DNA from: Magallana gigas
Taxonomy: Eukaryota
Assembly (NCBI RefSeq): GCF_963853765.1
Contig: NC_088856.1
Span: 16,988,001 to 17,052,000, forward strand
Reading direction: 5' to 3'
Length of the DNA: 64,000 nucleotides
Positions 1 through 64,000 of the stretch are shown piece after piece (position 1 is the first letter of the stretch; every line of letters starts with the position of its first letter). Both the position numbers and the translations under genes were made by a program. The notes beneath the pieces are model-generated. The model saw nothing but the letters and a program-made list of their open reading frames with translations. It had not been told where the DNA came from and made no database searches.

Positions 1-12544: not shown

Positions 12545-13005
12545 AGTAATAAGGAACTATTCTTTGATTATATATTATACTTTCATGTTAAATACTGAAA
12601 TCTGATTGGTTTACACGCAGTCGATAACCCGTTCTATTACCCTCAGCGTTAGAAACTCACTTAGCAACGGGTAACACAACGAATTGTTACATGCGCGTAA
12701 ATCATGCGCGTACGGTTCGCCGTAGAATTCACGTCATTTCTATAGTAAAGCAGTAAAAAATTCTCTAAAATTTAGACATTCAGTATAATGAAATAAATAG
12801 TGCCTCTTCGCGTCGGTTGACAATGGTTTCCTCGGGATGTCAATTTCAACTGTTACCCTCCCAAACAGGCACTATTTATATATTATCATGAGGTGATCAA
12901 ATACGGTCTGGCATGATCTAATCTATCATCAGGGCTCTATTGGATTTGATCACCCCGACCGCATTTGATCACCTCATCATATTCAAAGAATGATTCCTTT
13001 TTCCG
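12545..13005. mobile_element. Nested non-autonomous foldback elements: family B (~12573-12882) inserted into the left arm of family C (Crypton-like, inference)
   Basis: B matches 43265-43635; C matches 48157-48303 in the opposite orientation. C's left arm (AATAAGGAA..ATTCTTTGA) lies before B and the rest of C (ATCATGAGGTGATCAAAT...GATCACCTCAT..ATTCAAAGAATGATTCCTT) lies after it. Confidence 0.7.
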
Positions 13006-13828
13006 TACGTGTTTAAAAGTTGCAAAAATTGCGCTAGTTTTGGACTGATAAACCTTATTTCCACACAAATGCTGAGGAAAATATTAGTTCCTATCTGATA
13101 TCGCCACTTTACTTACCTCGAACTTTCTATAATTTATTTATAAATATGCTAACCGACCTCGGAAAATGAAGTATTGTTAAACCCATGTGCAGATCGAGAT
13201 CGAGTCGCCATTTTAACATGTAAACAAACTGCATCACTTCACTTTATGGGGCTGGTAATGGTTTAACGAGGATTTTTTTGGATTCAAATATTTGCACAGA
13301 GTGTGCTCGGAAGTAATATTAATCACTACAAAACAAGCGTAATTTTTGTGCGCCGTAAATTGCAACTTTTTAACACAAATGTAGCTGTAGCTCCCAAGTT
13401 ATTCATGTGGGGGTTTATTCCAGACCGGGAGCTATATACAGACCCGCAGATAAATTTCCTTTATCTCTATACAGAACTCCATCTTCTTATGGAAATTTGT
13501 ATTGTTTAAAAATGAATACAACCATTCAGCTCTTTTAACAAAACATTGGTTATCTATTTAAAAATATGTAGTGTCTGTCAAAGGTATGCGCCTCGTCGTT
13601 AAAGAAGGAGGTACAGTTTCTTTTAATATTTGCCTTAAAATTCAAAGTTGTTTAAATCTCATGAAAATACACACATACTATCTTGAACATGATTGTGTGT
13701 ATATGAAATGCCAAGTTGTACACTTTTATCTTGTTTCAAAAAATAATTACGACTTCAACATTTTGGCATATTTCTAAGATTTAGTCAAAAATGGTGAAAA
13801 ATGACACATTTTCACATAGTTTTTTGAA

Positions 13829-13956
13829 GAGGAAAATATGTCCGCAGCCGTCGCCCACAACAAAATTAATATATTTCATGTAATATAACATGATAAAGTT
13901 AGGATGCGAGTTTCATTGTGGGCGATGGCTGCGGACATAGTTTTCTATTCAGAAAA
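13829..13956. repeat. Inverted repeat (~40-bp arms) inside a probable DNA-transposon remnant
   Basis: GAGGAAAATATGTCCGCAGCCGTCGCCCACAA ... TTGTGGGCGATGGCTGCGGACATAGTTTTCT. Confidence 0.75.
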
Positions 13957-14769
13957 CCACCGAGGAATTGGTGTCTTCTGCCCAGTTTTATGAAAATTAA
14001 GGGGAAATGCACTGTTTGTGACATCACAATTACCCTTGTGAAAGTCTAAGCAGATAACTAACTATAGAGTCTTTGTTTATGGGTATTTTTGTGTAAATAA
14101 ACGTTTCATTTCCATTTTTGGTGACATTTTTAAAAATCACTCTAAAACAGGACAAAATATGACTGAAACTGTACCTTATATTTTAAATATTTTATTCATT
14201 ATTTTTCACATTTTCTTCTAATACAAAAGTTAATAAATTTTTACTTTAATACAAATACTTTTTTTTTTAATAAAATAAATTTTATTATTGAATTTTTCGT
14301 TACATTCCATTGCCCAATTACATGTATTGTAAGGGTATTCGCCTAAGGCTTTTTATGCATACCAATTGTATCTACGATAATGGTCTCAACGTAATGAGTT
14401 AAATACTAGTAAATACTAGAACATGTGTATATACATGACAATACGAAGACATATACAAGTTCTTAAAAATATTTCACGTTTTCAATTCAACGTCGATCGT
14501 TTTGGGTACAAGATGAGAAAACATATGAGAGAACACAACAAGTAATGAAAGAAACGGTGGTATTAACTGTCAAACCTTCTGTAATCCATATAATCTACGA
14601 GGTCACTGATCGGATTCTCTTTCGTTATCAAAATCATCGAAATAATGTCAATGTCCACCTTCGACTCTACATAGAAACACAACATACATGTAAAATACAA
14701 ATAAACCGGGACCAGCTAGCGCAATGCTATCAAGATCACTTTTCCGTTGATAACAAGTTTCCTGTCTGT

Positions 14770-17700
14770 TCACACATGCGTATCGTCGTCTTCCTCTATA
14801 TTTGTGATGAAGTACAAAGGATTTTCATTCATGACCGCTGAATCTTGTCCAACTGTGCAGTCTAGGTACGGATCGTCGGCCATATTGGATTTTTTGTTGT
14901 GGCGACCGTTCCTTTTTCTGTAATTGCATGTAAAATATATAGGCATGTCGGAATTCTCCAAAGATTAACATGAGTCAACGATCCATTTAGATGTTAAATT
15001 TAGATCAAATGATTGTCAATAATATATATGACAAACAGGGACATGCAATTTTTATCATTTTGAAGCTTCACGAAAGCAGACATGTATATATACTAGTACT
15101 TACTTTAATTTAAGGAATACAATAATGACGATGACTACCAAAATGACACCCCCGCCTGCACCTGCTAGAAGAGGAATGTTATTAGTCACCCAGTCCTGAA
15201 ATTAAACAGGGATCAAATGTACCTATTTTTAATAAAAACAAAAGGAAAAAACCCACAAATTACAATACATATTACATTATATTACACATCTGGTATAATA
15301 TTCGCAGTAAATATAATTTCTGTGTTACAGGTGGTGAACTTTTTTCTTTTCAAAATACAAAATAAATTATATATACAGTGTTTGTATCATAAAATGAATC
15401 TTATTTGCAAGTTAGATTTTATGTTAACATAAAATAAATCAATTTGGATTTTTTTAAACTTGCACATATATTACAAGCCTGCATTTTCTACAACTGTCAA
15501 TAAACTTCTATTCGCGTGAAATAAAATTTCGCTTCACGGGTATCGTGAGAATATTATAGTCATAAAAAAGTCCTTTATTTGGAAGGCTTCGTTGCGAACA
15601 TAAGTGTATCGAATCGTAATCATGTTTATCACATGTCAATCGCAACATCAAGTCGCTGCTAATATATATTAGTTTACAATATTTATACTTTTGTTGAATA
15701 TTCTTGCTAATTCACCCTTAATAATAGTTTCTCCACCTATCGGCACATTTTCTTAATACTGAGTTTACTACAAAGCAACTCTAATTGGTCTAGGACAAAA
15801 TCATAGACCCTATAGTTACTTTCGGGCATTGTTTATGTCCTCCATCAGAAATTATATTACACAAACCTCGTTTTCTCCAGATTTCTTTAACTCTTTCCCT
15901 ACAAGCTCAAACGGAAAAATTGCGCCCACTTCCTTTGCTGACATCTTGTTTAATCTTGTCTTCAAGTCTCCATTCTTTAGCATCTTGCCATCACAAACTA
16001 CCGGAACTTCGAAATCCGTTCTTCCATTGCTGTCAGGAATGTACAAAATTATTTCATTTCACTTAAAACAATCAAGATGACGTTAATTTGGTAATTTTAC
16101 AAGACAAGTCAGAATGAAAAATTATGTAATAAATATTTTTACAAAACAGGTCAGAATGAAAAAAAATGAAATGAATATTTTTACAAGACAGGTCAGAATG
16201 AAAAAATATGAAATGAATATTTTATTCACTCCACTTTTAATAGTGTTTTTTTTTTTGGTAAAGGTATCTTGTTTCTTGCTTTTATATACTGAAAAATAAA
16301 ATGCCTGTGTCACATTCCATCAACAATTCAATGAAACATTTCGATTCATGGCTGTTGTTGTGAGGGATTTACATATAAAATGTTTACATTTTTATCTGGA
16401 AATTAAATATACATTACCTATACGACAAAACATGGTCATAAAGTAAAACGGTAATGTCATGGCAAATCGTGGAGCATATCTGTTGTAGAGCATCTTTTAT
16501 TTTGCTGACGTCTGTTTCTGTCACGTGTCCATTGAACTCCAGAAGAACCTTCTCTTTAATGACGACAGCTGAATAATAATGAACTGATTTGTTTATCTTT
16601 ATAGTTATACCACAACCAGTCAAACTTGGTTTCATATAATTCAGAACAAGAACTTGGTTGTAATGAACATTTTAAAAAAGATTTAAAATCTGTGGAATCA
16701 TCATTGTTCGTTGGGGACCAATGTTCGTGACTTTCGTGGGTAACCCTTGCTGCTATGCAGTCATGGCTTTTTGAAATCAAAAAGCAACAAATTTGTCGGG
16801 CATTAAAGCCGTGTCTTTGTTAAACATGTATGTGAAAATTTACCTTGAGACTAGCGTCATTCTTAACTGGATACTTTTATCAAACGGAAATTAAAGTCCG
16901 CAGTTTTGTTAAAATGGCTCCAATACCGAAGGTTCTTTGAAAAAGACAAGGTAAAAAACATACCTGTTGATGTTTTTCCTTGCATTATCTCACAGGAAGT
17001 GCCCTGGTGTCCATCTTGGCATTTGCAAGTGTACGATCCCGGGGTATTATAACACACCCCAAAACCTGAACATTTCTCACGCGCACACTCATTTATATCT
17101 TGGTCACACTTCAAACCACTCCATCCATCCAAACACTCGCAGTGGAACGATCCCTCTAAATTGGAGCAGGATTTAGCGTGCACACACGTGTTAGCTTGGC
17201 ATTCGTTGATGTCTTTGTCGCAACGTCGCCCTCTCCAACCCTGCAAACATGAACAGTTGTACCCACCTGCAAAGTTGTTACATGTTGACCCATGAAGGCA
17301 GACCTCACTGTAACACTCATTGACATCCTGCTCGCATCGTTTGCCTGTCCACGCTGGGGGACAGTCGCAGTGGGCACTACCAAGGCTGTTTCTACAGCTC
17401 CCGCCATTTTCACACGACAGGATGTTGTTTTGACATTCGTCTATATCATCAGTGCATGCTTTGTTTTTCCAGCCAGGTTTGCAATGGCATGAATAACTTC
17501 CGTCCGTGTTCGTACAGTTATAACTGTTTTGCTTGGAACACAGTTTATCAAAAGCACACTCGTTTAGATCCTGATCACAAGATTTACCCACCCAACCCTC
17601 TTGGCAATGACAATTATATGATCCAGGAGAATTCTCGCAGAGGGTCACATGTCTACATGTTCCTATCGAACATTCATTTACATCATCCTCACACGAAGGT

Positions 17701-20700
17701 CCGGACCAATTTGGTGGACACAGGCACTCGTAACTTCCAACAGAATCCCGACAAGTACCTCCATTTTTACAAACGTTGTTTAAGCACTCATTTATATTGG
17801 TGTCACAAGTTGCACCGGACCATCCGCGGTCACAGTTACATAGAAACCCACCATCTGTGTTTGTACAGTTTCCATTGTTGCATATGTTGTTTGATAAACA
17901 TTCGTCAACATCAGAGGAGCAGTCTGGTCCTTGATGATTCGGAGGACACGAACATTCATAAGAACCAAGTTTGTTTATGCAAGTACCACCATTAAGACAG
18001 ACATCTTTTCTATTGCATTCATCAATATCGTTTTGACACTTGTCGCCTTCATATCCGGAATTACACGCACAATGAAAACTTCCAAATAAGTTAGTGCAGT
18101 TACCATGCCCAGAACAAAAACCGGGATTTGAGCATTCATTGAAATCCAGTTGGCAGTTATCACCTGTCCAGTTGGAAAAACAAGAACACCTATAAGATCC
18201 ATCTCTATTCTGACAGGAACCTCCATTTTGACATGGACTGTACAATACACATTCATCTATATCTCTATTACAATGAGTTCCATTCCAGCCTACGTCACAG
18301 GAGCAGGTGTAAAAACCAGGTGTGTTTGAACAATTTCCATTACCGTTGCATGGATCATTGAGGCATTCATCAATGTCTTCAGTGCAATTTTTCCCTGACC
18401 AGTTTGACGGACACACACATACATAGCCACCAATCACATCGATACAAGCCGCTCCATTTTTACAAGGGGTGTATATCGAACACTCGTTGACATCGCTTTC
18501 ACAGTTTCTACCGAACAATCCAACCGGACACGTGCATTGGAAGGTTCCATTCAGGTTACTACACGTGCCATTGTTTTGACAAACGTTCGAAAGACATTCA
18601 TCAATGTCCTGCTCACAGTTTGTTCCCGACCATCCGGTCCTACACGAACAGGTAAAGTTTCCGTCTGCCAGGTCAAAACACGTCCCTCCATTCTTACAGG
18701 GTGTTTTTGTGCATTCTCGAATCTTGCTTTCACATTGATTCCCGGTATAGCCTGTGAAATGTATAAAATTTTAGAGGTAAGATGAAGGTAAGTACGGCAT
18801 TTATCAAACAAAAGAAATTTTTTCATACGAAATATATTTTATTTCATGCGTCCTTCATATGATAAGTATATATACAAACTGTAGAAGAAAGATGTTCGCA
18901 ATAGAAATGGTTGATTAATTAGTCGGCATTCCAAACTACCAACCCACTAACCGTCTTGACAATATAAATATCCAGCCCCTGAACAATTCCCATGTGTAGT
19001 ATCGACACAATATCTAGAGCACTCGTCTCCATAGAAATGATCGTCACAGATTAGGTTTCCATAATCATTGCATGATCCGTTGTTTTTATCAACGCAAAAT
19101 ATGGTGCATTTAGGTCCAAAATAGTGTTGGTCACATTGCAGCTGTCCCGTGGCATTACACCTCCCATGGCTGCCATTGACGTATCTTACGCAGTTCTTTG
19201 AACAGTCGTCTCCATAGAAATGAGGATCACACAGAACTGTTGCTATTATTGTAGCTCTAATGGGAAATAATGAAAAGAAGAATTTGATTCATGCAAAATG
19301 ATCTTATGATTTTCTGGATTTACTCATTTTATAAAACATGTTAAGAAATCTACGTATAATTCTCAAAATCGATAAGTTAAGTTTCAATATTTTGAATTCC
19401 AATTTCTTTTAACTTTGTTAAATATGAGAACCTCAACCATTTGGCGCCGTTTTTTAAAGCGCTAAGCATAGCTCAGCGCTTTATTGTCGTTAGACTTCTA
19501 TTTCCGGTGCAAGGAATAACTGCCCTCTATGAGCAGAAATATAATCATTTAAACTGGTAAGAGGTATAGGGAACCAGTTATCTGGGTGACGAAAATGGCC
19601 GAGTAGATACGATTGGTTTGCGGGGCTTACGTACATCAGCACGGGATGCTACGCAGTGATGAAAAAATATAGTGCGTATTCAGAAGCTAAAATATAGAAA
19701 AATAAAATCGATTCTTTGCAAGAAAATGTCAAAAACTGTGATAAATTACTGTTCAAAAGGTATAATTTGTGATTTTAACATATCTTTTTTCAGGCAAGTA
19801 TCCATATACAAGTCGTGTTCAGCTTTAATTCACATCATCTTCAGAAAGTAACATATATTTAAAGAAATCTGGCCTTCGATACTTAAATTGATATTCATTA
19901 AACATAAACCAAAATTTCAATAAGGCTCATTTCCGCCTACGCCTACGCTTGCACACAGTAACTTTTCTTAGAACCAAGCTAGGTTAGCGCTTTTCAGTAC
20001 TTTCAGTACTTTGATTTTTTATTTTCAGTAGTCAATGTATATATTATCAAAGTTCGGTGTTCCTTATTGCCTGTTTAAATCTTAATTTTTTTGGGTTTTT
20101 ATTTTACATGAAAAAAAAAGTCTAGAGGGATACCTGGTCAAATAATTGTAGAGCGTCGTAGACGATGGCTTTGCAGTAGTCGTTTGGGTTATGCTGAAGA
20201 GTTCTTGCGCTAACGTACGATTTCTCTGGTTACCATCGTATATTAAAAACTCAACCAATGTGTTACTCTGTAATTTTAAGTAGAGTATAATCAGATATCA
20301 GTTTGTTCTACAACAATCGAATAGTGTATATGCTAGTAAAACATAAACATTCTATTTAGCACTGCAATCAACACAAAAACAAATTATAAGCGTGTATTTA
20401 CCCCATTCCAGTTAGGAATATCTATGTGTATTGGATTTGGTAAGGAGCCAACCATCGAAAGGTTCTGGAAATTGAACGTTTCGTGGTTCCCAAGTGGCCC
20501 ACTCTCGTACCGTTGTTTAATAGGGCGGTTTGTACCAAACCTATTAAACATTCAATATGCTTATCAAAATTGTTCATCACTGCTTATAGAATGTATTTTC
20601 CATTGAAAAATAGTGTTTTATTTTCTAAAAAAATATGTACGCGTTATTAGTGCATGTAAATGCAAATATATGCCTAAAGAATCGGTCTACAGTATTTTTT

Positions 20701-22007
20701 CAGTATGTGTAAAAAAAAAACTTGTAGTAAAACATTAACCAAACATTGAATTCGGAGCGTATATTGTATATGAACGGGGAGCAAAGGATACCTAAGAAAT
20801 TCACAAAAATTATAGCCCCTTTTTCTACTCTGGCCCTTTCAAGTAGTTATTGCGATTCTAAGGTACCTCGAGCTCATAAGGTACCTCATACAGACCTGAG
20901 GTTGACCTCTATGGACGGGTCGCAGACGATGGAGCAGTTTCCGGTGCTGCGCGTGTCTGTCCCGCAGCAGTAGTGGGTCGTTTTATTGTTACCGTCCAGG
21001 TACTGGTGTAGCTTGTTGGAGTAGGACAGTAGTTTCAGGCTTACCACCACATGGTTCCCCTCTATCTGAATGTGAGAGAGACGTTTTATACGGTGGCCCA
21101 ATATGGCATCATTCTCGAGTTTATTTTGAATAAATAAACATAGTATGGCATACCCGGGTTTATTTTAGATTTTTTTTGGGGGGGGGGGTGATTTTCAAAA
21201 TATTCAATCCTTTTCAAGATTTTTTTTAATTTTTAATTTCTAAAAAAAACCATCCAAATGCATAAACCCATACTTTTTCATACGAATTTGTGACTATTTA
21301 CATAGTCAATAACACCTTGAAGTTGCCAAATCTGTGTTTGAAAATCTGAGAGATTTTATACTGTAACCAAATGTGAGAATTATTTATTATTTTAAATGAA
21401 AAACAAACATAACATAAGGTAAGGCATCCCACCAATTTATGGGTTTTTTTAAGAATTGGTGAAAATTTACTATAATCATGTACATACTGGTACGTGAAAG
21501 TAGCTAAAATATTTTAAAACGTTTAAGTTTAGATATGTTGGTTGGATTTTTTCTTTGGAGTGGGGTTGTAGTAGTTTTGTTTTATAATTTGAGGAGATCA
21601 GACTTAATTATTATTTTCTTTAATTTACCAATAACAATTTATCTTCTAAATTTTATAATTTTCAACAACAGACAAAACGAGCATAGGCCTTTAATGCAAC
21701 AAACTGTTAATCTATAACAAATATCTATTAACAAAGTATCTATTCCACATTCACTTTTAAATATTTACAATACATATATCTTTTAATTTCTTCTGTGAAT
21801 TAAACTAATTTTTTTTAAAATGATAATGCTTTTGGTAATATTTTCTTCAATGATTTTTCAAAATAATAACGTAAAATATTAAAGTGCACAGTTAGAATAA
21901 ATTCTTCTATAACATTATATAAGTTACCTGGTCAAAGTACTTACTATCGTAAATTCCTCAGCAAAAAGCATCAAAACACAAATTGTTATTCTTATTAGGA
22001 CAGCCAT
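14770..22007 (-). CDS. Delta/Serrate-like type I membrane protein: signal peptide, C2/MNNL-like domain, 3 tandem DSL-like repeats, 15 (mostly Ca-binding) EGF repeats, ~100-aa stalk, TM helix, short tail; ~1050 aa
   Basis: Ten exons (minus strand): 22007-21945, 21065-20896, 20540-20402, 20267-20134, 19256-18952, 18751-16964, 16568-16418, 16029-15867, 15195-15104, 14917-14770. All GT-AG, phases match, total 3153 nt. Signal MAVLIRITICVLMLFA; MNNL-like VSLKLLSYSNK..CC..C..CDP..NPIHIDIPNWNG..VEFLIYD; TM IPLLAGAGGGVILVVIVIIVFL followed by KLKKR. Confidence 0.88.
16096..16222. repeat. Intronic minisatellite, 3 copies of ~43 bp
   Basis: TTTTACAAGACAGGTCAGAATGAAAAAA(T)ATGAAATGAATAT repeated. Confidence 0.8.
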
Positions 22008-22964
22008 GACAAAGTTCTCGATCGTTTTACATAAAGTATTTTATAAAGATCTCTTTTTTTCAAAATGTAAAGTATTTATAAAGATCTCACTTTTTCCAGA
22101 TGTAACTATTATCCGCGTTCACATGATAACAAAACAATGGGTGAACTATAGTCTAATAATCTGTTGCAGGGTCGGCCTATTGACAGTTAATAACAATGCA
22201 TTTGATAACAAAAGGGAGAGAATATTTGTGTACATACATATATACATTTATGTTATGTCATCCTTACGCAGTTATTTTGGTAGAAAACTTAAATAAGTTT
22301 GTTCAAAACGTTGCAGCTCGACAGAGTGGAAAAAGATGAAAATGAGGAAAAAGTCGCAAAAGCAGTTTTATATTTCATATTCATTAATTTTGTAGTGCAT
22401 TTATAAACATTACTCGCCGCGTGCTTTCTTGCTTTCATGAAGTCTTTATCCAGTAAATGGGATGCATATTAAATTCATCTGTTAAATAAGATGAGAGGCA
22501 AAAAATCGTTAGGTACATTCTTTGTTTTATTGTATGACACATATTTATTTGATTGTTTTCCCCACATATTTGTAGCAACGTATGATCCACAAATGATTTA
22601 CATATTTGAATGGATATGAATATGATATACATAATTATGATTTGCATACAAAGTTCATATTAATTTATAATTATCATAATCATCTACACTTTGTATTACT
22701 AGAAAGGGGGGTCTAAGCGGGAAATGTACGTACATCGTAATCTGGTTTGAGAATAATTGTTCTCCTTTTTGTGCAGTTTAATATCTATGTAAGTTTTTAG
22801 TTATGTTGGAAAACTATTTCGTTTTTTGGAAAGAAGGATTGTGGTTTTTGTTTACTGGTCAGCACTAGCAAAAGACCCATCCAAGAGAGGGTTTGAAATT
22901 CGCGCGTCTACAGATAAAGCATTGATATAAACAATACCTTCGGATAACAAAACTCAGTCAAAAC

Positions 22965-25900
22965 ATGGGGGCCTACAAACTACTAGTGAAAGGCGCGAAG
23001 CAAGTCGTTACAGTACGCAATGATGAGAACATACGGGTTCTACGGGGGAAAGAGATGCAACATGTAGACATCATCAAAGCAAAGGGCGAGGACGGCGTTA
23101 GCATCCTCGTGGACAGGTGAGATTTCTTAGGTAACTGGTACAGGTAAATCGTTGTTGGTTGGGTTGTCACCACGTAATATAAATAAACACTCTTATCGCG
23201 TGGTCCTAGATTTGGAGCAAGCTAGCTTGATAACACGATTTATACACCTTGTTCGTATTAATTCATGCACGGATCTAGAAGGGGAGAAGAGGTCAGGGGG
23301 TCCGGACCCCCCCCCCCCCCCCCCAGGCAAATTAAAATTTCTTTAAATTGACAGATTCCCCTGAGAACTCAAAATACCGTTGGATCCCCCCCCCCCCCCC
23401 CGGAAAAAATTTCTGGATCCGCGCATGTTAATTCACTGGTCATTTACATACATGTACCTTTCTCTTTCTATGGATTTTTTTATTTAATCAACCGTTGCTA
23501 TAAAGATTTCTGTTTTATCTATTATATCAATAAATATATGTAAATTCGGGGGTTTATTTAAAACAAATAATTATACAACTATTTCTTATTTACCTTAAAA
23601 TCACCGGTTGCATTTATTCAATAAATGCCATTCTCCTATCAATGTCATAAAAATACTAGAAAAAATATAATGCATCTAAAATAACAGAAAATTCTGAAGT
23701 AAATAAACACGTATTCCATTGCATGAAAATAATATAATAAACTACAAGTGCTGTTCTGGCAGAAAAACTATAAATAATTGTACCTGTAGTATAGAAGAAG
23801 GGCTATGCAAGCAGAGAAATCGCTCCATATCGTTTATACATGTAATAGGAGAGCTCCAATTACGAAGCCATAAGTTCTTGACAGGATGATGATGATTCTA
23901 AAAAAAATGACCCCAATTAGACATCAATATTTTGGGGGGTTTGTCTTGCAGTAATGGTAGGATAGAATTCATCGGTCTGGACTCGGAACGAGTGTCTAAG
24001 TATCCCAGGAGTGAGGACGAGGCGGAGCAAGTTATAGAGGCCGAGGGGAAATGCATTGTTCCTGGTCTAGTGGATGCTCACACCCATCCAGTATGGGTCG
24101 GGGATCGAGTCCATGAATTTGCAATGAAGGTTAAGTTCTACCATTTTGACCAAGTTAATTTATACCATTTAGTACGAATTTTCCAATTACTCTGTACTTT
24201 TCTTACCTTACTAAATGTAGTTTCATCAAGGTGAATACAATAAAATTACATGTACATGTAAATATCTTTTATTTTTCAAACGGTTTTACGGTATAATTAA
24301 TTAATTTCATTTCTTATTAAAGTTAGCAGGTGCTTCATATATGGAGGTACATGAAGCAGGAGGAGGTATTCATTTTACAGTGGAAAATACAAGGAAAGCT
24401 TCTCAAGACGAGCTGTACGTCAGCTTCAGCAAACGTTTGTATGACATGATGTCGGCAGGAACTACCTGTGTGGAGTGTAAAAGTGGATACGGTCTTGACA
24501 CAGAGACGGAGATAAAGATGCTGAAGGTGATTGAAACAGCAAAGCGAGAGCATCCACTGACGATATCCTCAACATTCTGTGGAGCTCATGCCATTCCGAA
24601 GTATGAAAAGGGACCTTTTTATCTCCCAAGTAGAGAGAGAATGTGTCTAAAGATGTCCAAACATTCGATTTAGGATTTAGTTTAATATAGAGCGATTACA
24701 GTCCAATGATCAAGAAATTTTTAAAACCACATTGTCTTAAACTATATTGGAAAATTTTGTATCGAGCAAAATCTAATACTGATTCTTACTTGAACAAACA
24801 AATGACGATCATAAAGAAAATATCTTCTAAAACATCTAGTATTAATAACAAAAACAAAAATTGTAAACTATATGTATATAATTTTCATCACATTTAGGGG
24901 ATCTACGGCTGAAAAAGCTACAGAGGACGTAATAAATAACCAACTACCCGCAATCAAACGTCTTATGAAAGAAGGTCAGCTCCATGTCGATAATATTGAC
25001 GTCTTTTGCGAAAAGGGTGTGTTCGATTTAGAACAATCCCGTGCTATACTAGAGGCGGGAAAAGCTGCCGGATTACAAATTAATTTTCACGGGGATGAAT
25101 TACATCCTCTTAATGGCGCAAAGGTACTTTGTTTCTTTTAAGCTGGTTATTTTAGATGTTAATCAGTCGAGATGATTATCTGTGACATTTTTGGACACAA
25201 TCTTCTTCTTAAAAAAGATGACAAATATTGACTGTGTCGTAGCCACGGTGAGGCATTTGATAGATACTGATTTAGCAGCAAGGGAAAAATGCTAAACAAA
25301 GGAAACGGTCATATGAAAATGTGCATTAATATGTATTGTTTCTTAATTACCGTATTCATATCTGGTTGTAATGCGATAATTAATTACTATAATGAATACT
25401 TACATCGTAAAGGTACGAATTTATCTCGAAGACATACATGTAGTAAAAGTTCATGAATTCCTACGATAAATTTGATTGTATTAAATATTACTTGATATTA
25501 TAATAGCCGAAACTGCGGGTTAAAGAACTTTAAGATTTTGAATGCCTAAGGAATGGGTTTGACGAGACTTATTTTATTGTTGTGGTGTTTTCCATAAAGA
25601 CATTATTAATAAATTTTAGATGGGTGCAGAATTAGGGGCCCTTGCAATTAGTCACCTAGAGGAGATTTCTGAGGAGGGTATCGCTGCCATGGCTAGTTCC
25701 GGGTCAGTGGGCGTGGTGCTTCCTACCACCGCCTACATCCTGAGGCTGAGGCCCCCACCGGTCAGGAGGATGCTGGAGGCGGGGGTGGCGGTGGCGCTGG
25801 GCTCAGATTTTAACCCTAATGCTTACTGCATGGCAATGGTAAGAAATACAGGTGTTAGTGCCGGGGAGGGGCGTTCATTATGTAGAGCTCGTTCTATAGT

Positions 25901-26628
25901 GGCAAAAATTGATTAACAATAGAAAAAACAATGCAATATATGTTATGTGCAATTTAATTCGTAAATGAATGTGCCATAGACACCAGCAGACATTATATAT
26001 ATTTATCTCATAATGAAAAAAGATACCCTGTACCTTATTGATTGGATTTGGATATATTTTATGCGTCCTGGAATGGCGATTTGACAGTTCCCCTATAATT
26101 ATGGTTACATACAATATGATTAACATGGTTAGTGAAAACTCTATAAGCTTATTACTATATCTGTACTCTGTAGCCCACGGTGATGCATTTAGCGTGCGTG
26201 TTGCTGAGGATGACGATGCCCGAGTCGCTGATAGCCGCCACCCTTAATGCTGCGTCCGCCCTCGGCTTATCGAAAGATTATGGATCCTTGTCACGTGGAA
26301 AATACGCTGATTTGGTCATCATTGATGCTCCAAGGTCAAAAAAATTATTTTTTAAGTTTTAATATACAGAACCAGTCATAATGCAAAAAAAATTTTATGA
26401 GTACCGGTACCTGCAACGACAAATGCTTGTTGATGTGCTTCTGTTATAACTTTAGCAATTTTTAAAATATGTAAAGTATTATTAAGACTAAGAAATTTAT
26501 GTCTATATTTTTCTGTATTTTGCAGATGGGAGCATCTCATTTACCAGTTTGGATGCCATGACAAAATTATCGATTACGTCATCAAAAAGGGTCACATTGC
26601 TCATACAAAATATGAATGTTGTGGTTAA
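22965..26628 (+). CDS. AMDHD1: Probable imidazolonepropionase (amidohydrolase domain-containing protein 1), 7 exons, ~438 aa
   Basis: Exons 22965-23116, 23952-24129, 24323-24600, 24898-25123, 25620-25838, 26174-26334, 26526-26628 with consistent phases. Motifs PGLVDAHTHPVW, ECKSGYGL, DVFCEKGVF, FHGDEL, SHLEE, ALGSDFNPNAY, RWEHLIYQFG. Confidence 0.96.
23264..23427. mobile_element. Poly-C/G-containing MITE in AMDHD1 intron 1; related partial copies at 41867-42037 and ~42868-42907
   Basis: TIRs CATGCACGGATCTAGAA / TTCTGGATCCGCGCATG; flanked on both sides by TTAATT (possible 6-bp TSD). Confidence 0.75.
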
Positions 26629-27066
26629 ATACGAAATCTTGTAAAAAAAAGGCTTGATTTAGATTTTACGTGAAACTTCAATCAAACGTTTTGTTCAAGT
26701 AAACAAAATAAATGTAAAATTTCAAAGAAACAGTTTTTTTAATAAAGCTGGCATATTCAGATATCAATGACTACATTTTTTTCGTTTTCGTGTTGTATTT
26801 ATATACATGTAGTATTAATTGTTCAAAGTCTCGTCCTCTTTACAAACTAACAGATCAAACACAGCACTGTTGTTACCTCAGTATTTATTGCTATCACAGA
26901 CATATGTATACAAGTGCTTTAGATTGCGTTAGAAGCACAAACTGACAGTTCATCGTTCTTTATACACGTAGCTCCAAAAAAGTATTTGCTAAATTTTCAT
27001 CAAGTTGATGGCAAGACACCAATTTCCCACTGAATGTAAGTGACGATCGCGACATGATATTTTTGC

Positions 27067-35370
<8,304 letters not shown>

Positions 35371-35711
35371 GACTTATTGTAATGTATGCACCACCTATAA
35401 TGAAATATTAGCTTTTTAGAGGAAATTCGAAATGTAAACAGATAGTCGAATTAACAATGTTGTCTACACCATGGATTAATTGTCATGATATTTCCAAACA
35501 CGTCTTCCTCAAAAAATATATATGCAATTTCAATCTTATAAATTTAAAAACAACAAGACATAATTTATCGCATTTAAACTTGCCGACAATCTCCACAAGT
35601 ATCCCTCCTCGTAGCCTCACTGTTTACAATTTCCGTGGTAACACAGCTAACGCCACCTATTTCCGCTAAGGACAATAACTCGGTTGTTTACATCCCAAAC
35701 CCGTTGTGAAA
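35371..35711. promoter_or_regulatory. Bidirectional promoter between CFAP100 and RPP30, with an X-box-like site and forkhead motifs
   Basis: Start codons 341 bp apart, head to head; GTTACCACGGAAAT (minus, 35629-35642); TGTTTAC at ~35621 and ~35685. Confidence 0.6.
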
Positions 35712-38700
35712 ATGTCGTATGCCGATCTGAGTGTGTTAAATTGCGACAGGAAAACATTACTAGAAAAAGTTGGTGTGGCAGTAAAACGTACGTATATTAA
35801 GTATATATAGCACTTCAAACGTTGAAAATATTTGAGTTCTACTGAACAATAATTAAAACACATCTTCCGAAATATTCCCACGTTTTCTCTCTGGGGGTTT
35901 GGTTGCAATGGTTTATCGATCCCGATCTTAATGTTTTTGCAACAATTTTTTTTTCAGTTGGATATGAAGTTATTGCTTTAGACATCGTCCACACACCGTC
36001 AAAGAATGCTACAAAAAAGAAGAAAAAGCAAAAAGATTCCAATCCACAGGTTCAGAGCCTTTTTTTTCTTTTCATCAAAATTCAATACATTGACAAACTT
36101 AATAGTACATGTAATACTTTTTATTTAAGTAAGGCAACTGATTACTGAATTTTTATCAATATTTGAAAAATTTAAATTGGAATGTGTTAAAAAGAATAGC
36201 CAAATGATTTTCTTTTAAAGTGTGTAATCTAGCTAATTTCTTAACTTCTTGTTTCTATTATTGAAAGAAGAAATACATGTATTTCAAGAAATTACAATCT
36301 AATTAAAATTAGATCCGCTCACTTACTCACTACATAAAGTTTGTGTAGCGAGTAAGCAAGCGGATCTAACATCTAATTTTAATTTGATTGAAGAAATTAA
36401 ATAGCAAGCTATAATATGAATTCATACCCTTGTTCTCTTATATATCTGCTAGCAGCTAATACTATTGTATGCTATTTAAAAAGATGTTGAAAAAGTGGTA
36501 TATATGTAAAGATGAAATTATTAATTGTACATGACCAGCATTTGCCTCTCTATGACAGGCTAGCGAGGGAGTGATCAAAGCAAGCACATTGAAACTGACA
36601 GAGGATGAATTAAAAGATCTCCAGGTAAAGTGATCAAAAACAACCTTATCATATCCTTTTTTACTTAGAAATGTTTTTTAATTATCAACTAACCATAAAA
36701 GTTTAGGCCATGTACAACACTACAGTAATGCTTTATATTATTATTAGTTTAAGAGAATTTTAAAACCTTATTAAATGAATTTTTATTCAGCAATTCTTTG
36801 AGCCCATATGTTTATATTTGTTTTCTGTAAAGTGAAACATTCAGATACAGATGAATTAGCAACACATTCAGTGTTGTCCTTTCTCTTTGTTCAGGTTGAC
36901 AGCAAACGAGTAAAGATTCTGAGCCGGGTGACGTTGAATGTCACAGATAGTGAACAGCTGCAGTATCTGGTGAGAGAGGGTTCTGGTCTTGTCAATCATG
37001 TATTCATCCATCAAGGAGTGAATGTTATATTTTTTACCAAAAAATCTGGGAATAGCTAACTCTTTTTTATGACAATTTCCTAGCCGAAAATTGCTTCTTC
37101 ATCATTTTGCAAATACTGCAGTTAAAACCATATAATTATTAAATGAGTATTTTCACACTTTGCAAAACTGATATTATAAAGCTTTTCAAAGTGAGGGTAC
37201 TCTTTGTGTGCTGTTGATATTACAGACACTGATTATGATGTCGCTGTTTTGTAGATGTCACCCGAGGTACAGGAGTATGACATTGTGGCTGTTCGACCTA
37301 CATCATCCGATATTTTCACTGTAAGTCAGTTTCGCAATATGTACCAGTAACTTGTTTCAATGATTCATATGGCACCAATATTCATTTTTTAAAACAATTT
37401 TTCAAAAGAAAGGAAATTTAAGAAGTTAATTTTGTCAATAATATTTTGCAATTTCGTTTTATAGTATTGAGCTGAATATATAAAAAAAACATAATTATGA
37501 AATAAATTAAATTTTATTTTTCCACCAGAAAGTTACAAAATACATCAACTTGGACATCATTCAACTGGAAATGGATAAAAATGTTGAAATCATTTTTGCA
37601 ATTTCGTTTTATAATATTGAGCTGAATATATAAAAAAAAACATAATTATGAAATAAATTAAATTTTATTTTTCCACCAGAAAGTTACAAAATACATCAAC
37701 TTAGACATCATTCAACTGGAAATGGATAAAAATGTTAAAATCATCACACCTGGAGGCCTAAGTGAAGTAGAAACTTTTTTCATTCCAACACCCAAATTGA
37801 TCCTTTACTGTTTTTAAACATGAAATTATTCTACCTATTTAGCAGAACTGGCAAAGAAGCATTTCTTAAAGTAGTATATTGTTATTAAGGAAATGTTCCA
37901 AAGCAAATGTTCAGCTTTAGAGGCTTAAGCGGTCACATCAGATTTACCGGTACCTTTCATATATGAATAAACTTCTTTTTCAACAATCCCAATTAGAATT
38001 TACCCCCTGGGAGAATGGAGTTCACTTTTATTATATCAATATTATCAAGGACATGTGAAGAAATGTTGTGGGTATTTTCTATTTTTATTATTTTTTTTTT
38101 GTACTAGGGAATACAAAAGGGGATTCATTTTGAGATTCAGTATGGCCCCGCTCTCCGGGACAGCTCTGTCAAGAAATATCTCATCTCTAACTCACAGCTG
38201 CTTGCCAGTTTTAGCAAATCAAAGGTAGGTGAGAAATGATGTTATCCAAAATGTAACCATTTGATTTTTTTGTCATATAAAAAATGTTGTTATGAAAAAA
38301 ATACCAAGATTTCCTTACTCTATAAGGATAGAACATTTTATGAGAGATATTATCAATTTTTATGAGTAAAACAAAGGCAATGATACAGAATTTATCCTAT
38401 ATTTAAAAATTGAAAGGACACCCAGGTCAACAATTGTTAGCTTGGCTATTAATATACATGTAGTTAGCTATATTTCTGATATAATAGAAATTTTAATCAT
38501 TTGCTAAAAAATTCCATTTCTCTTTTAAAGAACATCATTATTTCCAGTGGATCTGAGAGAGTAAGTCATGTTTTCCTATTTATTTCACGTAACACCAACA
38601 AACAAACCACATAATTTATAGAGTGACAGCATTTTTAATTTTTAAGTAGTTATTCATATGGCAAGATCAAGCAAAAAATTATTTCAGTAATGCATTAATG

Positions 38701-39730
38701 ACATGTTTTTATTTTTTTTATGAACCCTCTATATATACTTATACATGTACTTGATTTTCACAGGCAATCGAGCTCAGAGGACCCCATGATGTTGCTAATT
38801 TGTATCCTTTAAAATTTAGACTACATGCTTATAGTTACAGTTCCTGTAATTCATATTTGCAGTATTTTTTTTAAATTTACATGTATACATTATCAAAGTT
38901 GCTGATTAGCAAAAAAAAATAGCTCTACTACAGTACTACTCTACTTTATTTTGAATGTCTTGGTCATTACCGGTAAATGGATTGTCGAGTGTCAATTAAG
39001 GGATATACAGTACAGCTTTGTTGCTTTTGATTAAATGGAGCAATATTTTCTTCTGGTTTTTTTATAGGATTTATTCCCCTTTTTGTTACCAGCACATAAT
39101 TTAATTTTTTTTGAATGAAAAATACTTTGGTGTGTATTAACTATTATACATAATTGCAACCCCAAAAAATATTTTTTCCTAAAGTGTACATGTATATCTA
39201 AGATCAAACACCCATTAGAAATTTCCCTTCGAAAATTGAGCTGTTTGAGAAAGTTTTCATTAACATTGTGTAGAGGCCTACTGTTTGGACTGAATGAGGC
39301 TCAGGCCAAGAACTGTGTCAGCAGGAGCTGTAGGAGTGTGCTACTTCACGCAGGTAAGTCAAATACAGGTAAATATACTACCTGTGTGGGTCATGTAATC
39401 GGTGAGTGAAATTGTTTGAAGTAAATCTACATATGGATATTTGTTGGTCCATGTCTAAAAATGGATGTGGTTTCCTCTTTAGATATTAATGGATGAATTT
39501 ATATTGACACATGTTATATAATTATATCAATGGTTAATGTTTATCTTAAATATCAAATTTGAAATATATTTATTTCCAATGCAGAAGAAAGACGAGCCTT
39601 GAAAGCTACAGTAGCCCTATCATCAGGTGACCTTCCGGACGATCAGAAGTGGGTCAAGGACAAACTGAGTGAGATCCACTCCCAGGATACAACTGGAGAA
39701 TCCTCCCCAAAGAAAAGGAAACTTGAGTGA
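35712..39730 (+). CDS. RPP30: Ribonuclease P/MRP protein subunit p30, 11 exons
   Basis: MSYADL..; GYEVIAL; KILSRVTLNV; YDIVAVRP; GIHFEIQYGPALRD; NIIISSGSER; LRGPHDVANLGLLFGLNE; basic C-terminal PKKRKLE. Exons include 37256-37320, 37680-37766, 38112-38224, 38531-38560, 38764-38801, 39274-39352. Confidence 0.93.
36301..36384. repeat. Short foldback palindrome in an RPP30 intron
   Basis: AATTAAAATTAGATCCGCT..CTTACTC.CTACA ... TGTAGCGAGTAAGCAAGCGGATCTAA..CTAATTTTAATT. Confidence 0.7.
37444..37744 (+). repeat. ~150-bp tandem duplication spanning an RPP30 intron end, splice acceptor and first ~65 nt of the exon
   Basis: Acceptors CCACCAG at 37528 and 37679; the copies differ at about 4 positions. 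Confidence 0.9.
38802..39273 (+). other. U12-type (minor spliceosome) GT-AG intron in RPP30
   Basis: 5' site GTATCCTTT; branch-like TTCATTAAC at 39256-39264, 9 nt before the end of the terminal AG; no long pyrimidine tract. Confidence 0.8.
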
Positions 39731-40118
39731 ATGTCGGATTTGAAACTTTAAGATGTTGAGTTGTTACTTGTGTCATTTCATGATTTTTTTTTTGTCATTA
39801 AAGTTAGATTACTCATCTTAGTGTTTTAAAAGATTAATCATCTGGTTGTTTTTAATTTGAAAAGAAAAGTGTCGATTAATTGAGCTGTATGCAATAAAGA
39901 TATTGAAAAATATAATCTTGCACTATGAGTTGTAACCTGAATTTTTACTTAAAACAATTTATACACTGTATATGCATATAAGTGTGAAATGAAAATGGGC
40001 AAGACATCATAGATGTACACCAGGAATGATGCATCTTCATGGCTTTAATCTTACACCAATGATTTCTAAACTCCTTGCCCTTTAATTACCAAAGCTATCG
40101 ATATGATACGTATTTTTT

Positions 40119-40290
40119 TCTGATGAACTACGACCCCGGCGGTGTTCGCCGCCACAAGTCCACCGGGAACTTTCTCGTGCATCATCTAATTTCAATAGGT
40201 CAACCAAACTCCAGGTCGTGGTTCTTACCCCTCAAGGGACGATTCACTGCTCAGGGTCAATTACTGCGCCATCTATCATTCTGAATGTCG
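40119..40290. other. GC-rich structured island: candidate box C/D-like ncRNA (+) or degenerate tRNA-derived SINE head (-)
   Basis: CTGATGA at 40120 and CTGA at 40281; 11-bp stem GAACTACGACC/GGTCGTGGTTC; GGCGG-TGTTCG-CCGCC hairpin. On the minus strand, A-box-like TGGCGCAGTAA and B-box-like GGTAAGAACC about 42 nt apart. Confidence 0.35.
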
Positions 40291-42736
40291 GTGATTTAGG
40301 AATAAATGCATTGTATTATCGAGAATGATTTCCCAATATCCTATGAATTAAGGATTAAGAGTTCTTAGAAATTCGAGGTCTTTTTATTCTGTAACACACA
40401 CACACAATATGAGACAATTACATTTAAAATGATTTATTTTATTTTATTCAAGTTTTAGAAATTCGTTACATTAGATACAAACGTTGTTAAAAATACATTA
40501 ACACGGATCCAGATAACTAGAGAAAGTATATGGTTGAACTTAAACATATCGATACATTAATTAACGATTGTTTTACTTTTATCTAACATTAAAACTTTTG
40601 GAGTTTTCTTGGAAATAGTTTAATACATATTTGATCTATATATATGAACTAATTATACAATTTATAGAATTTTCAAGCGACATGCAGACTGATGAAATAA
40701 ATTAATGCACAAGTCCTTAAAACGATAATGTCCAAGGATTAATAACCTCGCCAAAGGACCGTCTCGTCACTCAAAATTACGGTTCTTCAACGGCAACGCC
40801 ACTCGATGTTTATCATGCATGCCTTTTGAATTTCCTAACAACGATACAAAAGGTGGAACAATTTACTTCATTTGTATTTTGGTCGCGATTTTTTTTCGCC
40901 GCTAACCACCATTATATATTTTTTAATTTATTAGGATAAAGAGCTTAAATTAAACCCATCCAGCGGCGACAACTTGCGAAATAAACTTTTTGCGAAAAAA
41001 TTGATTTACCATTTCATAAGCTTCGGGACAAATGCGTGAACAGATACTAGTGAATTAAAATCAGCTTATGTATACGTATTTTGACAATATTAAATGTAGG
41101 AGCATGTAGCAAAACTATAGATATTTCAAAGTCCTTATGTGAGCTGATTTTATTCGTCAACTTTAAGGGGGTTGGGTTTTCCAACATTTTACCTATTAAA
41201 TCTACCTTAAAATTTTAAGAAATGATTTTTTTGCTTTAAATTATAAAATGGTAACGAAAAAATCCATTTATTTTAGCTTTCACTTTTCAATATTCCCCAT
41301 TGTCACTACATACAGAGCTTTCTTCTCGAGGATATGAACATCAAGTCTTAAATATGAGTGTTCGAATTGAAAAAAAAAAATGAAAAAGTGAATGACCATT
41401 ACTCAGAAATGGCTAAACAACACTGCGTCCAATATCAATTTGAATAACAGTTTGGAGGTTATCGACTAGAAGTTTCATATGCACACAGTCTCCAAGTAAT
41501 ACCAGTGATGGATGGGAGGAGGCCATTATTGGCAATCAGAAGGAACCCGATTCCCGCTCAGGAAATAACATGCCATTTCTCGCCCCGGTTGTTTCAGTCA
41601 GAATCCCAGCGATAATCACGACTAATTATTGTTCAATACAGTAGCCAGCGCAGAGGACGTACGCCGATCGAGTAAATCCGGACGTTTCTGTGTCTTGTAC
41701 AATCCTATGGCTATTTGGAAATGAAATTCATTTCCCATTTCGTGTTTACACGCGAGATATTAGTACCATATATTACGTACATGTACATTATTTTCTATGA
41801 AATTATGATACTAATTTCATGGGGCTTAATTTTAAATGCGTACAAAGTATGAACAGGAAGGTGTAATATGCGAGGATCTAGAATTTTTTTTTTCACCGGG
41901 GGGGGGGGGGTCGAGGGATATCTATGTTTACTGGGGGGGGGGGGGCATTTTCGGTAAGTTTACTATGTAATTTTAAGGAATTTGAATTTTCCAGAGGGGA
42001 GGGGGTCCAGACTGCTCCTCTCCCTCTACCGCGCATGTATGATAACCATGAAACTACAACTAATGATTTCATATTGAATGAACTTAGAGCATTCATATAT
42101 TTTATCTCAAAGGAACTATATGTTCTCCACTCAATGACATTTGCCTTCCAATACTTAGTACACTAGAAGGTACGAGAAAAAAATGATAATGATTGAACGC
42201 TCTAGGCTTTGCTAAATCTTCTGTGTGTATATATATAGCTGTATACTGGTACGTTGGGGGACGTTAACTCTATTTGACCAAGTTTTCAGCGTTTCCAAAT
42301 AATTTTTTTTTTATATATAATGAACATTTGTGACAATGTGAATATGGAACACAAACGACAAAGTGTCGTTTGAGCTGTGAAAGACGCATTTTGTTTTATC
42401 ATTTTTTGTCTCTTGTCGCACTAACACAATTAATTTTTGGGGGAATTCGCAATACTGTAAATAAACCACTTCTCGATAGTTATATTTATATACGATTTGC
42501 ACCATGCGATACCATGCAGTTGACATTGAAAAATGACTTTTTGAATTTCTTTCGTAATATAAATCCTGATAACAACTTCACATGCACAATTTCTTATCGT
42601 GCGATAGGTCAAGGCAATAAACGACAAAGTGAAATTTGTTCCCCGCTTATCTGGACAAGGGGCCCACTCCGTGTCATCGCCCTGATTGATAATCTTCATC
42701 AGCTTTCTATTACATTCTGAGCTCTAATAACCTAGA

Positions 42737-42740
<4 letters not shown>

Positions 42741-42800
<60 letters not shown>
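42741..42800. repeat. (TC)n microsatellite, ~30 units
   Basis: Read directly. Confidence 0.98.
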
Positions 42801-42802
<2 letters not shown>

Positions 42803-43074
42803 AGGCTCCCTTTCTGTATTGCATACTCATGTCAGTGTGCACAATTCTTAAAATTACATTGTAAAATTACCCCCCCCCCCCGGAAAAATTTTCTGGATCC
42901 GCGCATGAGCTGGAAATTAAAACTCTAGATAAGTGATCCATTTTTTGATATACAATATCAACAGATTGTCAACTTTCCTTTTTAATGCTCATAAAATATG
43001 CTATTTAAATGTGTTCATAATAAGTTCAATTCTAATTTAACAAATAGTGGAACACGAAATTCGCCGTATAATAC

Positions 43075-43635
43075 ACTTCATTTCTATATAAAAGCAATAC
43101 AATTTTCTTCAAAATTAAGACATTCAGTGTAATAAAATAGATAGTGCCTGTTTGGGAGGGTAACTGTTGAGATTGACACCCCTCGAAAACCGCGTCGGTT
43201 GACAATGGTTGTCTCGGGGTGTCAATTTCAACAGTTACCCTCTCAAACAGGCACTATTTATTTATTGTTATACTTTCATGTTAAATACTGAAATCTGATT
43301 GGTTAAGACGCAGTTAATAATATTTACTATTACCCTCAGCGTTAGCAACGCACTTGGCAACGGGTAACATTAAAAAATGTTACATGCGCGAAAATTATGC
43401 GCGTACGGTTCGCTGTAGAATTCACGTTATTCCTATATAAAAGCAGTAAAATTTTCTTAAAATTTAAAAAAGACATTCAGTATAACAAAATAAATAGTGC
43501 CTGTTTGGGAGGATAACAGTTGAAATTGACACCCCTCGAAAACCATTGTCAACCTCCGCTTCGCGTCGGTTGACAATGGTTTTCTCGGGGTGTCAATTTC
43601 AACTGTTACCCTCCCAAACAGGCACTATTTATATA
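43075..43635. mobile_element. Head-to-tail pair of family B foldback elements (a partial copy plus a full copy), each ending in a ~55-65-bp-arm hairpin
   Basis: ATAGTGCCTGTTTGGGAGG..GAAATTGACACCCC...GGGTGTCAATTTCAAC.GTTACCCTC.CAAACAGGCACTAT at ~43140-43258 and ~43494-43630; the body matches 12573-12882. Confidence 0.8.
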
Positions 43636-44402
43636 ATGTAGCATTAACCATTAAAGGTGTTACAAAAATCAAATTATTTAATAGAAAAGTGTTTGTGTAT
43701 CATGTTACACGACTAAGTTTTATATTGTTATGTATTTATTTATATCAGCACATTGCACCACAACGTGTTCTCGGGTAAAACGAATATGCCTTTCCCTCAA
43801 AAGGTTTTATTCCACCCGGTCACCAGTAAAGTACATGAGTATTAATTTCATTACAAATATTATATATATAATGCTACCTTCAACACATTAATAAATGCCT
43901 TTGTTACATAAACTCTTCACCGTTGTTTATCCATTAAGCATGCACTTTTCAGCTCAGCATGTTTTCATGTAAAACATTTACACAATATTATCAACTTTCC
44001 CTATATCACAGTGGAAGCTGGGGAAAAAAGAAGAACTTGTAACACAAAATACCTCTGAGTGTCGTAAATAAATCCCTTAATCGGCGCCTGGGGACTTATT
44101 AACACGAGTGAAAGAGTCTGGACAGGAATGATACAGCTTAGGATATTTTAACAGGTGCAACATGATTACAATTTCAAATAATGAAACACCTGAGAAGTCT
44201 AGTATTAACACAATGATACATGTTGATCGGTTATTGCATAGCTTCTTCATCATGTTCACAGATAGAGTCTACTAGCTACAAGCATCAACACAAAGGCCTT
44301 ATATTTCGTTGCCGTTATATATCAACGCAAAAATTCTCAACAAAATAAGACTAATGACTGCAGGTATTACCAAAAAGGCCGATGTATTTCAAAGTTTTTT
44401 AA

Positions 44403-44890
44403 AGTGGCATGGTCACGATTTTGGTCAAATTCTATTTTTCTGTTTTTATTATTTACGATTCTTAAGGAATGCATTTCTGATAATCAAATGAAATTTGAGG
44501 GTCAGTCGTAGAGTTATAAGTAAGATACATGGCTCACAATCCTGTAAACAAGGCTCGTGTACCGTTGTTGTTTACATAGATTCAATATACCTGTAAAAAA
44601 AAATGTCATGCTGATTTGTCTATCTTTTTATTCATTTTAAGCATAAATAAAAAGTTCCTAGCGTTCAATAGATTCATTTTACGTCAAAAACTGGAATTTT
44701 CAATTCATCATTTAAAATTCAAACAAAAGCCTTGTTTACATAGCAAAAAATTATAAGCCCTGTGACTCGCTTATAACTCAGCGACTGACACTCAAATCTT
44801 GGTTGCCTATTAAAAAGGCCGTACTTAAGCATTGTGAACATTAAAATCAGAAAAATCATTTTGACCAAAATCGTTACCATGCATGTTCCT
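44403..44890. mobile_element. Kolobok-like non-autonomous DNA transposon with long TIRs; second, truncated copy from 46014 to ~46430
   Basis: TTAA|AGTGGCATGGTCACGATTTTGGTCAAA ... TTTGACCAAAATCGTTACCATGCATGTTCCT|TTAA (TTAA TSD, purine termini). Confidence 0.75.
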
Positions 44891-46475
44891 TTAAAAAAAA
44901 TCATTACTTTGATATAGAAAGAGGAAGAACACACAAATAGGCAGTAATTAATATAATTTAATTGTAAATGAAGAGTTCCTTTGATGTATAAAGTGCTCTT
45001 ATTTGCTGCACAAATTGTCAAACGGTATTAATTGTACACTAGAGATTGGACAACAACATGAGATTATTACTACTTGCATGACCTATGACACTCGCCATTT
45101 ATTTAAGGCCGTATGGTAGAAATCTATCTCCCACTGGATCTGATTAATAATATTACATCGTATTTTGGATAATTTTGTCGCCTTGAAATTGATTTGGTAC
45201 TTTTTTATTTGATAAGCACCCCCCCCCCTCCCGCTTAAATGAAATATAAATCCAAGCTTTTATCTCAAACGATCTCAAATCTCACTTCTTCTCATCAATG
45301 CAAAATTACAAAATGTAAATTGTGATCTTTTATAAACCACTGACATATCTATTTTGGGTTTTTAATCATTGGTTCATTTTCCTCCATTGTTGCATGTATA
45401 ATTGGTAATTATATATGATTGACTCAAGAATTGAGTACAAAGATTGACATTTTCACTTAATAAAGACCAATCATGATTTTATGCAATAAAATTCAACAAT
45501 TAAGTCACATAATATAAAACAAAGACCCTAAATTGAATTAAAAATAGTTAAATTAATCAAAAATTGTAAATTTCAGTTGTCTAAAGGTCACGGAATGAAT
45601 TTACAATGTCGTAGGCTGACAAATACGATATATTTATCTCAGTGGAAATATAAACTCAGCAATAACGGGTGTTCGAAATAATATCCTACGTTTTAGAGAG
45701 GGCATTGGTTTTCATCAAGTTCACACATGTTGGCCGTCATTGGTTTCAAATTCAATTGATTCCTGTGATGACAATAGCTAAAACCCGTTCTATGATTAAT
45801 TTTGTATTAATTTTATCGTGTATATAAACTTTTCATTTTCTTTCTTTCCTTCCTTTTTTTTTAAATATAGACCAATATAATTTGTTTTCTCGCGTTCTCT
45901 TATGAACTTTAAATTAAAACACGCTTGACACATAAACAAGATCTTTGAAAAAATCGTGATGCATTGAGCACATTCTATATAGTTTTTAAAAGTTAATGTT
46001 ATGTGCATTTTAAAGGGGCATGGTCACGATTTTGGTCAAAAATTATTTTTCCGATTTTGTTATTTACAATGCTTCAGAAAGGCATTTTTAATATGCAACC
46101 GAAATCTGAGTGTCATTTTTTTAGTTATAAGCGAATTGCAGAGCTTGGAATTCTTTGCTATGTAGACGAGTAAAAATTTATGTTTTAAATCTAAAACAAA
46201 TGTCTTAAACGTTAGAAACTGTTTATTTTTGCTTAAAATAAATAAGGAAATAATTGAGACAAATAAGCTGGAAAAAGATTTTTACAGGCATATTGAACCT
46301 ATGTAAACAAAAACAGGGCATGAGCCTTGTTTACATGACAAAGAATTGTGAGTCCTGTATCTTGCTTATAACTCTACGAATGACTCTCAAATTTTATTCG
46401 ATCATTAGAAATGATTTTCTAATGGTTTTCTATTGCTGAATAAAGAATGTAGTTAATCATAATCATCGTCATTTT

Positions 46476-46477
<2 letters not shown>

Positions 46478-46512
<35 letters not shown>

Positions 46513-46513
46513 G
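46478..46513. repeat. (ATC)n microsatellite
   Basis: Read directly. Confidence 0.95.
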
Positions 46514-48156
46514 TGGTAATAAATAAGTGACGTCAGGCGACGTAATGATGAATATTATTACCTGTTTCTGGTGTCACAATCTGCGATGCTACCTGGCATT
46601 TCTGAAGAGAAATTTCAACAATTTCAAAACTTAAGATATATACGTTTTTATAACTCAGTGTATACGAACGTTGAATGATGGTGCACATTATCATCTGGTG
46701 CGAACTAAATACGCAATGTTAACCTTCTCATTATCACCGTATCAAATATGCATAAAGATAAATGTAGAGTGGAAATATTCCTGGCATTCTTACTTAGCTT
46801 ATGTCAGAAGCAAATAAATGTCTCGGGAAGCAGCGTTATTTATAAAATATAGGGAAAAAAGAAAATCTACGCTAGCGGTTTATTGCGTGAACATGGAGTA
46901 CTATGGAGATTCATTAATAATTCTTATGTTTAGACGTCGTAATGATATGGCCTTTTTAAAATAGAATAATTTCTATTTTAGCATTTAGTTTTGAGTCATC
47001 AATGCTTCTTATATATCTACAATGACAACATAGGAGATCTAATAATACCACAAACGCTACTATTTTAAAATGACAGTATATATATATCATTTCTAGTAAT
47101 CTAAAGCATCTAAATACAATGCATTGACAACATACAAAGGTTCTTATAATACTACATCTGAAAAGTTTGTGACCTGGAATATCTTTATTTGACTTCCTTG
47201 TCGTTTTGTTTTACATCTTTATGACGCTGCTTTTTTATAAACTCGCATTCGAATTAATAGACAATGCCATGTTTTTCGCCGTATTGTAAAATTATAAGTG
47301 AAGTACTTGATATATTAGCGCTGTGTTATATATTGAGTAGGAGAGACGTTTCGGTATTATTCGGAATAACGACTCGAATACTACTCCATTCTCATTACTT
47401 GGTGAACGTTGTTTCCCAATTAATTCCTTTCTGCATTTGTTCCAATTCTCCATTTTCAAAATAAATCTCTAAATTCGCGAATCTGTGTATAACGTAAATA
47501 ATGGATGATTACATGTTGTGTATGGATGTGCGGGTAGAGGCGATAATGGCTGATTTACAAGATAAGGAAATGTCATCGAACTCGCCATAATATTGCATCA
47601 CCACGTGATCAATAGAACAACTAGCATGGCGGGGGTTACATGGAAGGGAAATAGATTATTTACGACTGTCATTTAGTAAACAAATTCCCAGAGAGCTTTT
47701 ACACACACCCCAATACTTCTCCATCCCCATTAAGAAGGAAATATATGCAATCAATTACACTGTAAGTATGTGGTAAGTGTACAGATAATTTCAAATGCCC
47801 TTATTGATATTTCAATTAAGATGGAGGGAATTGCTGGATGTGACGTCCTTGAATACTAATAAACACAAATGAACAGAAATTGTTCGTCAGAAGGAATTCT
47901 ACCAATGCATTTTTAAAGGGGCAATTTTGCAAACGACCCTGTTTAAGATTTCCCTCGATGGATTCAACTGGTACATGGGGGGGGGGGGGGGGGGGGGGGG
48001 GGCAACAACATAGAATCGACACTAACATGTATATTCATATAAATAAGACAAATATGTTATTGTTTGCTTGTTTTAACAAAATAAAACTCTATTTATAGTC
48101 TTAATTTCTTTCTTTTCTGAGCATATTTCCTTGTAGTCAATGGAATAAATTTATTT

Positions 48157-48303
48157 AAGAAATAAGGAATCCTTTTTAGTATCATGATGTGATCATATGC
48201 GGGCGGGTGTGAACAAATCCAATAAAGCCCAATGGGCTCTATTATAGATTTGATTGTGTTTGATCACCTCATGATATTCAAAGTATGATTCCTTTTTACT
48301 TAT
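48157..48303. mobile_element. Family C foldback element
   Basis: TAAGAAATAAGGAATC...GATTCCTTTTTACTTA termini; matches 12884-13005 in the opposite orientation. Confidence 0.7.
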
Positions 48304-50640
48304 ATTTATATAATTTTCAGAAAATGTACGATTAAATATTAAAATAATCATTGATGAAATTAATGGGATTATACATTACAAAATCGATTTATAGTGTTAC
48401 CACAGACAAAGACACAGGAAAATGTAAATAGTGTTGGATCAAATAAAAATCCGTGAATAAAATTGATGCGTTACTGACCTATCAAAAATCCCAAAGTTTG
48501 CCAGAGACCCTCCTCCTGATGGCGGCTATTTCTGTTCCTCACGCTGCCTCCAATATACAACAGATTCTACACTTCAGTTTCTTTGATTGTTCAATTAGAA
48601 ACAAGCTTTGTATCTTGTAAATTCTTCACGAGGTCTTGACCCTTATTATGCAATAGTAGGAAGATAATGATGCAGAAAATAGTCAGGTTTTTTTAGCTAC
48701 ACAGATTAGTTTTATTCAGATATTTCCCCCCAATGTACACATTAAATAGAATATTTTACCTTTTAAACAGTTTATACATCCAGTTAAATTTTAAATGTGA
48801 TTCAAGTAAAGAAAATGATTAAAGAAGTTTCATAGATTAACAAAAACTAGTTGTACCTCTAGTTAATTTCCAGTGTTAATCAAGATATATATTTTTTCCT
48901 CAATAATTTTAAGTTCTATTCTTTTATCAAACATATTTTTTAAATCAACAGAAACGGCAATAAAATTAATCAGAATAAAAGAGGAATGTGTATAATCGTA
49001 TCAAAATTGTTAATGTAATGTTTTACAATTTCAAATTATTGAAAACTTTGTAGAATTTTCAAAAATAAATGAACGCATAAGTTTTGCAACCCGATGTAGA
49101 AAAAATATGATATCAATGCTACAAATATCTTTGACAGAGTGATATGCTGGTATTCAATTCAAAAAATTTCGGAATGTTTTATGTACCAGTAGAAAATTTT
49201 TTTTTGTATCTTTTGAAACCTAGTATTTATGATCAGAAAACTCGCCACTTGTTTTAAGCGATACTCTGGTGGGATTTTAAAATGAACATACGGGAAACCC
49301 GTATTGGGTTAGTCAATGAAACAGGGGAAGAAATAGACAGTATTACAATCTGAAGCTGCTTAAAAAAGTCCAAGATAACGCATTTGGATGCGATGGTTAA
49401 CCAGCCTTGAGACTTAATCATTACTAAATACTTCAAATAATTAAACTATAACTCAGATCAGCTATCGATTTTTGGAAATAGTTTTCATTTTTCGTATCAC
49501 CAGTGCACTTTTAATCTTCAACGAAATATATATAGATCTATAGATGTGTGTGGAAACTTCCAGGTTTCCATGAGAAATTATTGAAGAGAAAATTATACAG
49601 TTGAAAATATTGGTTACTCGAAGTAGTTTTTGGCCGTCAATGTAAAACAACTCCAAAGTTAGCAATAATTTAACGAATAGAGAATTAATATCAATAGGTA
49701 ATAAAACATTGATATTAATTAATTAGAGTCGGTTACAAGTGAAACCAAGGCTGTCACAACGACACAAAAAACTGACAAAGGGTCCTATGTTACTGCTGAC
49801 ATCGACATGAATTGAACTGTCAGGGGTCATGTTAGGGGTCGTTCACCTAAATTTATAGAGCTTTGATATTTTTTTTAGCTTTATGACAACTGTAATAGAA
49901 ACATGTTACAATCTGAACGTCAAACGAAACATTCAGGTTCCATATATAATGAAGTAAACAAAAAAGTATAAAGAAAGAACACATTTATTGATTTGTAACA
50001 TGCTGGTAACATGCAAAGACAATTGCGGAAAACAAGAAATTTCTAATTGATATGAAAAAAAAATCCGTTATATATTTGCAGAGCAAACTTAGATAAAGAT
50101 ATACATTTCCTTGATTATTTATTGTCAGATGGACAAAGTTAAAAGCTTGGAATATAATACTAACAAGTTATTGAGAACAATTCATGCACAATACTAAAAG
50201 CTGATTACAATGATACAATTAAGTGTGAAATTAATTGGAATTCAAGGAAATATTTGACTTGCTGGGCGCTGGGAGTAATAAACTACCAGTATATTAGACG
50301 GTGTCGATATCAATATATTGCCGTTCCCGTGATACTTGGGAAATCATTTCGTTTCATCTCTGGATGGTCAAGCAAGCCCAGAGGGGAAGGCAGCGATTTG
50401 TTTCTTATTTATCACAGACTTATTTCATAAACCACGAGAGAAAGAGAGAGTGATACTCGCGCAGATATTTAACTTGAAGGATGTATGTAAATTTTTTGAA
50501 TGAATTGTAAATTTGTAAAACCGCCGTATGTTTTATAATTCTGCAGAGCCATATTAAGAGCTGGAGGTGTGGCCTCGCTGTTTCATTGATGAAGAGGAGT
50601 GACGAACCGTTTTTAACATTGCAGGAATTCTTCAAACGTG

Positions 50641-50647
50641 TATAAAA
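50641..50647 (+). promoter_or_regulatory. TATA box of the defensin-domain serine protease gene
   Basis: TATAAAA 112 bp upstream of the ATG at 50753. Confidence 0.45.
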
Positions 50648-50752
50648 ATTGGGTTTTAATTGTAATTAAGTCTGTGTTTATTTGTTTGAAGAAGAAGGAA
50701 GAAGAAGTTTATTGACTTGAAAATTTTTACCGTTTATTTCTTTGCTGCAAAC

Positions 50753-53700
50753 ATGATTCAGACTGAAGTTACTCTATTCTTCACTTTAATCACCTCTGGT
50801 AAGTAAAAATTATTTGCATAAGCAATTATTTCCTTTCACGATAAACTTTTTGCATGGATATTATTTTGCTTTATTTGGAGCAAATCAGTTTCACTAGATT
50901 CTAAAACTCTTTTTATTGGGATTTTATTTCAAAATATTCTTACGTATATTTCTGTTTTTAAAAAAAAAGATAAAAAGAAGGGCTCTTATGGTAGATGATG
51001 GAGTTACTTTACAGATTTAAAGTTATTCTACTTTCATATCAACTGTTTCAGAGTTTTGTTTCCCATTATAAACGATTATTAATGCTATTATACAGAAAGA
51101 AAATCACTCGAAAAGCCAAAAGGTGCAAACAAAGGAAAACCAATGTTAATGTTATTATTTTCGTTGACCCCCTCATTTACTTATAAAACAAAACCATTGG
51201 CTCAATATATATTACCTTGTTAACAATGTCAGTCAACTTACGAACAATTGTTGACCTTTTGCAAAAACCTTGCTGATGTCCTAAATATCGCATCCTGCTA
51301 AAAAAAATTTTCTTGGTCTACAATGCTAATTGTCAGACTTTTATTTTCTCGTCAAAGCAATTTTGTTGAAGCCTAGGGGCCAACTTGAGACTTTTTAGAA
51401 TGCTCAAGAGAACTGTTGTCTGATTTTTATACTATATCAGTAATATCAGCAACGTGAATTTTTAAGCTGCATCGGGTTGATTTCTTTTTGAAAATTTTTA
51501 TTTTCAAAAAGACTACATTTACAACTTTCATTTATCTTGACGTTTTTATTAATTTAAATATTCTCCTTTTTGAAGCACGGCGTTATTTTTCTAATACCAT
51601 GATTGTAAGAAATTAATTCTTTGAAGAGAAAAAATTAAAGCAGTGGTTTATCAAACTTGATAAAAGTTGTCACCTGAACAATGTAAAACAACATGTTCGA
51701 CATCACGTTGGAGGAAACATGTTTTTTTAATTTGTATCATTTGTATTTCATTATCACCGGTAAGCTTGCGGTCTCTGATTACCGTAGTTTACCTTGAAAC
51801 AATGCAATGTGAGCTTGGATTGTCAAGTTCGTAAAATCAATGAATTGTAAGCTAGTAACAGTGGGAGGAAATGACGTCATTGTGTAGTTTATTCCTATAG
51901 AAGTGTCTTCTTGCTTTAGTTAGTAAACAGCATATTAGTATTTTTAAAATTTTGTCAATTTCAATTTGAAAATATATTGCATCAAATTTTGAATTTTAAA
52001 ACTTCCATTTAACAAATTTATTGTTAAAACTTTGCTAATCAATGAAAGTAACATTTGAACATAGCGTCATTTAATGTTGAAAAAAGTATACTTGTAATTA
52101 ATTAATTAATTTCGTCGCAAGTTGATTCTGCCATTTAGAATAAGAGTCGTACAATAATTAAATGATATCTATAATTCGTGATTCATAACATTACACTGGA
52201 ATTGTGACATGCAATGAATTTTTTATGCAAATATGTAAGAAAATCATAATTTTATCAAACCAAAAATAATCACTGTATTAAATCCTTTTTATAATTGTAT
52301 ATTTGGTCAAAATAGTTCTAATTCGGGAAATCGGCAAAACGAATAAAACAACGTTAGATTAGCATTAATAATAATTATCATAAGAACTTTTAGAACCTTT
52401 TGATATTGCTTGAATAATTATACGATCTAAAGATTTCGATGCAAGGGGAAATGACAATGGGCCAATACATAAATAGACATTCGAGGCGACTTAAGATTAG
52501 ATACAGTATATAGAATAATGAATTTCAAATTCATCTACGAATCTTGTTTTTGCAAACCGCAGTTTTCATTTTTATAAATAACCCATTACGGATTGTGAGC
52601 AGTATAATTATCTTTAATGCAATTCGAAAAAAAAATTAAGCGAAGCGTTAGTCATAATACTTTCAAACCTCACGACAAAACATGGTAATTTTCCCTATAT
52701 TTATTTAATTACCAATCTTAAAATGTAATTGAAATACAAATTTTTCACGCTCATCGTGAATAATATAAATTTTAGGGGAAATACCATCATTCGTGAAAAG
52801 TACAATTAGGCTATATCATAAAATAATTTTACGGCTCGACTTATTACATAAATAGTGACGTCGCTTATCAGTTAGACATACTGCGCATTCTCGCGATGTC
52901 ATAATAATTACCAAATAAAAAAAAAAGGTAGAAGCTTCGGCAATTTACGTGTTAAAAAACGTGTGCTTCGATAGCTTCGATTTTATCGGGAAATCCCAAG
53001 GTCAGTCCACATCTGTGGGCTCCTATGGCGGATATTTTGGTGGTCTTATCACTCTATCTGATTAAGAACGATAGATAGGCTATTTTTGTTGCATTCCGAG
53101 GAAGAATTGTGCATATAGCGAATAATTGGGATTCTTGAGTGAGGTGTCTCATCATATTGAAATCTTACTGTACATGTACTAACGTACATATGCTAGTATA
53201 GGGTGTAAACATCTTCTACATGGACTTACTTATAAATATGTAACAACTAAATCAAGAGGCTGCTAAAAGCAATATTTAAAAAACCAAATGAAAAAAAACC
53301 CAATATATATCTCGGAATACATCGTCGGGTACCACGGGTGATCGCGTCTTTTATTTATCATATTATGCTCAGAATAAGGAAATTTACTTAAAACAAAAAT
53401 ACTGCAATGATTAAAAAATATATATTATAAACATGCACTCTAATGATATCTGTAATTAACAAGAATTTGAATAAAAAAAATACACATTTAAACAATTAAT
53501 TTCATTGCTAAAATATTTAAGAGACATTGCCACTGTATATTGTTTAAAATTAACCAATTGCAAACTGACAAAGCTAGGGTATCTTACAACATCCCTTGGC
53601 CTTTCTAAATAGAATAATCGAAAACACACCTGAATAGCGTATCGAAGCACGGGATTCTCTTTACCAATTAGCCAATTCACTACAAGAAGAGTTATTTTGG

Positions 53701-56700
53701 GCACTGTCTGTTTCTGGAACATTTTCTGAATGAAATTCCAGAGAAGATTGGTTCTCATGATAGCGCGGGGTGTAGGAGGCCTGGGAGAGAATGAAACTCG
53801 AGCAAATGAAGAGCAAATTGATTCCCTCGTAAAACACAACATTTGTGGCTCAAATTTTCATCGATATGATAAGATAACGCCAAGGAGTCCTTTTTTTTTC
53901 TTCAAACAAACCGTCTACTGTTTATTAAGCGCGAAATGATACGACGGCTAAATAGCAATCACTTATTCCAAGAATTTCATACCAATCTAAGTTCGCATTG
54001 CCTTTCAAATTAACTTTGGTAACTTTAAAATTTCTTGTTAAGAATTAATTTTTACACAGTAGACTGAAGCCGAATAACGATGGCTTTCATACTAAAAAAA
54101 TGAGTGTTGCAGAAAATCTTATAAGAAGTCATATTTAACAAAATACAAAAAAGTTGAAATAATTGTTATTTTCACTTTCAGTGCTTTCTGCGACAATAAG
54201 GACAGAGATATGTCACTATTTACGAGGATCGTGCGACACAACGTGCGAGTTTGAATACATACACAAATGGGGCATACCACTCTGTTCCGGTGTAGGAATG
54301 AAATGCTGCGCACCGGATGATGTTGGTAAGTATAGGGTTAATTGATATCTGGGACCATGTCATTTCTTTAAAGATTTCGTTTTGATGAACTTATAATTTG
54401 CAATAACGATCAGTATTTGTTTTCTGAAGCCTCTATTTTTTAAACCCTTTTTTGAAACTAATTTGAAAGTAAAAAAAAACATGTTTTTTCGTGACAGTAA
54501 CCCAAAGAATGCAATTGTTCTAGCAAATTAAAAAGTACTTATACACTGACTACTGTCACGGTATAGGCAAACATTGTACCATGATATACAGTCTTGTATG
54601 GTCTTCTTTCAGTGCAAATGATGAAGAACCGCAAAACCACCACTACAACCACAACAACTACCACCACCACCACCCCCGCACCGGCGCCACCAATGTATGA
54701 TGTGCTGGTGCTAGACCAGCCCCAGTATATGTCCAACAAGATACCCAGCAGTAAGGGTTCCATTGTTTTCTTGTTTTATCATTTTCACTATCCATAACGA
54801 TTACCGAACATACTTTTTCTTGAAAACTCTTGAAAACAACTAAATAAATAATTGATTAACAAAAAAAATATATTAGGTATTTCGTTTACTAAACCATGTT
54901 TCAACCTTAAAGATAGTTGATCAAATTCTTACCAAGACCAAAATTAGCACTTAAAATCAGAAACTTACTCTCCATGATTCAATGTACTTTCCATTCTAAA
55001 CAAAATTTCAATTTTTCCAGGAAATGATTGCGGCAAACCTTACTTCTCCCATCGAGCCAAGAGAATTGTGGGAGGGACAACGGCTCCCAGGGGGGCATGG
55101 CCCTGGCAAGTGTCCTTCCGCTATATGAGTGGGCTCTATGGTTGTGGAGGCGCCCTCATCAGTGACCGCTGGGTTCTAACCGCTGCCCATTGCTTCAAAG
55201 GGTCAGTTGGCAATCTGGCAATATGATTCTCTTCAGTATTATACAAAGAAAACTGAAATTAGTGTCATTACCATGATAACTTGCATAGCTAGGTCGAATA
55301 TAAAATTTCTAATGACTTTTTTGTTGTTTTTATAGAGAATACAACAGTATCCATAAATGGCGCGTGACTGTTGGAATGCACGACACCAAGGCAAATGAAC
55401 CTTCCAAACTGGACATCCCCATCAGAGCCATAATCAAAGTAAGAATCGATTTGTCCATGTTACAAAATGTAACTGTTATAGGAAAGAAGTGATATATTTT
55501 ATTTACATGTAACTCTTGTCACAGTTTTCGTATTGTTATAATTGGTAATCTTAATTTTTCCCAGCATCCCCTATACATAGCTTATAACGAGGAGGAAGAA
55601 CAGAGGAGCAACCAGAGCACACCCCTCCACAAACGCTACGCCCACGACATCGCCCTGGTGGAGCTAGACAGGAGCGTGGACATCCAATCCCCGTACACAC
55701 GCGCAATATGTCTGCCACCAGTGGGCGACGCCATCTTTGGAAACGACTTCGACAAGAGAGAGCCAGGATCTCCACTCATGCATGACAACACCGTGGATCT
55801 GTTTGACGTGGAGAGAAAGGGGCAGTGCTGGGTGACCGGATGGGGCTACACTGCAGATCAAGGTATCCATCTTTGTTGGTTTATAGTTATTTGGGTTCTT
55901 GATTGGAAGAACGTTGTGTTTTCTTTTACATTTAATCATTGCTTCAATTAAGGATGCTGCTTCATTTGAAAATACCTTATTTTACGTTATTTGGATGCTT
56001 CTTTTAACTTGTTGCTAGCTTATTTAACGTCTTTGAATATTTCTCGAAAATAACATGTCAATGATTTGAATCGATAATCAAAGTTTAAAATAATTTTATA
56101 TTCACTGATACTTATCTAGAAAAATATTTTGAAAGGTTCTTCAAGTGTGAATTCAATAACCGAAGAGTTCTTGATAAAAATTTTCACCCTAAAAATATGT
56201 GTACTCTTACCTTTCCGTTATCTTTTCAAAAATAGTTTGGGGAATCTTTATTTACAGATACATTGTATTTTTTCTTATGATATTTATCAGGAAATGTCAG
56301 AAACTGAGAAAAGAGATAAAAGCCGATAGCTGATTCTAATTTTAAACCATTATCTGTTCAATACACTTTTTGCAACATCCAGATTGTGTATTCAAAGCAA
56401 GAATTTCGTGCTCAATTTAACACCTTATCTGAAAAATAACAACTTTAATCTTTATTGCAGAGGAAACTGATCGCTCACGCTTGCGCCAAGTTCGCGGTGA
56501 CGTCATCAGTAGCACCCAGTGCAAAGAGTTCTGGCAGTCTGAGCTGGAGGAGGACACGTTGTGCTTTGGGGATGGAACTCATGGCCCTTGCAAGGTAAAC
56601 TTGAGAAAAAAATTTTGTCATATTTCTGTATCCCTTGTACAACTTGTCTAGGTTTAAAAGAAAGCCAAATCTTAGGACAAAAAATAATTGTGTCCCACAA

Positions 56701-57024
56701 ATGTACAACAAACTGTAACATCATGTAAAAAATATTTCAAGAAGGTAATTGTTATATTATAATAAAGCAGACTTTTAAGTGGTTAATGCTGCAATTTGAT
56801 GAAGTTGAATTAACTTCTTAATTATTGTCATGATAACAGAAAACTTTTTTTTGTTACAGGGCGATTCAGGTGGGCCCATGTCTTGCAGTTATGACGGCAA
56901 ATATTACATCACAGGTGTCGTTTCATGGGGATCGGAAGACTGCAAACAGAAGGGATACCCGAGTGTATTCACTCGCGTGACGTCATACCTCAATTGGATC
57001 AACAAGCACGTCTCGCGTGGTTAA
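50753..57024 (+). CDS. Secreted S1A serine protease with an N-terminal beta-defensin-like 6-Cys module and a Thr13/Pro linker; 8 exons, ~402 aa
   Basis: Exons 50753-50798, 54182-54325, 54613-54750, 55021-55201, 55336-55438, 55565-55862, 56461-56594, 56860-57024; phases match, 1209 nt. Signal [19 protein letters not shown]; RAKR/IVGG; catalytic triad in TAAHC, HDIAL, GDSGGP. The short first exon is the least certain part. Confidence 0.9.
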
Positions 57025-59437
57025 CGCTACAACTTGCTGACGTAAACAAAATTGAACCCAAGTTTGAAGAATTCCAGGACGACTCAGGGAACACTGTATT
57101 TTTTGTCCAACCAAACCCAATCTATTTATTGTTAAAAAAGAACTGTGATACTCCTAGTCGTTGATTCTCATAGCGTCAATGTTTTGAACAGAAATCCAAG
57201 ACATTGTTACTAAAAATAGTAACAATTTCAAATTACCAATTGCGTGTTTTCGAATGTCACTGTATGCTCTATCTGAGTCTTGTTATGATTTTTTTTTCCT
57301 GTTTGTGTGTCTTTCCTTGACAAAACTTCTCGAATTATATCAAAAAGATGAAGTAGCTCTCTTTAAGCATGTTTAAGGTTTATATTATATTTTTGTATAT
57401 ATATGTTACCTGTGTTGAAATTAACTTAAAATTCCACTCTTGATTCTATATATACTGACAGAATGTGATGGTTAGAAGTGTTGTTTACAAATAAACCTAT
57501 GTCGGTGAGGGTAAAACTGAGTTGTTTTATTTATCTATTCTTGCTCAATTTTCAAATCTTTTACATAGGCCAGGTGTTTGGTTAAAAAAAAGATGGTTAC
57601 ATGGAACTCAAAATTTATTCTAGTGCAATTTTTCAAATCGTTTACATGGGATAGTGGTTTGGCTCCAAAAGATACCTTGAACACATGGACGCTGAATGGT
57701 CAACAAATTCACCATCAGCTCTGTCTTAATCTTTTAAACACAATATGTTGGCCATACCCAAACTTGTTAAAGGTATCCCACTCCTCAACGTTCTTGTATC
57801 AAGAATTTCTTGAGAAGTATATCATTGAAATCTGTAGACAAAATATACTTGAAAAATACAAAGATAATTGGGGGTCAGTGTTCATTCTTCTGAGTTATGG
57901 CCAATTTAATTTGACCTTTTTGCACCTAAAATGCGATTTCAGCCTGGTTAGGATTTTTTGTCAGTATATTGTTTGAGCAAACTTCTTGAAATACCGCTTT
58001 TAATTATGCACAATGGTCACACTGAATAGAGGGATTATGAAAAAAAATTGTACGAAGCAGCACAAATTTTTTGTGACCTTTTTTCAATTAAAAAGACAAT
58101 TTCTATTATAGTTACAATTTGATTTGAAAAAAAAACATTTTGAATATCAAGAATTTATTAAGATTAATCCAGTGTGCCTAGATATGTACTCAGTATCATT
58201 TTGACATAATAAAACATGGGGGTCTGTTATGTCAAATTTTAGATACATGGGTTCAGAAGTAAAATTCTCGTAAAATTTGGCTTTAAAAAATTCACACATT
58301 TTATATTTGCATGATTTTATGCTAAACGTCTATCATTCTCTAAACATTTAGTTTTGTTCAAGTCACACAGGACCTACAAAACATCTCAAAAGCCTATCAA
58401 ATGGTAAAAATGTGAATAATGAATAAAGTATAATAAAGCATATAGAAAAATCATAAAACTGCTTGTTTCTGTCATTTTCGTCTAGAAAACCTTCCGCACG
58501 AGAAAATAGTTCCCCCAAAACTTGTTTGTTTCTTGATATCAAATGGATTTTCTTTATGAATGTTGTGTAATTGTGAACTGATGAACCTTCTGTGAGGATT
58601 AAATTAATAAAATCATATTTATTTAAAATATAATGAACATCTGCGCAATGAAATCTAAACGTAAGGAGTGAGATATCTTAAAGAACACTTTATAATTTTA
58701 ACATTTTAATACAGAGCCCTTCGTCTAAGATAAATGTAAAGCCTAATAAAAATGATTACAACCATCCAGTGCTCTTAAAAATACTTTTCTCCTTTAAATC
58801 CATTCATTACCTTCCAAATGAAAGCTGAATACTATGATACTAGTAAATAACAACACATTGTGTGGAATTAGCAACGACACGCTGCAGCTATTTAATATTT
58901 GGCATATTAAATGTACACACACATAATTATGGCATAAAATTGGATCACATGATTTATTGATTTTAATAAAACAATTCTGAAAATTTAAACTTTCCGCTGT
59001 ACGTGTCGTCCTAAACTGGTATTTAACACCTGAGTAATTCTTTATATAGCCTTGCTAATAAACCGGTTCTTAAGAACCAGGTGACACAAACAGGTATTCG
59101 AATGAAAACCTTATATATCCGGATAATTAATTCATTATTATACCAAGTAGAAATTGATTTCTGTCTAATTCGTCCCTCAAACGAAAGAAATCATATTTCT
59201 CCTTTAAATCCATTCATTACCTTCCAAATGAAAGCTGAATACTATGATACTAGTAAATAACAACACATTGTGTGGAATTAGCAACGACACGCTGCAGCTA
59301 TGTAAATATAAAGAACGGGGAACTAATGCTACTATTAATATAGGATATAATAACGTAATCCAACTTCATATATATTCAGAAAAATCAATACAAAAAAAAA
59401 AATAAAATATAATCAATAAACAACATGATTACAACTA

Positions 59438-60445
59438 TTATAAACCAAGTTCTTTGGAAACACTTAAACGTTCACTAAGCGGATCCTGGACATATCCATC
59501 CTTAGCAGATTCCGAACGCCAACGTCCATGTCTCTTGAATATCCTGTCCGGAATTCCCCTCACTGCCGACGCAGTCGCTCCACCTGACCGCAAACTGTGA
59601 AGTCCATAAACTTTGATGTTATCTACAATTCCTATAAATGCTTCGATGAATAATTCACGAACCCTGGTGTAAGACAGAGGCTTTTCACGATTACGCAACC
59701 GGTAACCACTTCCCGATTTCGAAATAGCACAAAATACATATTCCTCTGAATCGTCTTGAATCCCAGCTAAACGAAGATACAATTCAAAATTAGAAACAGG
59801 ACACATATATGAAAATGTTCTTGCTATAACAACTCTTGTACCGTCTCTGTAGATATCAGTCTTACTAGACTCGATGAATATTTCAATATGATCAGGTAAA
59901 AATTGAATATCAGATCTCTTGATATTTATGAGTTCGCTGCTACGTAAAAATCCAGCGAATGCCAACAAGACCATACAAATGATTCTTTGATTATAAAGAT
60001 TATTACATTCAAACAGTTTCAAATACATACAACGTAAATTTTCAACAGTTATTGGTTCTTTCTTTTGAACAGGTTTTGCCACTATACGTTTCCCACCTTC
60101 CATAATGTTTTTAACAAACTGATTGTCAGTCGGAGAATTGAATCCCACAAGATCATGAGCCCATTTGATTCCATAGAATGCGTCAACAATAGGGGATGGA
60201 GAGTTTGCCCGTTGAACCAAGCATGCTAAATAAATAGATACATGTAAAGGTTTTGAAGGAAATAATTCACTTTCCTCGATTCCTTGTTCTTTTGCCCACT
60301 TCTTAAATCTCAGGAAACTGTTACAATATTTGTTTATAGTTGAATCCGCTCGTGACGCTTGCATAATCCCAGGAAGTGCATACACCTTTTCACGCAACTT
60401 TGAAGGCAACTGAATCAAATCTCTTTCAAATACCTGAAAAAACAA
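59438..60445 (-). CDS. Retroelement tyrosine recombinase (YR)
   Basis: SRADSTINKY core-binding region; catalytic residues in GFLRSSE, HSLRSGGA, KRHGRW..SAKDGY. Confidence 0.95.
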   Translation of the reverse strand: MFFQVFERDLIQLPSKLREKVYALPGIMQASRADSTINKYCNSFLRFKKWAKEQGIEESELFPSKPLHVSIYLACLVQRANSPSPIVDAFYGIKWAHDLVGFNSPTDNQFVKNIMEGGKRIVAKPVQKKEPITVENLRCMYLKLFECNNLYNQRIICMVLLAFAGFLRSSELINIKRSDIQFLPDHIEIFIESSKTDIYRDGTRVVIARTFSYMCPVSNFELYLRLAGIQDDSEEYVFCAISKSGSGYRLRNREKPLSYTRVRELFIEAFIGIVDNIKVYGLHSLRSGGATASAVRGIPDRIFKRHGRWRSESAKDGYVQDPLSERLSVSKELGL

Positions 60446-60794
60446 ATTTGTAAAGGAACACCAATAAATATTTTTTCGCTTTGAAATTATCTACCGGATA
60501 TGTATAAAAATACATATACTTATATCTACATATCAGCTTAATTAAGATATTCAGCACATTTTCTTCAGAAATGAAGATATCAGTTTGATAAAAAACCAAA
60601 CTTGCCAAATGGCAAACCACAAATGTGGTGAAAGAAACTTCAGTAAATCCATAGTGATAAAATATTTATCTCTATTACAACATAGCGCAAATTGCCTGAT
60701 ATTTCTCATACAAGTTTATGGGAAATAATTCCCAATTAATCAATAAATTTGTTTATTTTGAAGAATTTAAAACTGCCAAAAAACAATTTTGAAA

Positions 60795-62987
60795 TCAAAC
60801 TCTGAAATCAAAAACAAATGCAAGCATTCTAAACTTTAAATCTTCTTTACCAAAAATACCAGATCCGAGTTTACCACGTGTGTAAAACTCCTTTGCTACT
60901 GGAAGATCCTTCCAATCTACAATATGTGACCTGTAAACTTCAGAAATTAAAATTGGCCAAAAGGCTGATGATTCCCATAGCGGAGCTACTAATGTTCCAT
61001 ATCCTTTGCATTCGTTCAAATTCTCCAAAACTCTTGGAATAAGATAAAATGGCGGTACGATCCATGCATTCAAACCTGTCCAATTAATAGTAAATGCATC
61101 AACTGCATACGTAAAAGGATTCCAATACCTGGAACAAAATTTATCTACCTTTGCATTGTAATCACAAGCAAATAAATCAATATCATACGGACCCCATTCC
61201 CGTGATAGGTCTTCAAAAACAGTTTTCACGATACCCCAATCATCAAAGTCGACAATTCTGCTCAAATAATCTGCTTGCTCATTGAGTTCTCTTGGTATCC
61301 ATTCAATTTCAATACCAATCTTATATTCTAAACAAATTTGAAAAATGTTCATTGCAAGATCTTGTAAGTTATTTTTCATACTCCCTTTTTGAACAATGGA
61401 AACAACATTTGCGTTGTCTGTAAACCATTTTATATTCTCACCTTTGAGAAATTGTACAAATGACCGAAGAACTCTATCCACCGCGGCCAATTCTCTCCAT
61501 GTGGAACTCATAATTCTCTCAGATTCTTCCCATAAACCATGAGAAACATTTTTACCTGTCCGTACGCAATAACCGCCATAACCAGTATCACTTGCATCTG
61601 TGTACACTACCAGATTAGAACTTGGTTTAACTTTCATATCCCTTCTATTCAACATATCTAAAGACGATTTCCAGAAACTTATCTGTTTTTTACTTTCCTC
61701 AGAAATTAAAATCATGCTATTCCATGTTGGAGCAGACACAATGTCAATACTAAGACATTTGGTCATTAACTGGGCTACACTTCCGATAACAACAGACATA
61801 GATATGATTTGTCCAACTAAACTTGCTAGTCGTCTTACCTTTATTCTGCAATTCTGGTTCATAAAATGCTCAATTTTGAAAATTGTTTTTTGAATCTTAA
61901 ATACACGCTTTTCAGGAATGTAAATTTTCCCCATATTACAATCCAAAACAACACCAAGATACTCGATAACTTGACAAGGGATCCACATGGACTTTTCCAC
62001 TTTAGGCACAAAACCTGAACAAACTAAATCATACTGTACCTCTTTGGATATTTTGCATGCTTCGTCATACTTACTATGGCAGCCAAACCCATCATCTAAA
62101 TACATAAGTACAGTTTTACCTTCTCTACGCCATTTCTTAACTAAGGATCGTGTGAGTTTAGTAAAAATATATGGCGCAGATGTGAGACCAAATGGCAAAA
62201 CATTAAAACAGAAATATCGATCTTGAACACCAAATTTCCATGAAAATCCTAAATATTTTCTATGGTCAGGAAAAATATCTACATGGTGATATGCACTTGT
62301 GATGTCAAATTTAAAACACCAACTATTTTTATTTGTATACATAAGAGCGGTTCTTATATCGTCATATTTCACAGACTGTTTCCATACATGCTTATTAACT
62401 TCCCTTAAATCTAATATAAGCCTTCTTTTCCCACTGGAGTTCACTGAAACAGAAAGAGGATTAGTAACCAAAAACTCTGTATTTTGTTCGGATATCAAAC
62501 CGTTTTCTAATAGCTCCATTATTGCTCCCTGTACGAAAACATCTTCCTGTAAAGCAGATTTATTATTATGCGAAAAGCTCTGCTGTGGTAAAGAATAAAA
62601 AGGTATTTTATAACCATCCTGAATAGTATCTATGATATAATGACAAGCATCAATGCATTTCCAAAATTCAATATTTGATTTTAATCGCCCTCTAACAGAG
62701 ACTTTGCCACCTTCTTTATACTCATAGCATTCGTTAAACTCATCAACACAACTTTTTCCATCATAATACTTATCTTTTATCAAAGATGATTCTTTAGACT
62801 GTTTAGCCTCTCTATTTAGCGGACTTAAGCTCCGGGCATTCTTTTCTTTGGTGATTGGGTTTTCCGCAGTGGAAACAGCCAATGGGAAATCTGGATGCAG
62901 CTGGCATGATGGGGAAGCCAAAGGGCGTTGGGCCACGAAAAGGCTGTCTAGCTGGAAAAGGAAAATAAGGAGCACTGCTCCTAACAT
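60795..62987 (-). CDS. Retroelement pol: reverse transcriptase, RNase H and DIRS-type methyltransferase-like domain
   Basis: RLILDLR, LPFGL, YLDD; RNase H YTDAS..ELAAV..FTDN; then DLFA..K..FCSRYW..DAF..W..W.VPPF.LI.RVL. Confidence 0.95.
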   Translation of the reverse strand: MLGAVLLIFLFQLDSLFVAQRPLASPSCQLHPDFPLAVSTAENPITKEKNARSLSPLNREAKQSKESSLIKDKYYDGKSCVDEFNECYEYKEGGKVSVRGRLKSNIEFWKCIDACHYIIDTIQDGYKIPFYSLPQQSFSHNNKSALQEDVFVQGAIMELLENGLISEQNTEFLVTNPLSVSVNSSGKRRLILDLREVNKHVWKQSVKYDDIRTALMYTNKNSWCFKFDITSAYHHVDIFPDHRKYLGFSWKFGVQDRYFCFNVLPFGLTSAPYIFTKLTRSLVKKWRREGKTVLMYLDDGFGCHSKYDEACKISKEVQYDLVCSGFVPKVEKSMWIPCQVIEYLGVVLDCNMGKIYIPEKRVFKIQKTIFKIEHFMNQNCRIKVRRLASLVGQIISMSVVIGSVAQLMTKCLSIDIVSAPTWNSMILISEESKKQISFWKSSLDMLNRRDMKVKPSSNLVVYTDASDTGYGGYCVRTGKNVSHGLWEESERIMSSTWRELAAVDRVLRSFVQFLKGENIKWFTDNANVVSIVQKGSMKNNLQDLAMNIFQICLEYKIGIEIEWIPRELNEQADYLSRIVDFDDWGIVKTVFEDLSREWGPYDIDLFACDYNAKVDKFCSRYWNPFTYAVDAFTINWTGLNAWIVPPFYLIPRVLENLNECKGYGTLVAPLWESSAFWPILISEVYRSHIVDWKDLPVAKEFYTRGKLGSGIFGKEDLKFRMLAFVFDFRV

Positions 62988-63519
62988 TAGAATAGCTACT
63001 CTTAGATTTCAGTTTTTCTTTTTGCTTCTCCTTTTCTTTCTTTTCTTTCATGGCTTTATTTTCCGCTTTAAACATTCGTTTTTCGTCATCCGAATCATCA
63101 GCCAATGGATTGGTTACATAATTTTTCACTGTACTCCACCCACAAGGTGATGCATCAGCCATTTTGATAAGTTTGTTACGTTTATTACAAAGTTCAACTG
63201 ATTCATGAATAAGTTCCTTGCAATAATCATATTTATTGTTATTCAAGGCCCATGAAGCCTGCGTCAACGTATCAATAATCTTCTCGTTATGTTCAAATTG
63301 ATCTTTGTTACCTGGATGTTTCCAGACTATCGCTTGTTCTGACTTTAACTTCTTCACTTCAGACGATACGGAGGAAGTTGCCCCCTGTAATTCTCTTTTA
63401 AAATTATCAAGTTGCATTGCCATAGTATTCTCCATGTCCATTTTCTGTTCATTCATTTTGTTGAGAATGGCTTGTAGCATGTCTGCCTGAGCCCCGCCCG
63501 ACATCTCCTCGTTCTGCAT
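62812..63519 (-). CDS. Retroelement gag-like protein with a CCHC zinc knuckle
   Basis: RNKLIKMAD.S..GWSTV..Y..NPLADDSDDEKR motif and CFHCGKPNHQRKEC; ATG lies 4 bp after repeat A1. Confidence 0.9.
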   Translation of the reverse strand: MQNEEMSGGAQADMLQAILNKMNEQKMDMENTMAMQLDNFKRELQGATSSVSSEVKKLKSEQAIVWKHPGNKDQFEHNEKIIDTLTQASWALNNNKYDYCKELIHESVELCNKRNKLIKMADASPCGWSTVKNYVTNPLADDSDDEKRMFKAENKAMKEKKEKEKQKEKLKSKSSYSNVRSSAPYFPFPARQPFRGPTPFGFPIMPAASRFPIGCFHCGKPNHQRKECPELKSAK

Positions 63520-63554
63520 GCCGAATTTAAACTTTCCGCTGTACGTGTCGTCCT

Positions 63555-63590
63555 AAACTGGTATTTAACACCTGAGTAATTCTTTATATA
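63555..63590 (-). promoter_or_regulatory. Putative retroelement promoter in repeat A1 (TATA plus Inr-like)
   Basis: Minus-strand TATATAAAG at 63590-63582 and CCAGTTT with the A at 63559, 31 nt downstream and 40 nt before the gag ATG. Confidence 0.5.
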
Positions 63591-64000
63591 GCCTTGCTAA
63601 TAAACCGGTTCTTAAGAACCAGGTGACACAAACAGGTATTCGAATGAAAACCTTATATATCCGGATAATTAATTCATTATTATACCAAGTAGAAATTGAT
63701 TTCTGTCTAATTCGTCCCTCAAACGAAAGAAATCATATAATATGTAGAAATGGAAGTTAAACAAATATACAGTGATTTGAACATATTTTATTGTATACAT
63801 ATATATAAAATACATATACAAATGGTTTGGACACAAGTTCTGACAACTTACTAGGTCTTTACCATTAAATAGAAAAATTATACAAAACTTACAACTGCAT
63901 GATATAGAATTATTATTACGATAAATGAAAATAAGTGATATATACGAAAATAAGAAACATGCACATAAACTATATTAAACAAATCTACCAGTTTCGTTGA

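What the first reader, a model, noticed from the sequence alone, without database searches (positions are those of the whole stretch)
18952..21065. Notch-ligand-like protein with three tandem DSL repeats
Seen: after a C2/MNNL-like domain, exon 19256-18952 encodes CDPHFYGDDCSKNCVRYVNGSHGRCNATGQLQ / CDQHYFGPKCTIFCVDKNNGSCNDYGNLI / CDDHFYGDECSRYCVDTTHGNCSGAGYLY / CQDGYTGNQC. That is three C..(F/Y)(Y/F)G..C...C.....C...G...C units. Established: canonical Delta and Jagged have a single DSL domain whose RDD.FGH loop contributes to Notch binding. Here that loop is replaced, and shortened in repeats 2-3. Inference: a lineage-specific non-canonical ligand, decoy or adhesion receptor. Multi-DSL genes may already exist in lophotrochozoan annotations; I cannot check that.
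Basis: partly seen in the sequence, partly recalled or inferred. Interest (0 to 1): 0.7.

Follow-up and report, generated by a model that had tools for sequence, protein, structure and literature searches.

The report
Oyster triple-DSL Notch-ligand-like membrane protein
This is a real, expressed and conserved oyster gene for a membrane protein built like a Delta/Jagged Notch ligand but with three interlocked DSL modules instead of one; multi-DSL proteins are already reported, so it is an uncharacterised variant, not a new kind of system.

Summary
Exon 19256-18952 (minus strand) encodes three DSL-type units. Pfam DSL is the only family above its cut-off: 44.2 bits for the exon, 33-34 bits per complete unit.

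RNA contigs from three runs in two studies define a 10-exon gene. All of them include this exon, and no skipping joint was seen. The product is 1050 aa:
- signal peptide
- MNNL/C2-like head (profile comparison, 94% probability)
- three DSL units, each sharing a 10-residue hairpin with the next
- 15 EGF repeats, 14 of them calcium-binding
- a stalk domain whose scallop counterpart folds like SEA
- a transmembrane helix
- a tail with NPLY, ending in THV

The exon is conserved without gaps in three other species, with all 13 cysteines and both splice sites kept. pN is 0.09-0.23 against pS of 0.23-0.93. A paralogue lies on contig C8, and two scallop proteins share the architecture.

The Phe that Jagged-1 needs for Notch binding is absent, and conserved N-glycosylation sequons occupy the loops. 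Function was not tested. My best guess is a non-canonical Notch-pathway ligand or modulator. A Notch-independent adhesion or endocytic receptor is nearly as likely.

Multi-DSL proteins are already published (Gazave 2009; He 2021). This gene is absent from He's C. gigas list. The scan also noted another DSL-EGF gene 1.5 Mb away (s1-361762).

The parts
21945..22120 (-). Exon 1: 5' UTR and signal peptide. The ATG is at 22007; the first 19-22 residues are hydrophobic.
   Evidence: 176 letters of the X1/X5 RNA contigs lie beyond 21065 and match 21945-21974 exactly. ORF assembly and hydropathy.
20896..21065 (-). Exon 2: first third of the MNNL/C2-like head, with the CC-x8-C-x3-C motif.
   Evidence: RNA joints with GT..AG ends. 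Pfam MNNL E 0.034, profile positions 5-47. hhalign 94.4%.
20402..20540 (-). Exon 3: middle of the C2-like head.
   Evidence: RNA joints. Aligns to the C8 paralogue (37% identity) and to the MNNL-positive gene at C7:39.89 Mb.
20134..20267 (-). Exon 4: end of the C2-like head.
   Evidence: RNA joints. The orthologous exon in L047 is 53% identical.
18952..19256 (-). Exon 5: the three overlapping DSL units. This is the finding.
   Evidence: Pfam DSL 44.2 bits, 3 stretches. Present in RNA contigs of X1, X4 and X5. AF2 pLDDT 91.2. Orthologues align without gaps.
19136..19231 (-). DSL unit 1 (32 aa). The 10-residue C3-C4 loop carries the N-G-S sequon.
   Evidence: 33.1 bits against Pfam DSL when the next hairpin is included. 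The sequon is conserved in 4 of 4 species.
19049..19135 (-). DSL unit 2 (29 aa). Its first hairpin also serves as the C5-C6 hairpin of unit 1. The loop has 7 residues and an N-G-[ST] sequon.
   Evidence: 34.4 bits, profile positions 1-43 of 46. Conservation.
18962..19048 (-). DSL unit 3 (29 aa). The loop has 7 residues and an N-C-S sequon. Its closing hairpin, CQDG|YTGNQC, spans the intron.
   Evidence: 20.3 bits when truncated by the exon end. A home-made HMM aligns it, with the hairpin, to the full DSL.
16964..18751 (-). Exon 6: closing hairpin of unit 3 followed by 15 EGF repeats. 14 have the calcium-binding consensus and 8 have the O-fucose consensus.
   Evidence: Pfam EGF_CA 304 bits, 15 stretches. 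Motif count. RNA contigs.
16418..16568 (-). Exon 7: first half of the juxtamembrane stalk domain.
   Evidence: RNA joints. Aligns to scallop P0157, whose domain model gives SEA domains as best structural matches.
15867..16029 (-). Exon 8: second half of the stalk domain.
   Evidence: RNA joints. Orthologous exon in L044.
15104..15195 (-). Exon 9: transmembrane helix (aa about 978-1000) followed by basic residues.
   Evidence: Mean Kyte-Doolittle hydropathy up to 2.9 over 19 aa. RNA joints.
14770..14917 (-). Exon 10, coding part: cytoplasmic tail with NPLY (an NPxY motif) and C-terminal THV, plus the stop codon. The 3' UTR continues below 14770.
   Evidence: The loose end of the X1 contig matches 14888-14917. 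ORF. The scallop homologue's tail also carries NPLY.

Best explanation
SHOWN. Window 14770-22120 (minus strand) is an expressed 10-exon gene for a 1050-aa type I membrane protein. In order it has: a signal peptide; an MNNL/C2-like head; three DSL modules; 15 EGF repeats (14 calcium-binding); a stalk domain homologous to a scallop domain that is predicted to be SEA-like; a TM helix; and a 49-aa tail with NPLY, ending in THV. The DSL modules are interlocked. The C1-C2 hairpin of each unit also serves as the C5-C6 hairpin of the unit before it, so the period is 29-32 aa rather than about 45. The gene belongs to a small bivalve family, with one paralogue on contig C8 and two scallop proteins, and it is under purifying selection. 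INFERRED. The three modules form a stiff, N-glycosylated rod that holds the C2 head two modules further from EGF1 than in Delta or Jagged. The Phe that Jagged-1 needs to bind Notch is replaced: Gly at the F207 position, and the Asn of a conserved sequon at the F206 position. Loops 2-3 are cut to 7 residues. The protein therefore probably does not dock on Notch EGF11 in the canonical way. My committed guess is a non-canonical Notch-pathway ligand or modulator, in the manner of Dll3 or DNER. It would be held at junctions by its PDZ-type C-terminus and internalised through NPxY. Identity and anatomy: about 0.9. Notch-pathway role: about 0.45.
For: Gene model and inclusion of the exon: a 3741-nt RNA contig in X1 and matching contigs in X4 and X5, with all nine introns GT..AG. 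DSL identity: Pfam. AF2 model pLDDT 91.2; its top Foldseek PDB matches are Jagged-1, DLL1, DLL4, Jagged-2, Serrate and Delta (E 7e-6 to 4e-4), and the best VIA Z of 5.8 is to DLL4 168-274 and Serrate 230-337. MNNL head. Order of domains as in Delta/Jagged, TM helix, THV end. Purifying selection and conserved Cys, splice sites and sequons. Loop lengths against the genome's own canonical DSLs. F207A abolishes Jagged-1 binding to Notch-1: PMC3888931. HMM alignment placing N and G at the FF positions. NPLY and the juxtamembrane domain shared with the scallop protein XP_021341192.1.
Against: No binding or signalling test was possible. In the unit tree, all nested units (this gene, the paralogue, scallop proteins, giant arrays) separate at 100/99 support from canonical DSLs, including the oyster's own Delta and Jagged. 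They may therefore have a different partner. Structural Z scores are modest (under 8), and SCARF1 and Tie2 EGF arrays score nearly as well. The EGFs after the DSLs are ordinary Notch/fibropellin-type cbEGFs, not the atypical EGF1-2 of Delta/Jagged. A SEA-like stalk plus NPxY is more typical of adhesion or endocytic receptors than of known Notch ligands.
Confidence: 0.45

Rival explanations
1. A Notch-independent adhesion or endocytic (scavenger-type) receptor. On this reading the DSL-type units and cbEGFs only build a rigid, glycosylated stalk. The C2-like head binds lipid or another ligand, and NPxY recruits PTB adaptors for uptake, as in the CED-1/MEGF10/SCARF or LRP classes.
For: The nested units cluster with the giant bivalve DSL arrays, not with canonical DSLs. 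SCARF1 (8hna) has the highest TM score by query (0.53) among PDB hits, and scavenger receptor class F models appear in AFDB. The NPLY motif is conserved between oyster and scallop. The scallop homologue's SEA-like stalk resembles those of mucins, adhesion GPCRs and protocadherin-15. The canonical Notch-contact Phe is lost.
Against: The N-terminus is homologous to MNNL, a domain known only from Notch ligands. The C2-DSL-EGF-TM order and the PDZ-type end match Delta/Jagged. Pfam reported neither EMI nor laminin-type 8-Cys EGF above cut-off. Pfam DSL beats every EGF model.
Confidence: 0.33
2. A bona fide trans-activating Notch ligand. The C2 head plus DSL unit 1 would still engage Notch EGF11-12 despite the altered loop, and units 2-3 would simply lengthen the ligand.
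For: The full ligand architecture is present and under purifying selection. Unit 1 keeps the longest loop, with a conserved His and Gly near the canonical G-H position. From my own knowledge, some nematode DSL ligands also lack the FGH motif yet signal.
Against: Position F207, essential in Jagged-1 (PMC3888931), is Gly here. A sequon conserved in 4 of 4 species places a probable glycan on that face. The tail has NPxY, not the features known for Mib/Neuralized-driven endocytosis; that comparison is from my own knowledge and was not tested.
Confidence: 0.15
3. Not a functional feature: a chance Cys pattern, a pseudogene exon or an annotation artefact.
For: None found. Raw-read depth in the one polyA run sampled (X20) is very low.
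Against: Spliced RNA contigs come from two studies. There is an intact 1050-aa ORF. In three other species the exon is conserved without gaps, with pN far below pS. The fold prediction is confident.
Confidence: 0.02

Closest known systems
Delta/Serrate/Jagged Notch ligands (e.g. human Jagged-1, DLL4; the oyster's own genes at C6:11.58 Mb, C6:2.91 Mb and C2:45.85 Mb)
   Same: Signal peptide, MNNL/C2 head, DSL, EGF repeats, single TM helix and a short tail with a PDZ-type C-terminus. Best structural matches.
   Different: Three interlocked DSL units instead of one. The F-G-H Notch-contact loop is replaced or shortened and carries sequons. Ordinary cbEGFs follow directly, rather than the atypical EGF1-2. 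There is a SEA-like stalk and an NPxY motif. No VWC domain.
Tandem-DSL proteins: Nematostella genes with 1-11 DSLs and one MNLL+3xDSL gene (Gazave 2009, PMC2770060); bivalve 'DSL or DSL repeat' genes without EGF (He 2021, PMC8166818); ctenophore and cnidarian proteins P0130, P0126 and P0152
   Same: The same 29-32-aa, 4-Cys unit, repeated head to tail and scored by Pfam as DSL. The units group together in the tree. Some of these proteins also have a C2/MNNL head and a TM helix.
   Different: Those proteins lack the long cbEGF array, and most lack the stalk domain. Here there are only three units, fixed in number and length across the four oyster sequences compared.
Scallop proteins XP_021341192.1 ('eyes shut-like', Mizuhopecten yessoensis, P0157) and XP_033745666.1 ('fibropellin-1-like', Pecten maximus, P0153)
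   Same: Several nested DSL units (about 4 in P0157, several in P0153) followed by EGFs. P0157 also shares the juxtamembrane domain, the TM helix and an NPLY tail (27% identity over 153 aa). These are probably the same family.
   Different: The numbers of DSL units and EGFs differ. P0157 has a Ser/Thr-rich stalk. Both records are partial or unnamed, and neither is characterised.
Divergent or DSL-less Notch ligands such as Dll3 and DNER (from my own knowledge, not tested here)
   Same: EGF-rich type I membrane proteins whose DSL is degenerate or absent, and which modulate Notch non-canonically.
   Different: No sequence relationship beyond the shared domains was tested. They have no tandem DSLs and no SEA-like stalk.
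SCARF1 / MEGF10 / CED-1 scavenger receptors
   Same: A rod of atypical EGF-like units, a TM helix and an NPxY-type tail motif. SCARF1 is a good structural match.
   Different: No EMI domain. Pfam laminin/PEAR1-type EGF models fall below their cut-offs while DSL passes. The N-terminus is MNNL-like.

Membership tests
Delta/Serrate/Jagged (DSL) Notch ligands | Secreted N-terminus and a single-pass type I membrane topology | tested here: met
   Hydrophobic residues 1-22 and 976-1006 (hydropathy windows), with basic residues after the second stretch.
Delta/Serrate/Jagged (DSL) Notch ligands | N-terminal MNNL/C2 domain (PF07657) | tested here: met
   Single exons fall below the Pfam cut-off (14.1 and 17.6 bits against 22.5). 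The profile of this gene plus its paralogue aligns to canonical MNNL at 94.4% probability, E 8.6e-8, 83 columns, with shuffles at most 8%. The CC-x8-C-x3-C motif is in register. The C2 fold was not predicted.
Delta/Serrate/Jagged (DSL) Notch ligands | DSL domain (PF01414) above the gathering score, placed between MNNL and the EGFs | tested here: met
   44.2 bits for the exon; 33.1 and 34.4 bits for units 1 and 2 (cut-off 24.2). Every EGF-type model is below its cut-off.
Delta/Serrate/Jagged (DSL) Notch ligands | [quoted passage not shown] | tested here: not met
   Loops have 10, 7 and 7 residues against 11 in the genome's canonical DSLs. N and G sit at the FF positions. F207A abolishes binding (PMC3888931).
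Delta/Serrate/Jagged (DSL) Notch ligands | EGF repeats after the DSL, beginning with the atypical EGF1-2 | tested here: inconclusive
   There are 15 EGFs. The first is a regular 6-Cys EGF and the next 14 are cbEGFs. EGF_DL_JAG matches lie inside the array, not at its start.
Delta/Serrate/Jagged (DSL) Notch ligands | Binds and activates or inhibits Notch | not tested
   No complex prediction was sent. The C2+DSL fragment is spliced and has no usable reference, and the report does not claim binding.
Bivalve tandem-DSL repeat proteins (He 2021, 'DSL or DSL repeat' group) | Head-to-tail DSL units of the short 4-Cys type | tested here: met
   The units group with the array units at 100/99 support against canonical DSLs. 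Pfam DSL scores the arrays too.
Bivalve tandem-DSL repeat proteins (He 2021, 'DSL or DSL repeat' group) | No EGF domains | tested here: not met
   15 EGFs follow the DSL units.
SCARF/MEGF10/CED-1 scavenger receptors | N-terminal EMI domain and laminin/PEAR1-type EGFs | tested here: not met
   No EMI match on exons 2-4. EGF_PEAR1L scores 20.4 against a cut-off of 37.5, and EGF_laminin 9.4 against 21.
SEA-domain membrane proteins | Beta-alpha-beta-beta-alpha-beta juxtamembrane domain; G/SVVV autocleavage motif in some members | tested here: inconclusive
   The model of the scallop homologue's domain (pLDDT 81) has as best matches Gpr126 SEA and MUC16 SEA5 (both Z 8.9), then MUC16 SEA, CELSR1 and protocadherin-15 MAD12. 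Foldseek found nothing significant, and Pfam SEA does not match. No GSVVV-like motif was seen. The oyster domain itself was not folded.

The most novel reading that the evidence does not exclude
The 29-32-aa hairpin-plus-loop unit may be a self-standing, rod-building repeat. It occurs from ctenophores to bivalves, in arrays of up to about 86 units. On this reading the canonical 45-aa DSL is just one and a half such units. In this bivalve family the rod is joined to a C2 head and to a SEA-like membrane-proximal domain, which has the same fold class as the Notch HD domain and other force-gated proteolytic switches (PMC6586460). The protein could then itself be a mechanically shed receptor, not a ligand.
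Probability: 0.15. Interest if true: 0.65.

Novelty: new variant of a known kind. Interest (0 to 1): 0.4.

Why it matters
Notch ligands are defined by one DSL domain, whose conserved face docks on Notch EGF11. This family keeps the ligand's head, order of domains and membrane anchor. It triples the DSL in an overlapping register and drops the key Phe, yet the arrangement stays conserved between species whose synonymous sites have almost saturated. That gives a natural test of two questions: what the DSL scaffold does apart from Notch docking, and how far a ligand's geometry can change. It also shows that the published census of C. gigas DSL genes (PMC8166818) missed at least two expressed or conserved members. 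The gain is modest. Multi-DSL proteins are already on record and no function is shown here.

Tried and rejected
1. The search for homologous proteins with the EGF exon returned only generic EGF proteins at 46% identity or less. It returned neither the gene's own product nor the orthologues that other tools found.
2. The same tool with the scallop homologue's C-terminal region found only the query itself.
3. phmmer of the spliced N-terminus against 255 fetched proteins gave no hit. Only profile methods detect the MNNL relationship.
No Notch complex prediction was sent, because the report does not claim binding.
5. String searches of He 2021's supplementary DSL sequences for ten motifs of this gene and its paralogue found nothing. 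The genome's canonical DSLs are in that file.
6. Foldseek against PDB with the stalk-domain model gave nothing significant. Only the exhaustive VIA search pointed to SEA domains.
7. The C-terminal part of the C8 paralogue (stalk, TM, tail) was not found by tblastn within 40 kb. Its full architecture is unknown.
8. The readings 'laminin-type or ordinary EGF' and 'exon skipped' were tested and rejected.
9. The unit tree rests on 42 columns. Only five forks are well supported, so no order of duplication is claimed beyond position-specific orthology of units 1 and 2.
Full report
WHAT IS THERE.
The window comes from a 564-Mb animal genome (C4:16,988,001-17,052,000). The genome's canonical DSL exons are identical or nearly identical to the Crassostrea gigas sequences in He et al. 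2021. It is therefore C. gigas or a very close relative.

It has 13 cysteines in three units of C-x3-[FY][FY]G-x2-C-x3-C-loop-C-x6/7. A hairpin, CQDG|YTGNQC, closes the series and spans the next intron.

IS IT DSL?
Pfam DSL is the only family above its curated cut-off on this exon: 44.2 bits against 24.2, in three stretches. EGF_TEN, EGF_2, EGF_laminin, EGF_Tenascin and EGF_PEAR1L all fall below theirs.

- Unit 1, taken together with the first hairpin of unit 2, scores 33.1 bits over profile positions 1-43 of 46.
- Unit 2, treated the same way, scores 34.4 bits.
- Unit 3, cut by the exon end, scores 20.3 bits.

So each unit is a complete DSL only if the C1-C2 hairpin of the next unit is counted as its C5-C6 hairpin. 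The modules are interlocked, with a period of 29-32 aa instead of about 45.

An AlphaFold2 model of the exon, built on a 34-sequence alignment (A1), is confident: pLDDT 91.2, pTM 0.70. It shows a regular series of short beta-hairpins.
- Foldseek against PDB ranks Jagged-1, DLL1, DLL4, Jagged-2, Serrate and Delta first (E 7e-6 to 4e-4). SCARF1 is at rank 15.
- VIA-align gives Z 5.8 to DLL4 168-274 and Serrate 230-337, which is the DSL-EGF1-EGF2 rod. Tie2 and SCARF1 EGF arrays reach Z 4.5.

The structural evidence is supportive but not exclusive.

THE GENE.
RNA-derived contigs from three runs in two studies define the exons. One is a 3741-nt contig. The exons are 21065-20896, 20540-20402, 20267-20134, 19256-18952, 18751-16964, 16568-16418, 16029-15867 and 15195-15104. 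The contigs' loose ends map to 21945 and upward, and to 14917 and downward. All nine introns are GT..AG. No joint that skips the DSL exon was reported.

The assembled ORF is 1050 aa, from the ATG at 22007 to the stop ending at 14770:
- a hydrophobic signal sequence;
- a 147-aa head;
- the three DSL units (aa 178-277);
- 15 EGF repeats, 14 with the calcium-binding consensus and 8 with the O-fucose consensus;
- about 105 aa of juxtamembrane sequence;
- a TM helix (aa about 978-1000) followed by basic residues;
- a 49-aa tail containing NPLY and ending in THV.

THE HEAD.
Single exons give only sub-threshold Pfam MNNL matches: E 0.034 here and E 0.0029 in the paralogue. In each case MNNL is the only plausible match, and both cover profile positions 4/5-47.
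- A profile of exons 2-3 from this gene and its paralogue aligns to a canonical MNNL alignment with the DSL removed. The result is 94.4% probability, E 8.6e-8, over 83 columns. Twenty shuffles gave at most 8%.
- The CC-x8-C-x3-C motif is in register with the oyster's Jagged. It is also in register with a divergent MNNL-positive gene at C7:39.89 Mb.

I accept the head as MNNL-derived. Its C2 fold was not predicted.

CONSERVATION AND RELATIVES.
An exhaustive HMMER search with the exon found 127 proteins. The four best are exon-sized fragments from other assemblies, at 83% and 68% identity. Three of their contigs carry the same exon followed by the EGF exon.

The exon aligns without a gap in all four species. 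All 13 Cys are conserved, as are the ag/gt splice sites and the sequons N-[GS]-S, N-G-[ST] and N-C-S in the three loops. pN is 0.09-0.23 against pS of 0.23-0.93. The EGF exon is 60-89% identical and has the same length in L047.

Within this genome there is one paralogue with the same three-unit exon, a similar head and a longer EGF exon, at C8:20.579 Mb. Two scallop proteins carry several nested units plus EGFs: XP_021341192.1 and XP_033745666.1. The first also shares the juxtamembrane domain, the TM helix and an NPLY tail.

The same unit also forms huge single-ORF arrays in this genome. One ORF is 2593 aa, or about 86 units. The unit occurs behind C2-like heads in ctenophore and cnidarian proteins as well.

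In a tree of units, canonical DSLs split from all nested units at 100/99 support. Units 1 and 2 each group by position across species. The tree has few columns and supports little else.

WHAT IS LOST AND WHAT IS ADDED.
The genome's canonical DSLs have 11-residue C3-C4 loops of the type R-P-R-[ND]-D-x-F-G-H-Y-x. The three units here have 10, 7 and 7 residues. In an HMM alignment, the two Phe positions of Jagged-1 (F206 and F207) are occupied by N and G of the conserved N-G-S sequon. F207A abolishes Jagged-1 binding to Notch-1 (PMC3888931).

The stalk has no Pfam match. A model of the homologous scallop domain (pLDDT 81, beta-alpha-beta-beta-alpha topology) matches SEA domains best in an exhaustive structural search:
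- Gpr126 and MUC16 SEA5, Z 8.9;
- protocadherin-15 MAD12, Z 7.7-7.9;
- Notch2 HD, Z 5.5.

Foldseek found nothing significant for this model. I treat 'SEA-like' as a lead, not a result.

HOW IT MOST LIKELY WORKS.
Shown: it is a membrane-anchored, calcium-stiffened rod with a C2-type head, three interlocked and probably glycosylated DSL modules, and a tail with endocytic (NPxY) and PDZ-type motifs.

Inferred: the extra modules act as a spacer, and the canonical EGF11-docking face is gone. I rank the possibilities as follows.
- A non-canonical Notch-pathway ligand or modulator: 0.45.
- A Notch-independent adhesion or endocytic receptor: 0.33.
- A classical activating ligand: 0.15.

None of these was tested.

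WHAT IS KNOWN.
Gazave et al. 2009 reported Nematostella genes with 1-11 DSLs, and one gene with MNLL plus 3 DSLs (PMC2770060). He et al. 2021 reported that DSL expansion in lophotrochozoans comes mainly from tandem repeats in bivalves (PMC8166818).

He's C. gigas list has eight genes. None of the ten motifs tried from this gene or its paralogue occurs in their sequence file. A full-text search found no functional study of tandem DSLs.

VERDICT.
This is a new, uncharacterised variant of a known kind, of moderate interest.

Noticed in passing
G000:C4:35,621,506-35,628,750 (loci L003-L030); also C4:35,642,030-35,645,737 and C7:50,595,026-50,597,668: Uninterrupted ORFs of 2593, 1304 and 980 aa made almost entirely of the same 30-aa 4-Cys DSL-type unit, in near-identical 180-nt tandem repeats rich in N-x-S/T sequons. 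Pfam DSL scores 80 bits on a 200-aa sample. These arrays are far longer than the 11-17 DSLs listed for oysters in He 2021.
   Followed up: partly
G000:C8:20,578,979-20,579,260 and flanks (L002, L050, L051, L062): A paralogue with the same three-unit DSL exon, an MNNL-like first exon (Pfam E 0.0029) that keeps the canonical F-x-R-I-C-L ending, and a 999-aa EGF ORF. Its stalk, TM helix and tail were not found within 40 kb.
   Followed up: partly
window 19280-20080 (intron 4) and 16690-16750 (intron 6): RNA depth here is 5-20 times that of the exons, with many loose ends, small indels and variant letters. This looks like copies of an interspersed repeat expressed from elsewhere, not part of this transcript.
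   Followed up: no
P0157 residues 548-668 (scallop XP_021341192.1); homologous to window exons 16568-16418 and 16029-15867: A juxtamembrane domain with no Pfam match. Its AF2 model is closest to SEA domains and SEA-like membrane-adjacent domains (Gpr126, MUC16, protocadherin-15, dystroglycan, Notch HD). No G/SVVV cleavage motif was seen.
   Followed up: partly
G000:C7:12.71 Mb, C7:36.13 Mb, C7:39.89 Mb, C4:18.54-18.58 Mb, C4:7.46 Mb, C4:34.51 Mb, C1:42.30 Mb, C5:53.73 Mb: Beyond three canonical ligand genes, the genome holds several divergent MNNL and/or DSL exons. Three MNNL-like hits cluster at C4:18.54-18.58 Mb, near the place of the scan's other note on a DSL-EGF protein without a TM anchor.
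   Followed up: partly
P0130 (Mnemiopsis leidyi KAL5253063.1), P0131 and P0146 (Pleurobrachia), P0126, P0152 (Actinostola): Ctenophore and cnidarian proteins with an N-terminal head, 4-13 nested DSL units and, in P0126 and P0130, a TM helix but no EGF repeats. The nested-DSL rod appears to be ancient.
   Followed up: no
window 11174-11821 (+) and 22965-26362 (+): Neighbouring genes. One is a single-exon 215-aa EF-hand protein (Pfam EF-hand_7, E 1.4e-11). The other is a multi-exon gene with a weak amidohydrolase match, transcribed divergently from the DSL gene; its first ORF starts about 850 nt upstream of the DSL gene's exon 1.
   Followed up: partly
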